Part shown: one piece after another, positions 1-64,000 of the stretch | Layout: every line of letters starts with the position of its first letter | Numbering within the stretch: the stretch's first letter is position 1 | Source: a virus | Taxonomy: Duplodnaviria > Caudoviricetes | Direction: 5' to 3' (one strand) | DNA length: 64,000 nt | IMG/VR virus record: IMGVR_UViG_3300025392_000002 | The notes under the pieces: model-generated | Seen by the model: the letters and a program-made list of their open reading frames with translations, nothing else | What the model was told of the DNA's origin: nothing | The model's database searches: none | Program-made: the position numbers and the translations under genes

Positions 1-4
1 ATAC

Positions 5-571
5 ATGGTGAATAGAAAACTTTTTCCTGAAGATTTTCCTTTCTACTGGACGCCTAAAGTTGGATTTAGTAACAGACTTATTATTCCATTCATTTATAAA
101 GATGAGATTGTTGGCTGGACTGCCCGTGCTATAAATGATGCCAAACCTAAATATCTATCCGAGCAACAACCAGGCTATGTTTTTAATTTAGACCGTCAAC
201 AGGACGACAGAGAGTTCGTTATTGTCAGTGAAGGCCCGTTTGATGCGCTAAGTATTGATGGATGTGCATTACTAGGTGCAGAAATTAAAGATAGTCAAAA
301 TTGGCTACTCAAGCAACTAGGTAAAGAGATTGTACTCGTTCCAGATAGGGATCACGAAGGCCCACGCACTGTTGAACAAGCAATAGAATATGGATGGTCT
401 GTAAGTATGCCAGACTGGCCAGAAGGTGTTAAGGACATTAATGACGCCGTAATTAAATTAGGAAGATTGGCAACGTTGTACTTAATTGTATCATCAAAAG
501 AATCTAACAGTCTAAAGATACAACTACGAGCCAAGAAATGGTTTAAGGAAGAATATGAAAAAATTGATTGA
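5..571 (+). CDS. DNA primase, TOPRIM portion (T4 gp61-like); probably begins before the window
   Basis: KY, EGPFD and DxD-type TOPRIM motifs (IVSEGPFDAL, VPDRD, KDINDA); near helicase. Confidence 0.85.
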   Translation: MVNRKLFPEDFPFYWTPKVGFSNRLIIPFIYKDEIVGWTARAINDAKPKYLSEQQPGYVFNLDRQQDDREFVIVSEGPFDALSIDGCALLGAEIKDSQNWLLKQLGKEIVLVPDRDHEGPRTVEQAIEYGWSVSMPDWPEGVKDINDAVIKLGRLATLYLIVSSKESNSLKIQLRAKKWFKEEYEKID

Positions 572-668
572 TTTTATTTTGAAACCATGGCACTGGTACA
601 AAAGCCGCCAAGAATTTAAACGTCGAATGGAAGAATTACGGAAACGTGATCCTTTTATCTACAAATGA
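555..668 (+). CDS. small hypothetical protein (37 aa, MKKLIDF...ELRKRDPFIYK)
   Basis: Translated by hand; RBS AAGGAAG; stop overlaps next ATG (ATGA). Confidence 0.6.
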   Translation: MKKLIDFILKPWHWYKSRQEFKRRMEELRKRDPFIYK

Positions 669-2152
669 TTAGTTGGGGGATATCGGCAAACAGTCATGAT
701 GCGGCAATAGCTGTATTTGCTGATGAAAAACTAGTATTTGCCAGCCATAGTGAAAGATACAGCGGTATTAAAAACGATAGAGATCTGTGTAGAGAATTAG
801 TTGCAGATGCCAAAAAGTTTGGATACCCTGACAAAATCTATTGGTATGAAAAGCCTTTTAAAAAAACTCTTCGACAGTTATTTGCAGGGCAAGGTTGGAA
901 ACGTCGTGATAACGATATTGAAATCTATATGGCTAGATACGAAATTGACGCACCTATTACCTATGTTGATCACCATCGTAGTCATGCCGCGGCAGGATTT
1001 TATACAAGTCCTTTTGAAACTGCTTGTATAGTTGTAATAGATGCTATCGGTGAATTTACCACATATAGTTTGTGGTCAGGAGTGGGTAAAGAATTACATT
1101 TGATTGATAGCATAGGATTTCCTGACAGTTTAGGACTATTCTATTCGGCCATGACTCAGCGTGTAGGACTAACACCCAACGAGGATGAATATATTCTTAT
1201 GGGAATGGCCGCATACGGTGACCCATCTCGATTAACTAAGAGTTTACTGGATGATTTTGTAAAATTACCAAATAATGATTGGAACAGGCCCTATCAAATA
1301 AAACAAAATTTACACAGGGGATGCCGAGACTGGAGACCAGATCTAACAGTGTCCGATAGCTTTGATATTGCAGCCGCAACCCAGCAAGTGTATGAAATGG
1401 CATTTGAAAGAATATTGTATCAAGCCTCTCAAGAAGTGGATCTAACCAATAATTTAGTTTTGATGGGCGGGTGTGCTCTTAATTGTAGTGCTAACAGATT
1501 GACCGGAAAGTATTTTAAAAATACTTGGATATATCCTAATCCTGGAGATGCTGGCAGTGCCATAGGTGCTGTATTAGCAAAAAATCCAGATTGGAAAGAT
1601 TATACAGACTGGTCCAATATATTTCTAGGCTATGACATGGGATATCGTTCTTCAAATGAAGATATTGTATCCTACTTGGAAGAAAATAAAATCTGCGGAG
1701 TTGCCCGTGGAAGAGCAGAGTTTGGACCACGTGCCTTAGGTAATAGAAGTTTATTAGCAGATCCACGTGGTAAAGATATAAAGGATAGAGTAAATGCAAT
1801 TAAACAACGACAAGAATTTAGACCTTTTGCACCAGCAATACTCGAAGAACATGTTGACACGTACTTTGATATGCCTCACGGTTGGGATAATAGTAGGTTT
1901 ATGCAAGTGGTCGCTCGTTGCAGGACTCCTGAGTTATTTCCTGCTATCATACATCGTGACGGAACATCTCGTGTTCAAACTGTACCGAACGATGGTAGGC
2001 CATTTAGAAAACTCTTAGAACTTTGGTATAAAGAAACTGGATGTCCAATATTGCTCAATACCAGTCTAAATATCAAAGGCAAACCTATGGTAAACAATCA
2101 TGCAGATGCAAGAAACTTTGAACGCCATTACGGTGTTAAAGTGTTTAATTAA
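665..2152 (+). CDS. carbamoyltransferase, NodU/CmcH family
   Basis: HDAA, HHRSHAA, DAIGE, GGCALN, EFGPRALGNRS, RPFAP, LNTSLN motifs. Confidence 0.93.
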   Translation: MISWGISANSHDAAIAVFADEKLVFASHSERYSGIKNDRDLCRELVADAKKFGYPDKIYWYEKPFKKTLRQLFAGQGWKRRDNDIEIYMARYEIDAPITYVDHHRSHAAAGFYTSPFETACIVVIDAIGEFTTYSLWSGVGKELHLIDSIGFPDSLGLFYSAMTQRVGLTPNEDEYILMGMAAYGDPSRLTKSLLDDFVKLPNNDWNRPYQIKQNLHRGCRDWRPDLTVSDSFDIAAATQQVYEMAFERILYQASQEVDLTNNLVLMGGCALNCSANRLTGKYFKNTWIYPNPGDAGSAIGAVLAKNPDWKDYTDWSNIFLGYDMGYRSSNEDIVSYLEENKICGVARGRAEFGPRALGNRSLLADPRGKDIKDRVNAIKQRQEFRPFAPAILEEHVDTYFDMPHGWDNSRFMQVVARCRTPELFPAIIHRDGTSRVQTVPNDGRPFRKLLELWYKETGCPILLNTSLNIKGKPMVNNHADARNFERHYGVKVFN

Positions 2153-2167
2153 AGTGTATAATACAGT

Positions 2168-3616
2168 ATGAGTGAATATAATAAAGATAAAGATAACAAA
2201 GCAAGACAGAACGTAGACTATGGCTACGATATCCAGCGTGTATATTTAGAAATGATGTTGGCAGATGCTGGCACATTTGTACGATGTCAAAGCATTTTTG
2301 ATAGTACATTATTTGATAGAAAACTGCAAGATGCGGCGGCATATTTGACTAATTTTGTCACAGAGAACAATGCATTGCCTACTCCTGAAATCTTAAATGC
2401 GGCAACTGGTGCAAACTTAAAGCCAGCAGAGAATCTACGTGATGAACATTTTGAATGGCTAATGAATGACTTTGAAACATTTACTAGACACAAAGGACTA
2501 GAGCGAGCAATCCTTGAAAGTGCCGACTTATTGGAAAAAGGCGAGTATGGTCCGGTAGAAGAAAAGATTAAAAAAGCAGTTCAAGTAGGCTTGCAACGTG
2601 ACATGGGTACAGATTATTTTGAAGACCCGAGGGCACGTCTCATGCGTATTAAAGATAAGAACGGGCAAATTTCAACAGGATGGAAAAGCATCGACGATAA
2701 ACTTTACGGTGGTTTCAATCGTGGCGAGCTTAACATATGGGCTGGTGGGTCTGGTGCTGGAAAATCTTTGTTTCTTGCTAATCTTGGGGTCAATTATGCT
2801 ACTGCTGGACTCAATGTACTATATCTAACATTAGAACTTAGTGAAGAACTAGTGAGTATGCGTGTGGATAGTATGCTCACAGGAATCCCTGCAAGAGAGA
2901 TTTTTAAGAGCATCGATGATGTGGAAATGAAAGTTAAAATGATTGGTAAGAAATCTGGTCAATTCCAGGTCAAGTACATGCCAAGTGGTAAGACAGCAAA
3001 TGATGTTCGTGCTTACATGAAAGAGTATGAAATCAAAATGGGTCGTAAGATTGATGTATTGCTACTGGATTATATGGACTTGATTATGCCAGTGAGCAAG
3101 CGTATTAGTGCTGAAAACTTGTTTGTTAAGGACAAGTATGTATCGGAAGAATTGCGTAATTTGGCGGTAGAAAAGAACTGTGTGTTTGTTACTGCGGCAC
3201 AGTTGAATCGTGGAGCAGTTGAAGAAGTTGAGTTTGACCACAGTCATATTTCAGGCGGATTAAGTAAGATTCAGACAGCTGATAATGTGTTTGGTATCTT
3301 CACTAGTCGTGCTATGCGTGAGCGTGGACGCTATCAAATCCAGCTAATGAAGACACGTTCTAGCAGTGGTGTTGGTATGAAGATTGATTTGGAATTTAAT
3401 ATTGATACACTACGCATCAGCGACTTGGATGAACAAGATGGTTACGGAAGCGGAAGTCCAAGTGCAGGGTCTACATTGTTGAATAGTATCAAACAACGAC
3501 AAACTGTAGCAGAAAATCCTGCCGATGGAGCATCGTTACCTAAGGTCAGGGCTCAAGTTGAAAGTACAAAACTTAGAGAATTATTAAACAATTTACCTGG
3601 AGATGACCTGGTGTAA
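2168..3616 (+). CDS. replicative DNA helicase (T4 gp41/DnaB-like)
   Basis: Walker A GGSGAGKS, TLEL, LLDYMD, AAQLNR, MKTR. Confidence 0.93.
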   Translation: MSEYNKDKDNKARQNVDYGYDIQRVYLEMMLADAGTFVRCQSIFDSTLFDRKLQDAAAYLTNFVTENNALPTPEILNAATGANLKPAENLRDEHFEWLMNDFETFTRHKGLERAILESADLLEKGEYGPVEEKIKKAVQVGLQRDMGTDYFEDPRARLMRIKDKNGQISTGWKSIDDKLYGGFNRGELNIWAGGSGAGKSLFLANLGVNYATAGLNVLYLTLELSEELVSMRVDSMLTGIPAREIFKSIDDVEMKVKMIGKKSGQFQVKYMPSGKTANDVRAYMKEYEIKMGRKIDVLLLDYMDLIMPVSKRISAENLFVKDKYVSEELRNLAVEKNCVFVTAAQLNRGAVEEVEFDHSHISGGLSKIQTADNVFGIFTSRAMRERGRYQIQLMKTRSSSGVGMKIDLEFNIDTLRISDLDEQDGYGSGSPSAGSTLLNSIKQRQTVAENPADGASLPKVRAQVESTKLRELLNNLPGDDLV

Positions 3617-3680
3617 TCTAGTTGCAATATGATTTATAAGGTATTATAATAAATACGTATATAACACCGGATAGCGAATC

Positions 3681-4124
3681 ATGGAACTACACCACATCAG
3701 AGATATTACCGATCCATTAGTAAGGATCATAAAAGACGATCCTGTACGACCACACATTCCACTTGAACAACGCATCAATGATGCCGCTGAAATACTAATC
3801 CTAAAAGCAGGAGAGGAAGTTTTAGCGGCAACTTGTATGCAATGGTCGAGCTCTGTTCCAGAAAACGAAACAGACCTAATTGAAATGGGTAAAGACAAAC
3901 GAGTAGCAGTTTTTTATACTATCTGGAGTTACAAGCCAGGCGCCGGTGCAAGTTTGTTAAAACAAGCGGCGGAGTGGCTAAAACAAGAATACACAGATAT
4001 TACAGGTATAGTTACATTGAGCCCACAAACAGAAATGGCCCGTAGATTTCATCTAAAAAACGGCGCTAAAGTACGCAAAGAGAACGCTACTAGCGTAAAT
4101 TACGAGTACTACTTCAAAGAGTAA
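3681..4124 (+). CDS. GNAT-like acetyltransferase
   Basis: GAGASLL motif-A-like segment, ARRFHLKNG; TAAATA upstream. Confidence 0.55.
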   Translation: MELHHIRDITDPLVRIIKDDPVRPHIPLEQRINDAAEILILKAGEEVLAATCMQWSSSVPENETDLIEMGKDKRVAVFYTIWSYKPGAGASLLKQAAEWLKQEYTDITGIVTLSPQTEMARRFHLKNGAKVRKENATSVNYEYYFKE

Positions 4125-4161
4125 AAACGGTTAAATACTAGTTATAAAGGACTGGTATTCC

Positions 4162-4659
4162 ATGAGTAAATCCGTACATAGCGTAAAATTACAAGCATAC
4201 GATAGCGTTGACTTAGATAGGTTAAGTTATAGCAATGGCGATCTAGTATATGATTTAACCAATAGTACAATTAGGTTAATGGACGGAACTAGCCAAGGCG
4301 GTAAGAAACTAGCCACGCAACTATGGACTACTTCTCAACTAGCTAGTTATGTTACAAACTCTAGCCTAACAACTACATTAAATTCCTATGTAACTACTAC
4401 TAGTTTGACAACAGCATTAAATGGGTACGCAACTAGCGCCAGTTTGACAACGGCATTAGCTTCGACTGTAACTACCGATAGTCTAACAACAACTCTAGCA
4501 AATTATGCGACTACAGCATCAGATGCATTGAAGGCGCCGCTAGCAAGTCCAACATTTACTGGAACTGTTACGGCTGCTACTATCTCTGCAACAAAAATAC
4601 TAGTAGGCGGTACAGATATAAAAGCTCTGGCGTTAGCCATGGGCGTGGCCTTGGGCTAA
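4162..4659 (+). CDS. virion/fibre-associated protein (Mtd_N-like N-terminus, Thr-rich repeats)
   Basis: GDLVYD..IRLMDG..GG; APLASPTFTG; C-terminal IKALALAMGVALG. Confidence 0.6.
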   Translation: MSKSVHSVKLQAYDSVDLDRLSYSNGDLVYDLTNSTIRLMDGTSQGGKKLATQLWTTSQLASYVTNSSLTTTLNSYVTTTSLTTALNGYATSASLTTALASTVTTDSLTTTLANYATTASDALKAPLASPTFTGTVTAATISATKILVGGTDIKALALAMGVALG

Positions 4660-4688
4660 CACGATAAATATGTAATCAAGGGGCGAAC

Positions 4689-4907
4689 ATGTCAGTAACA
4701 ATCAAACTACGTAGAGACACAGCGGCAAAATGGGCTAGCGTTAATCCTATTTTATCTGCCGGTGAGCCGGGATTTGAAACTGATACACTTAAAGTGAAAT
4801 ACGGCGATGGAGTTAATACATGGAATAGTTTATCATATGCCAGTTCTCCTAGTGTTACAAACAATATCAAAGCTCTTGCTATTGCAATGAGTGTAGCAGT
4901 AAGTTAA
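4689..4907 (+). CDS. minimal Mtd_N (major tropism determinant N-terminal-like) domain protein
   Basis: IKLRRDTAAKW..NPIL..GEPGFETDT..KYGDG..W..L.Y. Confidence 0.75.
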   Translation: MSVTIKLRRDTAAKWASVNPILSAGEPGFETDTLKVKYGDGVNTWNSLSYASSPSVTNNIKALAIAMSVAVS

Positions 4908-4925
4908 GGGTACTAAGAATATAAT

Positions 4926-5681
4926 ATGTCAGCACAAATTAAATTAAGACGAGATACAGCCGCTAATTGGACAAGTGTAAATCCAATATTAGCTACAGGC
5001 GAACCTGGTTTAGAAACTGACACGCTTAAATTAAAATACGGAGACGGTGTAAATCGTTGGAACGCTCTCAGCTATCCTACTGTACTACTTCCTACAACAA
5101 TACCAAATGCTACAACAGCTACAAACGTAGCTAGCGGAACTAGTAATCAATTATTAGTACAAATTGCGCCGGGAACCACTGGATTTATAACAGCGCCAAC
5201 TATTCCAGGTTTCTTACAATGGACTGGTAGTAGCTTTACGTGGTCTAGTACTAGTACAGTTGCCGCGGCGCAAACTCTAACTGGATCTATTTTAGCACCC
5301 AATGTTACAACAGCCGCGGGATTAATTACAATAGGAACTACTAGTGTATTAACTACAATGCCTGGTAATTTAGCTGTTACCGGCACTACTGGGTTAACTG
5401 GAAATGTTACTATCACTGGAACCAGCACACTTAACAATTCTTTAACAGTATCCACTGGTGGTATCGGAGTAACTGCTGGCGGATTAACTGTAACTGCTGG
5501 CGGTGCAACTATAACTGCTGGTGGAATTACTGTAACTGCTGGTGGAATTACCGTTACTGGAACTTCATCGATTACAGGAAATACTACAATCACTGGTACA
5601 GCAAACGTGGTAGGATCTTTAAAGATTAAAGGTGTTGATTTTAAAGGTTTTGCCATAGCACTAGCAACGGCTATGGCCTAA
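4926..5681 (+). CDS. tail fibre-like protein with Mtd_N domain
   Basis: Same Mtd_N motif; VTAGGIT repeats. Confidence 0.75.
   Translation: MSAQIKLRRDTAANWTSVNPILATGEPGLETDTLKLKYGDGVNRWNALSYPTVLLPTTIPNATTATNVASGTSNQLLVQIAPGTTGFITAPTIPGFLQWTGSSFTWSSTSTVAAAQTLTGSILAPNVTTAAGLITIGTTSVLTTMPGNLAVTGTTGLTGNVTITGTSTLNNSLTVSTGGIGVTAGGLTVTAGGATITAGGITVTAGGITVTGTSSITGNTTITGTANVVGSLKIKGVDFKGFAIALATAMA
5469..5560 (+). repeat. 21-nt coding tandem repeat (about 4 copies, VTAGGxT)
   Basis: gtaactgctggcggattaact-type units. Confidence 0.8.
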
Positions 5682-5710
5682 CAGATAAATAAAAGATAAT
5701 GGAGATTTAA

Positions 5711-8700
5711 ATGGCAAAGAGTCAAATTAGACAGTACGTCTTTACACCAGGAACAGCTGGTAATGGTACAATTAAAATACAAGGCAAGTACGATCTTAGC
5801 CAAATTTTGCTGATTACCAACTCAACAAAAAACGTAATTCTTTACAATTTTGCAGACACAACTTATACTGGAACTACAGTGTCTTTTAGTCGTGCAAACG
5901 ATTTAGTAAACTATTTTAGCTCATTAGATGCATCGGATGGTATTACAACTATTAACCTAGCTGTTGATACATCGACAGGTGGCACAGGTATGCAGTCTAC
6001 TGATAGCATACAGATTCTATATGAGCGTCCAGAACAAATGGTTCGTATGCCAGAAGCTGGAACAGATGCTTGGGAACGTACAAGAACATCAAATCCACAG
6101 TCAATGTTAGACGCTGACTTTGAATACGGACTACAACCAACTAAGTGGTTAACATACGATTTAGTGCGCGGATATCCTAGCGTTTATGAAGTTCCGGGAA
6201 CAGATCAAGCTGTATTAACTGTTACAACCGATGCTTCAATGGGTACCGGTGGAACAGGTGAAAGTTTAATTACAGTAGTTAACTCAACAGTATTTCCAAC
6301 AAGTTGGGCCGCTGGAACTCCAATTACAGTTAAAGGTTATTTGAACACTATCACAGGATTTGCTCGTGCTGAAGGTTCATTTTTAATCAACACCATTAGT
6401 GGTAATACACTAACATACTATGCAAAAGCTAAAGTTGGTGTGAATAACGGTGATGTACTATCAACAGTTTATACACAGTTACGTCAAGCCGCATTTTATA
6501 CAGGTGCAAGTGTAGGCACTCCAACTTACACTTATGCTAATCCTAGCGTTGTTGGAACTACAACATCAGGAAGTATTTCTAGTGCTTCAACAACTGTAAC
6601 TGGTTATATCAGTGGAACATCGTTGACAACTAGCGCAGGTAGTCCAGCAATTGGACAAGTATTATCTGGTAACGGTATTTTAGCTGGAACATACATTGTT
6701 TCTGGAAGTGGAACAGCATGGACACTTAGTTCTACACAGACTTTAGGGTCTAGTGGTAATCAACTAGTGTTTACAGCTACAACAAATACATTTACAGCTA
6801 CAGGCACAAGTAGTGGTTTTGCAGTGGGTCAAGTACTTAGCGGAACAAACGTAACAACTGGTACAACAATTATTGTTAGCGGATCGAGTGCCGCTCCAGG
6901 TGTATTTTCAGGCACAGGTGGTAATGGTACATACGCTGTTACTCTTGCTAGTACAGTTAGCGGTATTACAATTAACGGAACAACTAGTAATGCAGTTATT
7001 ACTGTAACATTTGCAACTAATCATGGATTTATTCCTGGCGATACAATTATCAGCCAGGTTACATCTGACGTTTCTAACATAGCCAATCACAGCGTTGCAC
7101 AGGGCCCGTTCTTTATTGAAACTGTTGCTAGCTTGACAACAGTAACTTTTACAGCTCGTGCTAGCGGTATTATTACAGGAACTATAACAGGTGCAATTTA
7201 TGCTCGCCCAGATGCGTTCTATCAACATAGACCATTCGACGGCGGAGTTATGTTAGGTACTGGCGGTCCAGCACATGGTTCAATGGCAGTACGTATGAGT
7301 AAGAAATACATTCGTTACCAGTCTGGTAAGAGTATTAACTATAACACAGGTGCGCTATTTGCTCCTAACTATGATATTCGTGCGATTAGTGCCAGCGGCA
7401 CTACTGTTGGTTCTACTATTACTATTACTACAGATGATACAGACCATGGATTACAACCAGGTGCTCAGATCAATATTATCGGCGTTACAACTAGCGGTTA
7501 TAACAGTGCATACACTGTTGCTACTATTGTAGATGAACGCTCATTTACTGTACTAGCAGTTAACGTATTAGGTTCTACTACAGGCCTTATTAATAGTCCT
7601 TGTACAGTACAGGTAACTGGCTGGTGGGGATCAACAGTACGTGCAGGAACATTTGACGAGCAGAACGGTATGTTCTGGCAATGGGATGGTCAGCAAATGG
7701 CAATTGGACGTCGTAGTTCAACATTCCAAGTTGCTGGAAGTGTTTCAGTAACACCAGACTCAAATAGTGTTACAGGTTTAAATAGTCGCTTTACAGCACA
7801 GCTAGCCGCTGGAGATCGTGTAGTTATCAAGGGTATGACACACATTGTAACAAACGTAGCTAGCGATACACAAATTTATGTAACACCAGACTATCGTGGT
7901 TCAGTGGCCGCATCGGGTGTTAAAATGGTTAAAACTATTGACCGCTTGATGCCACAGAGTCAATGGAACATGGATCGTCTAGATGGTTCATCAAGCCCAT
8001 TTAACCCAAGTGGTTATAACATTTTACCTTACAAGATGCAGATGATTGGCCTACAATGGACATGGTACGGTGCTGGTTTTATTGACTGGATGATCCGCGG
8101 TCCAGAAGGCAAGTATATTACTGTACACCGTCTACGTAACAACAACATAAACACCGAAGCTTATATGCGTTCTGGTAACCAACCAGTTCGTTATGAAGTA
8201 GTAAACGAAGGTGCCCGCTCAACATTAACAGCAGATCCAGGTGTATCGGGTACAACACTAGCATTAACTGATGTATCTTACTTCCCAACAGCCAGTGTTA
8301 CTTACCCAGCGTATGTTTATATTGATGGCGAGATTATCAGCTATACTAGTAAAACTACTGGTACAGTTTCAACTAGTCCTATCAACGGCCAAGTTCTTGT
8401 TGCAGGTACACTAAATGGTTGTACTCGTGCTACGCCACTGTCTGTTTATGTTGCAGGTTTAACTCGTACATTCTCAGGTATGACAGCGGCTGCTCATGCA
8501 GTAGGTTCAGGTGTTATTCTAATTGGACAAACAGCAACTCCAAGTATTAGTCACTGGGGTAGTGCGTTCCTACAAGACGGCGGATTTGATTCTGATCGTG
8601 GTTACATCTTTAACTATCAATCAACTAACACACAAATTTCAACACGTAAGACAACAGCATTTGCTATTCGTCTAGCTCCTAGTGTGTCAAACGCTATTGT

Positions 8701-9883
8701 AGGTGACTTGGGTGTACGTGATTTGATCAATCGTGCGCAGTTGTTGTTACAGACAATTGAGATTACAGCTGGTGGTACAACTAATACTAACTCAGCATTG
8801 GTAATTGAAGGTATTCTAAACCCAAGCAACTATCCAACTAACCCGGCAACTGGTATTACTTGGAACAGTTTAAATTCAGTAGCACTACAAACTGGACAGC
8901 CTAGCTTTAGTCAGATTGCCACTGGCTCTAGCGTAACATTTGCAAACTCTGCAACTAACAACCCAATAACAGGACAAGGTGGTTTAGCCATTGGTTCTAC
9001 TACAGTTACAGTAAGTTCAGCAACAGGTATCTTAGTAGGTGATGACGTATTTTATCCACAAAGTACTTCAGCAGTGTATGGCGGTACAAAAGTATCTTCA
9101 GTGGCAACTACTGCTGTTTCAATTACAACAGGTAGCGTAACAGCAGGTACAGCTTGTACATTTACTGCTAGTATTACAGGTAACGTATTAACAGTTACTA
9201 CGGCTCCAAGTGGTGGTACTGGTATTGGTATCGGTTATGTAATTACTGGTGGAGCAACACAAACAGCTGGCGGTGGTACATTTATTGTAGGTAACATTTC
9301 AGGTACAGCTACAAGTGCTACAAGTTCTTGGTATATTAACGTTAGCCAAACAGTAGTTAGTGGTACACTAACTGCTACTCCTTGGGTTTTAACAGATACT
9401 ACACACGCAAGTGGTACAGTAGTATTAGGACAAGCATTGTCAGGTGGTACGTTGGCAGCCAACACTTATGTTACTGCTACTAACAGAGAAAATAATACCT
9501 ATACCGGTAACGGTATAAATGCTGGCGGTACATACTTGGTAAGTTATCAAACAGGTAACGTGTCTAGCACAGCAATTACTGGTACTGTGGTACAAGTAGG
9601 TTTAACTACTCCTTTACTAGTATCACAGACTGTGGGTAGCAATATTCAGTTCTCACGTAACACTTATGCGGTGCCCGGTGAAACTGTATTCTCGTTTATC
9701 TCAAGCCCAAGCAACAAGGACTCATTAGACTTGACACCATTTAAGGAATTGACCAACACACCAATCGGTGGACGCGGCACATTCCCTAACGGTCCAGACG
9801 TATTGTTTATCAACGTATACTTAACACAGGGTGCGCCAGTATTGGCCAACTTGGTTCTACGTTGGGGCGAAGCACAAGCGTAA
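5711..9883 (+). CDS. large virion structural protein (1390 aa, T/G/S-rich, tail/baseplate-associated)
   Basis: Low-complexity beta-rich composition, TAAATA promoter, strong RBS GGAG, terminator downstream. Confidence 0.7.
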   Translation: MAKSQIRQYVFTPGTAGNGTIKIQGKYDLSQILLITNSTKNVILYNFADTTYTGTTVSFSRANDLVNYFSSLDASDGITTINLAVDTSTGGTGMQSTDSIQILYERPEQMVRMPEAGTDAWERTRTSNPQSMLDADFEYGLQPTKWLTYDLVRGYPSVYEVPGTDQAVLTVTTDASMGTGGTGESLITVVNSTVFPTSWAAGTPITVKGYLNTITGFARAEGSFLINTISGNTLTYYAKAKVGVNNGDVLSTVYTQLRQAAFYTGASVGTPTYTYANPSVVGTTTSGSISSASTTVTGYISGTSLTTSAGSPAIGQVLSGNGILAGTYIVSGSGTAWTLSSTQTLGSSGNQLVFTATTNTFTATGTSSGFAVGQVLSGTNVTTGTTIIVSGSSAAPGVFSGTGGNGTYAVTLASTVSGITINGTTSNAVITVTFATNHGFIPGDTIISQVTSDVSNIANHSVAQGPFFIETVASLTTVTFTARASGIITGTITGAIYARPDAFYQHRPFDGGVMLGTGGPAHGSMAVRMSKKYIRYQSGKSINYNTGALFAPNYDIRAISASGTTVGSTITITTDDTDHGLQPGAQINIIGVTTSGYNSAYTVATIVDERSFTVLAVNVLGSTTGLINSPCTVQVTGWWGSTVRAGTFDEQNGMFWQWDGQQMAIGRRSSTFQVAGSVSVTPDSNSVTGLNSRFTAQLAAGDRVVIKGMTHIVTNVASDTQIYVTPDYRGSVAASGVKMVKTIDRLMPQSQWNMDRLDGSSSPFNPSGYNILPYKMQMIGLQWTWYGAGFIDWMIRGPEGKYITVHRLRNNNINTEAYMRSGNQPVRYEVVNEGARSTLTADPGVSGTTLALTDVSYFPTASVTYPAYVYIDGEIISYTSKTTGTVSTSPINGQVLVAGTLNGCTRATPLSVYVAGLTRTFSGMTAAAHAVGSGVILIGQTATPSISHWGSAFLQDGGFDSDRGYIFNYQSTNTQISTRKTTAFAIRLAPSVSNAIVGDLGVRDLINRAQLLLQTIEITAGGTTNTNSALVIEGILNPSNYPTNPATGITWNSLNSVALQTGQPSFSQIATGSSVTFANSATNNPITGQGGLAIGSTTVTVSSATGILVGDDVFYPQSTSAVYGGTKVSSVATTAVSITTGSVTAGTACTFTASITGNVLTVTTAPSGGTGIGIGYVITGGATQTAGGGTFIVGNISGTATSATSSWYINVSQTVVSGTLTATPWVLTDTTHASGTVVLGQALSGGTLAANTYVTATNRENNTYTGNGINAGGTYLVSYQTGNVSSTAITGTVVQVGLTTPLLVSQTVGSNIQFSRNTYAVPGETVFSFISSPSNKDSLDLTPFKELTNTPIGGRGTFPNGPDVLFINVYLTQGAPVLANLVLRWGEAQA

Positions 9884-9900
9884 TTGCAACTGGTTCAAAC

Positions 9901-9928
9901 AAAAAAGCACCCTGAGGGTGCTTTTTTT
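9901..9928 (+). terminator. intrinsic terminator (possibly bidirectional)
   Basis: AAAAAAGCACCC-TGA-GGGTGCTTTTTTT. Confidence 0.85.
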
Positions 9929-9950
9929 GTTTTTGGGATTAAATACTAGT

Positions 9951-10208
9951 ATGCCCACATACAATATCTGGGATTATTTTCCCGATAAGCATGATTTTGC
10001 CTTTACGGCAACGATACGGTGGCCTGGCCAAGTAAATGAACAACTAGACTGGATTATTGGCATACATGATGTAGAACAATGGCTGTTAACTTATACTGGA
10101 CCCAAATATCAGCGTTGGGCTTGGAATATGGCGGTAGAATGCTATGACATTAGTGTAGCCTTTAAGTATGATAAGCATAGAACTCTTTTTTTATTAAACT
10201 ATAGTTAG
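9951..10208 (+). CDS. small protein of the 'F-x-x-E-x-D-x-x-F-x-L-x-W' paralogue family
   Basis: Likely start ATG 9951 just after TAAATA; ends FKYDKHRTLFLLNYS. Confidence 0.6.
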   Translation: MPTYNIWDYFPDKHDFAFTATIRWPGQVNEQLDWIIGIHDVEQWLLTYTGPKYQRWAWNMAVECYDISVAFKYDKHRTLFLLNYS

Positions 10209-10220
10209 AATAAATATTCA

Positions 10221-10841
10221 ATGAGAAGTAGAGAATTCATTCAGGAAGCAGACATTAAAAAGTTCTTTGGGTTAGGCTCCAAGGCTATCAAACGGGCAGA
10301 GCAACCTAGACCCAGAGAAGACGACGTCAACCGACTAGTATCTCCCCAGGAAGCTATGAAAGCCAAACTGGGCATGAAACTAATGAACGGTCCCAAGCGA
10401 GTGCCTTTACCTGGCAGTCGTGGTATGAACATAGTAAAAACACCTGGCGGATCTCCACGCATAGTTATAGTAGTGGATGTGGACGGAATTCCCATGCCGT
10501 TTTATATTAGTACAGGCGGTGGCGGTAAAGAAAACGTGCCCACAGGCCGTTGGTATGAATTTTGGGGCATAGGGCCCAGCGGATGGTTTAATAAAACGTC
10601 CGAAACAGACATACTCAATCATTACGGCAGTGCTAAACTAAAGGCCATATCAGATCAATTAGACTCCACAGTGGGCGATATTAGAAACATGGCGGACATA
10701 ATACCCGTTATGACAGCCGCAGACAAGCAGGTTATCAATACCGCTAAGAATCCTATTGATCATCCTGAAGATATGGGCTGGACTCAAGAACAATTGGACC
10801 AGTGGCTACAGAGGATCCGTAACATGGGTCGTAGTCTATGA
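10221..10841 (+). CDS. hypothetical, putative head-packaged protein
   Basis: N-terminus MRSREFIQE; TAAATA 4 nt upstream. Confidence 0.55.
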   Translation: MRSREFIQEADIKKFFGLGSKAIKRAEQPRPREDDVNRLVSPQEAMKAKLGMKLMNGPKRVPLPGSRGMNIVKTPGGSPRIVIVVDVDGIPMPFYISTGGGGKENVPTGRWYEFWGIGPSGWFNKTSETDILNHYGSAKLKAISDQLDSTVGDIRNMADIIPVMTAADKQVINTAKNPIDHPEDMGWTQEQLDQWLQRIRNMGRSL

Positions 10842-11416
10842 GACTGTATGAATTAGAAGGCCCAGGTACTACAGTATGCTTGTTTAAAGGCATGCATACC
10901 GAAGAGGGTAATCAAGGCAATAGTTCACTAGAACAAATAGCACAACTAGTGGGCGGACAAGTATTTGAAGGTAAGCAATCAGCCGAAGCCGCTAGATATT
11001 ACCACTCACGTCCTGGTACACTACTAGTAGTAGTGGGCTATAGTTTAGGTGCAGAAGGTGTACTAGGTATGCAGGCCCTACGTCCAGCATTGTCGATTAC
11101 CATAGCAGGTTGGCCCACTACATTAGAACAGTTGGCCAGTGTTAGTCAAGGTACTTGGCATAATTTCTTCCAACAACAAGAACTAGATGGTATACTACAA
11201 CGAAACTACAATCGTGGCCCATATAAGCCTGGCGGTATAGCACACCCAGTTGACGCTAGACATGGTGCTATTGTAGGCACTGTTAGTAGTCAAGTTGTCA
11301 GTTTAATCAAGCAAGTGGGTACTAGTACACCCACACCACACCCTAATGCTAGTACAAGCCGTGCAGATAGACTGGCCAAGTTTAATGAAAGCCAACGGCG
11401 CGGAAAAAATTTCTAA
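10838..11416 (+). CDS. alpha/beta-hydrolase-like protein, putative head-packaged
   Basis: GYSLG nucleophile elbow; N-terminus MRLYELE. Confidence 0.5.
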   Translation: MRLYELEGPGTTVCLFKGMHTEEGNQGNSSLEQIAQLVGGQVFEGKQSAEAARYYHSRPGTLLVVVGYSLGAEGVLGMQALRPALSITIAGWPTTLEQLASVSQGTWHNFFQQQELDGILQRNYNRGPYKPGGIAHPVDARHGAIVGTVSSQVVSLIKQVGTSTPTPHPNASTSRADRLAKFNESQRRGKNF

Positions 11417-11508
11417 TAGCGAAGCTCAAGCGCAAAAAATTTACGCGAAGCGCGAAAGCGGTAAAAACGCGAACTAGCGTTACTGCTTAGGCCAACCATA
11501 AATATACT

Positions 11509-11883
11509 ATGCGTCTAAAAGAATTTGCACCCTCCAGCCATGATGATCCAGCGTTCGGCGACCCTGCCTTAATGCAGATAGTGGGCCATTATCTAGACGC
11601 TAGGACTATTAACAGTCTTTGGGCACTAAGTCCCTATAATCCACGTAGCGGTAATCAACGCTGGAAGGACAAGTATGATACTGTAGTGGCCAGTGTTAAG
11701 CCATTACTAAAAGACGGTAATCCAGACATTCCTTTAGTAATTAAAACCATAGACCGACAAATACCTATAGTAGGCATGCCCAATTGGATCAAGCAACCGT
11801 TACTACAAGCAGACGCCAAGTACAAGCAAGAATGGCATGATATGGGTATTCAAGGTAATCCTGAGTTCGATATCGTTAAGTAG
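11509..11883 (+). CDS. hypothetical, putative head-packaged protein
   Basis: MRLKEF N-terminus; TAAATA 4 nt upstream. Confidence 0.5.
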   Translation: MRLKEFAPSSHDDPAFGDPALMQIVGHYLDARTINSLWALSPYNPRSGNQRWKDKYDTVVASVKPLLKDGNPDIPLVIKTIDRQIPIVGMPNWIKQPLLQADAKYKQEWHDMGIQGNPEFDIVK

Positions 11884-11885
11884 TA

Positions 11886-12113
11886 CTACTGTATGGGTAA
11901 CCCAGTAGCTAAGTCTAGCGTGGGATCTACAGTCCCACAGTACTCACGTAGCCATAGCTGAAAGTATGTATTAAGACTACTATCATTAGGCACCCAAAAG
12001 CGTGTACGATTCAAGTGTACGTCTATCTTTAAGTCATTGTCAAATATCCAAGTGAAGACTTCCTTAGCATTGGGGTGAAGTGTGAGTATATAGTATTCAG
12101 TAGCGTGAGTCAT
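11886..12113 (-). CDS. hypothetical protein
   Basis: ORF with AGGA RBS. Confidence 0.55.
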   Translation of the reverse strand: MTHATEYYILTLHPNAKEVFTWIFDNDLKIDVHLNRTRFWVPNDSSLNTYFQLWLREYCGTVDPTLDLATGLPIQ

Positions 12114-12309
12114 TTAAGTTCCTACATATATTACTAATAAGATGATTGGGATTGGCTGAATTAGCATTGATACGCTCAATGTCTTCTATGGCTGTTTCTA
12201 CGAGTTCTAGTCTGTTGGTAGCAGTATAGTAGCGATCACGTAAGGTTGACGCTTGAAAGATGCTGACTAAGCCTGCTAGTAGTTTAACTAACCATATGTG
12301 TGTGTTCAT
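12097..12309 (-). CDS. hypothetical protein
   Basis: ORF, likely start MNTHIW. Confidence 0.5.
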   Translation of the reverse strand: MNTHIWLVKLLAGLVSIFQASTLRDRYYTATNRLELVETAIEDIERINANSANPNHLISNICRNLNDSRY

Positions 12310-12348
12310 ATAGTATATAGCAGAATAAATACACAATAGGAGACAGGT

Positions 12349-12822
12349 ATGACCGCACAAGAATATAGACAACTAGTTACACGTTTGGATCAGATTGCAG
12401 AATCTGATCCAACGAAAGCATTAGGTGCAGTTAGTAAACTGGCACAGTGGTTAGAACGTCACAGTAGTAAAGATTCGGTGAAAAAACAGGCTCAATACTA
12501 TGCTGATAAGTATCCTAGAGTACCCATAGGCCAGTTCAAAGGAACAATCAGCTGGCCCTTTGCCAATATGCTAGAGCGTTCAGGCATTATGGGTACTACA
12601 CCGTTAGATAGTATGACTTTGAGTAGGGGCGGTTGGGCACCTAACGAAATTTTCTACAGGATGAGCAATGGGCAAATGCGGCTAACAGATGAACAGGCTT
12701 GGAAACTAATGCAAAGTATGGATGAAAGATATCAAGTGGATCCAGTCAAAGTAGAAAATGAGTTTAGGGCATTAGCTGCCAAATATGGTGTACCTACACA
12801 AGCTGTGGGTCCACAGCCCTAA
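12349..12822 (+). CDS. hypothetical late protein
   Basis: TAAATA and GGAG RBS; terminator follows. Confidence 0.6.
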   Translation: MTAQEYRQLVTRLDQIAESDPTKALGAVSKLAQWLERHSSKDSVKKQAQYYADKYPRVPIGQFKGTISWPFANMLERSGIMGTTPLDSMTLSRGGWAPNEIFYRMSNGQMRLTDEQAWKLMQSMDERYQVDPVKVENEFRALAAKYGVPTQAVGPQP

Positions 12823-12846
12823 TACACAACAAATACGATACACTAC

Positions 12847-12873
12847 AAATGGGTCTTTAGGGCCCATTTTTTT
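12847..12873 (+). terminator. intrinsic terminator
   Basis: AAATGGGTC-TTTAG-GGCCCATTT followed by T run. Confidence 0.75.
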
Positions 12874-12907
12874 CTGCGCAAAAAAATTTGGGAAGTACTT
12901 ACACTTT

Positions 12908-13090
12908 TTAGCGAAAATATTCTACATATACTGCTAGAGCGCATAGTAGAGCAAATATAATGGCGGGACTCCAAGCTTCTAATGGAGTCATGTCCTTATA
13001 ACGATCAGCAGGATACCAACAGTCAAAATCTGGATCGTAGCGGTATGTGCGGCCACGTATTACTTCGGTTTGAGTGTAGAGTTCATTCAT
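12908..13090 (-). CDS. small membrane protein
   Basis: ORF from MNELY with C-terminal hydrophobic helix. Confidence 0.5.
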   Translation of the reverse strand: MNELYTQTEVIRGRTYRYDPDFDCWYPADRYKDMTPLEAWSPAIIFALLCALAVYVEYFR

Positions 13091-13286
13091 AATGACTATA
13101 GATCCATATAGAGACACGAGGTGCGACCCAATACACATAGTTAAAGACAATAAACCACGATACTAGCCAATTGGGAAGCCAGTGAGCTAGCGTAAGCGTA
13201 CTATTAAGAGTAGTCATAGCTAGACTAGTTAATATGGTAACGAGACCAGAATTTGCTAGACTAGTCGATAAATGGGTGCGATTCAT
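13083..13286 (-). CDS. small membrane protein
   Basis: Two hydrophobic segments; overlaps next gene. Confidence 0.45.
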   Translation of the reverse strand: MNRTHLSTSLANSGLVTILTSLAMTTLNSTLTLAHWLPNWLVSWFIVFNYVYWVAPRVSIWIYSHYE

Positions 13287-13491
13287 ACTAGTATATATGC
13301 TAGAACGAGGTACCTGCAGGATCTTTTAGGAACCGCGCGAAAATTTATAAAGAAGTACTTATACTTTTAGAGGGGTGTTTTTACTTCGGTACCCATGCGC
13401 TAGTTAGTAGTTACTAACTTGTTGCATGTATATGCCGGTCGGTGGTCAAAAAATTCTTTTATTATTGCCCTGGTCGGAGGAATATTTCTTC

Positions 13492-13651
13492 AAAAAAAAA
13501 TCCCCTAACTGCCGGGAGCGAATCGGGCTTACGGTTAGGGGATCAAGAACCCATTGCCTTGTTGGCGTTGAGTTCTTAACTACAGACTGGTTGCCGGGAG
13601 CGAATCGTTGGCCAGTCCTACTGCTGTACAGCTACAACTCTAGCGGCTGTA
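13492..13651 (-). ncRNA. putative sRNA with two anti-RBS loops (CGAUUCGCUCCCGG)
   Basis: Promoter TTAACT-17-TATAGT (13686-13658), four hairpins, final hairpin plus U9, exact 16-nt repeat at 13510-13525 and 13592-13607. Confidence 0.65.
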
Positions 13652-13682
13652 TGCTGTACTATATACGCATTAGCTGTTAGAG

Positions 13683-14576
13683 TTAACGGCTAGTACGCAT
13701 ACATGTCATGTCAGCTACTGCCCGCCACTTGTCCGGGAAGCTGGCACGTAAGTCTGCAATCTTAAGTACTGTACGCAAGCTGAGCTCACGTACACGATCA
13801 CTGTTAGACTTGACATAGTCTACTACCTCTAGCTTCTGGTAGTCCTCTAGCTCATACTCATCCAACATACCACACTCAGTTACCACTTGCTCAATGCGCA
13901 ATAGCTTCTCACGTGTAGTGTCAATGGTAAGGTCCAAGTAGTGGCAACGGCTTTCTAATGCTTCCAAGTGATCACGCAACTTCTTGCTCTTAACATGATC
14001 GAACTTGATGTTGGTAATAAAGATAGCACCGCCCTTGAACTCAAAGCTGTCGGGCACACCTTCACGGCGTAGCAATGAACTATCTGTATTCCAACTAATG
14101 GTACGCTTCTTTGAACTGTCTAGTGCTGCCTTCAAGATGTTAAGGCTCAAGTCGTCCAACAAGATGCTGTCACAGTCGTCAAACACTAGGACATTCTTCT
14201 TGTCAGCAAAGTGATAGAGCTTACTGTACAAGCCAATCGCTGACATAGCGCCTTTGACTACTTCATACTTCTTCAGCTTCTGATCGTCAGCTACAGTAGC
14301 GAAGACATCATGCTTGCTGAGTACTTTCTCTACACCAAAGCTCTTGCCAACACCTGGAGGGCCTGTGACAATCATAGCCTTGACCTTGCCGCCTTTTACG
14401 GCACGTGTCATGTCATCCAAAATCTCAAACCTGTCACGCAAACGATCCATGATCTGTTCGTCTGTTTCGGCCGCCAAAGCCTTCTCTTTTGCCTTGATAG
14501 CTGTTTGATCTACTTCCAATGATTTAACTTCGCTCTGCAATGCCATAAGCATCTTTGATGTAACTACCTTACCCAT
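13683..14576 (-). CDS. AAA+/P-loop ATPase
   Basis: GPPGVGKS Walker A, LVFDDCD Walker B, ITN sensor. Confidence 0.85.
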   Translation of the reverse strand: MGKVVTSKMLMALQSEVKSLEVDQTAIKAKEKALAAETDEQIMDRLRDRFEILDDMTRAVKGGKVKAMIVTGPPGVGKSFGVEKVLSKHDVFATVADDQKLKKYEVVKGAMSAIGLYSKLYHFADKKNVLVFDDCDSILLDDLSLNILKAALDSSKKRTISWNTDSSLLRREGVPDSFEFKGGAIFITNIKFDHVKSKKLRDHLEALESRCHYLDLTIDTTREKLLRIEQVVTECGMLDEYELEDYQKLEVVDYVKSNSDRVRELSLRTVLKIADLRASFPDKWRAVADMTCMRTSR

Positions 14577-14648
14577 TTATCGCTCCTTTACGCTGTGGAT
14601 TAATATATTAATTATAACACGGAGTCGCCTCCGTGTCTATGTTTTTGG

Positions 14649-14972
14649 TTAATCTAGTCTGCTACCTGCATAGGCCTTGAGTCCCAGGGCCTGCAAGTAG
14701 TTGGCATAGGCATAGGCGCCTGCTTCTTTGATGTCGATGTTCTGTACGGGAAGTCCTGCTGGATCCCACATGCTGAGACATTTTGGTTTGTAGTCCTTGC
14801 GGAAGCCTGCGGCCAATAGCTCTTTGGCCTGCTTTGAATTGGTACGGTCCACGTAGACCTCAACCCAAGCAAAGCCACAAGCTCCACGGTCGCCGCCCCA
14901 CTTGGCGTACTCTGCGCGGCCTGCTTGTTCTGCCAATACCTTACCTGCACGGATCTGTTCTGCTGTAATCAT
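14649..14972 (-). CDS. hypothetical early protein (GACGFAWV...SRLD)
   Basis: Own promoter and AGGAGCGA RBS. Confidence 0.75.
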   Translation of the reverse strand: MITAEQIRAGKVLAEQAGRAEYAKWGGDRGACGFAWVEVYVDRTNSKQAKELLAAGFRKDYKPKCLSMWDPAGLPVQNIDIKEAGAYAYANYLQALGLKAYAGSRLD

Positions 14973-15014
14973 AAGTATCGCTCCTTATTTGCTGTTGAAG
15001 TAGTAATTATACAG

Positions 15015-15305
15015 TTAAGCCAGCTCTTTGTCAACCAGGGTCAGCATGTTGGCAGGCACTCTCCACAGGCCCATGCCCGTGTTGACTGTGACGTATTTGA
15101 TGGCCACTTTGGTTACGAACCCACGTGTCGCTCTGCCTGTCTTGCTGGATGTGAACTCTACGTTGTCGCCTACACGGATCGAACGTTTGATCTGCTTGGC
15201 TAGGTTAGTACGGTTCCATTTGACTGCATCTATCATTGACGTCAACTCAGTGTTGGTCCAAGACTGTAGCATGATTGCTGAGTTTACTTCTTGAATGGTT
15301 AGCAT
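15015..15305 (-). CDS. hypothetical early protein (SH3/KOW-like C-terminus)
   Basis: RVGDNVEF...G.VTKV..KYV.V...WRVP; promoter and RBS. Confidence 0.7.
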   Translation of the reverse strand: MLTIQEVNSAIMLQSWTNTELTSMIDAVKWNRTNLAKQIKRSIRVGDNVEFTSSKTGRATRGFVTKVAIKYVTVNTGMGLWRVPANMLTLVDKELA

Positions 15306-15348
15306 AGTATCGCTCCTATTTTCTGTTTAAGTGTTTATTATACTAGAT

Positions 15349-15435
15349 TTATTGCCATCCGTCAACCACTAGGATTGCTAGGAACATGACAATGACGGGG
15401 CTCATTAGGATGAGCAAGTTGATGTAAGCCTGCAT
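15349..15435 (-). CDS. 28-aa membrane micropeptide MQAYINLLILMSPVIVMFLAILVVDGWQ
   Basis: Hand translated; TAATG-coupled to upstream gene, GAGG RBS. Confidence 0.5.
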   Translation of the reverse strand: MQAYINLLILMSPVIVMFLAILVVDGWQ

Positions 15436-16133
15436 TATGCTACCTCTTTCAAACGAATTACGAAACCGGAATAGTCCTTCTTAGCACGACCCTTGGCCTT
15501 GAGTCCAAGCATCACGCCCTTAGGGTCTAAGAAGCGCAAGTCTGTCTCATCAGCTGACGGAGTGCCTGCTGGGATCTCATCATATACGGCTACGACTGAC
15601 ATACCTTGCATTAATGCTTCCGCTACATCCGAATCATTTCCGTCTGCCTTGCTGAATGTAAGGTGATAGTTCTTGTACTTAGACACCTTACGACCGAGCA
15701 CCTTAGTGTAGTCATAGAACTGTACATTAGGGAACAATTCAAAGATGTTCTTGTCGTTGATAGTGTACTTCTCCCAGCTCAAGTCGCTAGTACCATTCAA
15801 ACGGAATACAGGGATCAAGCCACGCTTCTCAGCGAACTTGATAGCCTTAGTGATGTCTTCGTACAGATCCTGCATGAAGTAGTCACGGGCTTCAAAGAAG
15901 TACTTGGTCTTGCGGATGCGAGCCTTTTGGATCATATTGGTGTTCTCGCCCCGTTTGAACATACCGCCACGTCCGGCAGTGTTAAGGCAAGCGGCAGTAC
16001 AGCCTGCGGTGCGCTTAGGGCAAGTCTCACGCCCTGACAAGTCTGCTGGTGCCAAATGTAGGATGAAAGACAGATAACCCATCTTAGTACCTTTTTGGAT
16101 CTTAGGGTTTGCTGTGGACAATAATTTAAACAT
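15435..16133 (-). CDS. phage GP88-family protein (Cys-rich, radical-SAM-like)
   Basis: LHLAP, CP..T.GC...CL, RLNGTSDL, FYDYTK, DLRFLDP, GLKAKG. Confidence 0.75.
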   Translation of the reverse strand: MFKLLSTANPKIQKGTKMGYLSFILHLAPADLSGRETCPKRTAGCTAACLNTAGRGGMFKRGENTNMIQKARIRKTKYFFEARDYFMQDLYEDITKAIKFAEKRGLIPVFRLNGTSDLSWEKYTINDKNIFELFPNVQFYDYTKVLGRKVSKYKNYHLTFSKADGNDSDVAEALMQGMSVVAVYDEIPAGTPSADETDLRFLDPKGVMLGLKAKGRAKKDYSGFVIRLKEVA

Positions 16134-16200
16134 AGTTTTCGCTCCTATTGTTTGCTGTTGATATGACTATTATACTGCCTTTTGGGTTGGGCGTCAACCA

Positions 16201-16431
16201 TTAATCCCAATCTTTCTTGCCGCCAAACTGTTCATTCCACTGGTAGCCTGCTAGGTAGGCTTGGATCTCACTGGGCGTCATTTGGCTTTGATCAATGCGC
16301 TCTGAAGTGCCAGTGCCTTCTGTATAGAAGTGAGGGTTGCGTGGACGATGATACCATGAATCTGCTGAGCCCCTATCAAAGGCTCCACCATGGCGGGTAT
16401 CGTACTGCTCGCGGGTTAGTTCTTTAATCAT
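16201..16431 (-). CDS. hypothetical early protein (HGGAFDRGSADSWY)
   Basis: ORF coupled to upstream gene. Confidence 0.7.
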   Translation of the reverse strand: MIKELTREQYDTRHGGAFDRGSADSWYHRPRNPHFYTEGTGTSERIDQSQMTPSEIQAYLAGYQWNEQFGGKKDWD

Positions 16432-16760
16432 ACTGTCTCCTTAAGTGTCAATGTCTTAGCAGGATAAGTGATGGAACCTTCATACTCCAACTGTGACCGC
16501 TCAAATGGAGTCATGAAGCTATCCTCTACGATACCGTAGCCTACGATATACTGACGGCTACCAATGTCGTCCCACTCGATCTGCTCACGGAGCACAAAGA
16601 TCAACTCTTCGATGTGCTCTGCGCTAGGCTCCACTGAACCCAACTGATAGAAGAAGTCCTCACCACCTTTGAACTTCCAGTACTGTGGGCACTCACCTTG
16701 GCCGTCCCAATCATGGGCACCGTAGTTTTCCATGTATTGGGTAGTGATGTGTAGCTTCAT
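16428..16760 (-). CDS. hypothetical early protein (TQYMENYGAHDW...YWKFKGG)
   Basis: Promoter and AGGAGCGA RBS. Confidence 0.75.
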   Translation of the reverse strand: MKLHITTQYMENYGAHDWDGQGECPQYWKFKGGEDFFYQLGSVEPSAEHIEELIFVLREQIEWDDIGSRQYIVGYGIVEDSFMTPFERSQLEYEGSITYPAKTLTLKETV

Positions 16761-16831
16761 TAGGTTCGCTCCTTATTTGCTGTTGATGTTAGTATTATAG
16801 CAAGATTGGGCAGAGTTGTCAACACCTATTT

Positions 16832-16901
16832 GCAAAATAGATCGGCCGAGTGGGCACCTAGATTACACGCCCAGCGATGCCGTCCATCCCGTCGCCTTCG
16901 A
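16832..16901 (-). ncRNA. putative short RNA from a gene-less promoter
   Basis: Perfect TTGACA-17-TATAAT (16936-16908) with no RBS downstream; shares GGGATGGACG with the 24.07 kb copy. Confidence 0.35.
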
Positions 16902-17018
16902 ATCATAATTATACTGGATTGGGCGGGGATTGTCAAGTCGCCGAAACCAAAAAAAAACGACACATCTTTGGGACGTGTCGTCGTAGTCAACGTGTTGTAT
17001 TTCTACAACACCTTTGTA

Positions 17019-17531
17019 TCAGTTTGCGCGGGCTAGTTCTTCAAATGAACTACACTCGTAGCCGTGAAACTTAACAATATGATCATAGGGTTTGTGATAA
17101 CTGTATACTACTTTGCCCACGCCTGAACTAGGGTGAATGGTGATGTTGCGACTCCACATGCTCTTAGGCAAGAAATAGAATTTGAGTCCGTCTTTGTGGG
17201 GATTGTACACAGTACAGCGAAGGGCTCCTTCTTTACGACCACCGCCCGCTGTTTCAACTCCTGTAATTTCACCGCCATAACTATTGCCACCGAGTTTAAG
17301 TGGATTAGCTCGTATGCTAGCAGTCTTAGAATCTGTGCCGTCGCTAAAGTCAGCATGATCGCCGTCGATGAAACGGTATGGGCCCACTGCGGCAAGGCTT
17401 TCTTCAATTAGACGCTCTACATTAAAGATATCAGGGTGCTTGACACCGTACGCACGAAGATCCTTACTGGCCCGGAATTCAGGATGATAAACACAGATTA
17501 CATCTCTCATCAGTACTAGACTCTTTGACAT
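17019..17531 (-). CDS. putative PD-(D/E)xK restriction-endonuclease-like protein
   Basis: E...ADFSDGTDSKT motif; own promoter and RBS. Confidence 0.45.
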   Translation of the reverse strand: MSKSLVLMRDVICVYHPEFRASKDLRAYGVKHPDIFNVERLIEESLAAVGPYRFIDGDHADFSDGTDSKTASIRANPLKLGGNSYGGEITGVETAGGGRKEGALRCTVYNPHKDGLKFYFLPKSMWSRNITIHPSSGVGKVVYSYHKPYDHIVKFHGYECSSFEELARAN

Positions 17532-17606
17532 GGTTCGCTCCTATGTGTTGTTTAAGTCTTAATTGTATAGCCAAAAAATAACCCAGTCAACCGCTGGGTT
17601 ATTGAA

Positions 17607-17683
17607 TGGTGGGCCCACCTGGACTCGAACCAGGGACCAAAGGATTATGAGTCCTCTGCTCTAACCAACTGAGCTATAGGCCC
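17607..17683 (-). tRNA. tRNA with CAT anticodon, Ile2 (lysidine)-like; elongator Met not excluded
   Basis: GGGCCTATAGCTCAGTTGGTTAGAGCAGAGGACTCATAATCCTTTGGTCCCTGGTTCGAGTCCAGGTGGGCCCACCA; full cloverleaf, encoded CCA. Confidence 0.93.
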
Positions 17684-17856
17684 TGATATCGTTTAACTTC
17701 TCTCAAGTCATCATCCTTGTCTTCCAGGATGTAGACTTCATCACAGAACTCTCGTTCGTTTTCTGCGATCTCTTCGGCTTCTCTAAGGGTGGGCACACAC
17801 TCAATCAGCTCTTCATGCTGATCTCGTATGCCCCAGATCTCATACTGTAGAAACAT
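17674..17856 (-). CDS. small acidic hypothetical protein
   Basis: ORF; stop lies in the 5' end of the tRNA. Confidence 0.55.
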   Translation of the reverse strand: MFLQYEIWGIRDQHEELIECVPTLREAEEIAENEREFCDEVYILEDKDDDLREVKRYQGL

Positions 17857-17857
17857 C

Positions 17858-18205
17858 TTAGAAAGGAGCGTCTTCGTCCTCAGTTACCTTAGCAGTAGCT
17901 TTGACTGCTGGAGTCTTTGTTGCCTTGGTAGCAACAGGCTTGGAGACCTTAGCCTTAGGTGAGTTGTCTTCAATGTATTCAGTGATGGTAGACTGCGCTA
18001 CTGCATCAGCAAAATCTTCAAGACCTAGGATGATCTTAGCGGCATCCATCTTAGAGAAAGAACCTTCAAGATCTGCCAAACGGATGTCTTCATGGCCGCT
18101 CTTAGCGAGAACCTTGATACGCATCATATCGTTAGCAAAGCGAACTTTGTAGTCGCCATTGAGCTTGCTAATACCTGCAACTGTGAATAATTTATCTGTA
18201 GCCAT
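17858..18205 (-). CDS. hypothetical protein (KVRFAND..RIKVL.K.GH), K/A-rich tail
   Basis: Promoter and GAGG RBS. Confidence 0.7.
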   Translation of the reverse strand: MATDKLFTVAGISKLNGDYKVRFANDMMRIKVLAKSGHEDIRLADLEGSFSKMDAAKIILGLEDFADAVAQSTITEYIEDNSPKAKVSKPVATKATKTPAVKATAKVTEDEDAPF

Positions 18206-18292
18206 TTGTTACCTCTATGTGTGTGTTAAAAAATATGTTATTGAGCCAATCTCTCTAACATGTTCAAATTATACAACTCTTTTGGTTAGTTG

Positions 18293-18556
18293 TCAACCAT
18301 TTCTCTTCTGTTTTGGGCGAATTTTTGGTTGTTGCGTTTTCACAACATTCTTAAACTCCTTTTGAATATAGTATTCAATCAAAGCTCTTTGAATCATAGT
18401 TACCAAATCAACTCCATGGTCCTCAGGACAGATAAAACGATACGGACTAGACTTCCAACTGCGTTCAGTAACGAACTTATAATAGATCTGACGATGCTCT
18501 CGTAGACTAGGGTCAAACGCAACCAATGGCCTACTTAGGAATTCTAGTCTACTCAT
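18293..18556 (-). CDS. hypothetical early protein
   Basis: Likely start MSRLEF, coupled to upstream ORF. Confidence 0.65.
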   Translation of the reverse strand: MSRLEFLSRPLVAFDPSLREHRQIYYKFVTERSWKSSPYRFICPEDHGVDLVTMIQRALIEYYIQKEFKNVVKTQQPKIRPKQKRNG

Positions 18557-18681
18557 TTGGCAAGAACCCACGCCCTCACTACTTCTTCAAGGGCTGTAAA
18601 TTTGTAGTCAACTGGCTTAGGGCGTACCTTAGCAGTCATCCTAGCATTATGCTCTAGGTTCTTTTCTTTATTGGTTTTCAT
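18553..18681 (-). CDS. 42-aa hypothetical protein
   Basis: Hand translated MKTNKEK...RAWVLAK, downstream of promoter at 18734. Confidence 0.55.
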   Translation of the reverse strand: MKTNKEKNLEHNARMTAKVRPKPVDYKFTALEEVVRAWVLAK

Positions 18682-18742
18682 TGCTGTTCCATTTGTTGTT
18701 GTTAAACCTAATTATACTGCCTTTTGGGTAGGCAGTCAACCA

Positions 18743-19315
18743 TTACTCTTCGGACTCTTCTTCGTATTCAGCAATGGATTCGGAGATGCCCATGATCTCA
18801 TCAAGATCTCTAGGCAGTTCTGTTTCTACCTGCTCCGATGTCATACCGCCCACTTCATAGTAGTCGTCACCATTCTCATCATAGATACCAGCAAAGGCCA
18901 TGCCACACTCATAGTAGAACGCCCTAAGGGTATAACCCTGCTCCATCAATGCTTCGTAGACTCCACAAGGAGGTGCCCAGGCTGAATCAAAGCCAAAGGT
19001 GATACCATTCTTGTCATGCTGGTCGTCATACTCTACCTTGTCGTAAGGATCCACATCCCACTTAGTTCCCCATTCGTTTACGCAGAAGTCATACCAGTTC
19101 TTGTAGCCATACTTCTCTTCGTTGATGACCTCTTGGGCCTCTAACTTCTTCTGATCGTCTGGATCACCAAGTTTGCCTGCTGTGATACCTAAATCTTCTG
19201 GAACAGGAATAGCAAAGTTACAGAACTTGCCTTCGTTAATGGCCTCAACCAAGGCATACATCTTGGCAGGGTCTTCGTGATTAATTTGAACTGTGTTATT
19301 GCACCAATTAGGCAT
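18743..19315 (-). CDS. Api92/YubB ferredoxin-like domain protein
   Basis: MPNWCNN, WYDF...WGTKWD, FDSAWAPP. Confidence 0.75.
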   Translation of the reverse strand: MPNWCNNTVQINHEDPAKMYALVEAINEGKFCNFAIPVPEDLGITAGKLGDPDDQKKLEAQEVINEEKYGYKNWYDFCVNEWGTKWDVDPYDKVEYDDQHDKNGITFGFDSAWAPPCGVYEALMEQGYTLRAFYYECGMAFAGIYDENGDDYYEVGGMTSEQVETELPRDLDEIMGISESIAEYEEESEE

Positions 19316-19487
19316 TGTCGGCTCCTAGGTTAATTACTTGGGTTGTCTGATATTCGAAACTCTTAGTCTGGGGTCTAACATCTCCCAAAGACAGGGCAAA
19401 GATGTCCTCTGCCTCGTCTTGATCCTCTGCTTCTACCACGCCTTCGTAGTAGACTTCTTCATAGGCTGTCACTTGGAACTTGGGCAT
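19308..19487 (-). CDS. 59-aa acidic hypothetical protein
   Basis: Hand translated MPKFQVTAYEE... Confidence 0.55.
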   Translation of the reverse strand: MPKFQVTAYEEVYYEGVVEAEDQDEAEDIFALSLGDVRPQTKSFEYQTTQVINLGADNA

Positions 19488-19488
19488 C

Positions 19489-19755
19489 TTAGACTCCCAT
19501 TTCGTAAAAGGTTACTGAAGGATCAATGCTGAGCAATTCCTCAGCACAACGAGTAAGATTACGCATCTTGGAACGAACCACTGACTGAGGCAGTTCGCCA
19601 TCGCAGGTAAGGTTCTCTGGGCTCATCTCGCTGTCAATGTAGTTGGCAATAGCCTGGCGATCTGCACCGTTCAACAAGCTCAAAGGCTTTTGGTTGAATA
19701 CGGCACGCCATTTGTTCTTGTTCTCTACATACTGCTCTAGTGTGCTAATGTTCAT
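19489..19755 (-). CDS. hypothetical early protein (SPENLTCDGE)
   Basis: Promoter and AGGAGCGA RBS. Confidence 0.75.
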   Translation of the reverse strand: MNISTLEQYVENKNKWRAVFNQKPLSLLNGADRQAIANYIDSEMSPENLTCDGELPQSVVRSKMRNLTRCAEELLSIDPSVTFYEMGV

Positions 19756-19794
19756 AAAGTTCGCTCCTTATGTGTTGTTGAAGTAGTTATTATA

Positions 19795-20043
19795 CTAGAT
19801 TTTACGGATCTTGTCAATAACCATGTTCGCTTCCTGGTTATTGCTTAGGGCTAGGTTAGCCTCTAGATCTAGCTCTTGGGAGCGTAAGAGTAGCTCACGA
19901 CTGTAAGCGTCCATGAGCTCTTGGGCATAGATCTTGTCATCTTCGTCGGCCTGTGCAAACCAAGCCTTAAAGTCATCGCCCTTAGTGTTGAGCAAGAACT
20001 CTAGGTTGTCCCTGTCCCATTCGTTGGTGATTAGGCCTTTCAT
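19795..20043 (-). CDS. hypothetical early protein
   Basis: ORF with RBS. Confidence 0.65.
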   Translation of the reverse strand: MKGLITNEWDRDNLEFLLNTKGDDFKAWFAQADEDDKIYAQELMDAYSRELLLRSQELDLEANLALSNNQEANMVIDKIRKI

Positions 20044-20183
20044 TCGTCGCGTCCTTTGTGTTTAGGGTTGCGTTTAAATGCTTTCTTGTTTTCCACCCGC
20101 TTAGGTTTGAAGGGTGTATTCTCACAGAAGAGCACGAAATGTGCTCGGGTCTTCTGTGGTATTTTTACAACGATCTTCATCAT
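20040..20183 (-). CDS. 47-aa basic protein, ArfA-like
   Basis: Hand translated; LF..NTPFKPKRVENKKAFKRNPKHK; promoter and AGGAG RBS. Confidence 0.5.
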   Translation of the reverse strand: MMKIVVKIPQKTRAHFVLFCENTPFKPKRVENKKAFKRNPKHKGRDE

Positions 20184-20230
20184 GTGCTCCTGTCTGTATA
20201 AATGTATTATACAACCAAAAGCTCAAAATG

Positions 20231-20419
20231 TCAAGCGCCGTAATACGTTGTTTCGTCCTGCTCAATGCCGTTGAGTTGCATCCATGCGTAGACATACTCT
20301 ACAGGCACATCTAGGGTCTTGGCAATGTTCTTTTCAGTCAAGCCCTCGATGTACAGTTGTTCAATATCATAGGCATACATATCTAGTTCAGCCATCTTAC
20401 TCATCAAAGCTCTCCTCAC
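20231..20419 (-). CDS. small HTH-like protein
   Basis: EGLTEKNIAKTLDVPVEYV. Confidence 0.55.
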   Translation of the reverse strand: MRRALMSKMAELDMYAYDIEQLYIEGLTEKNIAKTLDVPVEYVYAWMQLNGIEQDETTYYGA

Positions 20420-20612
20420 CCATCTCTGTTACTTTCTCTTCCACAACGCCAAGGTCGACGATGCGGGCTGTTTGATCTGTATTGCTTACACCTTGGAAGG
20501 CTGTGCGGAATGACTGATTCTCTGCGAGGAAATCAAACACATCCTCACGAGCCCAGCTATCGGGTACCTCAAGCTCTTGTATCAATAGCGTTTCAACTCT
20601 AACTGTTTTCAT
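20397..20612 (-). CDS. hypothetical protein
   Basis: Likely start MKTVRV (AAGGAG RBS); upstream start at 20669 possible. Confidence 0.55.
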   Translation of the reverse strand: MKTVRVETLLIQELEVPDSWAREDVFDFLAENQSFRTAFQGVSNTDQTARIVDLGVVEEKVTEMGEESFDE

Positions 20613-20665
20613 ACCAGCTCCTTTAAGTTTAGCAAGGGCCTGAGCCCTCTTTGATTGAAACCCTG

Positions 20666-21157
20666 TCATTCTGCACACTCTTTTGGATCGAGCTTGGCAA
20701 TAGCTGGGGCAAGTTTCTTCCAACGCTCGCCGTTGCGCTTGTAGTGCCACTCGCCTACTGTGTAGTCGCTTGCCTTAGTATACTTGAAGACATAGTAGTA
20801 GTCGCTCCAAGTATAGTGATCGCAAGCCTTAGCAAGTGTATCAAACACTTTAAAGCCAACGTCTGCTTCGCCTCTGTCGCGTCCGTAAAATGTACAGGAG
20901 TCGCCGTGCTCTGCTTCGTAAGCCTCTTGCTCTTCCTTAGTCAAATCAAATGTGCTGAATGCGTGTTGTACACCAATCTCTTTGCGCAAGCTACTCAAGT
21001 CGCCCAGGGCAATCAAGTTGTTGACTTTAGGGCTTGCTGAATAGTGTTTCTGCAAGATAGCGCCGTTGTGTTCCAAGTACCCATCCCAGTGGCAGTAGAC
21101 TGCGCGAACTGTTTTGTTGTAAGGGTTTTGAATAGCAATCATTGAACGTGTACCCAT
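20666..21157 (-). CDS. hypothetical phage protein (MGTRS...YCHWDGY)
   Basis: Promoter and RBS; start corrected to MGTRS. Confidence 0.75.
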   Translation of the reverse strand: MGTRSMIAIQNPYNKTVRAVYCHWDGYLEHNGAILQKHYSASPKVNNLIALGDLSSLRKEIGVQHAFSTFDLTKEEQEAYEAEHGDSCTFYGRDRGEADVGFKVFDTLAKACDHYTWSDYYYVFKYTKASDYTVGEWHYKRNGERWKKLAPAIAKLDPKECAE

Positions 21158-21216
21158 TTGCTCAGCTCCTTGTGTGTTTGTGTATGTGTTTATTATAGCG
21201 CCTTTTGGGCACCCAG

Positions 21217-21435
21217 TCAACCTTCAAGCCAACAATCCCTGGCCAGCTCTGTGGTTATTGTTTCGCCGCCGATGTAGTCCCCATGGAACCCGCTTGGGCT
21301 AATACTTTCCAGGACTAGGGCCTTGCCTGTGTAGCTCTGCTTGATCTCTACAATCTTGCCCGATTGCTCAATGTCGCATTTGAAATTGACAACATCTCCT
21401 ACAGTGACCTCTTGTCCGTCTACCAGTGCTTTCAT
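21217..21435 (-). CDS. hypothetical early protein
   Basis: ORF, stop inside next -35 box. Confidence 0.65.
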   Translation of the reverse strand: MKALVDGQEVTVGDVVNFKCDIEQSGKIVEIKQSYTGKALVLESISPSGFHGDYIGGETITTELARDCWLEG

Positions 21436-21602
21436 TCTGCCTCCGCTGGTTCAAACATACGAGCACCCATGTCCATAAAGACGTCAAATGTCTTAAGGAA
21501 GTCCTCATCGTACTTGTGACGGTTAACTTTGATGGCAAACAGGCCTACTAGAAGGTCTCCATTGCCTACTTCTTTCGCTACTTTTACCAGATGATCAAAC
21601 AT
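21432..21602 (-). CDS. 56-aa hypothetical protein
   Basis: Hand translated MFDHLVK...; promoter and AGGAGCGA RBS. Confidence 0.65.
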   Translation of the reverse strand: MFDHLVKVAKEVGNGDLLVGLFAIKVNRHKYDEDFLKTFDVFMDMGARMFEPAEAE

Positions 21603-21661
21603 AAGTTTCGCTCCTTATTGTTACTGTTAAAAATATATTATACAACCAAAATCAGTTACTG

Positions 21662-21993
21662 TCAACCAGGGATGCTACAAGGTAGCTTATCATCGTTTGA
21701 CCCCAGCGACAGTAATTAGATTGGGCGGGCAGAGCGTGCTCCTCGTTTAATGTTCAGCCCACTGGCCAACACCCTGTAACCGTACAGTTAGGGAAGAACT
21801 AAAGGGGCTCCGGACTAGGCGCTAGTACCGTCTACTAGATCGTCTGCCTTCGCTATTACTGCCTACTTACTATCGCCGCTTCTCCGAGCCTAAGCCCTGT
21901 TTCATGCCCCAGTTCAAGCGTATCCGTCGATACTGTCCTCTACCTGGGCGCCTAGCGATGTAGGTAACCTTTAATGCTTTCCTAACTGTCTAT
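21662..21993 (-). ncRNA. putative ~330-nt structured non-coding RNA
   Basis: Own TTGACA-17-TATAAT promoter, no ORF of 60 aa or more; long-range stem ACAGTTAGG/CCTAACTGT and many internal helices. Confidence 0.6.
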
Positions 21994-22032
21994 GTGCTTA
22001 TTATAGCACATAGACCCTAACCTGTCAATAAC

Positions 22033-22104
22033 CTATTGTTTTGGACGGTCTTTACAAACTTCAAATCCCTTCCAGTGCCACTTTCTGCAATAGGTACATT
22101 CCAT
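22033..22104 (-). CDS. 23-aa Cys/His micropeptide MECTYCRKWHWKGFEVCKDRPKQ
   Basis: Own promoter and AAGGAG RBS. Confidence 0.55.
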   Translation of the reverse strand: MECTYCRKWHWKGFEVCKDRPKQ

Positions 22105-22172
22105 TGTCTGCTCCTTTGTTGCTAAGTCTTTATTATAGCGCCAAACGAGCAGACTGTCAATAACCTTTCAAT

Positions 22173-22511
22173 TTACTCAACTTCTTCTTCATCCACTTCG
22201 TTCAAGTAGTCAAAGCATTCTTGTACACGACTTGACTCTGTGTTGAAGAATGTATAGTCTCCACAGACCATGCGTCCTTCACCCTCTTTGATGTACTCAA
22301 AGCCACCATAGTAGTCAATAGCACTGGGAGAGTTTTGGACAGCAATCACTTCCTCATCCCTATCAATGTACACAGGACCACAGCGTACATCCAGACCCAA
22401 CTCTGTAGGACTGCATCGTTCCATCTTGCGTACATGACGCTCCACAACCTCGTTGACTGCGTCAATCATGTCCAATGTGCTGTCAAAGTCTGTATCAGTA
22501 AAGTAACCCAT
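22173..22511 (-). CDS. hypothetical early protein (YYGGFEY)
   Basis: Promoter and AGGAGCGA RBS. Confidence 0.75.
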   Translation of the reverse strand: MGYFTDTDFDSTLDMIDAVNEVVERHVRKMERCSPTELGLDVRCGPVYIDRDEEVIAVQNSPSAIDYYGGFEYIKEGEGRMVCGDYTFFNTESSRVQECFDYLNEVDEEEVE

Positions 22512-22567
22512 TTGGTTCGCTCCTTAATGTGTTTAAGTGTTAATTATAGCACCATCTAGCCAAACTG

Positions 22568-22777
22568 TCAACCGCAAAACACTTCTTTAGACAAGATCCG
22601 GTCCTCAACCAGCTCGTGTGCCAAGTTAAGGGCCATAGTGGCTACGGTGATAGCAATAATGCGCTCTTGCCCATTAAAGCGTTGACAGTACTCCATCAGC
22701 TGGTCCAAGCTCTCTGGGGTTGCAAACAATCCGGTCTTTGGGATTGGGTTTTGAACAACGTCGTAAATGCCTGACAT
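22568..22777 (-). CDS. hypothetical early protein
   Basis: Promoter and AGGAGCGA RBS. Confidence 0.7.
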   Translation of the reverse strand: MSGIYDVVQNPIPKTGLFATPESLDQLMEYCQRFNGQERIIAITVATMALNLAHELVEDRILSKEVFCG

Positions 22778-22834
22778 AAGTATCGCTCCTTTTGTTAGTT
22801 GATGTTAGTATTATAGCTGAATCTGGGTTACCTG

Positions 22835-23053
22835 TCAACCAAATGCCTTGAATAACCCTACTAGGCATATGGCTATTGAAACTGCATTTGTTACTAGTTG
22901 TGGAGTGTTGCGCACACGTATGCTCCACACCAAGTAACATGCCCCTCCAAGTACTCCAGCCACAATGTTCCAGGGGTACTGGTTCATTGACATTAATGCG
23001 TACATGGCAAGGAAGCAGGCAGTGCCCGCCCACTGTATTATGCTATTAAACAT
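22835..23053 (-). CDS. small 3-TM membrane protein
   Basis: Hydrophobic helices; likely start MFNSII. Confidence 0.6.
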   Translation of the reverse strand: MFNSIIQWAGTACFLAMYALMSMNQYPWNIVAGVLGGACYLVWSIRVRNTPQLVTNAVSIAICLVGLFKAFG

Positions 23054-23432
23054 CAATGCACTCTCTCCAAACGGTGTACAAGTGTGCTTCGTCCAAACGC
23101 TCAAGTCCTGCTAAAAACTTGGCACCCACGTCCAAGCTAACGTACTCGTCATCCTGCATACCCTGCTCGCTGTACTCCACGTCCATAGCTTCTGCTTCTG
23201 TAAAGCCAATTGTCTGCAAGTACACACGTAATTGAGCTTTGAATAGCGGGTCTGTGTAAATTAATCCGTCTACTGTACAGTCCCAGCTAGCAGGGCTAAA
23301 GTGTACGCACAGCTCGCCAAAGTCCTTCTCAACGTTGCAGTACTGCAAGCGCAGTCCAGTAATGTCTACACGGGCCTGCTTGCGTGACCAGTAGCCGGTA
23401 CCGCTTGTTTGTAGTGTTGTAAAAACATTCAT
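23046..23432 (-). CDS. hypothetical early protein (GLIYTD...YSEQGMQ)
   Basis: Promoter and AGGAGCGA RBS. Confidence 0.75.
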   Translation of the reverse strand: MNVFTTLQTSGTGYWSRKQARVDITGLRLQYCNVEKDFGELCVHFSPASWDCTVDGLIYTDPLFKAQLRVYLQTIGFTEAEAMDVEYSEQGMQDDEYVSLDVGAKFLAGLERLDEAHLYTVWRECIDV

Positions 23433-23463
23433 AAGTTTCGCTCCTTAAAAAACAATTATAACA

Positions 23464-23619
23464 TTAATCCACGTAGTAGTCAACCGTTTGCAATAGTGTG
23501 CTCATTGCGTTCTCTACCTCGTTAAAGCACTCCAGTTCCGCCAGTTGTGCCCCATCGCATGTTGCTTCTAACAGCATAGCTTCCACTTCCGCTAGTTTAA
23601 CAAGTATTGCATCTTTCAT
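23464..23619 (-). CDS. 51-aa acidic hypothetical protein
   Basis: Hand translated MKDAILVK...TVDYYVD; promoter and RBS. Confidence 0.6.
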   Translation of the reverse strand: MKDAILVKLAEVEAMLLEATCDGAQLAELECFNEVENAMSTLLQTVDYYVD

Positions 23620-23693
23620 TTGTGCTCCTTAAAAACTAATTATAGCACACTTTGAGAACTTTGTCAAAATGCGCTATGTATTAACCCTACAGC

Positions 23694-23918
23694 TTACTCT
23701 ACTATTTGAATGTTGTTAGTGCGCAGAGTTTGCTGTGCTGTTAGCAACACACGGGGCAAGTCTGTTGCAATAGTTTCTGCGGGCAAATCTCCGCTGACAA
23801 AGGCACTATTACGCTGAGTAATGCTTTCGTTTGCGTTGCAGAATGCTACAAGAAGTTTATAGCATTTGAGTTTTTTGTTGTACTGTACTTTAGCACGAGC
23901 TACGCAATTTGTAAACAT
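23694..23918 (-). CDS. hypothetical early protein
   Basis: Likely start MFTNCV (AAAGGA RBS); first gene of the array. Confidence 0.6.
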   Translation of the reverse strand: MFTNCVARAKVQYNKKLKCYKLLVAFCNANESITQRNSAFVSGDLPAETIATDLPRVLLTAQQTLRTNNIQIVE

Positions 23919-24008
23919 ATGAGTCCTTTTGTGTGTGTATGTAGTTATTATACTGGATTTTGGCAAGAGTGTCAATAACATATCTTTTGAAGGGTCTCTC
24001 TGACCCGG

Positions 24009-24196
24009 TTGACTGAACTACCAAAATCCAGTATAATTATGGTATGGTTCGAACAGCATACACTGGGGATGGACGTGGACTGTGCCTGGCAGTTCTTAAG
24101 TTAGTTGGTGCCAACTAACTTGCCAAGTTAGTAAGTGCTTACTTGTTGTTTTTGAACGACGAAATTGAAAAAACCCGCTTGACAAAGTGGGTTTTG
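24009..24196 (+). ncRNA. divergent sigma70 promoter driving a putative short RNA that ends at a terminator-like hairpin
   Basis: TTGACT-17-TATAAT 24009-24037; GGGATGGACG; palindromes 24098-24143; hairpin 24167-24196. Confidence 0.35.
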
Positions 24197-24230
24197 GTTT
24201 GGACTGGTCCGGGCCCGAATGTTTCCGAAA

Positions 24231-24446
24231 TTATTGAGAATCCCCGGGTATTATTACTCGATATCCTAATGACTCTGGTGGAGTTAATATATATTCACTA
24301 GCACTCGTCTGATCATCCTTGAATACATCGAAATCACTAGTATGTTGACTGTACTTGAACACTTGTATAGTGCCATCATCACTGACTGTTATATGTGCCT
24401 GATGAGTAGTAAAACGTATAATACACTTAGTAGTGAACATGGCCAT
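24231..24446 (-). CDS. hypothetical protein
   Basis: ORF with GGGAG RBS. Confidence 0.5.
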   Translation of the reverse strand: MAMFTTKCIIRFTTHQAHITVSDDGTIQVFKYSQHTSDFDVFKDDQTSASEYILTPPESLGYRVIIPGDSQ

Positions 24447-24579
24447 CTCCCGGTTGTATATAGTACTTAGTGGTTAGGCCTATTATTCACCGTGAAATAC
24501 TCTGATCTATGTGTAGTATTGTGTGAAATAGATCTCCCCACCGTGCTTATAGTAGTCTATACAGGGGTAAGAATGACTG

Positions 24580-24620
24580 AAAAGTGCAGAAAAGTGTGAC
24601 AAAGTGTGATATTGTGTGAC
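24580..24620 (+). repeat. 10-nt tandem repeat (AAAGTGTGAC-like, 4 copies)
   Basis: aaagtgcaga aaagtgtgac aaagtgtgat attgtgtgac. Confidence 0.7.
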
Positions 24621-24728
24621 AGAATCGGGATTATGATGTGGAATCAGGCCTGGGGACCATCAGGTTACGGTAGAAACAATTTGGAATGGTCTGGCTGAGA
24701 CAGGCATAGCGCAAATACATACTCGCGT

Positions 24729-25052
24729 ACAGCGGGGTCTTATGCATTCGAGTGCATACCCTCATATACCATCATGCTACAGCGGGGTCTATTATACTAT
24801 ATGTCAGCTATATACTAATACACACTAGGAGCGAACCATGCGTGTATACTGTTATCAAACTTGGGCAGACAAGCCTACACAAGAACAGCTTTGGCTATGT
24901 AGTCTACATGTATGTGCGTTGCCCGCAGGCTCTGCACGTTTCTATATACGTGAAGACCGTTTATCCTTTGCTCACATATTGGATCCCCACATGCGTCATA
25001 TAAGAAGTTTGGACTACTATGAATAACTGTGCGTATGCTAACAGCGGGGTCT
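24729..25052 (+). repeat. dispersed 12-mer ACAGCGGGGTCT, 3 copies
   Basis: Exact copies at 24729, 24779, 25041. Confidence 0.8.
24838..25026 (+). CDS. hypothetical protein
   Basis: TAGGAGCGAACC-ATG RBS identical to early array. Confidence 0.65.
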   Translation: MRVYCYQTWADKPTQEQLWLCSLHVCALPAGSARFYIREDRLSFAHILDPHMRHIRSLDYYE

Positions 25053-25065
25053 GTTCGATATACGC

Positions 25066-25097
25066 AAAAAAAACGCTAGCGACTTGAGCTAGCGTTT
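25066..25097 (-). terminator. intrinsic terminator
   Basis: AAACGCTAGC/GCTAGCGTTT hairpin with U-run on minus strand. Confidence 0.65.
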
Positions 25098-25133
25098 GGC
25101 GAATGCCTTTTACTTACCGGCATAGCGAAGCGT

Positions 25134-25373
25134 TCACTGTTTATGTTGGTATCCAGGTATAGTATCTTCACCATGACTCTCATACTCTATGTGTGCTTGC
25201 CAATCACTCACGTGCATATATTGATTAGTGTTTTGTAATGCCGCAAAGTTTTCAGCGTGTTCTCGAGCTTCTTGTTCTGTCATAATGTGTTGCATGTTAG
25301 CTAGATCAAAGCGTCTTACACGTTGTTCAATTGTACGACTAACTGCGTATACTACCCATGTGTTTACAGCCAT
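25134..25373 (-). CDS. hypothetical protein
   Basis: TAAATA and GGAG upstream on minus strand. Confidence 0.6.
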   Translation of the reverse strand: MAVNTWVVYAVSRTIEQRVRRFDLANMQHIMTEQEAREHAENFAALQNTNQYMHVSDWQAHIEYESHGEDTIPGYQHKQ

Positions 25374-25499
25374 AATAATTACTCCAATTTGTTTATATAG
25401 TAGTATTTATAAGGTATATCAGAGTAGCTTCCATAACAGCTAGTATAGCGAGCATTATCCACATACGATATATGAATGGTAGTTTAAAACGCATAACGA

Positions 25500-25733
25500 C
25501 TAAAAGGAGTTACGGTTATATGTAGTGCCAGGTTCACGTGCTCGTTCACAGTAGTATGAGTGAGTATCGTTTGATATAACAACGGCAGTTAAACTACAGT
25601 CATAGCCAGTTATTTGGCTTACTGTATGATCACCAATTGATTTACCCGTGGTTAAGGTACTAGCTGTTGTTGCTACTGTATACACAGCACAGCCAGGAGT
25701 TACCAGTACAGTGAGAATGATGAGCCATTTCAT
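25500..25733 (-). CDS. putative lipoprotein
   Basis: MKWLIILTVLVTPGC lipobox-like; sigma70 promoter directly upstream. Confidence 0.55.
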   Translation of the reverse strand: MKWLIILTVLVTPGCAVYTVATTASTLTTGKSIGDHTVSQITGYDCSLTAVVISNDTHSYYCERAREPGTTYNRNSF

Positions 25734-25926
25734 ATAGTTACTATACGGGACTTTGCTTATATTGTCAACTACCCAGAGCAAGCCGAGGCCTGTGCCGTGG
25801 CTTGTGAATGGCTAGCTGAAGGCGGGACGAGACTACACAGTGCTCAAAATTTTTCGCTACCGCTTCGCGTTGAGTTAACTTGGATCCAAAATTTTGGCGC
25901 CGTGCTCACGCACTTGTAAATATATC

Positions 25927-26652
25927 ATGCTCGAACTATTAACTACATACAGACGGCCCGATGGACTTTGGATGTATCCTTTGGATTCGCCCAACGCTTA
26001 TAGGCAAAATCTACGTCTGCGTCCAGCTGACTGGCCCTGGCGCACTCTAAGTGTTCGCTATACTACTAATAGTCAGGGCTATCGTTGCAGGGAGTTTGAC
26101 TCAATTGACTGGTCCACGAGCATCTTATTCTTTGGCTGTAGTAATCAGTTTGGAGAAGGTGTCAGTGATGAGCATGTGGCCAGTAGTCTAGTACCCGGGG
26201 GTGTTAATTTGGGCATGGGTAGCAGTGATGCACACTTTATGTGGATCAATACACTTAGACTGCTTGACTCAAGTATCAAGCCTAGAGCTTGTGTTTACAT
26301 GTGGCCGCATTGGTCGCGTGTCATGCAGATCACACAGCCCAATCAGTGTAGACTTTGGGGGCCTTGGAACACTAACCAACCCACAGATTGGGCTTGGCCC
26401 TATATTAGTACTGACGTTCATGCTCAGAAAATGACTCAAGCTATACATGCCACAGTCAGCAGGTTATGGACTTGTCCAGTCATACACTCCAGCTATAGAC
26501 AGGAAGTAGTTGATCTGTTGGGCTCCGGTTGTCTAAAGATTCAACTGGTGGATTTGGCTAGGGATTGTCTACACATGGGTATCCAAAGTCATTTGCTGTA
26601 TGCTCAACAGATACAGGCCCAGCTGGACTTAATCGAACTCGCGGGGAACTAG
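25927..26652 (+). CDS. SGNH-hydrolase-like protein
   Basis: NSQGYR, FFGCS, NLG..SS, ARDCLHMG. Confidence 0.6.
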   Translation: MLELLTTYRRPDGLWMYPLDSPNAYRQNLRLRPADWPWRTLSVRYTTNSQGYRCREFDSIDWSTSILFFGCSNQFGEGVSDEHVASSLVPGGVNLGMGSSDAHFMWINTLRLLDSSIKPRACVYMWPHWSRVMQITQPNQCRLWGPWNTNQPTDWAWPYISTDVHAQKMTQAIHATVSRLWTCPVIHSSYRQEVVDLLGSGCLKIQLVDLARDCLHMGIQSHLLYAQQIQAQLDLIELAGN

Positions 26653-26907
26653 GATGCCTTCAGCTCTTACACTCTTTCTCAATTCTACCAGTTCGGGCTC
26701 TGTGTACAAGGGCTTGTTGGATATGTCCATGAACATTTGGTAAGCTTCTTCAAATACTGACTCTTCAAGATAGCTCAAATTCTTATGGTCCTCCACGTAA
26801 AACTCAACCCACGTGCCACGTGTAGCTGTGACTAGGGCTCGGGTGGGCAGGACCCTGTGTTGGTAAACGGCTATTGTAATCATTATTTCCTCTTGACTTA
26901 GGATCAT
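26629..26907 (-). CDS. hypothetical protein
   Basis: ORF (start may be 26883). Confidence 0.45.
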   Translation of the reverse strand: MILSQEEIMITIAVYQHRVLPTRALVTATRGTWVEFYVEDHKNLSYLEESVFEEAYQMFMDISNKPLYTEPELVELRKSVRAEGILVPREFD

Positions 26908-26954
26908 ACTTATGCTATACTAAGCCATATTCACTCGTAATTAAGGCTAGCAAT

Positions 26955-27317
26955 ATGGCACAGGCATACAAAGAAACTACTGTTTGGGAAGATGGATCCA
27001 CCAGCATCAATCACACTTACTTGCTCGAAGGAGACAAGATGATTGCTTATATGCGGAGTCAAACGTCAGTACCATTTTACTTTAAAAAGCCCATAATGAT
27101 ATCGCGTAGTAAGCGTACATTTGAGCTGGTTGAACCTAATCCTTTTGAGCTAGCGGCTGTTCCGCAAGTTGTGGTAGCTCAGGAGTCAAATATCAGAGAA
27201 ATTGAGGGTAGCAAGGGTGCAGTCTACTATCTTAACACAGATAGCCTAACATGTACTTGCCCGGGCTATACCTATCGCGGAGTTTGTAAACACGTTAAGG
27301 AATTGGAGACCGAATGA
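26955..27317 (+). CDS. SWIM zinc-finger protein
   Basis: GSKG..Y, CTCPG...RGVCKH; promoter TTGACT-17-TATACT at 26893. Confidence 0.75.
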   Translation: MAQAYKETTVWEDGSTSINHTYLLEGDKMIAYMRSQTSVPFYFKKPIMISRSKRTFELVEPNPFELAAVPQVVVAQESNIREIEGSKGAVYYLNTDSLTCTCPGYTYRGVCKHVKELETE

Positions 27318-30300
27318 GTAATTGGACCTATAGAATCTTAATGACCCTTATGGCCTCCAACTTGGCCATCTGCTTGTATGCGGCCTTTACATATGAAGCT
27401 CCTGCTACTATGTGTTTGAATGGCTTGGTCATGGTTGAACACCGGTCAGGAGACATGTGGGTTCAAAAGGGCTTATTGCCCGAGCATTGCGTAGAGGTAG
27501 ACAAAGATTGAAACGCTTTACCATTACCAAGCTGGATCGCAGGCATAAGGGCTATCAACAGTTTAGCCATTATATAGTGCCTGTTTGGTCCAGTACCCTA
27601 GCTGACAAGGTGCAGTTCTTTGAATGGCGTAATTGGTGTTGGAGCACTTGGGGTCCTGGTATGGAACGTGAGCAGGCCATAGAGTTTGGCTCTGATCATT
27701 ATACAATAGGACGTTGGGCTTGGCACACAGATGAACGTATGAAGCGTCTGTACTTTGCTACAGAAAAAGAATTGAATTGGTTTGTATTAACTTGGAGTGA
27801 TCAATAATGTATCGTACAGTATATAAAGAAGTAGAGATTGACGTTGAATTGGATGACTTTGAAGACGATGATCTCATTGAAGAATTGGAACGTAGGGGTA
27901 AGGGCTTTGAAGTACCAGGAGTTACCCCAACCGAACTGTTACAGACCATTTGGCTTAAACGTAGGCAGGGGCAGGACTACCAACAGGAATTGGACGAACT
28001 GATCTACGTGGGCTTGGGTAAGATTATATAACAAAATTAAAGGACTAAGACAATGGTTGAATTGACTCAATGGGTAGCTGTGTTTATTGCATGTGGCCCA
28101 TATAATATTTGTGCAGTACAGAATGAACCCCAACCCTATTGGAGTCAAAGCGAATGTCAGCTGTCTATTGAAACAGTGGTGGATGCTAACAAGGATACCA
28201 TACCCCCAGAGTTTAAACTAGATGGCATGTGCCTACAGATCCATGCAGGGAAACCTATATGAACGAACGCATAATTAAAATAATGAAACAAGCGGACTAC
28301 CCAGCCGCTGAACTAGCAGGCCGTGCCCAACGTCTAAGCCAATTGGTAGTAGAGGACTGCATCCAAATACTCATCAACTATGGATACGATGATGCGGCCC
28401 AGTGCCTAACAGATGAGTATCAAGGAGTTAATAATGATTAAAGGATTAATGGGCGGCTCTGGCCTAAATGTTAATGGTGGCAACACCAGCGTACCCTATG
28501 TTAACCAAAACAGCACTAACCCCATGCAAGGTATGTTGCGTATTTGGGGTAGTGACATGCAGGTATATGATGGCAACAACTGGATGAACTTCAGCAGTAG
28601 CTATGCCACAGTAGAGCTTAACGGTGATAGCCAGGCATTATTGCAATGGGCACGTGGTGAACGTGACCGGCAGTTCAAGCGTGAGGCTTTGGTTAAAGAT
28701 AACCCAGCACTCAAAAAAGCCCTGGAGAGTATTGAACGTGCAGAAGCTAACTTTGATATCCTTGCCAAATTTGTGGAGAATGATCATGCTTGATAGCATA
28801 TTTGTATTACTTGGCGCTTTGTTCGTCAAGCACTGGTACATTGACTTTGTTAATCAAACCAATGAAGAAGTAGCAGGCAAAGGTACATATGGCAATGCCC
28901 ATGGAGTTATGCACTCAATCAAACATGGTGTTGCCACATTCATTATCTTTATGTTGTTTACAGGCGGGTTTGAGTACAGTATTATACTAGGCTTTATTGA
29001 TTTTGTTCTACACTATCATATTGACTGGGCCAAGATGAACATTAACCGCCGTTGGAACTATACTATTGATATGCCCCAGTTTTGGGCATGGTTGGGTGCT
29101 GATCAATTGGCACACAGTTTGACTTACTTGTTTCTAGTTTGGTTTGCCATATGAATAATGAACTATTGAAAAAGCTTCAAGAGCAAGCTCTGTTTGTGGA
29201 CAATCGTTATGCTTTGCCCGACGAGTTTGCTGACGAGTTTGCCCGTTTAATTATAGAAGAGTGTGCCAAGGTAGCTGACCGTGCATGGAACGATGCAGGT
29301 ACTTATCCTGGCAACTTGGTTAGAAAACACTTTGGAATTGACTGATGAACATTTTAAACATACGTATCGAAATAGCTAGCCCGTTTGATCGCTGGGAGTT
29401 CTTTAAAGATCTCGGATGTCTATGGGGTAAGTTAGGCCGTCACTCGGCTTGGGAACTACAGCATAGTTTTTATACAGGACTCATTGCTGACTTTGAACTA
29501 CGTTGGAGCCGTGCAGTAGATCATGCTGGCTTTGAGTTTGGCATAGGCCTGCTGGGCTACGGCATCCATTTCCGTACATATGACACACGCCATTGGAACT
29601 ATGATTTGAATCGTTGGGAAGAATGGGATTACAGTGAGTACACTCAAACTAACAGTTAAACAATGGCAACGTATACGTGCCGACTTGCATACAGAGCACC
29701 CAAAGAGTGTGTTCATGCTCAAACACAAGATGAAGGAAGTCTTGGGCTTTACTGTACGTGAACACCAGGAATGGATCAAAGTTGATCCCCAACCAGATGG
29801 GCCTGATTGGTTAGACACTAGTCAGGAAGGTTGGTACAAGGACAAAAAGCACGAACACTCAATCAGGCTAGACTTCTACAACGAAAGAAAGTATACTATG
29901 TTTCTACTCAAATACTCGGAGTACTTAAATGGATGAACTAGAAAAACTTAAAAAAGAAAATGCTAGGCTTGTAGAAGAGCTCAAACGTCTTTACGGAGTT
30001 GAACGTCCATTCATTTGTGGAACTGCGGGTAAGTTGCAAGACGATGGTATGTACGAGTACATATTGGTTTGCCCAGCGTATGGAGCAGACGGTATGGCCA
30101 TGTACAAGAAGTATAAAGATTATTCAGCACCAGGATATTAAAATGAGCAAAGAGAAACACAAACCCTATCAATGGATTGATGGAGAAACTGCTGATCGTA
30201 TTACTAGCCTTAACTTAAAAGACTATCGTGCCTATCTCAAGAAAGAGTTGAAGCAGTGGAAGAAGAATCCCAAGACAGATGCAAACCCTGATGGATACTG

Positions 30301-30627
30301 GATGCATGATGGCGATGTAGCACTTAACATGCGCACAATAGAAGCACTAGATTTAATTATAAGCCACTTTGTGGTAACAGAGGACACAATCAAATGACAT
30401 TAGAAGACTTACAACATATTTTTAGGCACCAAACTACAGCAACAGACGACTATATTCCTAAGGATACCTTAGACTATATGATATTCGAAGGACAAAATAG
30501 AGTATCAGCCAGTTGCCCTGTAAAAGAAATGGAAACACTAGTTGTACTACTAGATAATTTTCAATTTGAAGGCTACAGAGATAGAACACCATTGTTTATT
30601 AAACCAGAGGTTATCGTTACTCTATGA
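27314..30627 (+). CDS. operon of small overlapping hypothetical genes (27314, 27508, 27807, 28053, 28259, 28434, 29151, 29345, 29634, 29929, 30143, 30394)
   Basis: Tightly coupled starts and stops; no function recognisable. Confidence 0.6.
28786..29154 (+). CDS. DUF3307-like membrane protein
   Basis: KH..DF, HS..HG, HYHID..K, G.DQ.AH. Confidence 0.75.
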   Translation: MLDSIFVLLGALFVKHWYIDFVNQTNEEVAGKGTYGNAHGVMHSIKHGVATFIIFMLFTGGFEYSIILGFIDFVLHYHIDWAKMNINRRWNYTIDMPQFWAWLGADQLAHSLTYLFLVWFAI

Positions 30628-30848
30628 AGCATGTAGAAGTAGGCATGTTTAAATTGCCCGGCATTGTATTTGAGAAAGGCGAACTATCCGCCGAACTCAA
30701 TGAAGAAATGATAGTCTGGGCTAAAGAGGAAGGTGTGGGTATGAGTATGACTGAGAACTTGTGGAGTTTCAAAAAGGAAGCACACAGGGAATGGTTCATA
30801 CTCAAATGGATTGATCGTATTCCTAAAATAGAAAAAGAAGCAAAATGA
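30624..30848 (+). CDS. paralogue-family small protein
   Basis: WSFKKEAHREWFILKW. Confidence 0.6.
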   Translation: MKHVEVGMFKLPGIVFEKGELSAELNEEMIVWAKEEGVGMSMTENLWSFKKEAHREWFILKWIDRIPKIEKEAK

Positions 30849-31348
30849 TTATATACTTAGACATGGATGATGTAGTAGCCGACTGGATGCCAGCGGCTCG
30901 TGCCATTGTTAATCGTAACTGGGAATATGGAGAACGTATTCCAGAAGCAGATTGGGCTAAGGTCAAAGCCAAAACTCGTTTCTATCGCGACTTGCCTATC
31001 AAACCAGGCGCACACGAACTTGTGGAATACTGTAAGGATGCGTTAGTTAAAGGCTTGGCAGATGAACTACGTTTCTTAACAGCATTACCACACGGTAACG
31101 ATGTACCATTTGCTGTGTATGATAAAGTACATTGGTGCGATTTAAACTTTCCAGGTATACCTATGTTTATAGGACCGTATAGTCATGACAAGTGGCAACA
31201 TTGTCAGCCCGGAGATATATTGATTGACGATCGTACTAGTAACTGTGAAGAATGGATTCGTCAAGGTGGACATGCCCACATATACCGCACATGGGAGGCC
31301 TGCAAGCCATGGCTGGAACAGATTCTAAATTCAAAGGCCGCGGCCTAG
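30845..31348 (+). CDS. 5'(3')-deoxyribonucleotidase (NT5C, HAD)
   Basis: YLDMDDVVAD, FLTA, K..W, LIDDR..N...W. Confidence 0.85.
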   Translation: MIIYLDMDDVVADWMPAARAIVNRNWEYGERIPEADWAKVKAKTRFYRDLPIKPGAHELVEYCKDALVKGLADELRFLTALPHGNDVPFAVYDKVHWCDLNFPGIPMFIGPYSHDKWQHCQPGDILIDDRTSNCEEWIRQGGHAHIYRTWEACKPWLEQILNSKAAA

Positions 31349-31368
31349 TACAACTTACAGGTCGACAA

Positions 31369-33284
31369 ATGGGCAAAAGTCATGTCGCTGATTTACTTAA
31401 GAACTGGCATCGACATATGAGTGCAAACTTTGTTCCAAAGATCAAATGGCAACACTTGCCAGGACTCCGACTACAAGCCTACACGGATGATGTAGGACCA
31501 CGTGGCTTTGAACGTGGACTTAACGAGTCAGACATGGATCCAATACAGGCTTGGAGTGTTGAGTGTAACTGTGGAACTCGCACAAGTTTTAATGTTTGGA
31601 AATTCAAAGACGAAAAACACATGACAATGTTTTTAATGAAGTGGTCATCATGAGACGATTGAATAAAAAGTATTGGCCGCATATGGTTAAAACAAAATAT
31701 ACAGATGACACGAACCACGAAATATTTGCTTGGTGTCAGACTAATTTAGTAGGCAAAGACCGTTTTAAGCTAGCAGGCCCAAATGTTTGGTACTTTACCA
31801 AAGAGAAAGATGTTACAATGTTTTTACTAGCGTGGCCACAATGATTAGAAACGAACAAGAATTCTTTAACACATTTGATATGCAGGTACAATTGAGTCGG
31901 CGCCGACTACGCAGGATAGATCGTGCTAGCCTTAAGATGAACGTATGGGCTCAGGAGATTAGTGATGAAGCTATGTATCAATCTACAGCCATGCACTCTA
32001 TTGAAGAAGTAGAATGTGTTGATGTCTTAATGCCTAAAGATAGACTAGCACACCTGATAGCCTATGTACAAGAAACTGAAGCTCGTAATGTTCAGCAAGA
32101 GTCAGATAGGCAATTGATAGCACGATTCGAACGAGACAGAGCAGTTAGGCTCAAGTATCCTGCGGTAGAGAAAGCATACCAAAAGTATGTGACTATGTTA
32201 GAGTTGTGCCGTAAATGACTTTAGAAGATGAAATTATGCAAAAGATGGCAGAACAGATGTCTACTGAGGTAGACAGAGAAATACTTTGGGGTATGCTCGA
32301 AGGCATTGGCTGGACTCGGGTTATGCTTCCACGATTAATTGATAACCATCATGCAGTCGATATTGGTTACTGGTTAGTGGACAACTGTAAACATTCATAT
32401 GAGCGCAATGGCCGTGACTTTATGTTTGAAAGTCTACAGGATGCTAATTGGTTTAAGTTACGTTGGGGAAGTGTATGATACCGTTACACAACGACTTGTT
32501 AATTGAACATACTTACGATGTAGTTGAGGTAGATCAGATTACCACAGAGCTAATTGATTTTTTGAACAAGAGTTTTGGACCTCCTGGACAGCGTTGGTGG
32601 ATTAGTAGTTATAAGATATACTTTAGAGATCCTAGAGACTACACATGGTTTGAATTGGCAACATAATATGGCAATAACACACAACCGAGAAGAGATGTAT
32701 ACTGCTCAACAACTCAAAAGAGATGGATGGGTACACGATATGACTGAATTATCAATTACAGAATGTCGGGAACGTGCTGAGTGGTGCAAGGCAACATTTG
32801 GTGGCGTATACAATCCTATAACCTGGGACGGTAAATGGTTTGGTGCTGAACTACCATTCCAAGCAGGAGGAGTTACTCCCAAAAGACAATTTGTCTTTAT
32901 GTTTAGAGATGATAAAATTTACACAATGTACAGGATGATGTTCCCCAATTGAACGATACAATATTACCCTTGCCCAACGGAGACTTTACTACAGTAGAGC
33001 ATATTGAGAAACATGGACCATTGACTGTAGTGGTACATAGCTTTAGAATGGGCGATGTAGAAGATCCAGACTTATATGCCGCTGAACCTTTATATCAGTG
33101 GCAACAAAGTGAAATGGGCGAGTGGGTAATGGCTAACGCTGTCCAAACCCCCAGCTGGCATAGAGATATTAGTCTATACACATTTGGATATGCCTACTCA
33201 ATTCGTGCAGAACTCGCACCCAAAGACTATACCTATTGGTGGATCAAATGGGGACACGAGCTTGACGCAAAGTCAAACAGATAG
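31369..33284 (+). CDS. cluster of small genes, mostly paralogue family (31369, 31650, 31841, 32215, 32475, 32668, 32949)
   Basis: Shared C-terminal F..E/D.D..F.L.W-like motif in six of seven. Confidence 0.6.
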
Positions 33285-33321
33285 TATAATAAACACATAG
33301 AAACTCAATAGAAAGACTATA

Positions 33322-35140
33322 ATGAGCGACATTGTTTTATGCAAAGACTGTAAACATTCTCAAGCCAATTGGTTCAATAAAATGATAGACAACCAACATG
33401 CTTTCAAGTGTGTACATCCTGATAGTTGGCAAATACCTAGAGAAAACAGGGTGACTGGTAAAAACCCTCCGGGATACTTTCAATCTTGTAGTGCCATGCG
33501 TTTAGACTTTGGAGATACATGTGGTCAAGAAGGAAAACTTTGGGCACCTCGTCACAAACGAGATCTATTTAAACATATTAAACATGTAGGTACACTATGA
33601 GTGGATGGAACACAATTCAACGAGTTCGTCATCTTGAAGAACAAATCGACAAGCTAGGCTTTAAGTTTGCCAAGAGCAAGCACTCTGATTGGAGTGACGA
33701 TCACGGAGCCCTAAGTCTTAAACCAAAAGATCCAGATGCTTTGCCAATTTACAGTCGCGATGCTGAACTGTATGTAGGTAGCATAGAAGGATTGGAAACT
33801 TGGCTACACGGTGTACGCTGGGCTCGCGAGTATGATATGATGATCAAACTCAGTGATGAAAAGAAACGCACAGCCGCAGAACAAAAGGAACGCAATCGGC
33901 AATTGATGCGTACACTTAAAGAAGGCAAGCGAGTAGAAGGAGTAATAGAATAATGGAACCTAGATATTTATATACTATCAAATGGACACAACCTTATAGC
34001 ACAGGCTACGAGCGTCCTTACTTGCGACAACTACACGAAGCAGTCGAGCGAGCCATCGAAGCACAAGTGGCTCGTAATGAGTGCCCACAGGCTAAGGAAG
34101 TTATTGAAAGGATAATGAAACTATGACATGGATTGTAGAAGGATTATTGATAATGGCTATTGCTATCATGCTGATCAGTATTGTGATCAAGGCTGTAGCA
34201 TTTTTTAATGGAGATTAATATGCAGATAAGAGTAAAAGAAAACCCAGAAGAATTTGGTAAATGTGGATGTGGCCGTAGCCCGACAGGCAAATGTATTGGT
34301 TGGCATGGACTTACAGAAGAATTGTACCAACATCAAAAGATGCTTTGGTTAGAAGAAGAATTGAAAAAAGATGCTGATCTTGAAGAATACAAGAAGCAAG
34401 CACAGGAAATGTGGAGCGATAGTTGTACTACTCCTAGAAAGGCACAGTAATGAATTGGTTAAAACGTAAAATCCGTCGTTGGTTAGACAGTGAACAAGAT
34501 ATCTGTATTGATGATGGTCGATATGCTACTGCTATAGCAAAGAACTCGATCAATGGTCGCGATGTTAATAGTGAGCCTACACTACAGTTCAAGATCTATA
34601 ATGCTATTGGCGGCAAGGTAGTAGAGTTTAGCCGTTATGATCGTCAAAAGGATCGAGCCTTCCATGATATCTACATTATTGGCAAAAACGAGGACTTTGG
34701 CGAAAAGATTGCCAAAATCGCTATGTTAGAGTCACTAAAAGATTAATTTTATTAAATAAACTTACCCGGAGGAATATTCCATGGATATTTTGTTAGACTG
34801 TTTACCATACGTGGTAGTTGCTATTGTGTTTTACAATGTAGGACTTGTCATTGCTAGAATGAGAATGATAGAGAATCTTGTAAAGAACCCAGATGGTATG
34901 ATCCAAATGATTGGCAAACTAAAAGAGATTGTCGAATCAGAAGAGGATGGCATGCCTGAAGATGCAATTGAAGTTAAAACCGAACAGGTAAATGATTTGG
35001 TGTATGCTTACAATAAAATGACTGGAGAGTTTCTAGCACAAGCTCAAAATTTGCATCAAGTTATGACTTTGGCCGCGGCACGTTATCCGGGCAAGAAGTT
35101 TTGGCATCCTGAATTGAAGGAAGACAGCCAAACAGCTTGA
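33322..35140 (+). CDS. small hypothetical genes (33322 Cys-rich, 33597, 33953, 34123, 34450, 34781)
   Basis: Promoter TTGACG-17-TATAAT at 33262; coupled ORFs. Confidence 0.55.
34220..34450 (+). CDS. CDGSH-type iron-sulfur-like small protein
   Basis: CGCGRSPTGKCIGWH. Confidence 0.6.
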   Translation: MQIRVKENPEEFGKCGCGRSPTGKCIGWHGLTEELYQHQKMLWLEEELKKDADLEEYKKQAQEMWSDSCTTPRKAQ

Positions 35141-35210
35141 GTTTAGCCTGTAACTTTGTTAAAATAGATACAGCTGATAAGTTTCAGCATAATCTATAGA
35201 GGAAAACAAC

Positions 35211-35480
35211 ATGAAATTTTTTAACCCAGAAACAAAAACTTACAAACTATTCAACGCACTTTACAATGGCGAGACTGTTACGGCTAGCCAAGCAGAAAAG
35301 CGTTTTGGTATCAAGAACATCAGTGCTGAAGTAAGCCGTATCCGCCACAGTGGTTATGCAGTTTACGCAAACAAGCGTGTAGCTGGTAATGGTGTTCAGG
35401 TAACAGAATATGTTATCGGTAAGCCAAGCCGTGCAATCGTTGCCGCTGGTTACAAAGCAATGGCTTTAGGTCTAGTTTAA
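35211..35480 (+). CDS. winged-HTH DNA-binding protein
   Basis: GETVTASQAEKRFGIKNISAEVSRIR..GY. Confidence 0.65.
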   Translation: MKFFNPETKTYKLFNALYNGETVTASQAEKRFGIKNISAEVSRIRHSGYAVYANKRVAGNGVQVTEYVIGKPSRAIVAAGYKAMALGLV

Positions 35481-35500
35481 TATTAAACTAGTTTAGTTCA

Positions 35501-35524
35501 AAGGCTACTTAGGTAGCCTTTTTT
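35501..35524 (+). terminator. intrinsic terminator
   Basis: AAGGCTAC-TTAG-GTAGCCTT followed by T run. Confidence 0.8.
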
Positions 35525-35559
35525 GTTGAGTATAATTTTAAATTATGCTAAAATACTAT

Positions 35560-36285
35560 ATGATTGATACAATTTTTAAACCTACACTTGAATGGATTCG
35601 TGATGACTACAGTTCAAACAAATTTCGTTTTGGCATTGAGTTGCTGGCTTGGGCTATTAGTATTGGCTGTAGCATTACGATGGCGGTCACTGTACCCACA
35701 CCTCCGCTACCTATTCTGTATCCCATTTGGATTACTGGTTGCAGTATGTACGCTTGGGCTAGTTGGACCAGACGAAGTTTCGGAATGTTGGCTAATTATC
35801 TATTGCTTGTGTCTATCGATAGTATTGGTCTTATAAGGATGATTAATGGATAAGCACACAGATCAAGATATAGAAGATTTTATTGATGAATTAGATGCAG
35901 TTATAATCAAATACGAAGGCACATTTGCCGCACACAACGTAGCAGGCATGTTGTTAAGTCGTGTTACATTGCTAATGACCATGGACCCAGCTGTGGGCAA
36001 ACAATTATTAAAATATGTCTGGGAACAGTTAGATGAAATAGAGCAAGCGAACCCAGGAAGCATGATACCATGACAACGTTTACAACAGAAGATAGAGAAC
36101 GTGCATTACCCCGAGTAGGCAGTAAGTGGGCAGGTGTAGATACTAGAGAAGAGTTTACCATATTGGCAGTTTGGAATCCCAACGAAGAATACGACCCTTG
36201 GGTCAAATACTGTAATTCAAATAATACAGAGTTTACCTGTAGACTAGAAGCATTTTTGAGCAGATTCATTAGTAAACCAGATTAA
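35560..36285 (+). CDS. three small genes (35560 membrane protein, 35846, 36070)
   Basis: Coupled ORFs. Confidence 0.55.
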
Positions 36286-36402
36286 ATAGTATTGACATTC
36301 AAGTCAATGCATACTACAATATGTACATAGTTTGAGAGCAATCCTGCTAGAAACTATATTTTAAGTAACCTACTAGGTTAGAGAAAACATAAAGGAGTTA
36401 AA

Positions 36403-37521
36403 ATGGCTAAAGCCAAACGCCGTGCGGTTGCGCACAATTCACTCGGACAGTTCCTGTCTGGGTTCAAACATACATTTGATGTAGAAGAAGCCTTCATCGA
36501 TTGTAAAGAGATGAGTAAGAACTACAAGCATGGTCTGATTCCTATGACGGATTTGGCAAAAGCGGTAGATGCTGTAGAAGGTCCCTGGCAGGGACGAGTC
36601 AATCAATATAATTCAACAACACTTGCAGGTAAAACATTATCTTTGTTTAACCTTGTACCGCACTTTGAAATGGTGCCGGTAGGCAATGTGTTTAGCCATC
36701 CTAGCTTTAATAGAGACACAAGCCCAAACCATTGTATTAAATTAGAAATGGATTGGTTAGATCAATTTGCCATGACTGGTTTAGGTCTTAAGATGCCGGC
36801 CAAATATGGTGGTGCTGTTTATAATGCAGACACAACACACACCGGAGTTAATCGTATCCGCAAAGGAGACGAGCTGTTGCCATTCTGGGTAGCAGATGTT
36901 CCAGATCAAGGTAATTTTGACGACACACATGAGTTGGCATTGTTTATTGCCGGACACTTGTTCCTAGCAATTAATGTACGCAACAAACGTGGTGTAGATA
37001 TTTTTGACCAACACTTTATCAAAGTTGCTTGCGGCATTTATCCGGCGCCACAAATACAAGCAGTTGTAGATAATATTAAAGGTATTACGATTCGTCGTGC
37101 AGGCAATAAGATTGCAGGAGCAATTCATAACTTGAATGAAACCTACATGACCTTTGCCCTGGACAATACAGGAGCATATTTAGAGCGTAGTCTTAAATGG
37201 CTCGACCGTAACTTTCCTCATCAAAGTATTGATGGTTGTTTGTTGACTAGCTTTGCTATTTTGTTAAAAGAAAATGAAGGCAACAATATTACATGGACTC
37301 AACAGCAAGAAGATACACTTGCGGCAGAATTAAATCGTCGTTATACAACTGCTAATAAAGCACAGTTAAGTATTAAGGATGCTTGCCCACAATGGAACAA
37401 TCCACAGTATGCTAAACTAGACAGCAACTATCTTGTCAGCAACGGACTCAAACATATTTGCTTTGGTTTGAGTATTCCTAGTGTACGTGATCAAGTGCGT
37501 AGCTGGAAGGTAGGGTTTTAA
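36403..37521 (+). CDS. divergent ParB/Srx-like (DUF6551-like) protein
   Basis: HPSFNR...W...VYNADTTH resembles the YQR...DGQH ParB-N pattern; promoter TTGACA-17-TACAAT at 36292. Confidence 0.4.
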   Translation: MAKAKRRAVAHNSLGQFLSGFKHTFDVEEAFIDCKEMSKNYKHGLIPMTDLAKAVDAVEGPWQGRVNQYNSTTLAGKTLSLFNLVPHFEMVPVGNVFSHPSFNRDTSPNHCIKLEMDWLDQFAMTGLGLKMPAKYGGAVYNADTTHTGVNRIRKGDELLPFWVADVPDQGNFDDTHELALFIAGHLFLAINVRNKRGVDIFDQHFIKVACGIYPAPQIQAVVDNIKGITIRRAGNKIAGAIHNLNETYMTFALDNTGAYLERSLKWLDRNFPHQSIDGCLLTSFAILLKENEGNNITWTQQQEDTLAAELNRRYTTANKAQLSIKDACPQWNNPQYAKLDSNYLVSNGLKHICFGLSIPSVRDQVRSWKVGF

Positions 37522-37522
37522 T

Positions 37523-37909
37523 ATGGCTTGGTACTATACATTTAATCCGCCAAAAGAAATTGGCGGAGAGTTTAATACTAAGCCGGGCATCACCGATAGT
37601 AATCCTATTGGGCGTCTAGGTAAGTATCAATTGCCTTTTGGACCTTGCTGGGAAGCTCATTACACTTGGCTTTGCTACCATCCTGACATTACAATTATTA
37701 AGTGGATAGAGCAAAGTGTCCTGGGACACTTTAGAAGTCGTGCATACGGCATTGGTGCAGGTATGACCGAGTGGGTAGTGGAAACTACTTGGCAAGAAAT
37801 TAGAGACTATGTGTTGTTAATCTGCAAAGATACAAACATAGAAATTATAGACTGCGGACCAGGGCCTTGGAATCCTGTACGCATAGAAAAGGAATTAAAA
37901 CATGATTGA
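37523..37909 (+). CDS. GIY-YIG (T5orf172/MUG113-like) nuclease
   Basis: YYTF...KPGIT..P..RL..YQ...IEQ...TEWV. Confidence 0.6.
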   Translation: MAWYYTFNPPKEIGGEFNTKPGITDSNPIGRLGKYQLPFGPCWEAHYTWLCYHPDITIIKWIEQSVLGHFRSRAYGIGAGMTEWVVETTWQEIRDYVLLICKDTNIEIIDCGPGPWNPVRIEKELKHD

Positions 37910-38405
37910 CACTACACAAGTTCCCCAATACGTTATCGATTGTAGCACACTACTTAATGCTCATGAGATTCGTGGAGAAATGCGAGATGCTAAAGTTAGA
38001 ACATACTGTTATGCTTTTACTTACAAAAGCGAAATACTAAAGTATGGAGAACAGCACAAATGGGATCCAACTACCTACGGCGAACGTATCTATCGTCAAG
38101 CATGGCATATTCCAGGTTGGCCAACTATACCTAAGTCTAGTTCAGGCAGTGACATGCTAGATATAATTAGGGATTTCCCAAGCATTAATAAAAATGATGT
38201 TTGTATTATGATTTGGGATATGACTAACTATCCTAGAGCATACTCAAAAGATCCTGCGTATGAAGTTCGTGCATTAGAGCGTCAGTTAATTAGAGAGCAT
38301 ATTGCACAATATGGAGAACGACCTAAGGGCAATATTAAGTCTGAGGAACATATGGATCGCAAGACTAACGTCAGTGATACATTATGGTCAGAGTTGTTTG
38401 AATGA
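37902..38405 (+). CDS. GIY-YIG-like protein
   Basis: YCYAF....LKYGE, GERIYRQ, LERQLI...G..PKGN. Confidence 0.55.
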   Translation: MIDTTQVPQYVIDCSTLLNAHEIRGEMRDAKVRTYCYAFTYKSEILKYGEQHKWDPTTYGERIYRQAWHIPGWPTIPKSSSGSDMLDIIRDFPSINKNDVCIMIWDMTNYPRAYSKDPAYEVRALERQLIREHIAQYGERPKGNIKSEEHMDRKTNVSDTLWSELFE

Positions 38406-38406
38406 C

Positions 38407-39225
38407 TTATTGATTTAAGTATTCAAATACATTAAGCCACTTGCGTTTACCGATAGTTTCTTTTAAGTGAGTTAGGTTAGCCTTAGTCGAATAGCGCATA
38501 CGAGATAGTTCTACTTCTGGAACAGGAACAAATTCTATTTCGACGCCTTCGATTTCGGCAATCTCTTCTGCAATATCCAAAAAGCTGTGTGCTATACCAG
38601 CACCACAGTTCCAAATACCAGACCCTCTGACTTCCTTGATAAAGTCGATATGTAGTCTGCATACGTCTCCTACCCATGTCCAGTCTCGCTTGACGTGTTC
38701 AGCAGTTTCCCAAACAGTTATCTTGCCTTCTTTTACAGCCTGTGTGCGCCATTTAACGATCGCATTGGCTCGCCTACCACGCAGGTGCATGTATTTTCCG
38801 TAAACATTAAAGTACCTGAATCCCTGCACGAAAATGGATTGGGGTTGTTGGAATACCCAACGATCAAATAGATACTTGCTCCAAGCATAAGGAGTTTGTG
38901 GATAACAAGGAGCGTACTCACTAAAGTCTTTTGTGTTGCCATATACTGAACTTGAACTTGCATATTGTAAATTTACTCCATTTTTATTGCACTCATTGAA
39001 TAACCATTGACTGAACTCTAAGTTCTGTTTCATTATAGCTTCAACATCTGTGCAGGTCATATCGGCGATAGCACCCAAGTGTATTACCCAATCATATCCG
39101 CTGATTTCTGGACGTTCAGTAGGATGCCATTCATACCCGTCGATCTGCCAGCCTTCCTCTTGATTGAGCCAAGCCAGCATGTTTTTACCTATAAAGCCTT
39201 CGTGGCCTGTTACTAAGATTCGCAT
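38407..39225 (-). CDS. rfaD: ADP-L-glycero-D-manno-heptose-6-epimerase-like NAD-dependent epimerase
   Basis: TGHEGFIG, HLGA, YASSSSVYG, YAWSK, FRYFNVYG, RDW.WV.D. Confidence 0.8.
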   Translation of the reverse strand: MRILVTGHEGFIGKNMLAWLNQEEGWQIDGYEWHPTERPEISGYDWVIHLGAIADMTCTDVEAIMKQNLEFSQWLFNECNKNGVNLQYASSSSVYGNTKDFSEYAPCYPQTPYAWSKYLFDRWVFQQPQSIFVQGFRYFNVYGKYMHLRGRRANAIVKWRTQAVKEGKITVWETAEHVKRDWTWVGDVCRLHIDFIKEVRGSGIWNCGAGIAHSFLDIAEEIAEIEGVEIEFVPVPEVELSRMRYSTKANLTHLKETIGKRKWLNVFEYLNQ

Positions 39226-39254
39226 GTAGTTATTTACTGCATAAATATATGACT

Positions 39255-39554
39255 ATGAAAATATCTGAACTAATCAGCCCAACGTGCGAGTATTGTGGGC
39301 ATGATCATCCATTAGTCGAACGTGGAAAAGCACCTCGTAGCTTGTGTGTAAGCAGTAAACCTGATGCAGAGTTGGGTGCTAGCCAATTAGCCAGTTGCAA
39401 AAGCCAGGGCTTACGTGCCCGCGATGGAGAAAAAAGTCATTTGATTGGGCATGGTGGTAGTAAGGTTCGTATTACTGTAGGTGGCAAAAAGATTAAAGGC
39501 AAGAAGTATGGTGGGCCACTTCCAGACTTTGGAACACGCAAAGGCCAGAAATGA
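39255..39554 (+). CDS. basic late protein, putative head-packaged
   Basis: MKISELI start after TAAATA. Confidence 0.55.
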   Translation: MKISELISPTCEYCGHDHPLVERGKAPRSLCVSSKPDAELGASQLASCKSQGLRARDGEKSHLIGHGGSKVRITVGGKKIKGKKYGGPLPDFGTRKGQK

Positions 39555-40810
39555 AAATACTTGATATAATTACCGAAGCAGAATTAGAAGGAAAAATCGT
39601 TGTAGTTGGCGATACTATTGCACAAGGTATTGGCAGTGCAATTCCCAAAGCTGTAGTTGTAGCAGGTGCAGGCCTTGATAGTGCTAGTGTTGCTACACAA
39701 GTTATGGCTAACACTGAGAAACTAAAAAATGCTGACCTTGCTATTGTTTCAGCAGGTACTTATGATGTCAAGCCTGGCAATTACAGTTTGTATGATCCAG
39801 ATGCAACAGGAGCCAACTTACGTGCTATTAAAAATGCATTGAAGGCCAAAAAGATTGTTTGGATCAGGGGTTACAATGCTGGAGTAAGTAAAGCTGTTAG
39901 TAAGATTGCCAACATTGACGGCGACAAACAAATTGATTTAAAAAATTATCCTACAGCAGATAAATTAATTCCTAGTAGTTACAGTGATGTAGCAGGCGCG
40001 GCAACTTACGGAATGAAAGCTATTGACAAACCAGTTAGTCCAGATGCCAAGCCTGAAGTTAATGATGACGAAAAGAAAGACGATAAGAAAGATACTACAA
40101 ATACTCAGCCAGGTAAAGTTTATCCATACGATAAAGATATAGAAGATTTACAAAAAGATTTAATTGCATTAGGATATAACGTGGGAACTCATGGTGCTGA
40201 TGGTAAGTTCGGTGATGATACTCGTGCGGCTTTAAGAGACTTTCAAACAATCAATAAATTGCCAGTTACAGGAACACCTGATAAAGCAACTGTAACTTTG
40301 ATAGATCAACATGCAAAAGATCCAGCAAAGTATAAACGACCTGCCAATGCTGGATCTAGCACGTCTGCATCTACCCCAGAACCAGGCGGCGGTGCAAAAA
40401 CTCCAGCAGGTAATGTTAAAGTAGCAAGTCCTGTTAAAGGTGCTATGGAAGTAATGAGTGGTGTAGGTATGCGCGGTGGACGCTTACATCAAGGATTAGA
40501 CATTAAAGCAAGAACTCCAACACCTCTATACTCACCTATAGATGGAACAGTTACTAAAGCAGGTGATGGCTGGGCTGGTAATGGCGGAACTGGTGTTAAG
40601 ATTCAAGGCGGCGGACAAATACATAAGTTTTTCCACTTGTCAAATGTTTCAGTTAGAGAAGGACAGCCAATCAAACAAGGTGACCAGTTTGGCATAAGCG
40701 GCGGAGTCAAAGATGCACCTGGATCAGGAAATTCTCAAGGCCCACATATACATTGGGAAATGTGGATAAACGATAAACCTGTAGACCCTAGACAATACAT
40801 AGGCCAATAA
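39551..40810 (+). CDS. SGNH-like + peptidoglycan-binding + M23 peptidase fusion
   Basis: VVGDTIAQG; LQKDL..LGY..G..GADGKFG..T..AL..FQ; HQGLD, FFHL, GPHIHWE. Confidence 0.85.
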   Translation: MKILDIITEAELEGKIVVVGDTIAQGIGSAIPKAVVVAGAGLDSASVATQVMANTEKLKNADLAIVSAGTYDVKPGNYSLYDPDATGANLRAIKNALKAKKIVWIRGYNAGVSKAVSKIANIDGDKQIDLKNYPTADKLIPSSYSDVAGAATYGMKAIDKPVSPDAKPEVNDDEKKDDKKDTTNTQPGKVYPYDKDIEDLQKDLIALGYNVGTHGADGKFGDDTRAALRDFQTINKLPVTGTPDKATVTLIDQHAKDPAKYKRPANAGSSTSASTPEPGGGAKTPAGNVKVASPVKGAMEVMSGVGMRGGRLHQGLDIKARTPTPLYSPIDGTVTKAGDGWAGNGGTGVKIQGGGQIHKFFHLSNVSVREGQPIKQGDQFGISGGVKDAPGSGNSQGPHIHWEMWINDKPVDPRQYIGQ

Positions 40811-40845
40811 AATCTCTAGTGTATTTCTAATCTGTTAAATACCTC

Positions 40846-41394
40846 ATGAATCTTATAGGTAATTTATTAATCGCTCCCCCCGCAGTAAAAGGAAGTTTCT
40901 GGTATAAGACAGTTGTGTTAATTACAGAACATCATGCCCAAGGCAGTGTAGGTCTAGTAATAAACAAACGTAGTCAATTGTCTATTAGAGACTTTGGTAA
41001 TCAAGTAGGCATACCGCTAGACATACCAGGTTATGTCTATCAAGGTGGCCCAGTAAATCCACACAGCCTTAGTTTTTTGCACAGCAACGATTGGACTTGT
41101 AAAAACACACTACAAGTAAATGAAATGTATAGTATCAGTAGTGCCGATGATATACTACCTAGGCTCAGCATAGGAGATCATCCTAAATACTGGCGATTGT
41201 TTTTAGGATTGTGTGGTTGGGGTCCTACACAGTTGGAAGGCGAAATTAATGGAACGCCTCCTTGGAAAAAGGAAACAAGTTGGTGTACTAGTACAGCTGA
41301 TTTGGATTTAATATTTGAATCGGACAACAAAGAACAATGGTGCAATGCCCTTGATCAAAGTGGCAAGGAATTTGCCCAAAACATATTATTGTAA
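40846..41394 (+). CDS. yqgE: YqgE/AlgH (DUF179) family protein
   Basis: LLIAPP, GLVINK, YQGGPV, GWGPTQLEGE. Confidence 0.85.
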   Translation: MNLIGNLLIAPPAVKGSFWYKTVVLITEHHAQGSVGLVINKRSQLSIRDFGNQVGIPLDIPGYVYQGGPVNPHSLSFLHSNDWTCKNTLQVNEMYSISSADDILPRLSIGDHPKYWRLFLGLCGWGPTQLEGEINGTPPWKKETSWCTSTADLDLIFESDNKEQWCNALDQSGKEFAQNILL

Positions 41395-41477
41395 TAATAG
41401 TTGACGTAAATACAGTATGAGCGTATAATATATACTTCATAAGATGGGTCTGAGTTCATCAAAAAGAGGTAATAAAA

Positions 41478-41996
41478 ATGGCAGATACACTACTGCTAAA
41501 CGCAGACGGCTTGCCTGTTGGGCTAATGCCGTTAAGCACACTAACTTGGCAAGACTCAATACGTTATTTGGTTTTAGATAAAGCCGACGTGTTAATGTGG
41601 CACGATAATTGGATTGTACACTCTGCTACATGGGAAACAGCAATTCCCAGTGTTATGATGTTGCGTGAGTATATGAAACCAAAACACAGTGTTCGCTTTA
41701 GTCGCGGCAATATCTACCTACGAGACAACGGTGAATGTCAGTACTGTGGAATTAAAATTGACCGCAAGGAATCAACCTTGGACCATGTAATTCCTGTTAG
41801 CAAGGGAGGTAAGAGTGTATGGGAAAACTGTACAACTGCCTGCGCACCTTGTAACGCCAGCAAGAGCGACAAACAAAAGGGATGGAAACCAAAAATCAAA
41901 CCTTACAAGCCAGAGTTCTATGAACTAGTAAATAAGAGAAAGAAGCAGGGCTTTGATAACGTGAGGTTTAAAGAATGGCTACAATTCATCCAGTAA
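41478..41996 (+). CDS. HNH endonuclease (McrA-like)
   Basis: RD..ECQYCG, TLDHVIP.SKGG..WEN...AC..CN..K. Confidence 0.9.
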   Translation: MADTLLLNADGLPVGLMPLSTLTWQDSIRYLVLDKADVLMWHDNWIVHSATWETAIPSVMMLREYMKPKHSVRFSRGNIYLRDNGECQYCGIKIDRKESTLDHVIPVSKGGKSVWENCTTACAPCNASKSDKQKGWKPKIKPYKPEFYELVNKRKKQGFDNVRFKEWLQFIQ

Positions 41997-42403
41997 AAAA
42001 AGTATTATGGAACTTGCTTGGCTTTGCTAGTTTAGGTATGGCATATATAGGCGTAATCACTCCAGGTATACCATTTAGTATATTTGTAGTGTTTGCGGCC
42101 TATTGCTTTGCCAAGGTCAATCCAAAGATGCATGCCTGGCTATACAATCACAAACTGTTTGGCCCGTTCCTAACTAATTGGAATGAGAAACGTGTGTTCC
42201 CTTTTAACGGCAAAATCTTCATGGTTCTAATGATGGACAGTAGTCTTGTGATTATGTGGTTTACCACACATAATCTAAAGGCCATTGCATGGACAGCCGC
42301 CACTATGTTTTTAGTAGCTGTATGGGCTTGGCGTTTTCCTAGTACTCCAGCAGAATATGAGCGTCGTAAAGCGGCAGGCGAAAAGATAGGTTGGTTTAAA
42401 TAA
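41975..42403 (+). CDS. ybaN: YbaN/DUF454 inner membrane protein
   Basis: IG...PGIP...F...AAYCF, H.WL..H.LFGP.L.NW. Confidence 0.8.
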   Translation: MATIHPVKKVLWNLLGFASLGMAYIGVITPGIPFSIFVVFAAYCFAKVNPKMHAWLYNHKLFGPFLTNWNEKRVFPFNGKIFMVLMMDSSLVIMWFTTHNLKAIAWTAATMFLVAVWAWRFPSTPAEYERRKAAGEKIGWFK

Positions 42404-42440
42404 TATCATAAATACTAGCACTTAACTAAAAGGTGCTATT

Positions 42441-43262
42441 ATGCAAAAAATCCTATTAGGCTTACTCTTAGCCATTACAAGTGTTACAAGTTTTGCTTGG
42501 ACACAAAGAGCTCCAAATCCACCACAAGCATGCCAACCACACGCTCCCTACGGATTTCCACAAACACAAGGTGTTACACCAATTTGCCGTCAAGCCTATC
42601 TAGTTGGATATGATGCGGCAGCTAAATTGCCTAAATATGTAACATATGAACTATTGCCACAAAACGCACTAGGCTGTGTTGCCCGTACTAACGCATTTGC
42701 CGCAGATCAATCAGTACCAAATGGTGCTACTCCAGCTGACTATGCTGGTACAGGCTACGACAAAGGACACATGAGTCCGGACGGTGACCTAAGTTGGGAT
42801 CCACAAGTTGAGTTTGAAAGTTTTTTGATGACCAACATGTCGCCGCAGGCTGGAAGTTTAAACCGTGGAATTTGGAAGTTGTTGGAAACTTCTGTCCGCG
42901 GATGGTCAGTCCAACGCAATCAGAGCTACACAGTATATGTTGGCGGAGTATATGGCGCTGGTGACAAGACAATTGGTAAGGGTGTAGTTGTACCACATGG
43001 CTTTTACAAAATTGTTATTAATAATGCCACAGGCGAAGTTGCTGGATGGGCGTTTCCACACGTTGCTCCATACCCTAACTTAGGTAATGACTTAACTAAA
43101 TTCCGTCTACCAATCGCACAAATTGAGCAAGCAGGCGGCGTTAAGTTTGCTTTCCCAGCTAATGCTAAAGAACTTGCTCCTGGCGCAGAATGGCCAGTAG
43201 ACTTTGGAGCTCTTACTAATGCTAAACGTGCTAAGTGCGGTGCTAGTGCAAGTGTTGACTGA
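42441..43262 (+). CDS. secreted DNA/RNA non-specific endonuclease (NucA/EndoG)
   Basis: Signal peptide; YDKGHM, F.MTNMSPQ...LNRG.W..LE, VPHGFYK. Confidence 0.9.
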   Translation: MQKILLGLLLAITSVTSFAWTQRAPNPPQACQPHAPYGFPQTQGVTPICRQAYLVGYDAAAKLPKYVTYELLPQNALGCVARTNAFAADQSVPNGATPADYAGTGYDKGHMSPDGDLSWDPQVEFESFLMTNMSPQAGSLNRGIWKLLETSVRGWSVQRNQSYTVYVGGVYGAGDKTIGKGVVVPHGFYKIVINNATGEVAGWAFPHVAPYPNLGNDLTKFRLPIAQIEQAGGVKFAFPANAKELAPGAEWPVDFGALTNAKRAKCGASASVD

Positions 43263-43388
43263 TCCAGACAACAATCCAGATAAATATCCAGTATATCCCG
43301 AAGATGATGGAACAGATCGTCCGAGAAATCCTTACAGCCCTGTATAAAGGGCTAGTAAGGCTAGGATGGGGATTAGCAGGAATTTACT

Positions 43389-45521
43389 ATGAAGAAGAGC
43401 CTTGATTGGACAATAATGGAAGAGTTTGTAGGTCGGTTAACCGATCTATGGGAAGCCGAATCTTGGCGTAACGAATCTGTTATTCCTACAATAGGAAAAA
43501 TAATTCAAAAAACATTGCCTGGTATAGAAACTCCTGGCCAAGTTTCTGCTAGAATCAATAATCTTGCACAATTTAAACGTTTTCTTACTGACAAGGTAAA
43601 AACATACCCTGCAATTGGCGGATCTTTATTACCAAGAGAACTACAGCCAATTGACGGCAAAATTACCTATGTGTTTAATAGGGTCAGAGATAACGATAAA
43701 AACATACTAGGATCTGTAACTATTGATCCTAGTACAAAACAAATAGCCGGAAAAGATTTAACAAGACTTACTCCAGAAGAACAAGAACTAGTTAATAACT
43801 GGATAGAGCGTAATGCATTTTCAAAATCGTATGCGCCTGCAATGCCAATGCCTTCACTGCATGAAAATAGGCATGTATCTCACAATCGCCCTAGTCCACA
43901 GGATCATGAAATTCTAAACTATCACGGTGGCGATCAGCATATCAAACAGTTACTTGCCAAAGCCGGTCAGGAAGTCGGTACTAAACAAAATCACGTTGAA
44001 TTATTAATGGCATTCTTAGCCAAGAAGGAAGAAGAGCATCAGGCCTACATTGAAAAATTAATGAAGGACAATGAAATTCAAAGACACGAAATAGCTCAAT
44101 TAGTAAAAGATATTGACTCCAAAGAAAAACGTTTCCAAGATTTTAATCAACAAGTTACACAAATGCAGAATGTTCCAGTGCAAGCTCAGGCCGCTATGGC
44201 ACAAAGTCATGCCACTGGACAACCGGTCAGCCCTCCACAACAACCTGCTAATCAAAATCAATATCGCCAAGCCGCTGAAAACATTAGTGAGGCTTTAATT
44301 CCAGGTATTTCAAAGTTGATAAGTCATTTTGATGATAAAATCTTACAAGACTTAAAAGTAATGTCTGCAAGAGAATTTGAACACGAGCATAACATGACTC
44401 GTGAAGAGTTCCTTAAACAATTTAATAAACAACAAGCTGATATGTATGCTCAGTTGGATAAAGATCTAGCACCTACTCCACAACCTCCAGTAGGATGGAG
44501 CAAACAAGCCTGTATCAACTATTTTGTTAGTAAAGGTAAAACAGCAGAGCAAGGAGCTATGGCATACGAATCCGGATGGTGGCCAGGCAAACCTAAAAAA
44601 GATACTCCTGTGAAAGAAATTAACATGGGTGCTCTTGTACGTCCTATAGTAAAAAATATGACACGTGGCGAAGAAGAAGTGGCTGCCATGCAAGCCGCTA
44701 AAGATCTAGCACAACAACCACGTAGTGCTATGTCTGATATTGCTACAGGAAAGGGTAACGGAGCAGAACTTAAAACAGATCCGGACTATCGCAGGGAGCA
44801 AAGAAGAATGGCACAACAACGATCAGCACAACAAAAAGTTAACGACAGAGTCAAAGCTGGATACGGCGAAGACGATGATGTTTATCCTTGGATGAAAGAA
44901 TCACTAGAAACATTATCTAGCAGACTAACCAACTTGTGGGAAGATGAAGTATTATCTGAAAAGTGGAGTCAGAAATATAAGAAAAGTATCAACTGTAGTC
45001 ATCCAAAAGGTTTTAGTCAACGTGCTCACTGCCAAGGCAAGAAAAAACACAATGAAAGCCATGAGGTTATGGAAATGGTGTGTGAAGACTGCGGTATGTG
45101 TCAAACACACGGCAATATGAGTTTAAATGAAATTAAAAAAGGTGCTAAAGACAGCAATGGATTTACTAAGTGCTGGCCTGGCAAACATGCAGAAGGTACT
45201 AAGAAAGGTAAGAATGGCGGCCGTGTGCGTAACTGTGTGCCTAACGAAAGCATGTCAGAAGATTGGAACAAGGTCAACCACCACGATAAGACTAATGGAC
45301 TTAGTCAAAAGGCTGTTAATGCTTATCGTCATGAGCATCCAGGTAGTAAACTAAAGACTGCTGTTACAACTAAACCCAGTAAACTCAAAGCAGGTAGCAA
45401 AGATGCTAAACGCCGTAAGAGCTTTTGTGCTCGTATGAGTGGTAACGAAGGACCTATGAAGAAACCTAATGGCGAGCCTACTCCTAAAGCATTAGCATTA
45501 CGTCGCTGGAACTGTGAATGA
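43389..45521 (+). CDS. large modular putative head protein
   Basis: Coiled coil plus short Cys/basic modules (KWSQKYKKSINC, CWPG..GTK, KRRKSFCARM...ALRRWNC) separated by Glu-ending linkers. Confidence 0.6.
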   Translation: MKKSLDWTIMEEFVGRLTDLWEAESWRNESVIPTIGKIIQKTLPGIETPGQVSARINNLAQFKRFLTDKVKTYPAIGGSLLPRELQPIDGKITYVFNRVRDNDKNILGSVTIDPSTKQIAGKDLTRLTPEEQELVNNWIERNAFSKSYAPAMPMPSLHENRHVSHNRPSPQDHEILNYHGGDQHIKQLLAKAGQEVGTKQNHVELLMAFLAKKEEEHQAYIEKLMKDNEIQRHEIAQLVKDIDSKEKRFQDFNQQVTQMQNVPVQAQAAMAQSHATGQPVSPPQQPANQNQYRQAAENISEALIPGISKLISHFDDKILQDLKVMSAREFEHEHNMTREEFLKQFNKQQADMYAQLDKDLAPTPQPPVGWSKQACINYFVSKGKTAEQGAMAYESGWWPGKPKKDTPVKEINMGALVRPIVKNMTRGEEEVAAMQAAKDLAQQPRSAMSDIATGKGNGAELKTDPDYRREQRRMAQQRSAQQKVNDRVKAGYGEDDDVYPWMKESLETLSSRLTNLWEDEVLSEKWSQKYKKSINCSHPKGFSQRAHCQGKKKHNESHEVMEMVCEDCGMCQTHGNMSLNEIKKGAKDSNGFTKCWPGKHAEGTKKGKNGGRVRNCVPNESMSEDWNKVNHHDKTNGLSQKAVNAYRHEHPGSKLKTAVTTKPSKLKAGSKDAKRRKSFCARMSGNEGPMKKPNGEPTPKALALRRWNCE

Positions 45522-46912
45522 GAGCACAAGAATTTCAGCCGCGCAAGCTGGTAATATTTGATATTGATGATACTCTAGTACATACACAGACTAAAGTTCA
45601 TGTAGTCAAAGATGGGCAAGTGATTAAAAGCCTAAATAGTCACGACTTCACACACTATAAACTACAACCTGACGAAGAGTTTGACTTTGGAGACTTTCGT
45701 GATGCACGTGAGTTCTTTACCAATGCCAAACCAATCATACCAATGATCAATCAGCTCAAGCATGACATCAACACTGGTAACAAGGTTGTTATGGTTACTG
45801 CCCGTGCTGATTTTAATGATAGAGAATTATTTTTAGATACATTCCGTAAGTACGGTATTGACATGAGTAAAGTACATGTATACCGCGCAGGCAACTTTGT
45901 AGGCAAAGCCAGTACTGAAGAAAAGAAAAAGATTATCATACGTAATTTGTTGGATAAAGATAATTATTCAAAAGCTATTATGTATGACGATGCTATTCCT
46001 AACTTAGATGCATTTGTTAGTCTTAAAGAAGAATACCCACAAACTAAATTCTATGCTTGGCATGTAAGTTTGAAAGGCGAAGCAACCGAGTATCAACGAA
46101 CTAATGAAAGTATTGGAGACCACGACACTGATGATAGCAGTATCACTCTAGATCCTCACAGAGGCGATTATGAAATACGCAACTATCATAAACTAGACAA
46201 GTATCTATCAGAGCTATGCGCATTAGTTGAACGAGGACAGTCTAGCGGCAAAGACTTTGGTATGGTAGCCGCAGGCATACTTCCACTTAAAGGCAAGTAC
46301 ATGGCACGTCTTAATCGTCTAGGTAAAGATGGCAAACGTATTCATGCTGAACATGCTGTACTACAAGACTTCTTAGCCAAGTATGGTAAAGTACCAGAAG
46401 GTACAGTATTGTTAACTACATTGAGTCCTTGTACTAAACATTTGGAAGAACGCGATGGTCCTAGCTGTAGTAGCCTAGTAGAGAAATATGGTATTAAGAA
46501 AGTCTACTGCGGATACATGGATCCAACACAAGTTGATGATGCTCGCGATTATAATATTATAGAAACCAGTAACGGTAGCATACGTGCTAAGTGCAAAGAG
46601 TTTGCAGATACATTCTTAGACGATGTTGAAGAAAATATGTTACCTGCTAGTGCATTCACAGGCAGTAAGAAGAATAAGTTAGGGCCGGCAGCACACTTAA
46701 AAGCTACAGATGACTATGCTAAAGCCGGTGACTTAGTAGGAGAAAACTTTGCCAACGGAAAGAATCCACAGGACAAAGGAGATAGCAAACGCTATCATGT
46801 GCCAACTAAAGGTAGTGTAACAAGTTTACGTAAGTTTGCCAAAGGACATAGTGGCAGAGCCGCACAGTTAGCGCACTGGATGGCTAATATGAAATCAGGA
46901 CATAAAAAATGA
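45518..46912 (+). CDS. HAD phosphatase + Zn deaminase fusion, putative head-packaged
   Basis: FDIDDTL, VTAR, YDD; HAE...TLSPC...C. Confidence 0.75.
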   Translation: MRAQEFQPRKLVIFDIDDTLVHTQTKVHVVKDGQVIKSLNSHDFTHYKLQPDEEFDFGDFRDAREFFTNAKPIIPMINQLKHDINTGNKVVMVTARADFNDRELFLDTFRKYGIDMSKVHVYRAGNFVGKASTEEKKKIIIRNLLDKDNYSKAIMYDDAIPNLDAFVSLKEEYPQTKFYAWHVSLKGEATEYQRTNESIGDHDTDDSSITLDPHRGDYEIRNYHKLDKYLSELCALVERGQSSGKDFGMVAAGILPLKGKYMARLNRLGKDGKRIHAEHAVLQDFLAKYGKVPEGTVLLTTLSPCTKHLEERDGPSCSSLVEKYGIKKVYCGYMDPTQVDDARDYNIIETSNGSIRAKCKEFADTFLDDVEENMLPASAFTGSKKNKLGPAAHLKATDDYAKAGDLVGENFANGKNPQDKGDSKRYHVPTKGSVTSLRKFAKGHSGRAAQLAHWMANMKSGHKK

Positions 46913-47292
46913 AAAAACTAATAGCAATAGTAGCATTTTTAAGTTTAACAGGTTGTGCCAGTGTTATGGATATGATTCCTAGCGGTTGGGATGCTAACCA
47001 AGCTAAGAGCATAACAGATATACAATTAGAAGTTAGACATTTTGATTGCAAAGCAGATCTAAAGCCACAAGTGGATCAACTAGCTAAGGATGTAGAATGG
47101 TTTGATATCTATGCTAAGACTAAACCTACACGTGACATTGCTAAACTAACTGGCACAATTACAGACACAGTTAAAGAATTACAGGATCGTGTAAACAAAG
47201 GACCAGTTAGTCCATTGTATTGCGATTTGAAAAAGAAGATTATACAACAACAAACTGACATTATTGCCAAATCAGTTCAGGGGAGATTTTAA
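46909..47292 (+). CDS. lipoprotein
   Basis: MKKLIAIVAFLSLTGC lipobox. Confidence 0.7.
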   Translation: MKKLIAIVAFLSLTGCASVMDMIPSGWDANQAKSITDIQLEVRHFDCKADLKPQVDQLAKDVEWFDIYAKTKPTRDIAKLTGTITDTVKELQDRVNKGPVSPLYCDLKKKIIQQQTDIIAKSVQGRF

Positions 47293-47525
47293 TGAGTAAT
47301 GTATTAACTGAAGTAATGAATAGCGGCCAACCATGGGCCGCAGAACGTGCCCAGTATGCTATGCAGGTACATGAAGCTGTTGGCGCAGGACAATTAAGTC
47401 CTAGTGAAGCCAAAGAAATCTTAATGGATTTAATCAGTACAGACAAACTACAGGATGCTGCCGCAGAGCAACAAGCAGTGGCAGCTCTAGTGTTTGGTGT
47501 TGAACAACTAATCAGTTTGTATTAA
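47292..47525 (+). CDS. hypothetical protein
   Basis: Coupled ORF. Confidence 0.55.
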
Positions 47526-48711
47526 ACACTTGGACTAGTGCGTTCACTAGATCCTCAATCATACCATCATCGTGAAACGGAGTAGGTGCAAAACGTAACC
47601 GCTCTGTTCCTACAGGTACAGTTGGATAGTTAATAGGCTGTACATAGATACTGTAGTCAGCTAACAATTGATCACTCATAGCTTTAGCACGTTTAGCATC
47701 TCCTACTAGCACAGGAACAATATGACTAGTGCTTGATTCCATTACAGGAATACCAGCCGCTTTCAATCTATGCTTTAGTTTGCGAGCACGTTCCTGATGT
47801 TTATCACGTACTTCATTATGATCCTTTAACCATTTGATAGCGGCCAATGCTCCACTACAGGTTACAGGACTCATGCTGGTTGTAAAGATAAAACCAGCGG
47901 CAACACTACGAATTGCGTCAGCTACAATCTTATCACAAGCAATGTAACCTCCTTGAACTCCAAAGGCCTTTCCCAAGGTTCCGTTGACTATATCAATCTT
48001 GTCTTCAAGCCCAAGTTCCTCTACTTTGCCGCCGCCAGTTTTACCATACAATCCTACAGCGTGTACTTCATCGATGTAGGTAATAGCTTTATATTTTTCA
48101 GCTAGTTTACATATCTCTTTAATATGCCCAACATCACCGTCCATGCTATAAACACTTTCAAATACTACACAAGGGGTGTTACCCTGTGCAAAACTAATTT
48201 TTAGCTTTTGTTCTAGATCTTCTAAGTCGTTGTGATTGAACACGACTTTCTTAGCACGACTATGCTGTATACCTACAATAATTGAGTTATGATTGTTTGC
48301 ATCGCTGATATATTCAATATTAGGAATAATCTTAGCTAAGGCAATCAATGTCCATTCGTTGGCCACATAAGCACTACTAAACAATACAGCTTTTTCTTTC
48401 TTATGTAGTGTGGCAATTTCATGTTCTAAGGCCACATGATAGTGACTAGTACCGCCAATATTACGTGTACCACCTGATCCTGACCCTGTATGATCTAATG
48501 CTGTATGCATAGCTTCTAAGACTACTTTGTTCTGTCCCATGCCCAAGTAATCGTTACTGCACCAGTTTACAATACTTTTAATATTATATGGGCCATACCA
48601 AATAGCCTGTGGAAACTTGCCCGTTTCACGTACAATATCGTTAAACACACGATATTTGCCGTTTTCTTTCATTTCTTCAATTAGTTTTTGGAAGGGTTCT
48701 TTATTGATCAT
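47512..48711 (-). CDS. hemA: 5-aminolevulinate synthase (Shemin pathway)
   Basis: [61 protein letters not shown]. Confidence 0.93.
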
Positions 48712-48753
48712 AGTAAGCTATTTAAGCATAAATATCATATCGAGGAACAAATT

Positions 48754-49053
48754 ATGAAGATTGCAGATATTTTACGCCATGTAGCAGATCAAATGGATCA
48801 TGAAGAACAAGCTGGAGAAATGGATCCAGCACATTCAGTACCACAAGAAACTGACGATCCTACTACAATGATTCCTCCATTACAACAAAAGATTGAAATA
48901 CTTAAAAAAGCTGCCGGAGAAGCCAATGCGTTTGATGACGGAGTTGGACATAGCGGCGAGCGTGTAGAACCAGAAGACGAACTAGATCGTATTAGACATA
49001 TTGCAGGACTAACTGTAATGATTGACGGCCCACAGGGCGAGATGGGTGAATAA
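48754..49053 (+). CDS. hypothetical head protein (PPLQQKIEILKK)
   Basis: Start MKIADIL with GAGG RBS; C-terminal ELDRIRHIAG. Confidence 0.6.
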   Translation: MKIADILRHVADQMDHEEQAGEMDPAHSVPQETDDPTTMIPPLQQKIEILKKAAGEANAFDDGVGHSGERVEPEDELDRIRHIAGLTVMIDGPQGEMGE

Positions 49054-51284
49054 TGCCTAATCGTATTGGCAAAATATCAGCCGCCCGTAGTGTAGCATAC
49101 ATCTCATCGTTTATTGGTGAGAAGGGTATGTTGTTCTACGATACTACTACAGGTAACATTCGTCTAAGTGACGGTGTAACTCCGGGCGGTGTTGCACTAA
49201 GTCTCAGCACTACAACGTTCACAGCAGGCGATTTCTTGTTCAGTGCCAACAATATGAGCACTATCAATGCCAATGAGAATGTTAACATACTTTCAAATGG
49301 CACTGGCACAGTTAATCTAGTTGGTCCTACAAACTTATACACAACATCAAGTGGACTAGGTGGACAAGCATATTTTTCCACCAACTCCCTAGGACAGATT
49401 AAACACACTGATCTAAATCCTACTTCTGCTACTGCCACTCTTACAATTACAGGCAATGCGGATGGCAGTGTAGTTACTCCTACCAACTTAGGAGTGATGC
49501 TACAGTTAAATGGTGTCTCAGGACAAGCCGCAAGAGCCTATGTAGATGGCAACGGTAACTACAGCAATCTTAGTCTTCGTAGGTACAATGGATCTGCCGC
49601 CAGTCCTAGTCAAGTGTTGTCCACACAAGTAATAGGTCGATTGGGCTTTAACGGTTATGCTACTGGTGGCTTTGCTTCATTTGGACAAGCTCGTATTGAA
49701 GTCATAGCACTAGATAATTTAACCAGTACTGCTCAAGGCACACAAATGAATTTTTATGTGACTGCTCCTGGTACTAATACGATTTCTAATGTGGCTTCTA
49801 TCAATAGCACCGGTTTCTTACCTAACATTGATAATACATATAATTTAGGTACTGCTACATATCGTTGGAAAAACTTATATGTCGGTCCAGGAACTATCTA
49901 TATCACAGATCAAACAACCAACAGCTTGGCCGCTATCACAATCAATAATGGCGTATTTAATGTCAACGGTATTGTACAGGCACAGTTGCCTAAAATATTA
50001 GCCTCAACTGTTACAGGACTATCTGCTAGTGGCAATTTGGCATTAGGTGATCCAAGCGACACTGGTACTATACAATTAAATCGCACACTGACATTTAGTG
50101 ACAGTTCAGTACAGTCAACAGCAGGTATACCCTTAACACAAAAGGCCGCGGCAAGTGGTGTGGCTACACTAGATGCTACAGGTAGACTGTCATCTAGCCA
50201 AATTCCTTCAAGTTTGAGTGCGGCCATCGTCTACAAAGGCTCTTGGAATGCCAGCACCAATACTCCAACATTGAGCGCCAGCTTGCCAGCAGGTGTTCAA
50301 GCAGGCTGGGAATATGCTATCAGTAACTCGGGCACACAAAATATTGGTTCAGGTAGTGTAAGTTATGCTCAAGGTGGCTTTGTTATCTATAATGGCGCAA
50401 CTTGGGATTACATAGCACCAGTAAGTGGTGTTACCAGTATCAATGGCAGTTTAACAGGTGCTGTCACAGGCATCGTTACAACTAGTGATTCAGCCACAGT
50501 GACCAATACCATGTTGGCTGGTTCAATTGCCAACAGCAAGTTACTCAACAGTTCAATTACAGTAACAGGCGGTACTGGGCTAGGTGTAACAGGCAGTCCT
50601 GTAGCATTAGGCGGCACCGTAACATTGAGCAACACAGGTGTTACCAGTATTGTAGCAGGATCTAATGTATCTATAAGCGGTTCAACTGGTGCTGTAACAA
50701 TCAATGCCACTGGTGCTGTCAGCAGTATTTCTGCAGGAACAGCTATTAGTGTAAGTGCTTCAACTGGCGCTGTTACAATTAACAACACAGGTGTTACCAG
50801 TGCTGTAGCAGGCACACATATTACAGTTAGCGGATCTACTGGTGCTGTAACTATTGCTACAGATGCTACCAATGCTAATACAGCCTCAACTATTGTAGCA
50901 CGTGATTCAAGTGGTAACTTTAGTGCTGGATCAATTACAGCTAGTCGCTTAATACTAGGTAATAGAACAGTAACTGGCGGTACAACATTAACTGTGGACT
51001 TTAGTTCTGATAGTATTGTATTGTGGAGTGTACCGACAGGAAACGGAACAATTACATTGACCAATTATACAGCAGGCGCGGTTGTTCGTGTGCTGATTCG
51101 TTTTACCACAGCTCGTAACATAGCAATGGGCGTTGCCACTGCTAACAACAGCACAACAGCAGGCACTACTTTAACTGGCACCGGTGGAGGAGCACAATTT
51201 GGTGCTAACCAAGCTGTTCAACTGGTGTACACCTGTGTTGATGGCACAAGCACAAACACTTATGTGGCCGCAAGTTACGTATAA
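49053..51284 (+). CDS. tail fibre protein
   Basis: Mtd_N-like start, YKGSWNASTNTP, repeated GVTSIVAG..ISVS..TGAVTI, NTASTIVARD. Confidence 0.75.
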   Translation: MPNRIGKISAARSVAYISSFIGEKGMLFYDTTTGNIRLSDGVTPGGVALSLSTTTFTAGDFLFSANNMSTINANENVNILSNGTGTVNLVGPTNLYTTSSGLGGQAYFSTNSLGQIKHTDLNPTSATATLTITGNADGSVVTPTNLGVMLQLNGVSGQAARAYVDGNGNYSNLSLRRYNGSAASPSQVLSTQVIGRLGFNGYATGGFASFGQARIEVIALDNLTSTAQGTQMNFYVTAPGTNTISNVASINSTGFLPNIDNTYNLGTATYRWKNLYVGPGTIYITDQTTNSLAAITINNGVFNVNGIVQAQLPKILASTVTGLSASGNLALGDPSDTGTIQLNRTLTFSDSSVQSTAGIPLTQKAAASGVATLDATGRLSSSQIPSSLSAAIVYKGSWNASTNTPTLSASLPAGVQAGWEYAISNSGTQNIGSGSVSYAQGGFVIYNGATWDYIAPVSGVTSINGSLTGAVTGIVTTSDSATVTNTMLAGSIANSKLLNSSITVTGGTGLGVTGSPVALGGTVTLSNTGVTSIVAGSNVSISGSTGAVTINATGAVSSISAGTAISVSASTGAVTINNTGVTSAVAGTHITVSGSTGAVTIATDATNANTASTIVARDSSGNFSAGSITASRLILGNRTVTGGTTLTVDFSSDSIVLWSVPTGNGTITLTNYTAGAVVRVLIRFTTARNIAMGVATANNSTTAGTTLTGTGGGAQFGANQAVQLVYTCVDGTSTNTYVAASYV

Positions 51285-51292
51285 TTAATAAT

Positions 51293-51703
51293 ATGAAAGT
51301 TAAAGAAATACTCACAGAAGGCTTAAACAAAAAGGATACATTTGATATCCTGCACGACTTTATACGCTTTGCCGCAGAAGATTTGGAATTAAAAACGCTA
51401 CCAAAGTTTGATTTTGCATTTGATACTAAACGTAGTCTACAGCATAAGAGCTTTGGTGGATATCAGCCAGGACAAGAGCATATTACAATTACAGTAGTTA
51501 ATCGTCACATCAATGATGTATTGAGAACATTAGCACACGAAATGGTTCACTACAGCCAAGATCTAAAAAACGAACTAGACGATGACGGCGCTGGAGCTAC
51601 TGGTAGTCCTCAAGAAAACGAAGCAAACGCAAGAGCGGCTGTAGTGATGAGAAATTGGGGTAAGAAACACCCTGAGTATTTTGATTTGCCACCAATTGAA
51701 TAA
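51293..51703 (+). CDS. zincin-like metallopeptidase domain protein, putative head-packaged
   Basis: RTLAHEMVH..Q, ENEANA; MKVKEILTE. Confidence 0.7.
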   Translation: MKVKEILTEGLNKKDTFDILHDFIRFAAEDLELKTLPKFDFAFDTKRSLQHKSFGGYQPGQEHITITVVNRHINDVLRTLAHEMVHYSQDLKNELDDDGAGATGSPQENEANARAAVVMRNWGKKHPEYFDLPPIE

Positions 51704-51766
51704 ATAAGTGTAGTTCGCGATATTGGCGTATATAAGCGAAGCGGCTAAAAGACGATGGCAGAAAAG

Positions 51767-52120
51767 TTAACCGTTAATCTCGCGGTACTTCAGCAAGGCT
51801 AATTGTCTAGCCAAAAACAACTTCCAACGTACTCGTTCACTGATACCATCAGGGTGTTCAATCCGAGTTAAATCTTTGCGTCTGTAGCCTGTGGCTAGGT
51901 CATCGTTTTGGACAACATCATCTTCGCTATCATCCATGCCAAACGGTTGAACACGTTGAACTTTACTTTTTACTATCCTTCTGTGCTTTACATGGGCCGG
52001 TGCGCTTAGTGTCGCAGTCGGGTGTTGGGCAACGGAGATCATAGTGTTCTCTTTCCCATTTGCCAGGCTTGTTATCAAAACAGTTGCGGTCAGTAGAGTA
52101 AGACTTACTGAGAGTTTCAT
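51767..52120 (-). CDS. hypothetical secreted protein
   Basis: Signal-like N-terminus, GAGGA RBS. Confidence 0.5.
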   Translation of the reverse strand: MKLSVSLTLLTATVLITSLANGKENTMISVAQHPTATLSAPAHVKHRRIVKSKVQRVQPFGMDDSEDDVVQNDDLATGYRRKDLTRIEHPDGISERVRWKLFLARQLALLKYREING

Positions 52121-52205
52121 AATTAGTCCTCATTAACATAATAGCCTCCTTAGGCGCATACATATACAACGCCTAAGGAAACTAATTAGTTGACAAATTT
52201 TGAGC

Positions 52206-52229
52206 AAATAAAAAGGGCCCTTAGGCCCT
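52206..52229 (-). terminator. intrinsic terminator
   Basis: AGGGCC-CTTA-GGCCCT with U-run on minus strand. Confidence 0.7.
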
Positions 52230-52265
52230 AGTGAATGTTACGCTATTCTGGCGAACAAGCTATGC

Positions 52266-52532
52266 TTATTTCTTAGTTCCGCTATTGACAAAACCATAGA
52301 ATTTTTCTGCCGCTTCCATAATCTTTTCCATTCCTGGAAACTCTGGCATGTCTACTTTGCTGACAACTTGTCCAGTTTTCTCATCACGAGCAACTGACAT
52401 TTCCCAACCCTTGAACTTCATATGATATTCTTCTAGCACAGCATCTTTAGCCATGGCTAGAACATCTGTACGGATTTCATATCCATTCTTGTTAAATTTA
52501 ACTTCTGGTAGCTTTGGAGTAAAATCAGACAT
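52266..52532 (-). CDS. hypothetical protein (KNGYEIRTDVLAMAK)
   Basis: ORF with GGAG RBS. Confidence 0.65.
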   Translation of the reverse strand: MSDFTPKLPEVKFNKNGYEIRTDVLAMAKDAVLEEYHMKFKGWEMSVARDEKTGQVVSKVDMPEFPGMEKIMEAAEKFYGFVNSGTKK

Positions 52533-52738
52533 TATTTTGCTCCTTTGTAAACTGCTTTGTTAGCACTTGAAACTAGTGTTTGTGCCAATGTTAGAGTTGT
52601 GTCAACCCAACCTTGATAAAACTTAGTTTGTGCTTCGATTAGTTTGGTTAATTCTTTTTGAATTACTTCGTCTTTAACGAATGTATTGACGATAGTCTTT
52701 TTGCCACCTTGAACGGTGTCGATGATAGTATTAAACAT
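52532..52738 (-). CDS. phasin-like small helical protein
   Basis: Amphipathic helices, IDTVQ..KK..V..F...IEAQTKF. Confidence 0.4.
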   Translation of the reverse strand: MFNTIIDTVQGGKKTIVNTFVKDEVIQKELTKLIEAQTKFYQGWVDTTLTLAQTLVSSANKAVYKGAK

Positions 52739-52806
52739 ATTTTTCTCCTTGTGTATGTTTGTGTGTAAACAGCAACTTTGCTGTCTATGTATTTATTATA
52801 CAGACT

Positions 52807-53364
52807 TTATTTCAGCATAACAAATGGTCTGGCAAAACGTTTGCCTAGATAATCCACCACCGCTAAATTACTGTCTGTTGCTTCTGTTAAGTATGTAGTG
52901 ATATTAGGGCTATCCAGTTCTATATCTGCCATAGTTTCACCGTGTTCACTATGGATATGGATACCATGCTTTAAACACAAGTGCTTGATAGCGGCATTGG
53001 TACTTAAACATACCATACAGCCCTTGAGCTTGTTGTGTATACGGCACCAGGTTATAGCACGTTTCATTAGTCTACTGCCCATGCCCTGCCCTTGATAGCC
53101 CTTGAGCACACTAAATGCTAGCTCAAGTTCCTCTTGGTCAGATATGTGTCCAACAGCTACGAAGTCTAAATCATCGTTTTCTATACAGAATAAGATGTTT
53201 TTGTCTGGTTCAGCTTCAAATTTGTCGCACAGCGCATCTATCATTTCATCTCTAATATGATAGCCAAACCGTAAGTACTTGCTAGCTTCATCTAATGCTT
53301 TTAAGTGTTTACGGTACTTGTAACATTCGTGTGGTAATACTCTACGAACTGTGGTGTACGGCAT
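52807..53364 (-). CDS. GNAT acetyltransferase
   Basis: YLRFG, ELAFSV...YQGQGMG..L, N.A..HL..KHG. Confidence 0.85.
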   Translation of the reverse strand: MPYTTVRRVLPHECYKYRKHLKALDEASKYLRFGYHIRDEMIDALCDKFEAEPDKNILFCIENDDLDFVAVGHISDQEELELAFSVLKGYQGQGMGSRLMKRAITWCRIHNKLKGCMVCLSTNAAIKHLCLKHGIHIHSEHGETMADIELDSPNITTYLTEATDSNLAVVDYLGKRFARPFVMLK

Positions 53365-53365
53365 A

Positions 53366-53773
53366 TTACTTCAAATTCATTATAGACTGAGCTGTTTTGT
53401 GATCGCCCATACGGGCAAAGTGTGCGGCCGCCTTAGCTTGGCCAACGGAATGGAAAAAGCTCCATACTGCTTCTAAAACTTTTTTCATTGATGTATCACC
53501 AAATAGGTTATAATAGCTACGATTGCCCAGATGGCAAACTTAGGGCCATATTTGGCTTCAAATTTTCTAATAGCTTCTGCCATATTAAAATCCTCTTGCC
53601 CAGATATAACCGTCACTTTGCTTAGTTTGGTACTCGCGTGTCAAACGATCAACATCACCTGCGTTTTGTGGATTGTTTTTAACAATGTAATACTCTAAAC
53701 CGCTACCGTAAGTTTGTGGCTTACTAAATTGATTCGCTAGGCTTTTGGCCCAGGTTTTGATTGTTGTTAACAT
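53366..53773 (-). CDS. three small genes (53366-53488, 53485-53583, 53585-53773)
   Basis: Two hand-translated ORFs and one track ORF, coupled. Confidence 0.5.
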
Positions 53774-53947
53774 TTTTATTCCTCTATGTGTAAATGTAGT
53801 GTAAGTATAACACTGACTCAGTGTTTCTACTAGTACTATTTAGCTCTAAACTCATGGTTTCTACTGATATGTGGCTCTCACTCAACTCATTTGAAACTAG
53901 TTTAGTTAGAATGTATAATCAATAAATAAGACATAACGAGAAAGAAC

Positions 53948-54199
53948 ATGCGTAAAAGCACACGTAGCATATTACAAGAATTAAGTGAAGTCGGACTCAG
54001 TCGTGATACAGAGCACGTGATCGAAAGCCGCGGCAGTAATATTATTCAAAGTGCCGTTAATTTGTTGGCCATGATACGTGAAAGCTATGACGTTGAAACA
54101 GCGGCCGAATTAGAGCGCCGTTTTATTAACAGTATCAAGGCTAACGATGTTACTAAATTCAAACGTGGCATCAAACGCATTCAGGAATCAAAAGAATGA
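53948..54199 (+). CDS. hypothetical protein
   Basis: TAAATA upstream. Confidence 0.65.
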   Translation: MRKSTRSILQELSEVGLSRDTEHVIESRGSNIIQSAVNLLAMIRESYDVETAAELERRFINSIKANDVTKFKRGIKRIQESKE

Positions 54200-55038
54200 G
54201 CGGTAACGCACTTAAAAAACTGGGCATTGACAATGCTGAAAATAATCCAACTAAAGGTGTACTAGTACGCCTAAGTCCAGCACAATTTTTAGAAGTCAAA
54301 CGAGCACTAGTACCAGTACTAACTAGTATCGGTGATGCTGGTTTTTGGCGTGCCGGCGGAGCAGGATCATTTGACCCAGAGCATCGCTATGCTCACAAAG
54401 GCACTACCAAGATTGATTCGGGCGATGTGGATGTGTTTATCGATACACTTCGTGTTAAGCACAAGTTAAAACTAGATGCTAACACAGATGATGCTGGTGT
54501 GCGTAAAGCTATCCTACATCATATGAGTCAGCACTATCCTGCTTTACAGATAGGTAAGAATGTACACATTGGGTTCCCAACAGGGCATGAAATCAATGGC
54601 TTGCCTACATACTTTCAAGTAGACTTAATGTGTATGGAACATGCACACGAAATAGGTCAACATCACGAACACGATTACTCTGTTAAAAACAGTCCATATG
54701 GCGGACAAGATCAGCAGTATGCTATGAGTAGCGTTATTAACACTATTCCGGGACATCCTCCTAAAACATTCCAGTACAACGGATTTGGTGGCGCACTACA
54801 AAACCGTGCTACTGGTGAAGTAATCACACGTGATATTAATAAAGTAGCTGAAATTGCCCTGGGCAAAGGCGCTACTGCCGAGGACTTGGGTAATGTAGAA
54901 AGCATTATAGCCCGAGTTGGCGGTATCAACAGCCCACGTTTAGAGCAATTCCGTGCGGACATGGCTAAAAAGTACCCACATTTAAAAGAAGGTACTGTTG
55001 ACTGGTTCAAATTAATCAGCCAAAAAATAGCCATATAG
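54196..55038 (+). CDS. nucleotidyltransferase-like protein (Pol-beta superfamily)
   Basis: GS...DSGDVD and QVDLM. Confidence 0.6.
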   Translation: MSGNALKKLGIDNAENNPTKGVLVRLSPAQFLEVKRALVPVLTSIGDAGFWRAGGAGSFDPEHRYAHKGTTKIDSGDVDVFIDTLRVKHKLKLDANTDDAGVRKAILHHMSQHYPALQIGKNVHIGFPTGHEINGLPTYFQVDLMCMEHAHEIGQHHEHDYSVKNSPYGGQDQQYAMSSVINTIPGHPPKTFQYNGFGGALQNRATGEVITRDINKVAEIALGKGATAEDLGNVESIIARVGGINSPRLEQFRADMAKKYPHLKEGTVDWFKLISQKIAI

Positions 55039-55136
55039 TACCCAAAATTACCATTTGAACTAAATAATTATACAAAGGCCTTTTAGGAAGGTCGCTCGAA
55101 GAGTTCGAGCAGTAATGGTATAAGAGGAGAACTAAC

Positions 55137-55763
55137 ATGCCATCATTATTAGGTACATACGTCGCGGCCAATTATGGTCGTATGACATCGATCGACACAT
55201 ACGGCGGTCTAACATACAACAACTTCGGAACACGTAACTTAGCATTCTTGAAAGTTATTTGTAACGCAATTGACTTGACAGCTGCAACAGGCGACCAGTC
55301 AACAGACGGTTCAAACGTAAGCGGTATCAACAACCAAATCACTAGCTTTAACCCAGCAATCAGCCAAACTGGTGCTGTATTAGGTTTTTTGGATGCTAAC
55401 AGCTACTTCTCAGTTGCTGTTCGTACAATTCAACAGTTCGCTGAAGTGTACATGGTTGGTACACCATACTATAGCACAAACAGCAGTTTCATTGTAGCAG
55501 TTGCTATCGATACAGCTAACGATGCTAACGCTTCAAGCAACGTTCAGCTTTACAACACTGGTTATCCAACACTAGGCGGTACAGGTGCTTGGGTTGCTCT
55601 AGCAAACCAAATCAAGAACGCATTGAATACACAAGCTACTACAGCAGTTAACGGTACAGCAACAGTAAACGTTGGTACAACTGTTACTGGTGTTACAGTT
55701 ACTCAGATTTTCCCATATGGTAGCAGTTTAGTTGCTGTCGGTGGTTCAGCTTCTGCAGCTTAA
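55137..55763 (+). CDS. virion structural protein, probably abundant
   Basis: TAAATA, hairpin leader, GAGGAG RBS, T/A/G-rich, strong terminator. Confidence 0.6.
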   Translation: MPSLLGTYVAANYGRMTSIDTYGGLTYNNFGTRNLAFLKVICNAIDLTAATGDQSTDGSNVSGINNQITSFNPAISQTGAVLGFLDANSYFSVAVRTIQQFAEVYMVGTPYYSTNSSFIVAVAIDTANDANASSNVQLYNTGYPTLGGTGAWVALANQIKNALNTQATTAVNGTATVNVGTTVTGVTVTQIFPYGSSLVAVGGSASAA

Positions 55764-55800
55764 TATTAGTTAATTTCCTGTTCGGGATGGGAAGCAAATC

Positions 55801-55823
55801 AGGACTCTTCGGAGTCCTTTTTT
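55801..55823 (+). terminator. intrinsic terminator
   Basis: AGGACTC-TTCG-GAGTCCT followed by T run. Confidence 0.9.
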
Positions 55824-55840
55824 GTTGAGTTAAATATGTG

Positions 55841-56242
55841 ATGGAATATAAGTTATACACTCTAGTAGACATCACACGCACTGGCCAGTATCGTAGCGAG
55901 CCCGGCAAGGAACACTTGCGTTGGAAAGAACAGAACTTTAATACTGTACTACAAACATTAGGGATACGTGCCAATGTGACCTACGACAATAGTCCGTCAG
56001 TTACTGAAGTTCGCGGTCGTGTAGTTGGATTTGATACAGATGAGATTATACGTGTTTGGAGATTTGACTTTAGTACCGATCGTCTAGACTTATATGAAAA
56101 GGACGGAGACCCGGTTGGATTCCTTAAAGAGGACTTTATGATGGTTCCTTATATTAGTGGCCTGGACGAAGATATGACACAAAAATATGCTGTATTCAAT
56201 ACAGAAACGCCGGGTAACAACATTATTTTCTTTGCCAAATAA
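55841..56242 (+). CDS. hypothetical protein (YTLVDIT.TG...QNFNT.LQ)
   Basis: TAAATA 4 nt upstream. Confidence 0.65.
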   Translation: MEYKLYTLVDITRTGQYRSEPGKEHLRWKEQNFNTVLQTLGIRANVTYDNSPSVTEVRGRVVGFDTDEIIRVWRFDFSTDRLDLYEKDGDPVGFLKEDFMMVPYISGLDEDMTQKYAVFNTETPGNNIIFFAK

Positions 56243-56385
56243 AACTGTTATATTATAATTAGTATGTTGTAATAAATAAAGTTGTAGGCAAAATATCATT
56301 ATCTAGGCACTTTAAATCACAACCAATCATACAATAGGCACAGCTCGGAGCGAGCGCAAGACTTATAACATTGGAGAGCCCAGAG

Positions 56386-56787
56386 ATGGCCACAAAAGAA
56401 GCAGTTGCACAACTAGCCGCATTACCAGAGCGTGTGAGCGTATTAGAAACCAAAGTAGAAAATATCAACGAGAAACTGGTTGATCTCAAAACAGATGTCA
56501 GGGACATGCACGACTGTTTGGACAACACACGTGATACAGTATTGGCACAGCTAGATAAGATGACCGATGAGTATCGCACCAATGCTGAAAAGTATTATGA
56601 GCATGCCAATCACTTGAATGAACTGCAAACAGCACAGCACAATGAACTAGCTGGCAAGATCAGTGAATTGGAAAAAATCAAAAGCAAGTGGACCATGTAT
56701 GCTATGGTGGGCCTAGCATTTGCCGCAGGCACTGGCTGGATCAACGCTGTTAACTTTCCACACATATTAAAGTTCTTAGGACTCTAA
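56386..56787 (+). CDS. coiled-coil protein with C-terminal TM helix (holin/XhlA-like topology)
   Basis: ERVSVLETKVE coiled coil, hydrophobic tail. Confidence 0.5.
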   Translation: MATKEAVAQLAALPERVSVLETKVENINEKLVDLKTDVRDMHDCLDNTRDTVLAQLDKMTDEYRTNAEKYYEHANHLNELQTAQHNELAGKISELEKIKSKWTMYAMVGLAFAAGTGWINAVNFPHILKFLGL

Positions 56788-56803
56788 TTCTGTTAAATAC
56801 AGA

Positions 56804-57490
56804 ATGTACTTTCAAGAACTATACATTGATCCAAATCCCCATCATCATGAGTTAAATCCCTTATTGTGGGACAACAACTCCATGCGTACAGAAGTGCGCC
56901 ACCAACTGTTAAAGATAGCCAAGAATTTTATCGAGTTTCTTGAACAACCTAGCATTAAACTAAAAGATGTAACACTTAGTGGTTCTAGTGCTGGCTACAA
57001 CTATAGTGAATATAGTGACATGGACCTACATCTAGTAGTTAACAGTGAAGAGCTATTCACAGCTGAAAAGATACAATACAACAATACATATGATTTAAAG
57101 ATCAAAGGTATTCCAGTAGAGCTGTATGTACAGCCCGTAAGCCAAACACATCATAGTGCAGGTATCTATAGTGTGTTAGACAACAAGTGGATTACAGAAC
57201 CTCCACACGAGGAACCTACAGTTCCAGTCAAAGATATTAAAGCCAAAGCTCGCAACTATGCTGGGCAAATTAATAGTGCTATGCGTAGCGGAGATTTAGA
57301 TAAATGTAAACAAGCCATGGACGATTTAAAACGTCTACGCAAAGCAGGCCTTGAAACTAACGGTGAACAAAGTGTAGAAAATCTAGCTTTCAAGCTACTC
57401 AGAGCTAGAGGACAAATTGATAAATTGCGTAAATACATACATAAATTAGAAAGTGCTCAACTGAGCCTCGGAGAACATAATGAAGATTAA
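56804..57490 (+). CDS. nucleotidyltransferase-like protein (Pol-beta superfamily)
   Basis: LSGSSAGYNY..YSDMDLH, VELYVQ, SVENL.FK.LR. Confidence 0.75.
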   Translation: MYFQELYIDPNPHHHELNPLLWDNNSMRTEVRHQLLKIAKNFIEFLEQPSIKLKDVTLSGSSAGYNYSEYSDMDLHLVVNSEELFTAEKIQYNNTYDLKIKGIPVELYVQPVSQTHHSAGIYSVLDNKWITEPPHEEPTVPVKDIKAKARNYAGQINSAMRSGDLDKCKQAMDDLKRLRKAGLETNGEQSVENLAFKLLRARGQIDKLRKYIHKLESAQLSLGEHNED

Positions 57491-58910
57491 AGACATATTG
57501 GGCGAAAGCGAAGTTACATTAAAACCCATGCCTGGTGCCCAAGAAGTAGATATCGACGGCAAACCAGTTGGCACTGCCACAACACCAGATGCGGCCAATG
57601 CTATCGCAGACTTGGCCAAGAAAGGAGAGTTTACTCCAGTTGGTGATCAAGCTACTAGCGAAGATAGTAGTGAACAAATGACAATACCAACTACTGAATA
57701 TGTAAAAGGTATCTATGCTACTGCCGCACAAAATGGTTTAGGTGCTCCTGAAGTAGAAGCAGTTAAGAAACAAATGGTTCTAGCACCTAATGGTGAAGTA
57801 GACATAATGGCAACTATGCAAAAAGCTCTACAGGCTTTCCAAAGCCCAGAACTTAAAAAGCTAATGTCCGATCTTGACAAGTTAGTCAAGCAAGGTGAAA
57901 CAACACAAGAAGTACAAAGTCCATTCCCAAGTCGTAACCCAGGAACACCAGCTGCCGCAGATGCCGCCGCACAGGCCAACGCTCCACAACAGTCACATCA
58001 AAGTGTAATGCCAAGTCGTAACACAAGAGAAAGTCATCAGGATCTAGTAAGTCAAGGTAACCATGATGTAGGTGGAGATGCTACAGATAACTTTATCAAT
58101 CAAATACGTGATAAGAAGTGGGAAAAAGCTAATCGTAATCCTGGCGCAAGTTCACGCAGTACACTTAGCGAAAAAGATGAACTTTACAAATGGTTAACTA
58201 TTGCTGGTATTAAATGAAGATTAGCGAATTAATGGCTGGCTTAGAACAGCCTAGTACCAAACATAACAAGTACAGTATACTGGACGGGTTTGAAATTTGG
58301 ATGAGTAATGAAGAAGCTGAACTGTTAGAGCGTCTAAAGAATCCTATTAAGTTAAGCCATCTTGACGAGCATGATCAATTCAGAGTTCAGGCCTTGATCC
58401 GTAAAAGTCTGGTAAGTAAAGTGGGTCTAGAAGATCCTACAATAGTTGCCAATGAAAAACCAAAAAAATAAACAATCAAAAACTAAAGCAATCAAAGAGC
58501 TAGCCACGCAATTTGAAGAAGACTTTAAAAAGACCTTGCCTATAAGCATACAGCCCAACGGCAGTATAGTTTATAAAAGTTATATAATCAAGACTAACAA
58601 GCAGGGCGACTGGTGTATACACAAGCCGGGAGTTTTAGATCCATTGGGCACTTATTATCTTAAAACCAGTGCCCTGATGGCCGCTAGGGCATATGATAAG
58701 AATGACCTGAACAAGATGTTTGAAATTAATCAACTAGATACCGATTACAAAAACAACCATACAGACAGCTTGGTTTATGCTAACAACATTAAAAAAGCCA
58801 AAGATTTTGGCAGATTTATAGTGTTATTAAACAAGCTAGAATATAGCCAAGAACGCACTGAGCATTTTAAGGAAAAAATTTCCAGAATGTTTAAGTGGAG
58901 TTTTGTATAA
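57480..58910 (+). CDS. three late genes (57480, 58214, 58452); first two putative head proteins
   Basis: MKIKDILGE and MKISEL N-termini; coupled ORFs. Confidence 0.55.
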
Positions 58911-58938
58911 ATACATAATAGAAGCTTAGGATACCACC

Positions 58939-59934
58939 ATGCAAATTAGAGAATTATCAAAGCCAGTAACTGCTAAGAAACTTAACGAAAGTCTAGCAAA
59001 GAAGTTTGGCTATAAATTAAACTTAGAACAGTTTAGCGATGTACAGTTGGAAGACGCTCGCAATAAACTACGCACCAAACTAAGCCAGTTTGAGGTAAGC
59101 GAAAGTTTTGAAGAAGTACAGACAAGCACTACCTATCAAAAGACCCGTGCTATGTTAGACTGTATTAATCAAGAACTTCTAGAGCGTGCAGAAAAGCCTG
59201 ACTTCATCGATTTAGACAAAGACGGCAACAAGAAAGAGTCAATGAAAAAAGCCGGTAAAGACAAGAAAAAGGACAAGGCCGTGGAAGAAAATTACGTTAA
59301 CAAAACATTCCGTCACAGAGCAAGTCAATTGTCAATTCCTACAAGCTGGATTGATAATGCTTTGAACAGAGTGGAACTAGGCGAAAGCGATCGCACAGAA
59401 TTAAAGGCAGAATTACTTACACGTTATGATCTAAGTGAATCACAAGCAAGTTATGTATTGCTAGAAGGCGAAGAAGAAAAAGCTGAAAACATTATGTCCA
59501 GCAAAGATATGGTAGAACGTATCACTGGCTGGTTAGAAGACGTAGCACAATTAAAAGCTGAACAGCTTTTAGAATTAGTAGACTCTATAAGAGAAACACA
59601 AGGTAGCGACGTTGCGCAACAATATCAAGACGCAGTTAAAGGCGCATTGGAATCATTATACTCAGCACTAGAACAAAGTCGTATGGGCTTATCAAAAGGC
59701 CTAGCACTATTATCAGGCGGCGAAGTAGACACAATGGGCGCAGGCCCAAGTCCAGATATGGGTGCCGCTCCAGACATGGGTGCCGCTCCAGACATGGGCG
59801 CAGAGGCCCCAGAAGCAGGCGGTGAAATGGGCGGAGCTCCAGAAGGCACAGTAGGCCGTGAAAAACGTGAAAGTGTCGACTACAGTCGTCGACTAGGCAT
59901 GTTATTAGCTTCAACACAGTCAAAAAAAAAGTAA
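58939..59934 (+). CDS. putative prohead core/scaffold-like protein
   Basis: Acidic helical protein, many xxE sites, DFIDLDKDGN, PDMGAA repeats. Confidence 0.5.
   Translation: MQIRELSKPVTAKKLNESLAKKFGYKLNLEQFSDVQLEDARNKLRTKLSQFEVSESFEEVQTSTTYQKTRAMLDCINQELLERAEKPDFIDLDKDGNKKESMKKAGKDKKKDKAVEENYVNKTFRHRASQLSIPTSWIDNALNRVELGESDRTELKAELLTRYDLSESQASYVLLEGEEEKAENIMSSKDMVERITGWLEDVAQLKAEQLLELVDSIRETQGSDVAQQYQDAVKGALESLYSALEQSRMGLSKGLALLSGGEVDTMGAGPSPDMGAAPDMGAAPDMGAEAPEAGGEMGGAPEGTVGREKRESVDYSRRLGMLLASTQSKKK
59752..59802 (+). repeat. 18-nt coding repeat, 3 copies (PDMGAA)
   Basis: ccagayatgggygcmgct-type units. Confidence 0.8.
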
Positions 59935-59942
59935 GTGAAAGT

Positions 59943-60260
59943 GTGGATCCCTTAGTTCTTACACTAAGGGCTCTACAATCTAGCGCCAATAACCAGCATG
60001 TTGCGTCATCCTTAACATGGGATGCTATCAATAACATTGGTGAGAAGTATGGCGCACCAGATATCGATTACGATCGATTTAACAAACGTTGGGAATCAGA
60101 CCCAATGATAAAACAACTAGTACAACGTTTCGACGGCCACGGACTAGTAATTAAAACCGACAAGCACGAACCAAAACCAGGCGTTGGAGAACCAGTTCAA
60201 AAGACTAGTATGAAAGCCAAAAGCGCCATGGCCGCAGTAAAACGAACAGATAAGGCTTGA
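59943..60260 (+). CDS. hypothetical protein
   Basis: ORF. Confidence 0.55.
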   Translation: MDPLVLTLRALQSSANNQHVASSLTWDAINNIGEKYGAPDIDYDRFNKRWESDPMIKQLVQRFDGHGLVIKTDKHEPKPGVGEPVQKTSMKAKSAMAAVKRTDKA

Positions 60261-60291
60261 CACGTAGAGTAAGTTAGCGTAAACTTACTCT

Positions 60292-61011
60292 ATGACCTTA
60301 CTCAAAGAAAGATACAACTACACTCCTATTAGTAGAGAAAGTGTAGAAGGCAAACGACTGTATGCCACCCCGGATGGTTCCAAAGTTCCTAGTGTAACTA
60401 CTATTCTAGACAAAACTAAACCACAAGAAAAAATCGATGCTCTGATGGCTTGGAAACGCCGTGTAGGTGAAACTAAGGCACAAGAAATTGTAACTGAAGC
60501 TGCCGGACGTGGAACACGTATGCACAAGTTCTTAGAGGACTATGTTACAACAGGAACTATACAACCTCCAGGAACTAATCCTTATAGCAAACAAAGCCAT
60601 GCTATGGCAGAAGTTATTATTCAGCAGGGACTTTGTAATGTAAATGAAATATGGGGTGTAGAAGTTCCCTTATACTATCCTGGATTATATGCGGGAACTA
60701 CTGACGGTTGCGGATTACATTTAGACGATGAAGCTATCATTGACTATAAACAAACTAACAAGCCTAAAAAACAAGAGTGGATTGAAGACTATTATCTACA
60801 GTTGACAGCTTATGCCCTAGCACATAATAAAGTACATGGTACAAACATACGCAAAGGTGTAGTTTTAATGTGTGTAAGCCCTAAAATGAACGAAAAGCTG
60901 GAAATGATAGATGTGCCAGTTTATCAAGAATTTATACTAAAACCTGAAGATTTCAGCTACTGGGAAACTCGCTGGTGGGATAGGGTGGAGCAATACTACG
61001 GTAAGATGTGA
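60292..61011 (+). CDS. PD-(D/E)xK exonuclease (MGME1/Cas4-like)
   Basis: PSVTTIL, RGTRMH, E..L..AGTTD, IIDYK, Y.LQL.AY. Confidence 0.85.
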   Translation: MTLLKERYNYTPISRESVEGKRLYATPDGSKVPSVTTILDKTKPQEKIDALMAWKRRVGETKAQEIVTEAAGRGTRMHKFLEDYVTTGTIQPPGTNPYSKQSHAMAEVIIQQGLCNVNEIWGVEVPLYYPGLYAGTTDGCGLHLDDEAIIDYKQTNKPKKQEWIEDYYLQLTAYALAHNKVHGTNIRKGVVLMCVSPKMNEKLEMIDVPVYQEFILKPEDFSYWETRWWDRVEQYYGKM

Positions 61012-61038
61012 TAAATATCCTATATAGAGGATATTCAC

Positions 61039-62958
61039 ATGGCTGTAGTCCAAATCTCGAGAATACAAGTACGTCGCGGTAAAGCAAATAGTGGTACAGG
61101 ATTACCACAACTAGCATCCGGAGAAATGGCATGGGCAGTTGATACCCAGCAATTATTCATAGGAAACGGTGCTGTTAGCGAAGGATCGCCAGCTGTAGGC
61201 AATACTAGATTATTAACTGAAAACGATCTTAGTAGTTATAGTAACTTAATTACACTATTACAGTACACTTATCAAGTTAACAATAGTGCTATGATTACTG
61301 GCCCCGGAGCCAATAATCCAATTCAAAGAACATTCCAGCAACGCTTGGATGACCAAGTTACAGCCGCAGACTTTGGTACAGTAGGTAACGGTGCTAACGA
61401 TGATACTGCCGCACTACAACGTGCTGTTAATCAGTTATTCTTAAATCCAAGTCAGCCAAGTTATACTAGTAATTCTAGCTACGCAACTGGAACTCCAAGT
61501 GCTACGGCTACTCGTGTTACATTAACTATTCCTCCCGGAATTTATTTTACCAGCAGTACCATTTATGTGCCTAGCTACAGTACATTGATTGGTTCAGGTG
61601 CTGATAAAACTATTATCTATTACAATAGTGTTGTAGCATTTCCAGGATCAGCAACAAGTACAAGCGCAACAATCGTTATGCCAGCTGCCACAGCTGACAT
61701 GTTAGGTGCTACAATCAGTGGAACTGGTGTTGTAGCAGGGTCTACAATTATTCTGGTCAATCCAGGACAAAGTGTTGTAATTAATAATATAGCCGTATCA
61801 ACTACAACAAACGCAACATATACTATTGGAAAGACTGGCCCAGCAGTTCAGTTGGTTAATGACTCTAGCACTATTGGCAATCCGAGTCCTATTAGCAGTA
61901 CATTAGGAACTACACAACCTCGCAACGTTGAAATTAAAGGTCTAACTATCCGTAGTGTTAGCGGTGTTAATAGTTGTTTACAATTAGACAGCGCACGAGA
62001 CAGTATCTTTACAGATCTTATTTTACAAGGAGACTGGCAAAATAGTTTAAGTTCTAACTGTAACGGTATCATATTAAATGCTACTGGTAGTTTAGTCACT
62101 TGCGATCATAACATATTTAGAAATATTAGATTTAACAGTTTCAGTTATGGCATTTTTAGTAAGTATGACATTACAAATAATATATTTGAAGACTGCTACT
62201 TTAACGATGCTTACCAAGCTATTGTATTAGGTCTAGGAACTAACGGTGTAACAGACGGACAGTTATACGGTCCTCGCCAAACACAAGTAAGAAACTGTAA
62301 GTTTAATAATATTAGACAACAGGCTATGTATATTTCCAAAGGCTATGGCAATACCATAGTAAATTCTAAGCTGACTAACGTAGGCTGTAATGGTGCCGGT
62401 AATACACAGGCAGTGTATCCGCAAATGTATTTTGCCAGCTTTGGAAATAGCACAGTAAACGATTGGTCTGATAGAGCAGATAGTCTAATGACTACCAACT
62501 TAACTACAGCTTACATTCCAGAGTTTAGCGGACATGGCATGTATACTAGTCACGGAACTAGACAACTAGTTATCGGGTATGCTATCAATCCTATGTTCTT
62601 TTTTAGATTGCCAGTTAGCATGACTCAAAACGGTATTCCAACAGGCAGTATAAACTATACTATCAACTACTGCTATCAAAGTACTACCAACAACTTTAGT
62701 CGTAGAGGTATCATAACAATCAGTGCCAATATCACTGCTGTAAAAGTACAATTAAGTGATGAGTTTGATTTTGCTGGAAGCGATTCTGGCAATTCCGTTG
62801 CTCAGTTACTGGACTTTAGTGTCAAATTCCTAGATCAAACAGGCAATGCTTATGTAGGGTCAGTTGGACAAACTCCAAGTTCAATAGCCATTTATTATTC
62901 AAACAATTACACGAATGATGCTGGCTACTTCAATTTTAATTATACTGCCAACTTGTAA
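61039..62958 (+). CDS. tailspike-like protein (Mtd_N-like + pectate-lyase-type beta helix)
   Basis: IQVRRG..LPQLASGE; DFGTVGNGANDDTAALQRA; PPGIY. Confidence 0.75.
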   Translation: MAVVQISRIQVRRGKANSGTGLPQLASGEMAWAVDTQQLFIGNGAVSEGSPAVGNTRLLTENDLSSYSNLITLLQYTYQVNNSAMITGPGANNPIQRTFQQRLDDQVTAADFGTVGNGANDDTAALQRAVNQLFLNPSQPSYTSNSSYATGTPSATATRVTLTIPPGIYFTSSTIYVPSYSTLIGSGADKTIIYYNSVVAFPGSATSTSATIVMPAATADMLGATISGTGVVAGSTIILVNPGQSVVINNIAVSTTTNATYTIGKTGPAVQLVNDSSTIGNPSPISSTLGTTQPRNVEIKGLTIRSVSGVNSCLQLDSARDSIFTDLILQGDWQNSLSSNCNGIILNATGSLVTCDHNIFRNIRFNSFSYGIFSKYDITNNIFEDCYFNDAYQAIVLGLGTNGVTDGQLYGPRQTQVRNCKFNNIRQQAMYISKGYGNTIVNSKLTNVGCNGAGNTQAVYPQMYFASFGNSTVNDWSDRADSLMTTNLTTAYIPEFSGHGMYTSHGTRQLVIGYAINPMFFFRLPVSMTQNGIPTGSINYTINYCYQSTTNNFSRRGIITISANITAVKVQLSDEFDFAGSDSGNSVAQLLDFSVKFLDQTGNAYVGSVGQTPSSIAIYYSNNYTNDAGYFNFNYTANL

Positions 62959-63155
62959 TCAAAATGTTAGACAACGCCATTAAGTGCGTGTATAATTCAT
63001 TTTGTCAGTATGATAAAATATATCCCAACCTTTAAAAAAATCGGTTCAAAACTTGTCGAAATCGCCGGCTATAGAATAGTTAGCGATCGGTTTCGTCATC
63101 ACTAAATACTTCCTAAACGCACCACAGACTAGAATTTAAATTATAAGAAAGAGCA

Positions 63156-64000
63156 ATGACCAAGATTACAGTAATTAAAAGAGATGGAAGTAGGGAGCCG
63201 TTGGCAGTAGAAAAATGGCAAGCCCAAGTAGCTAAGGTATGTAAAGGTATTGCGGATGTCAGTCAGTCAATGATTGAGATCAAGAGTCAGCCGCATTTTT
63301 ATGACGGCATTACCACAAACGAAATTGATAACATTACCTTACGTGCTATTGTTGATTTGATTGATGTAGAATCAAATCCAGATGTTGGTCACACCAACTA
63401 TCAATATGTAGCAGGTAAACAACGACTAAGCATCTTGCGCAAAGATGTTTACGGTCAGTATCAAGTACCCAACCTTTTCTCTATTGTACAACGCAATGTA
63501 TCAGTAGGCCTGTATACCCCAGAACTATTGGAGTGGTACACAGAAGATGATTGGAATAGAATGAATGAAATGCTGGATCACGAAAAGGATGAACAGTATT
63601 CATATGCGGCCATTGAACAACTAATTGAAAAGTACTTGGTACGCAATCGCGCTACAAAGGAAATTTATGAAACTCCTCAAATTAGATACATGGTGGCGGC
63701 CGCTACTATCTTCCATAAAGAAGAACCTAACCAAGCTCGTATGCGTTATATCAAAGAATATTATAACGCGGCCAGTGATGGTTTGTTTACTTTGGCTACT
63801 CCTGTGTTGGCTGGCTTGGGGACTCCTACTAAGCAATTTTCGAGTTGCGTTCTTATTCGCAGTGATGACGATCTTGATAGCATATTTGCGTCCGGAGAAA
63901 TGATGGCAAAATATGCCAGTAAACGTGCGGGGATCGGATTGGAAATCGGTCGACTACGCCCATTGGGCTCCCCAATTCGCGGTGGCGAAATCATGCATAC
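63156..64000 (+). CDS. nrdA: ribonucleoside-diphosphate reductase alpha subunit with ATP cone (runs off the window)
   Basis: Hand translated MTKITVIKRDG..., YETPQ, LATPVLAGLGTPTKQFSSCVL, GIG; not in the ORF track. Confidence 0.93.
   Translation, partial: MTKITVIKRDGSREPLAVEKWQAQVAKVCKGIADVSQSMIEIKSQPHFYDGITTNEIDNITLRAIVDLIDVESNPDVGHTNYQYVAGKQRLSILRKDVYGQYQVPNLFSIVQRNVSVGLYTPELLEWYTEDDWNRMNEMLDHEKDEQYSYAAIEQLIEKYLVRNRATKEIYETPQIRYMVAAATIFHKEEPNQARMRYIKEYYNAASDGLFTLATPVLAGLGTPTKQFSSCVLIRSDDDLDSIFASGEMMAKYASKRAGIGLEIGRLRPLGSPIRGGEIMH

Follow-up and report, generated by a model that had tools for sequence, protein, structure and literature searches.

The locus described here raises the question of how a structured minus-strand RNA, located at the end of an early-gene array and bearing two loops complementary to the ribosome-binding sites (RBSs) of early genes, is produced and what it does to these genes. 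It lies in a 64-kb stretch of DNA (hereafter the window) from an uncultured freshwater jumbo phage, where it closes the early array. A sequence-only reading had proposed a trans-acting sRNA gene that silences or times a whole early regulon through a shared RBS tag, GGAGCGA. Our analysis confirmed the sequence observation and partly supported its interpretation, of which trans action, repression and timing stand as predictions from the sequence. On balance, we consider it probable that a conserved 3′UTR RNA element closes an early array driven by the host RNA polymerase, and that its loops pair with early SD regions to control translation.

The structured unit is the 3′UTR of an ATPase mRNA

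The last gene of the array encodes an AAA-type ATPase, the phi-pp2 homologue of which is annotated as 'similar to T4 nrdC.10'. The unit is located directly 3′ of its stop codon (13683-13685), and the locus comprises the following features:

14611..14639, minus strand: sigma70-type promoter of the ATPase gene, TAGACA-17-TATAAT (11/12 consensus positions)
14580..14586, minus strand: tag GGAGCGA, RBS of the ATPase gene itself (motif and RBS scan)
13683..14576, minus strand: AAA-type ATPase of 297 aa, last gene of the leftward early array (ORF; PHROG (phrog_1250) and Pfam matches; T4 NrdC.10 homologue)
13658..13686, minus strand: candidate own promoter of the unit, TTAACT-17-TATAGT (9/12 consensus positions; weak; not conserved)
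13492..13682, minus strand: whole 3′UTR unit, four hairpins and U9 (folding; conserved behind the ATPase gene in relatives)
13626..13659, minus strand: hairpin 1, without tag complement (fold)
13584..13618, minus strand: hairpin 2, with outer stem GACUGG/CCAGUC, conserved 4x4 internal loop CCAA/GCAA, CG/CG clamp and 9-nt loop
13597..13605, minus strand: loop 1, AUUCGCUCC, complement of GGAGCGAAU (P(unpaired) 0.85-0.99; opening cost 0.16 kcal/mol)
13545..13577, minus strand: hairpin 3, inner GCC-AACAA-GGC (fold; found in only a subset of relatives)
13499..13544, minus strand: hairpin 4, intrinsic terminator stem UCCCCUAAC/GUUAGGGGA enclosing the second copy of the loop (fold)
13515..13523, minus strand: loop 2, AUUCGCUCC, in the terminator hairpin (opening cost 2.0 kcal/mol)
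13492..13500, minus strand: U9 terminator tail (sequence)

The unit folds as had been described: the 176-nt RNA forms four hairpins with an energy of -64.2 kcal/mol (z = -5.0), the last of which, TCCCCTAAC/GTTAGGGGA, is followed by U9. The exact 16-mer CGATTCGCTCCCGGCA occurs only twice in the 64 kb, both times on the minus strand (13510-13525 and 13592-13607), and occupies two loops; its 9-nt core complements GGAGCGA(A). Both seeds are presented in open loops, in agreement with the sequence-only reading.

That reading had also assigned the unit to an independent sRNA gene. As expected for such a gene, the unit has an intrinsic terminator at its 3′ end; however, no conserved promoter was found immediately before it. 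The proposed promoter sequence does exist at 13686-13658, overlapping the ATPase stop codon, but it is far weaker than the array promoters, which match 11-12/12 consensus positions, and is absent from this place in relatives. The unit does look like an sRNA, in that it has a hairpin at its 5′ end, displays its seeds in open loops and closes with a terminator that carries a U-run; nevertheless, a processed 3′UTR fragment would yield the same RNA without any promoter. Moreover, in one clade further genes separate the ATPase gene from the loop hairpin, which lies 600-900 nt behind it and shows no evident promoter of its own. A free-standing trans-acting sRNA that would be transcribed from 13686-13658 and silence the tagged regulon at a set time is therefore a highly improbable account of the locus. 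Instead, the unit is mainly the 3′UTR of the ATPase mRNA, and also the common 3′ end for the last 5-6 early transcription units. A terminator scan of the array's minus strand yielded only about two internal terminator-like sites; no terminator is predicted between the last 5-6 promoters and the unit, so that their transcripts should all end in it.

Relatives share invariant loops on covarying stems

The exact 16-mer was found in 98 stretches of IMG/VR viral contigs; on inspection, most were located just 3′ of the ATPase gene, with some chance matches in unrelated contigs. Related ATPase proteins from IMG/VR share 56-89% identity, and metagenomes contain more than 8000 close homologues of the protein; a search for NrdC.10-like homologues yielded 3391. 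Among the IMG/VR relatives we collected 180 distinct modules, in which a G-C pair closes the invariant 9-nt loop AUUCGCUCC of each hairpin and the stem varies freely (122 different 5′ arms). The stems covary: 151 of the 180 modules have at least five Watson-Crick stem pairs, compared to about 40 with permuted partners. A T6+ run lies at most 110 nt downstream in 152 of the 180. In the alignment A1 of the type-A hairpin (hairpin 2; 38 distinct relatives), 98.2% of cells are paired, 15 of them as G-U, with compensatory changes at all seven outer pairs; none of 500 shuffles reached the observed score, and the signal collapsed on sliding the pairing partners. The module stems contain G-U rather than A-C at a ratio of 47 to 16, which, together with the invariant loop and covarying stems, indicates an RNA read from the minus strand. 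A plus-strand reading, in which GGAGCGA would be displayed in loops as a CsrB-like decoy or serve as the RBS of a plus-strand ORF, does not agree with the direction of the terminator, with G-U being commoner than A-C or with the lack of an ORF, and was rejected. A CsrB/RsmZ-type protein sponge was likewise rejected, since GGA would be displayed on the plus strand only, whereas the terminator, the G-U:A-C ratio and the G-U cells of A1 all assign the RNA to the minus strand.

Rfam covariance models produced no match at the gathering score and only chance-level ones at E up to 10, and literature searches retrieved no description of such an element. The GenBank phage collection holds no DNA match, near or distant, with relatives at the protein level only (identity at most 47%). 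The 21-nt type-A core is missing from 185,579 bacterial and archaeal genomes, and thus has no host or prophage copy there. Among cultured phages that carry an ATPase homologue, the intergenic gaps of PA5oct and phi-pp2 measure about 45 nt and could not accommodate the element, and RDJL6 has a plain terminator. Extra copies of ATTCGCTCC in a near-complete 356-kb relative were considered as further loops and rejected, being other-strand tags or a chance match in a coding region. Pairing with host 16S rRNA was set aside as a reading: GGGAGCGAA is present in helix 24 of some phyla, a region that is buried in mature 30S subunits.

The tag is the 3′ end of a repeated promoter-leader cassette

GGAGCGA occurs 18 times in the window versus 2.7 expected, and none of 100 shuffles reached 18. 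All 12 starts previously assigned a GGAGCGA RBS were recovered: 11 copies lie 3-6 nt upstream of minus-strand ATGs from 14576 to 23432, and one precedes the plus-strand ATG at 24838. In addition to that of the ATPase gene, the tagged RBSs are:

14978..14984, minus strand: gene starting 14972 (behind the promoter at 15034)
15310..15316, minus strand: gene starting 15305 (motif and promoter-leader scan)
16139..16145, minus strand: gene starting 16133 (motif and promoter-leader scan)
16766..16772, minus strand: gene starting 16760 (motif and promoter-leader scan)
17535..17541, minus strand: gene starting 17531 (motif and promoter-leader scan)
19761..19767, minus strand: gene starting 19755 (motif and promoter-leader scan)
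21608..21614, minus strand: gene starting 21602 (motif and promoter-leader scan)
22517..22523, minus strand: gene starting 22511 (motif and promoter-leader scan)
22783..22789, minus strand: gene starting 22777 (motif and promoter-leader scan)
23438..23444, minus strand: gene starting 23432 (motif and promoter-leader scan)
24828..24834, plus strand: divergent gene starting 24838 (motif and RBS scan)

The CGA extension, described earlier as not seen in most late-gene RBSs, follows 11/22 GGAG-type ribosome sites of the early array versus 1/25 elsewhere in the window. In relatives, GGAGCGA occupies 299/667 GGAG sites, and position 8 is A in 75% of 318 distinct tagged leaders, which extends the match to 8 bp. 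The predicted pairing energy of the loop with tagged leaders ranges from -13.2 to -14.5 kcal/mol, compared to -7.0 +/- 2.8 kcal/mol for untagged starts; the same sites give about -8 kcal/mol with an E. coli-type anti-SD tail.

The tag does not stand alone. It forms the 3′ end of a repeated cassette composed of a TTGACA-17-TATAAT promoter and an A/C-rich leader: from 14.6 to 24 kb, 22 consensus promoters lie on the minus strand, 11 of them with a tagged leader. This arrangement resembles the PeSL cassettes of T4-like phages, a likeness that applies to the tag and not to the hairpins. Cassette inheritance alone can make SD extensions uniform, as seen in the sister lineage L075, whose GGAGCAY leader is as uniform as GGAGCGA; no loop complementary to this leader was found in L075, searched over 95 kb, or in L076. 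A uniform SD extension by itself thus does not imply an antisense partner. The possibility that the element is a remnant of an inverted leader cassette was rejected, as its similarity to the reverse-complemented leader stops at UUCGCUCC.

Loop and SD region change together

Loop and tag tend to be present or absent together in relatives. Among 136 loci, both are found in 71 and neither in 52; of the 13 discordant loci, most offer too short a flank upstream of the ATPase gene or have a variant loop that the search pattern does not cover. In lineages without the loop, tags were found at none of about 81 GGAG sites counted, and the 7-mer turns up just 1-2 times on either strand of loop-less records of 95 kb and 77 kb. 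The ATPase tree shows only 3-4 changes of state in tag and loop, with two supported independent pairs; such few changes give the co-occurrence little statistical weight, and the phylogenetic test has too few of them to reach significance.

The distant ATPase homologues provide a second line of evidence. In these lineages, the loop of the first 3′UTR hairpin complements the SD region of its own gene, with a sequence that differs from lineage to lineage. In each of the following pairs, the loop belongs to the first hairpin after the ATPase stop codon:

L074: SD GGAGCGAG, loop CUCGCUCC
L259 and L260: SD GAUGGAGCG, loop CGCUCCAUC
L258: SD GGAGGAGCA, loop UGCUCCUCC
L265 and L266: SD AAAGGAACAGA, loop UCUGUUCCUUU
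L223, L224 and L226: SD GAGUGAGAG, loop CUCUCACUC

In a matrix of own versus other SD/loop combinations across the distant lineages, the diagonal dominates. Controls on the longest match are noisy, with eight matches of at least 9 nt observed versus four and one in two controls. This lineage-specific complementarity is the strongest evidence available and indicates selection on pairing. Since loop and tag differ jointly in distant relatives, base-pairing for the control of early translation very probably occurs. The most deeply conserved relation links the loop to the SD of its own ATPase gene, as in icaR; the regulon-wide reach is probably secondary, and the ancestral target was probably the ATPase mRNA.

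These data also bear on a purely cis-acting alternative, in which the sole partner of the loops is the SD on the ATPase mRNA they belong to, as in icaR, and all other tags are by-products of the cassette without regulatory meaning. Indeed, in the distant lineages only the ATPase SD matches its own 3′UTR loop, the neighbouring genes having ordinary SDs; moreover, the tag belongs to a repeated cassette, and promoter and SD cassettes of the PeSL type spread in T4-like genomes, as described in PMC2839356 and PMC4122927. However, the GGAGCGA clade fits this alternative less well. The same loop also ends early genes of 90 aa, roughly 100 aa and 58 aa, the SDs of which are untagged. Among 63 loop-bearing relatives, the ATPase SD is the exact tag in 39, whereas in the other 24 it reads GGAGCGU, GGAGCGC or GGAGCGG (6 bp) or, in a few, AAAGGAACAC, without any match; in these 24, other early leaders match the loop better than the ATPase SD does. 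L019, L020 and L022 even retain their loops despite having AAAGGAACAC as the ATPase SD. We therefore regard an exclusively cis-acting element as rather unlikely, and favor loops that reach further early leaders as well.

Nucleotides beyond the pairing core are also conserved, namely the CCAA/G(C/U)AA internal loop, the CG clamp and a UAAGYC bulge. Tag pairing leaves them unexplained, which points to a protein partner or to a tertiary fold. The loops could accordingly bind a protein, for instance an RNA-binding protein or chaperone of the phage or the host, or act purely as structural stabilizers of the 3′ end, with incidental complementarity to the tag. Such an explanation has very little probability in our judgement: the lineage-specific co-change of loop and SD region would be unexpected for a protein site, and there are sister lineages that lack both loop and tag.

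Proposed mechanism

Given that pairing of loop and SD region is the preferred reading, we propose the following model. The tag, an SD core with a private extension of 3-4 nt, is present on the ATPase mRNA and about half of the promoter-proximal early cistrons. The loops would pair with the SD regions of these mRNAs over 7-8 bp, either within one transcript or also in trans, via a nuclease-resistant 3′ fragment that may accumulate. Pairing would block binding of the 30S subunit, and early protein synthesis would be dampened or shut off as early RNA accumulates. The system probably originated as 5′UTR-3′UTR autoregulation of the ATPase mRNA, and probably spread to a regulon in this clade as the repeated promoter-leader cassette carried the tagged leader along.

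Covariation reveals selection on pairing and not the effect of pairing, which leaves room for a positive role. The duplex might shield early leaders from an endonuclease, as early SD regions are attacked by RegB together with ribosomal protein S1 in T4-like phages (PMC1702504, PMC3014915), or might link the 5′ and 3′ ends of transcripts and thereby stabilize them. However, it would cover the GGAG core and the spacer, and such cover blocks initiation in characterized cases (PMC3868564, PMC2790875); a protective function thus appears quite improbable compared to the repression that we propose.

Extended further, the model becomes more doubtful. It is conceivable that T4-related jumbo phages possess a private, evolvable SD/anti-SD address code, in which acquiring the cassette means joining a regulon switched off in trans by the accumulating 3′ fragment, and in which the address is re-coded between lineages, as an RNA counterpart of T4 RegB/RegA early shut-off.

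The duplex of 7-8 bp is short, and two loops face about 12 tagged leaders transcribed from very strong promoters.

The post-transcriptional end of the early programme in large lytic phages is known mainly from T4 protein factors. If true, our model would provide an RNA-only end to this programme, conserved throughout a group of uncultured freshwater jumbo phages that is very abundant, with a recognizable and re-codable address of 7-11 nt. Since sigma70 promoters, a standard SD core and an intrinsic terminator are all commonplace parts, the hypothesis can be tested by E. coli reporters without culturing the phage. In addition, 3′UTR-to-SD pairing is known from few bacterial cases, to which the element contributes a new and well-supported RNA motif; it also offers a natural orthogonal pair for SD masking.

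Comparison with known systems

The closest counterpart is the icaR mRNA of Staphylococcus aureus, in which the 3′UTR motif UCCCCUG pairs with the SD of the same mRNA (PMC3868564). Similarly, the phage 3′UTR carries an anti-SD motif (loops 13597-13605 and 13515-13523) complementary to the SD of its own mRNA (ATPase tag 14580-14586), and the two sequences co-change in distant lineages. Compared to icaR, the phage loops are duplicated and reside in covarying hairpins, one of which is the terminator; they match an SD extension common to about 11 other early cistrons; and their duplex of 7-11 bp is too short for an obvious RNase III substrate. The element is of phage and not bacterial origin, and its pairing is predicted.

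The loops also resemble those of RsaE and RNAIII, whose UCCC loops pair with target SDs (PMC2790875), and of the cuckoo/CcsR family with its CCUCCUCCC loops (PMC4615179). They all present the same C/U-rich unpaired motif in several hairpins, complementary to SDs, with conserved loops on variable stems, and the terminator loop can hold a seed. However, the phage unit matches no Rfam model in sequence or structure, is encoded in a phage 3′UTR and appears to be aimed at the phage's own early genes. Its motif extends 3-4 nt past the generic SD, and would thus address a private subset of messages.

Like RegB/S1 and RegA of T4 (PMC1702504, PMC3014915), the element would exert post-transcriptional control through the early SD core and its flanks in a T4-related phage. 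In contrast to the T4 protein system, the recognizer here would be an RNA. The RegB/S1 site is GGAGAAUAAAA, in which an 11-nt A-rich consensus follows GGA(G) and C at position 5 is counter-selected (PMC1702504); GGAGCGA, with C at this position, does not fit and was rejected as a RegB/S1 target.

As for the cassette, PMC2839356 and PMC4122927 describe PeSL units of T4-like phages as promoter-terminator cassettes between small variable early genes; term searches of PMC4122927 yielded no mention of a stem-loop whose loop complements an SD. Between small early genes, the phage array and PeSLs alike repeat a composite in which a sigma70-like early promoter is followed by an SD and start codon, which explains how one leader can come to precede many genes. 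Most promoters of the array appear to lack the stem-loop that precedes a PeSL promoter. In some relatives, TTGACA directly follows the loop hairpin and its terminator.

Architecture of the 3′UTR unit

13683-14576, minus strand: 297-aa AAA-type ATPase gene
14580-14586, minus strand: tag GGAGCGA of the ATPase gene
13492-13682, minus strand: 3′UTR unit
13584-13618, minus strand: hairpin 2, with loop 1 at 13597-13605
13515-13523, minus strand: loop 2, in the terminator hairpin

The unit lies directly 3′ of the stop codon of the ATPase gene and is predicted to fold into four hairpins (-64.2 kcal/mol, z = -5.0), the last of which is the terminator stem followed by U9. The 16-mer CGATTCGCTCCCGGCA has exactly two copies in the window (13510-13525 and 13592-13607), both residing in hairpin loops of the predicted fold. 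Loop 1 is predicted to be open, with an unpaired probability of 0.85-0.99 and an opening cost of 0.16 kcal/mol, compared to 2.0 kcal/mol for the terminator loop. The sequence-only reading had described the 16-mer copies, the fold, the terminator with U9 and 12 tagged starts, all correctly. The private promoter that it proposed, TTAACT-17-TATAGT, is weak, agreeing with the consensus at 9 of 12 positions where the array promoters reach 11-12, and is not conserved in relatives.

The ATPase is assigned to phrog_1250 with weak AAA_16/AAA Pfam matches, and a Vibrio phage homologue bears the annotation 'similar to T4 NrdC.10'. Other genes in the window include those for a DnaB-like helicase, virion proteins and tRNA-Met. 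It has no close relative among deposited phage genomes; IMG/VR contains numerous relatives, including contigs of 345-356 kb, and close ATPase homologues in metagenomes exceed 8000, which together point to a T4-related jumbo phage that is abundant and uncultured.

A conserved hairpin module

The exact 16-mer was found in 98 stretches of IMG/VR viral contigs; the ATPase gene lies immediately upstream of most of those inspected, and some are chance matches in unrelated contigs. The related ATPase proteins retrieved from IMG/VR show no more than 56-89% identity. Of 180 different G-AUUCGCUCC-C modules, 151 have at least five Watson-Crick pairs in the outer stem, compared to ~40 when the 3′ flanks were permuted among modules. 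They carry 122 different 5′ arms, G-U exceeds A-C in the stems (47 versus 16), and a run of at least six T follows within 110 nt in 152 modules. In an alignment of 38 distinct hairpin 2 copies, 98.2% of the cells are paired, with 15 G-U cells and compensatory changes in all seven outer pairs; this covariation was reached by none of 500 shuffles, and the signal collapses once the partners are slid by 1-3 columns. Altogether, these comparisons indicate that the module is a hairpin of minus-strand RNA whose stem varies freely beneath a constant 9-nt loop, usually near a 3′ end. No Rfam family matches the unit, and the 21-nt module core has no copy in 185,579 bacterial and archaeal genomes.

Columns 10-27 and 29-30 of the alignment are invariant. 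Conserved beyond the pairing nucleotides are a 4×4 internal loop CCAA/G(C/U)AA, a CG clamp and, in the terminator version, a UAAGYC bulge. The internal loop, located below the 9-nt loop, is invariant in the 38 distinct sequences with the stem beneath varying freely, an invariance that tag pairing leaves unexplained. Conservation reaching past the pairing nucleotides is suggestive of an additional protein partner, or of a fold presenting the loop. In addition, UUCG in the loop fits YUNR, a U-turn motif of antisense RNA loops.

The number of modules is variable, as three loop hairpins stand in tandem in some relative contigs (L103, 8540-8670; L055, 230-330; L067, 1000-1110), following either the ATPase gene or a 90-aa gene that ends ...YKAKAMGIT(L/I). 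Their loop flanks differ slightly (AAUUCGCUCC, GAAUCGCUCC, GAUUCGCUCC).

The tag and its promoter-leader cassette

GGAGCGA occurs 18 times in the window versus 2.7 expected. Eleven copies precede minus-strand start codons from 14576 to 23432 by 3-6 nt, and one lies ahead of the plus-strand start at 24838. The CGA extension is present in 11/22 GGAG-type ribosome sites of the early array versus 1/25 elsewhere, bearing out the enrichment noticed previously. Each tagged site shows a repeated cassette, GGTTGACA-17-TATAAT, ~7 nt, an A/C-rich leader of ~25 nt, GGAGCGA and ATG; being at its 3′ end, the tag marks promoter-proximal cistrons and travels with the promoter-leader module. In T4-like phages, such modules go by the name PeSL (PMC2839356, PMC4122927).

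The minus strand at 14.6-24 kb has 22 consensus sigma70-type promoters, 11 of them with a tagged leader; four others lead to GGAGC followed by A or T, two lack an ORF, and the remaining ones head a different ribosome site or none. As the array contains only about two terminator-like sites (16982-16956 and 17603-17577), transcripts of the last five or six promoters should all share the unit as their 3′ end.

16936-16832 (minus), 22028-21668 (minus) and 24009-24196 (plus): perfect or near-perfect TTGACA-17-TATAAT promoters without an SD-led ORF behind, candidates for further small RNAs of the early region
17607-17683, minus strand: tRNA-Met (CAT) gene within the array, followed by the tagged gene at 17531; the terminator-like hairpin 17603-17577 overlaps the promoter there

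Loop-tag complementarity

The loop AUUCGCUCC is the complement of GGAGCGAAU, and tag position 8 is A in 75% of 318 distinct tagged leaders in the family, giving 8 bp. The predicted loop duplex amounts to -13.2 to -14.5 kcal/mol on tagged leaders versus -7.0 ± 2.8 on untagged starts, and an E. coli-type anti-SD tail gives about -8 kcal/mol on the same sites. In loop-bearing relatives 299/667 GGAG sites are GGAGCGA, and none is in lineages without the loop; loop-less records of 95 and 77 kb have 1-2 copies of the 7-mer, both strands counted. Among 136 loci, 71 possess loop and tag, 52 neither, and 13 are discordant, most of these with too little sequence on the upstream side of the ATPase gene or with a variant loop that the search pattern does not cover. 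As loop and tag change state only 3-4 times on the ATPase tree, with two supported independent pairs, this co-occurrence is consistent with coupling and statistically weak.

A uniform extension might also arise by inheritance of the cassette. The L075/L076 lineage of relative contigs (ATPase 64% identical) shares the architecture, with closely spaced TTGAC...TATTAT promoters and an ATPase gene that is not last in the array. Its leader, ...CATAAACAAAGGAGCAY (GGAGCAY), is as uniform as the tagged one, and neither a GGAGCGA tag nor a complementary loop was found; thus cassette inheritance alone can suffice to make SD extensions uniform.

Covariation in distant ATPase homologues

Homologues of 49-56% ATPase identity provided a deeper comparison. 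Several separate lineages show complementarity between the SD region of their own ATPase gene and the loop of the first hairpin downstream of its stop codon, in a sequence differing each time.

Loop of the first 3′UTR hairpin / own ATPase SD region, by IMG/VR contig
L074: GGAGCGAG / CUCGCUCC
L259, L260: GAUGGAGCG / CGCUCCAUC
L258: GGAGGAGCA / UGCUCCUCC
L265, L266: AAAGGAACAGA / UCUGUUCCUUU
L223, L224, L226: GAGUGAGAG / CUCUCACUC

In a matrix of ribosome sites against 3′UTRs between lineages, the diagonal dominates (7, 8, 9, 9, 11, 9, 6) over off-diagonal values of 4-7, except for related lineages and one A/T-rich chance match. L261, L263 and the L181-L212 group showed nothing comparable, and a crude longest-match control was noisy, with 8 matches of at least 9 nt observed versus 4 and 1 in two controls. 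This covariation, with a distinct complementary pair in each of several lineages, constitutes the strongest evidence that loop and tag belong together. On balance, we consider SD-loop pairing a fairly probable selected function.

Proposed mechanism and known systems

The deep covariation involves the SD of the ATPase gene itself, resembling icaR, an mRNA whose SD pairs with a motif of its own 3′UTR (PMC3868564). In the GGAGCGA clade, pairing in cis cannot account for everything: the same loop also ends 90-aa, ~100-aa and 58-aa early genes that lack a tag in their own SDs; in one clade it follows the ATPase gene at a distance of 600-900 nt, with further genes between; and in 24/63 loop-bearing relatives it fits the ATPase SD worse than it fits other early leaders. 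In a 356-kb relative (96% complete), true loop modules are confined to the pair that follows the ATPase gene, and the tagged genes cluster in the array leading to this pair.

The most economical reading is an autoregulatory origin with a later reach to tagged cistrons. Loop-SD pairing would have begun as autoregulation of the ATPase mRNA, and in the GGAGCGA clade would by now extend to the other tagged cistrons, within shared polycistronic transcripts or by trans action of a stable 3′ fragment. Repression is the probable effect, since the SD core and spacer would lie within the duplex and the UCCC loops of RsaE and RNAIII offer a parallel (PMC2790875). The direction of effect, the timing and the trans action, ascribed by the sequence-only reading to an independent sRNA, are points that we infer.

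The tag is ruled out as a T4 RegB/S1 site, whose consensus is GGAGAAUAAAA with C at position 5 counter-selected (PMC1702504). The mechanism class, comprising anti-SD loops and 3′UTR-to-SD pairing, is already known. Our searches of a paper library turned up no such element described for phages, and the terms searched in the PeSL paper PMC4122927 gave no mention of loop-SD complementarity. What appears new is the phage-encoded form conserved across a whole family, the private SD extension as target, the re-coding of the pair between lineages and the linkage to a mobile promoter-leader cassette.

Additional elements

3651-3695, plus strand: CCGGAUAGCGAAUC-AUG, complementary to the loop and its closing stem (CCGG..GCGAAUC), without GGAG
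3681-4124, plus strand: 147-aa gene behind the DnaB-like helicase, its start complementing the loop
13300-13450, minus strand: ~150-nt block just downstream of the U9 terminator

The start of gene 3681-4124 forms the strongest predicted duplex with the loop in the window (-18.6 kcal/mol), and may be an extra target or a chance match. The 13300-13450 block recurs at the corresponding position in many relatives (L031, L033, L035, L038, L041, L045, L053, L057), with the common motifs ...caacagcgca..., ...aaaatcacca... and ...taagtacttctttataattttttgcgcg.... Neither an ORF nor a sigma70 promoter is obvious in the block, which may act as a phage-specific promoter or as a boundary separating the early array from the module that comes next.

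Follow-up and report, generated by a model that had tools for sequence, protein, structure and literature searches.

The window analysed here, a 64-kb stretch of DNA (64,000 nucleotides), is part of an uncultivated tailed phage and encodes virion and tail proteins, a DnaB-type helicase, a primase-like Toprim protein and nucleases. Its early region occupies 15006-23975 on the minus strand. All 13 exact TTGACA-N17-TATAAT promoters of the window lie within these 9 kb and on the minus strand, against 0.08 expected by chance, and one to three small ORFs stand behind each. A DNA search of the 15-kb early region against 50,697 isolated phages returned the tRNA-Met gene as its sole match and no close DNA relative of the window; this tRNA-Met gene is 86-94% identical to those of Acinetobacter and Pseudomonas phages. 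The structured RNA described below lies behind one of the promoters, in the following setting:

17607-17683, minus strand: tRNA-Met(CAU), 72.6 bits, the sole tRNA of the window (ARAGORN)
21637-21665, minus strand: promoter of the next cassette, exact consensus, driving a 56-codon ORF at 21602-21432
21666-21706, minus strand: accessory hairpin D2b, CUGGGG-UCAAACGAUGAUAA-GCUAC-CUU-GUAGC-AU-CCCUGG, just 5' of the next promoter
21703-21780, minus strand: accessory module D2a, two hairpins followed by GCCCGCCCAAUCUAAUU (nhmmer)
21718-21708: motif CCAAUCUAAUU, also found 3' of the core RNA in relatives L021, L022, L015 and L117
21784-21989, minus strand: core structured RNA, helices P1-P8, 206 nt (covariance model, covariation and MFE)
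22000-22028, minus strand: sigma70-type promoter of the RNA, with TTGACA at 22028-22023, a 17-nt spacer and a TG-extended TATAAT at 22005-22000

A first-pass annotation had read this locus as a promoter-driven, non-coding, highly structured RNA in a cassette of its own that matches no described family, and this reading is borne out. The perfect promoter that it claimed is an exact TTGACA-N17-TATAAT at 22028-22000 on the minus strand with a TG preceding the -10 element. The stretch of 334 nt past this promoter is free of credible ORFs, also as claimed: the longest stop-free minus-strand frame before the next promoter (21665-21637) spans 39 codons, and no ORF with a start codon reaches 40 aa between the two promoters. 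Transcription would begin at about 21994-21992, 3-5 nt 5' of helix P1. A scan of 21300-22300 for intrinsic terminators gave 0 terminator-like sites, none between the RNA and the 56-codon ORF. The core RNA has a GC content of 51.5% (window, 41.7%) and is separated by 4.1 kb from the nearest tRNA, the tRNA-Met gene.

The promoter of the RNA has two further features. A perfect 11-bp inverted repeat, GTCTATGTGCT / AGCACATAGAC at 22015-22005 and 21998-21988 on the minus strand, flanks the -10 element and the start site. The repeat reads GTTCATGTGCT / AGCACATGAAC in L001, L021, L004, L022 and L002, so its two arms have changed together; it is absent from homologues L044, L153 and L127. The repeat is a putative operator at which a dimeric repressor could switch the promoter off. 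Directly 5' of the RNA promoter, at 22104-22033 on the minus strand, is a 23-codon micro-ORF, MECTYCRKWHWKGFEVCKDRPKQ, with a CxxC motif and one further Cys; its ribosome-binding site is a strong one of the AAGGAG type, and it has an exact promoter to itself at 22160-22132. The end of this micro-ORF is also found 5' of the RNA in L001 and L008, and a variant of it in L022 and L117.

Two search strategies were used to collect relatives of the RNA. With the two flanking proteins as bait, 91 IMG/VR loci were retrieved, and nhmmer detected a conserved non-coding stretch in many of them, which in every case shared its strand with the bait gene. A further 66 loci came from scanning IMG/VR with a pattern derived from the invariant segments, in which GGTTAMCWASNYYNNTAGG is followed by GTAATG after 60-90 nt. 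Removal of duplicates left 58 distinct homologues on IMG/VR viral contigs, or 59 sequences with the window, whose identity to the window RNA ranges from 91% down to barely alignable. Across them 21 columns are invariant and another 13 are conserved in at least 90% of sequences; almost all of these columns fall in GGUUA.C.A, UAGG, CA.GAA, GUAAUG and (A)GACG, and they are located mostly in junction strands and hairpin loops. The core RNA is non-coding and conserved over the 59 sequences: the homologues have a median longest ORF of 22 codons, and the lengths of their matches, between 169 and 233 nt, give no sign of steps of three.

The family appears to be restricted to phages, within the limits of an exact pattern, since the same pattern matched only seven times in 185,579 bacterial and archaeal genomes and none of the seven was confirmed by the covariance model described below. 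Searches of isolated-phage DNA were similarly negative. The window RNA has no match by DNA similarity among the 50,697 isolated phages, and a tRNA-linked homologue matches isolated-phage DNA at its tRNA-Glu only. A syntenic protein partner was sought by clustering 2157 neighbouring ORFs; small early proteins were found to be shared, none of them at a fixed distance or in a fixed order. The core RNA is an autonomous, single-copy unit with no neighbouring protein at a fixed position. Related phages carry its gene neighbours in shuffled arrangements, which suggests that whole cassettes recombine as units.

The fold of the core was derived from a hand-made structure on 18 sequences of one subgroup, which was converted into a covariance model, R1, with 55 pairs over 185 positions. 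R1 finds 59 full-length matches in loci totalling 1.04 Mb, and in the window cmsearch places the sole copy at 21976-21799 (P2 to P2') with 87.1 bits and E = 8e-22. In the R1 alignment of the 59 sequences, 92.0% of cells form standard pairs, as compared with 64.1% after shuffling, where none of 500 shuffles came as high, and 36-40% after a slide of the partners by 1-3 columns, although these pair counts are somewhat inflated because the alignment is fitted to the structure. Changes on both sides, that is, compensatory changes, occur at 47 of the 55 pairs, and the covariation score is 0.555 versus 0.166.

A covariance-model alignment leans towards its model, and for this reason a mutual-information scan and a plain MAFFT alignment were added. 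The 15 highest corrected pairs in the scan of all column pairs all belong to proposed helices. When the 11 sequences of the subgroup to which the window belongs were aligned by MAFFT and scored on a structure taking in P1 and the subgroup-specific P7/P8, 93.2% of cells are paired versus 81.9% after shuffling, and 31 of 57 pairs show compensatory changes. The MAFFT counts and the slide controls argue that the signal is not created by the model-fitted alignment. Kinship among sequences can by itself beat shuffles without any structure; the independent pair types seen per column, up to five, argue against a signal of kinship only. When RNAalifold was applied to the raw MAFFT alignment of 58 sequences, misalignment of the variable arms left it with only 5 pairs, and this approach was replaced by subgroup folding, the hand structure and the covariance model. 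In folding energy, the whole 334 nt is no more stable than its shuffles (z = +0.42), whereas the 206-nt core alone has a z of -2.35, with 3 of 200 shuffles as stable. The conserved RNA is about 206 nt, rather than the roughly 330 nt given in the first-pass annotation.

The predicted fold, which is strongly supported by covariation, starts from the closing helix P1/P2, beyond which a junction joins two domains, P3-P6 and P7-P8. Its parts, all on the minus strand, are:

21968-21989, minus strand: closing helix, 5' strand (P1 21989-21981, P1b 21979-21977, P2 21974-21968)
21862-21964, minus strand: 5' domain, P3-P6, in which P3/P3a (21964-21954 with 21877-21862) encloses the rest
21951-21944 with 21912-21906, minus strand: P4 of the P4/P5 arm, which carries the P5 hairpin at 21933-21920 with loop GACG
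21899-21884, minus strand: P6 hairpin, following the invariant CAUGAA
21854-21861, minus strand: junction J3/7, CAGUAAUA, with CAGUAAU in the window and GUAAUG in most relatives
21807-21853, minus strand: 3' domain, P7 (21853-21842 with 21820-21807) and the P8 hairpin (21838-21822)
21784-21805, minus strand: closing helix, 3' strand (P2 21805-21799, P1b 21796-21794, P1 21792-21784)

The closing helix P1/P2 comprises 20-23 bp, and its P2 segment has compensatory changes at 5 of 7 pairs. The sequence of this helix is wholly different among subgroups; for example, the window has ACAGUUAGGAAAGCAUUAAAGG where the tRNA-linked group has ACCAUACUAAAAUACAUUAGG. Furthermore, the median duplex energy is -24.3 kcal/mol when each strand is paired with its own partner, versus -9.6 with partners from other groups and -10.4 with shuffled strands. 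The stem ACAGUUAGG..UUAAAGG / CCUUUAG..CCUAACUGU, by which the first-pass annotation closed its domain 1 (21989-21784), is backed by covariation, and the boundaries of that domain had been read correctly. J2/3, the joining strand, is UUA in the window.

The 5'-domain helices hold the pairs of highest mutual information. P3/P3a encloses, in order, the invariant UAGG, the P4/P5 arm, the invariant CAUGAA and the P6 hairpin. P3a is 100% paired, and compensatory pairs number 4 of 5 in P3a, 7 of 8 in P4, 7 of 7 in P5 and 4 of 4 in P6, which corresponds to helices 6 and 7 of the R1 model. In relatives P6 is of variable length and is usually capped by a GNRA or UUCG tetraloop. J3/7 is the most conserved single-stranded stretch of the family, its G, U, A, A and U being invariant in 58 sequences. 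In the 3' domain, P7 bears a GAA/GGA internal loop; P7 and P7b are 92-94% paired in the group-A alignment with 6 of 10 pairs compensatory, and P8 has compensatory changes at 5 of 6 pairs. The P8 loop is GACGG in the window, and across the family it contains GAC in 55 of 59 sequences and GAU in 2 more. The two hairpin loops, P5 and P8, both present GACG.

All of the nested helices of domain 1 that had been proposed are present with covariation, including CCUAC/GUAGG, AUCGCU/GGCGAU, GUAUC-GACG-GAUAC and CUAGUA/UACUAG. One of them required adjustment: GCCCAG/CUGGGC exists as a helix, but its exact pairs are CCCAG/CUGGG plus a G-C and a C-G across one unpaired G. Two crossing helices that had been suggested as pseudoknots or a switch did not survive. 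Both exist as complementarity in the window sequence, and they were rejected because they show no covariation and compete with the covarying P6, P7 and P8; over the alignment 72.1% of their cells are paired versus 71.5% after shuffling, with one compensatory pair. The two central pairs of CUAGGCGC/GCGCCUAG hold in only 1 and 3 of 11 sequences, and GGCUCGGA/UCC(G)GAGCC competes with P6 and P7. The mutual-information scan of the 59 sequences found no tertiary, kissing or other Watson-Crick covarying pairs beyond the nested helices.

The second domain of the first-pass annotation, closed by CAGGG/CCCUG, also dissolves, its CAGGG strand lying in a module of four lineages and CCCUG in a separate hairpin. 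By nhmmer, D2a is found 3' of the core only in the window, L001, L002 and the L044/L079 lineage, where it always adjoins the core; its first hairpin has changed in a compensatory manner (UGUU..AACA in the window versus UGCC..GGCA in L002). D2b is nearly identical in L011 and L028, both of which are without the core RNA. D2b lies outside the conserved RNA and belongs with the next promoter cassette.

A strong link of the RNA to phage tRNA arrays was missed in the first reading. The homologous loci carry up to 25 tRNAs each, all on the strand of the RNA, and 28 of 57 loci have a same-strand tRNA no more than 300 nt away from the RNA. A tRNA-Glu(UUC) terminates exactly 8 nt ahead of the model start in 13 loci; at this spacing the end of the tRNA falls inside P1, and its ACCA pairs with UGGU at the 3' end of the RNA to make up the first four pairs of the closing helix. 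On the other side, the nearest downstream tRNA is tRNA-Asp(GUC) in 16 loci, tRNA-Lys(UUU) in 9 and tRNA-Glu in 3; in L153, L106 and L099 a gap of only about 0-10 nt separates P1 from the tRNA-Asp that follows. Three transcription settings can be distinguished. In 19 cases, the window included, the RNA has its own sigma70 promoter; in 11 it stands behind a promoter-driven RNA of about 85 nt; and in others it is part of a tRNA array. For the promoter-driven set (19 of 57 homologues; at most 2 mismatches, 17-nt spacer) the promoter is at a fixed distance from the RNA, with the end of the -10 element 23 nt, or 13-14 nt, ahead of the model start. The family, uncatalogued so far, sits in early regions and tRNA gene clusters of uncultivated phages.

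The loci of the core RNA hold at least four more uncatalogued RNA modules. The conserved structured RNA of about 85 nt, which runs from AAGGCGAUCCUC to GAGUUUGGAGACUC-GCCU, shows four stems in a tRNA-like outline, is preceded by a consensus promoter of its own and lies immediately 5' of the core in 11 relatives (L014, at about 3150-3236; also L020, L015, L032, L033, L063, L100, L104, L075, L077 and L006); it has no Rfam match at gathering score. At least two further modules of about 135-155 nt, each closed by a helix of 16-18 bp, for example UCAUUUGUUUUGCUGA...UCAGCAAAACAAAUGA and UCAUUGUUAAGUGUUAUC...GAUAACACUUAACAAUGA, stand back to back with the core, between it and the next tRNA (L152:11246-11403; L111, L107, L143, L101, L144 and others). 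A short hairpin motif, AAAGAGAG..CUCUC, recurs in the same interval. The motif CCAAUCUAAUU ends several different accessory modules just 5' of the next -35 box and may be a shared processing or 3'-end signal.

Comparison with described RNAs returned no relative. Rfam 15 comprises 4227 models, including GOLLD, ROOL, raiA, OLE, HEARO, 6S, RNase P and tmRNA as well as SRP, Y RNA, phage pRNA, riboswitches and small ribozymes. At gathering score the whole window matches tRNA-Met only, and at E<=10 region 21400-22300 yields only sR52 and mir-355, chance matches elsewhere; no family matches the core RNA, and the tRNA, tmRNA and RNase P models are negative. Fourteen homologous loci at gathering score gave 81 tRNAs and nothing on the core RNA, and a tRNA-linked homologue at E<=5 gave only its tRNA. 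ARAGORN likewise detects no tRNA or tmRNA at the RNA. In literature searches the core RNA was not found described, and GOLLD and ROOL came up as context only.

The closest parallels are in genomic setting. Phage T4 encodes rnaC and rnaD, its stable RNA species 1 and 2, within its tRNA cluster; they mature from tRNA precursor transcripts and have been known since the 1970s. GOLLD and ROOL are more recent, and we know of no established function for any of the four. Like the core RNA, rnaC and rnaD are non-tRNA, non-coding RNAs encoded on the same strand as, and back to back with, phage tRNA genes: rnaD begins 1 nt past a tRNA-Arg and rnaC 6 nt further. They exemplify the tRNA-abutting position in a phage tRNA array that relatives of the core RNA also take up. 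On the other hand, they are 139 and 119 nt long as compared with 206 nt for the core RNA, and unlike them the core RNA family also occurs as a stand-alone promoter-driven cassette. With filters off, R1 finds no match on rnaC (70908-71046) or rnaD (71053-71171) in T4 68000-75000, the best score in this 7-kb region being 10.5 bits, away from both genes. GOLLD and ROOL are structured RNAs of phages and prophages found "often near tRNA islands", for which function and partner protein are not known, and form homo-oligomeric cages by cryo-EM (PMC5737381; PMC12286853). They measure about 600-800 nt with many pseudoknots, in contrast to the 206 nt and purely nested supported fold of the core RNA, and their Rfam models match neither the window nor the 14 homologous loci. 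By these comparisons the core RNA appears comparable in setting to rnaC/rnaD, GOLLD and ROOL, yet unrelated to them.

Other known systems were compared with the core RNA. A T-box resembles it in idea only, as a structured RNA by tRNA genes with a codon-like loop triplet (GAC/GAU, an Asp codon); the core RNA differs in having no T-box Rfam match and no downstream regulated gene or antiterminator. For a retron msr-msd RNA one would expect long closing inverted repeats together with an adjacent reverse transcriptase gene; the core RNA has a long closing helix, and Pfam found no RT domain among the 30 larger ORFs of the window, and the clustered neighbouring ORFs include no recurrent neighbour of RT size. 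A CsrA/RsmA sponge, with several A(N)GGA loops, was rejected: the conserved loops are GACG or GCCG (P5) and (A/G)GACG (P8), and GGA triplets lie in helices or junctions of the supported fold. A riboswitch or other cis-regulatory leader was also set aside, given variable downstream neighbours, a next gene with its own promoter and the lack of a terminator.

The reading that we favour, with a probability of roughly 0.6, is that the core at 21989-21784 is the gene for a stable, trans-acting RNA of an undescribed family of uncultivated phages that is released by processing. Host RNA polymerase would transcribe it early and at high level. The mature core RNA would be cut from a longer, predicted transcript, its ends and stability being predicted as well. 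Release by processing is inferred because no terminator follows the core RNA and because its ends coincide with tRNA ends in relatives. The long closing helix could serve as a handle for both processing and stability, and likely routes are cleavage of the duplex by an RNase III-type enzyme and cutting at adjacent tRNAs by enzymes of the RNase P/E type, as happens with other RNAs that form part of tRNA precursors. A defined tertiary surface, made up of the conserved junction core and the two GACG loops, would bind a factor of the tRNA/translation sphere, from host or phage, in the service of host takeover or counter-defence. That the partner comes from this sphere is a best guess, by genomic neighbourhood and analogy only. 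One specific form of such binding, in which the GAC loops dock in trans onto tRNA-Asp(GUC) by capturing its anticodon loop, and may engage another tRNA as well, much as a T-box specifier would if it acted in trans, is a long shot: between the P8 loop and the tRNA-Asp anticodon loop the invariant GAC:GUC complementarity is all that was found, and the flanks do not covary. If it were true, tRNAs could be shielded or sequestered during infection, for example from host anticodon nucleases, or translation could be retuned.

Several other explanations have to be weighed against this one. The genomic position of the RNA fits a cis-acting processing or insulator element without trans function that helps neighbouring tRNAs and mRNAs to be cut and folded. 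The RNA is packed against tRNAs, the tRNA-Glu ACCA even pairing into the closing helix and tRNA-Asp following within about 0-10 nt of P1 in three loci (those named above), no terminator follows it, and its long perfect duplex is a putative RNase III site. We nevertheless consider this unlikely, since a spacer would have no need of some 34 invariant or near-invariant junction and loop nucleotides, and eight covarying helices are kept over the three transcription contexts. Moreover, the dedicated promoter of 19 homologues lies exactly at the 5' end of P1, which argues that the RNA itself is the product. The clustering of conserved nucleotides in junctions, as in catalytic cores, and the immediate proximity of tRNA 3' and 5' ends suggest instead a ribozyme that cleaves itself to free flanking tRNA ends or acts on tRNA precursors. 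This is distinctly improbable: no Rfam ribozyme family matches even at E<=10, conservation singles out no candidate cleavage site, and the promoter-driven copies have nothing upstream to free.

Self-assembly offers a further possibility, in which an RNA-only particle, an oligomer held by loop and helix contacts, is the functional form as a scaffold or cage. The RNA shares its genomic niche with GOLLD and ROOL (PMC5737381; PMC12286853), has no linked gene for a protein partner, displays the same motif in two loops and has a long, rigid closing helix. However, its size is only a third to a quarter of that of ROOL or GOLLD, its conserved GACG loops are not self-complementary, and mutual information over the 59 sequences shows no Watson-Crick covariation outside the nested helices, so that this model, too, is an unlikely one, on a par with the cis-acting element. 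A cis-regulatory leader of the riboswitch or attenuator type, acting on downstream genes, is the least probable of these readings. Same-strand ORFs do lie downstream with no terminator between, but the downstream gene has its own exact consensus promoter, the downstream neighbours differ from locus to locus (unrelated ORF families, tRNAs, other RNA modules), and no expression platform is conserved, D2a and D2b not being family-wide.

With this family, phage tRNA islands gain a compact RNA of about 200 nt with strong covariation, of a size that suits structure determination and mutational work. The family occurs both as a stand-alone early gene with a consensus Escherichia coli-type promoter and as a fusion to the 3' end of tRNA-Glu, and these natural designs could separate trans function from processing. 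The target of the core RNA, if found, could show why phages put structured RNAs beside tRNAs, and it may bear on tRNA-directed defence and counter-defence.
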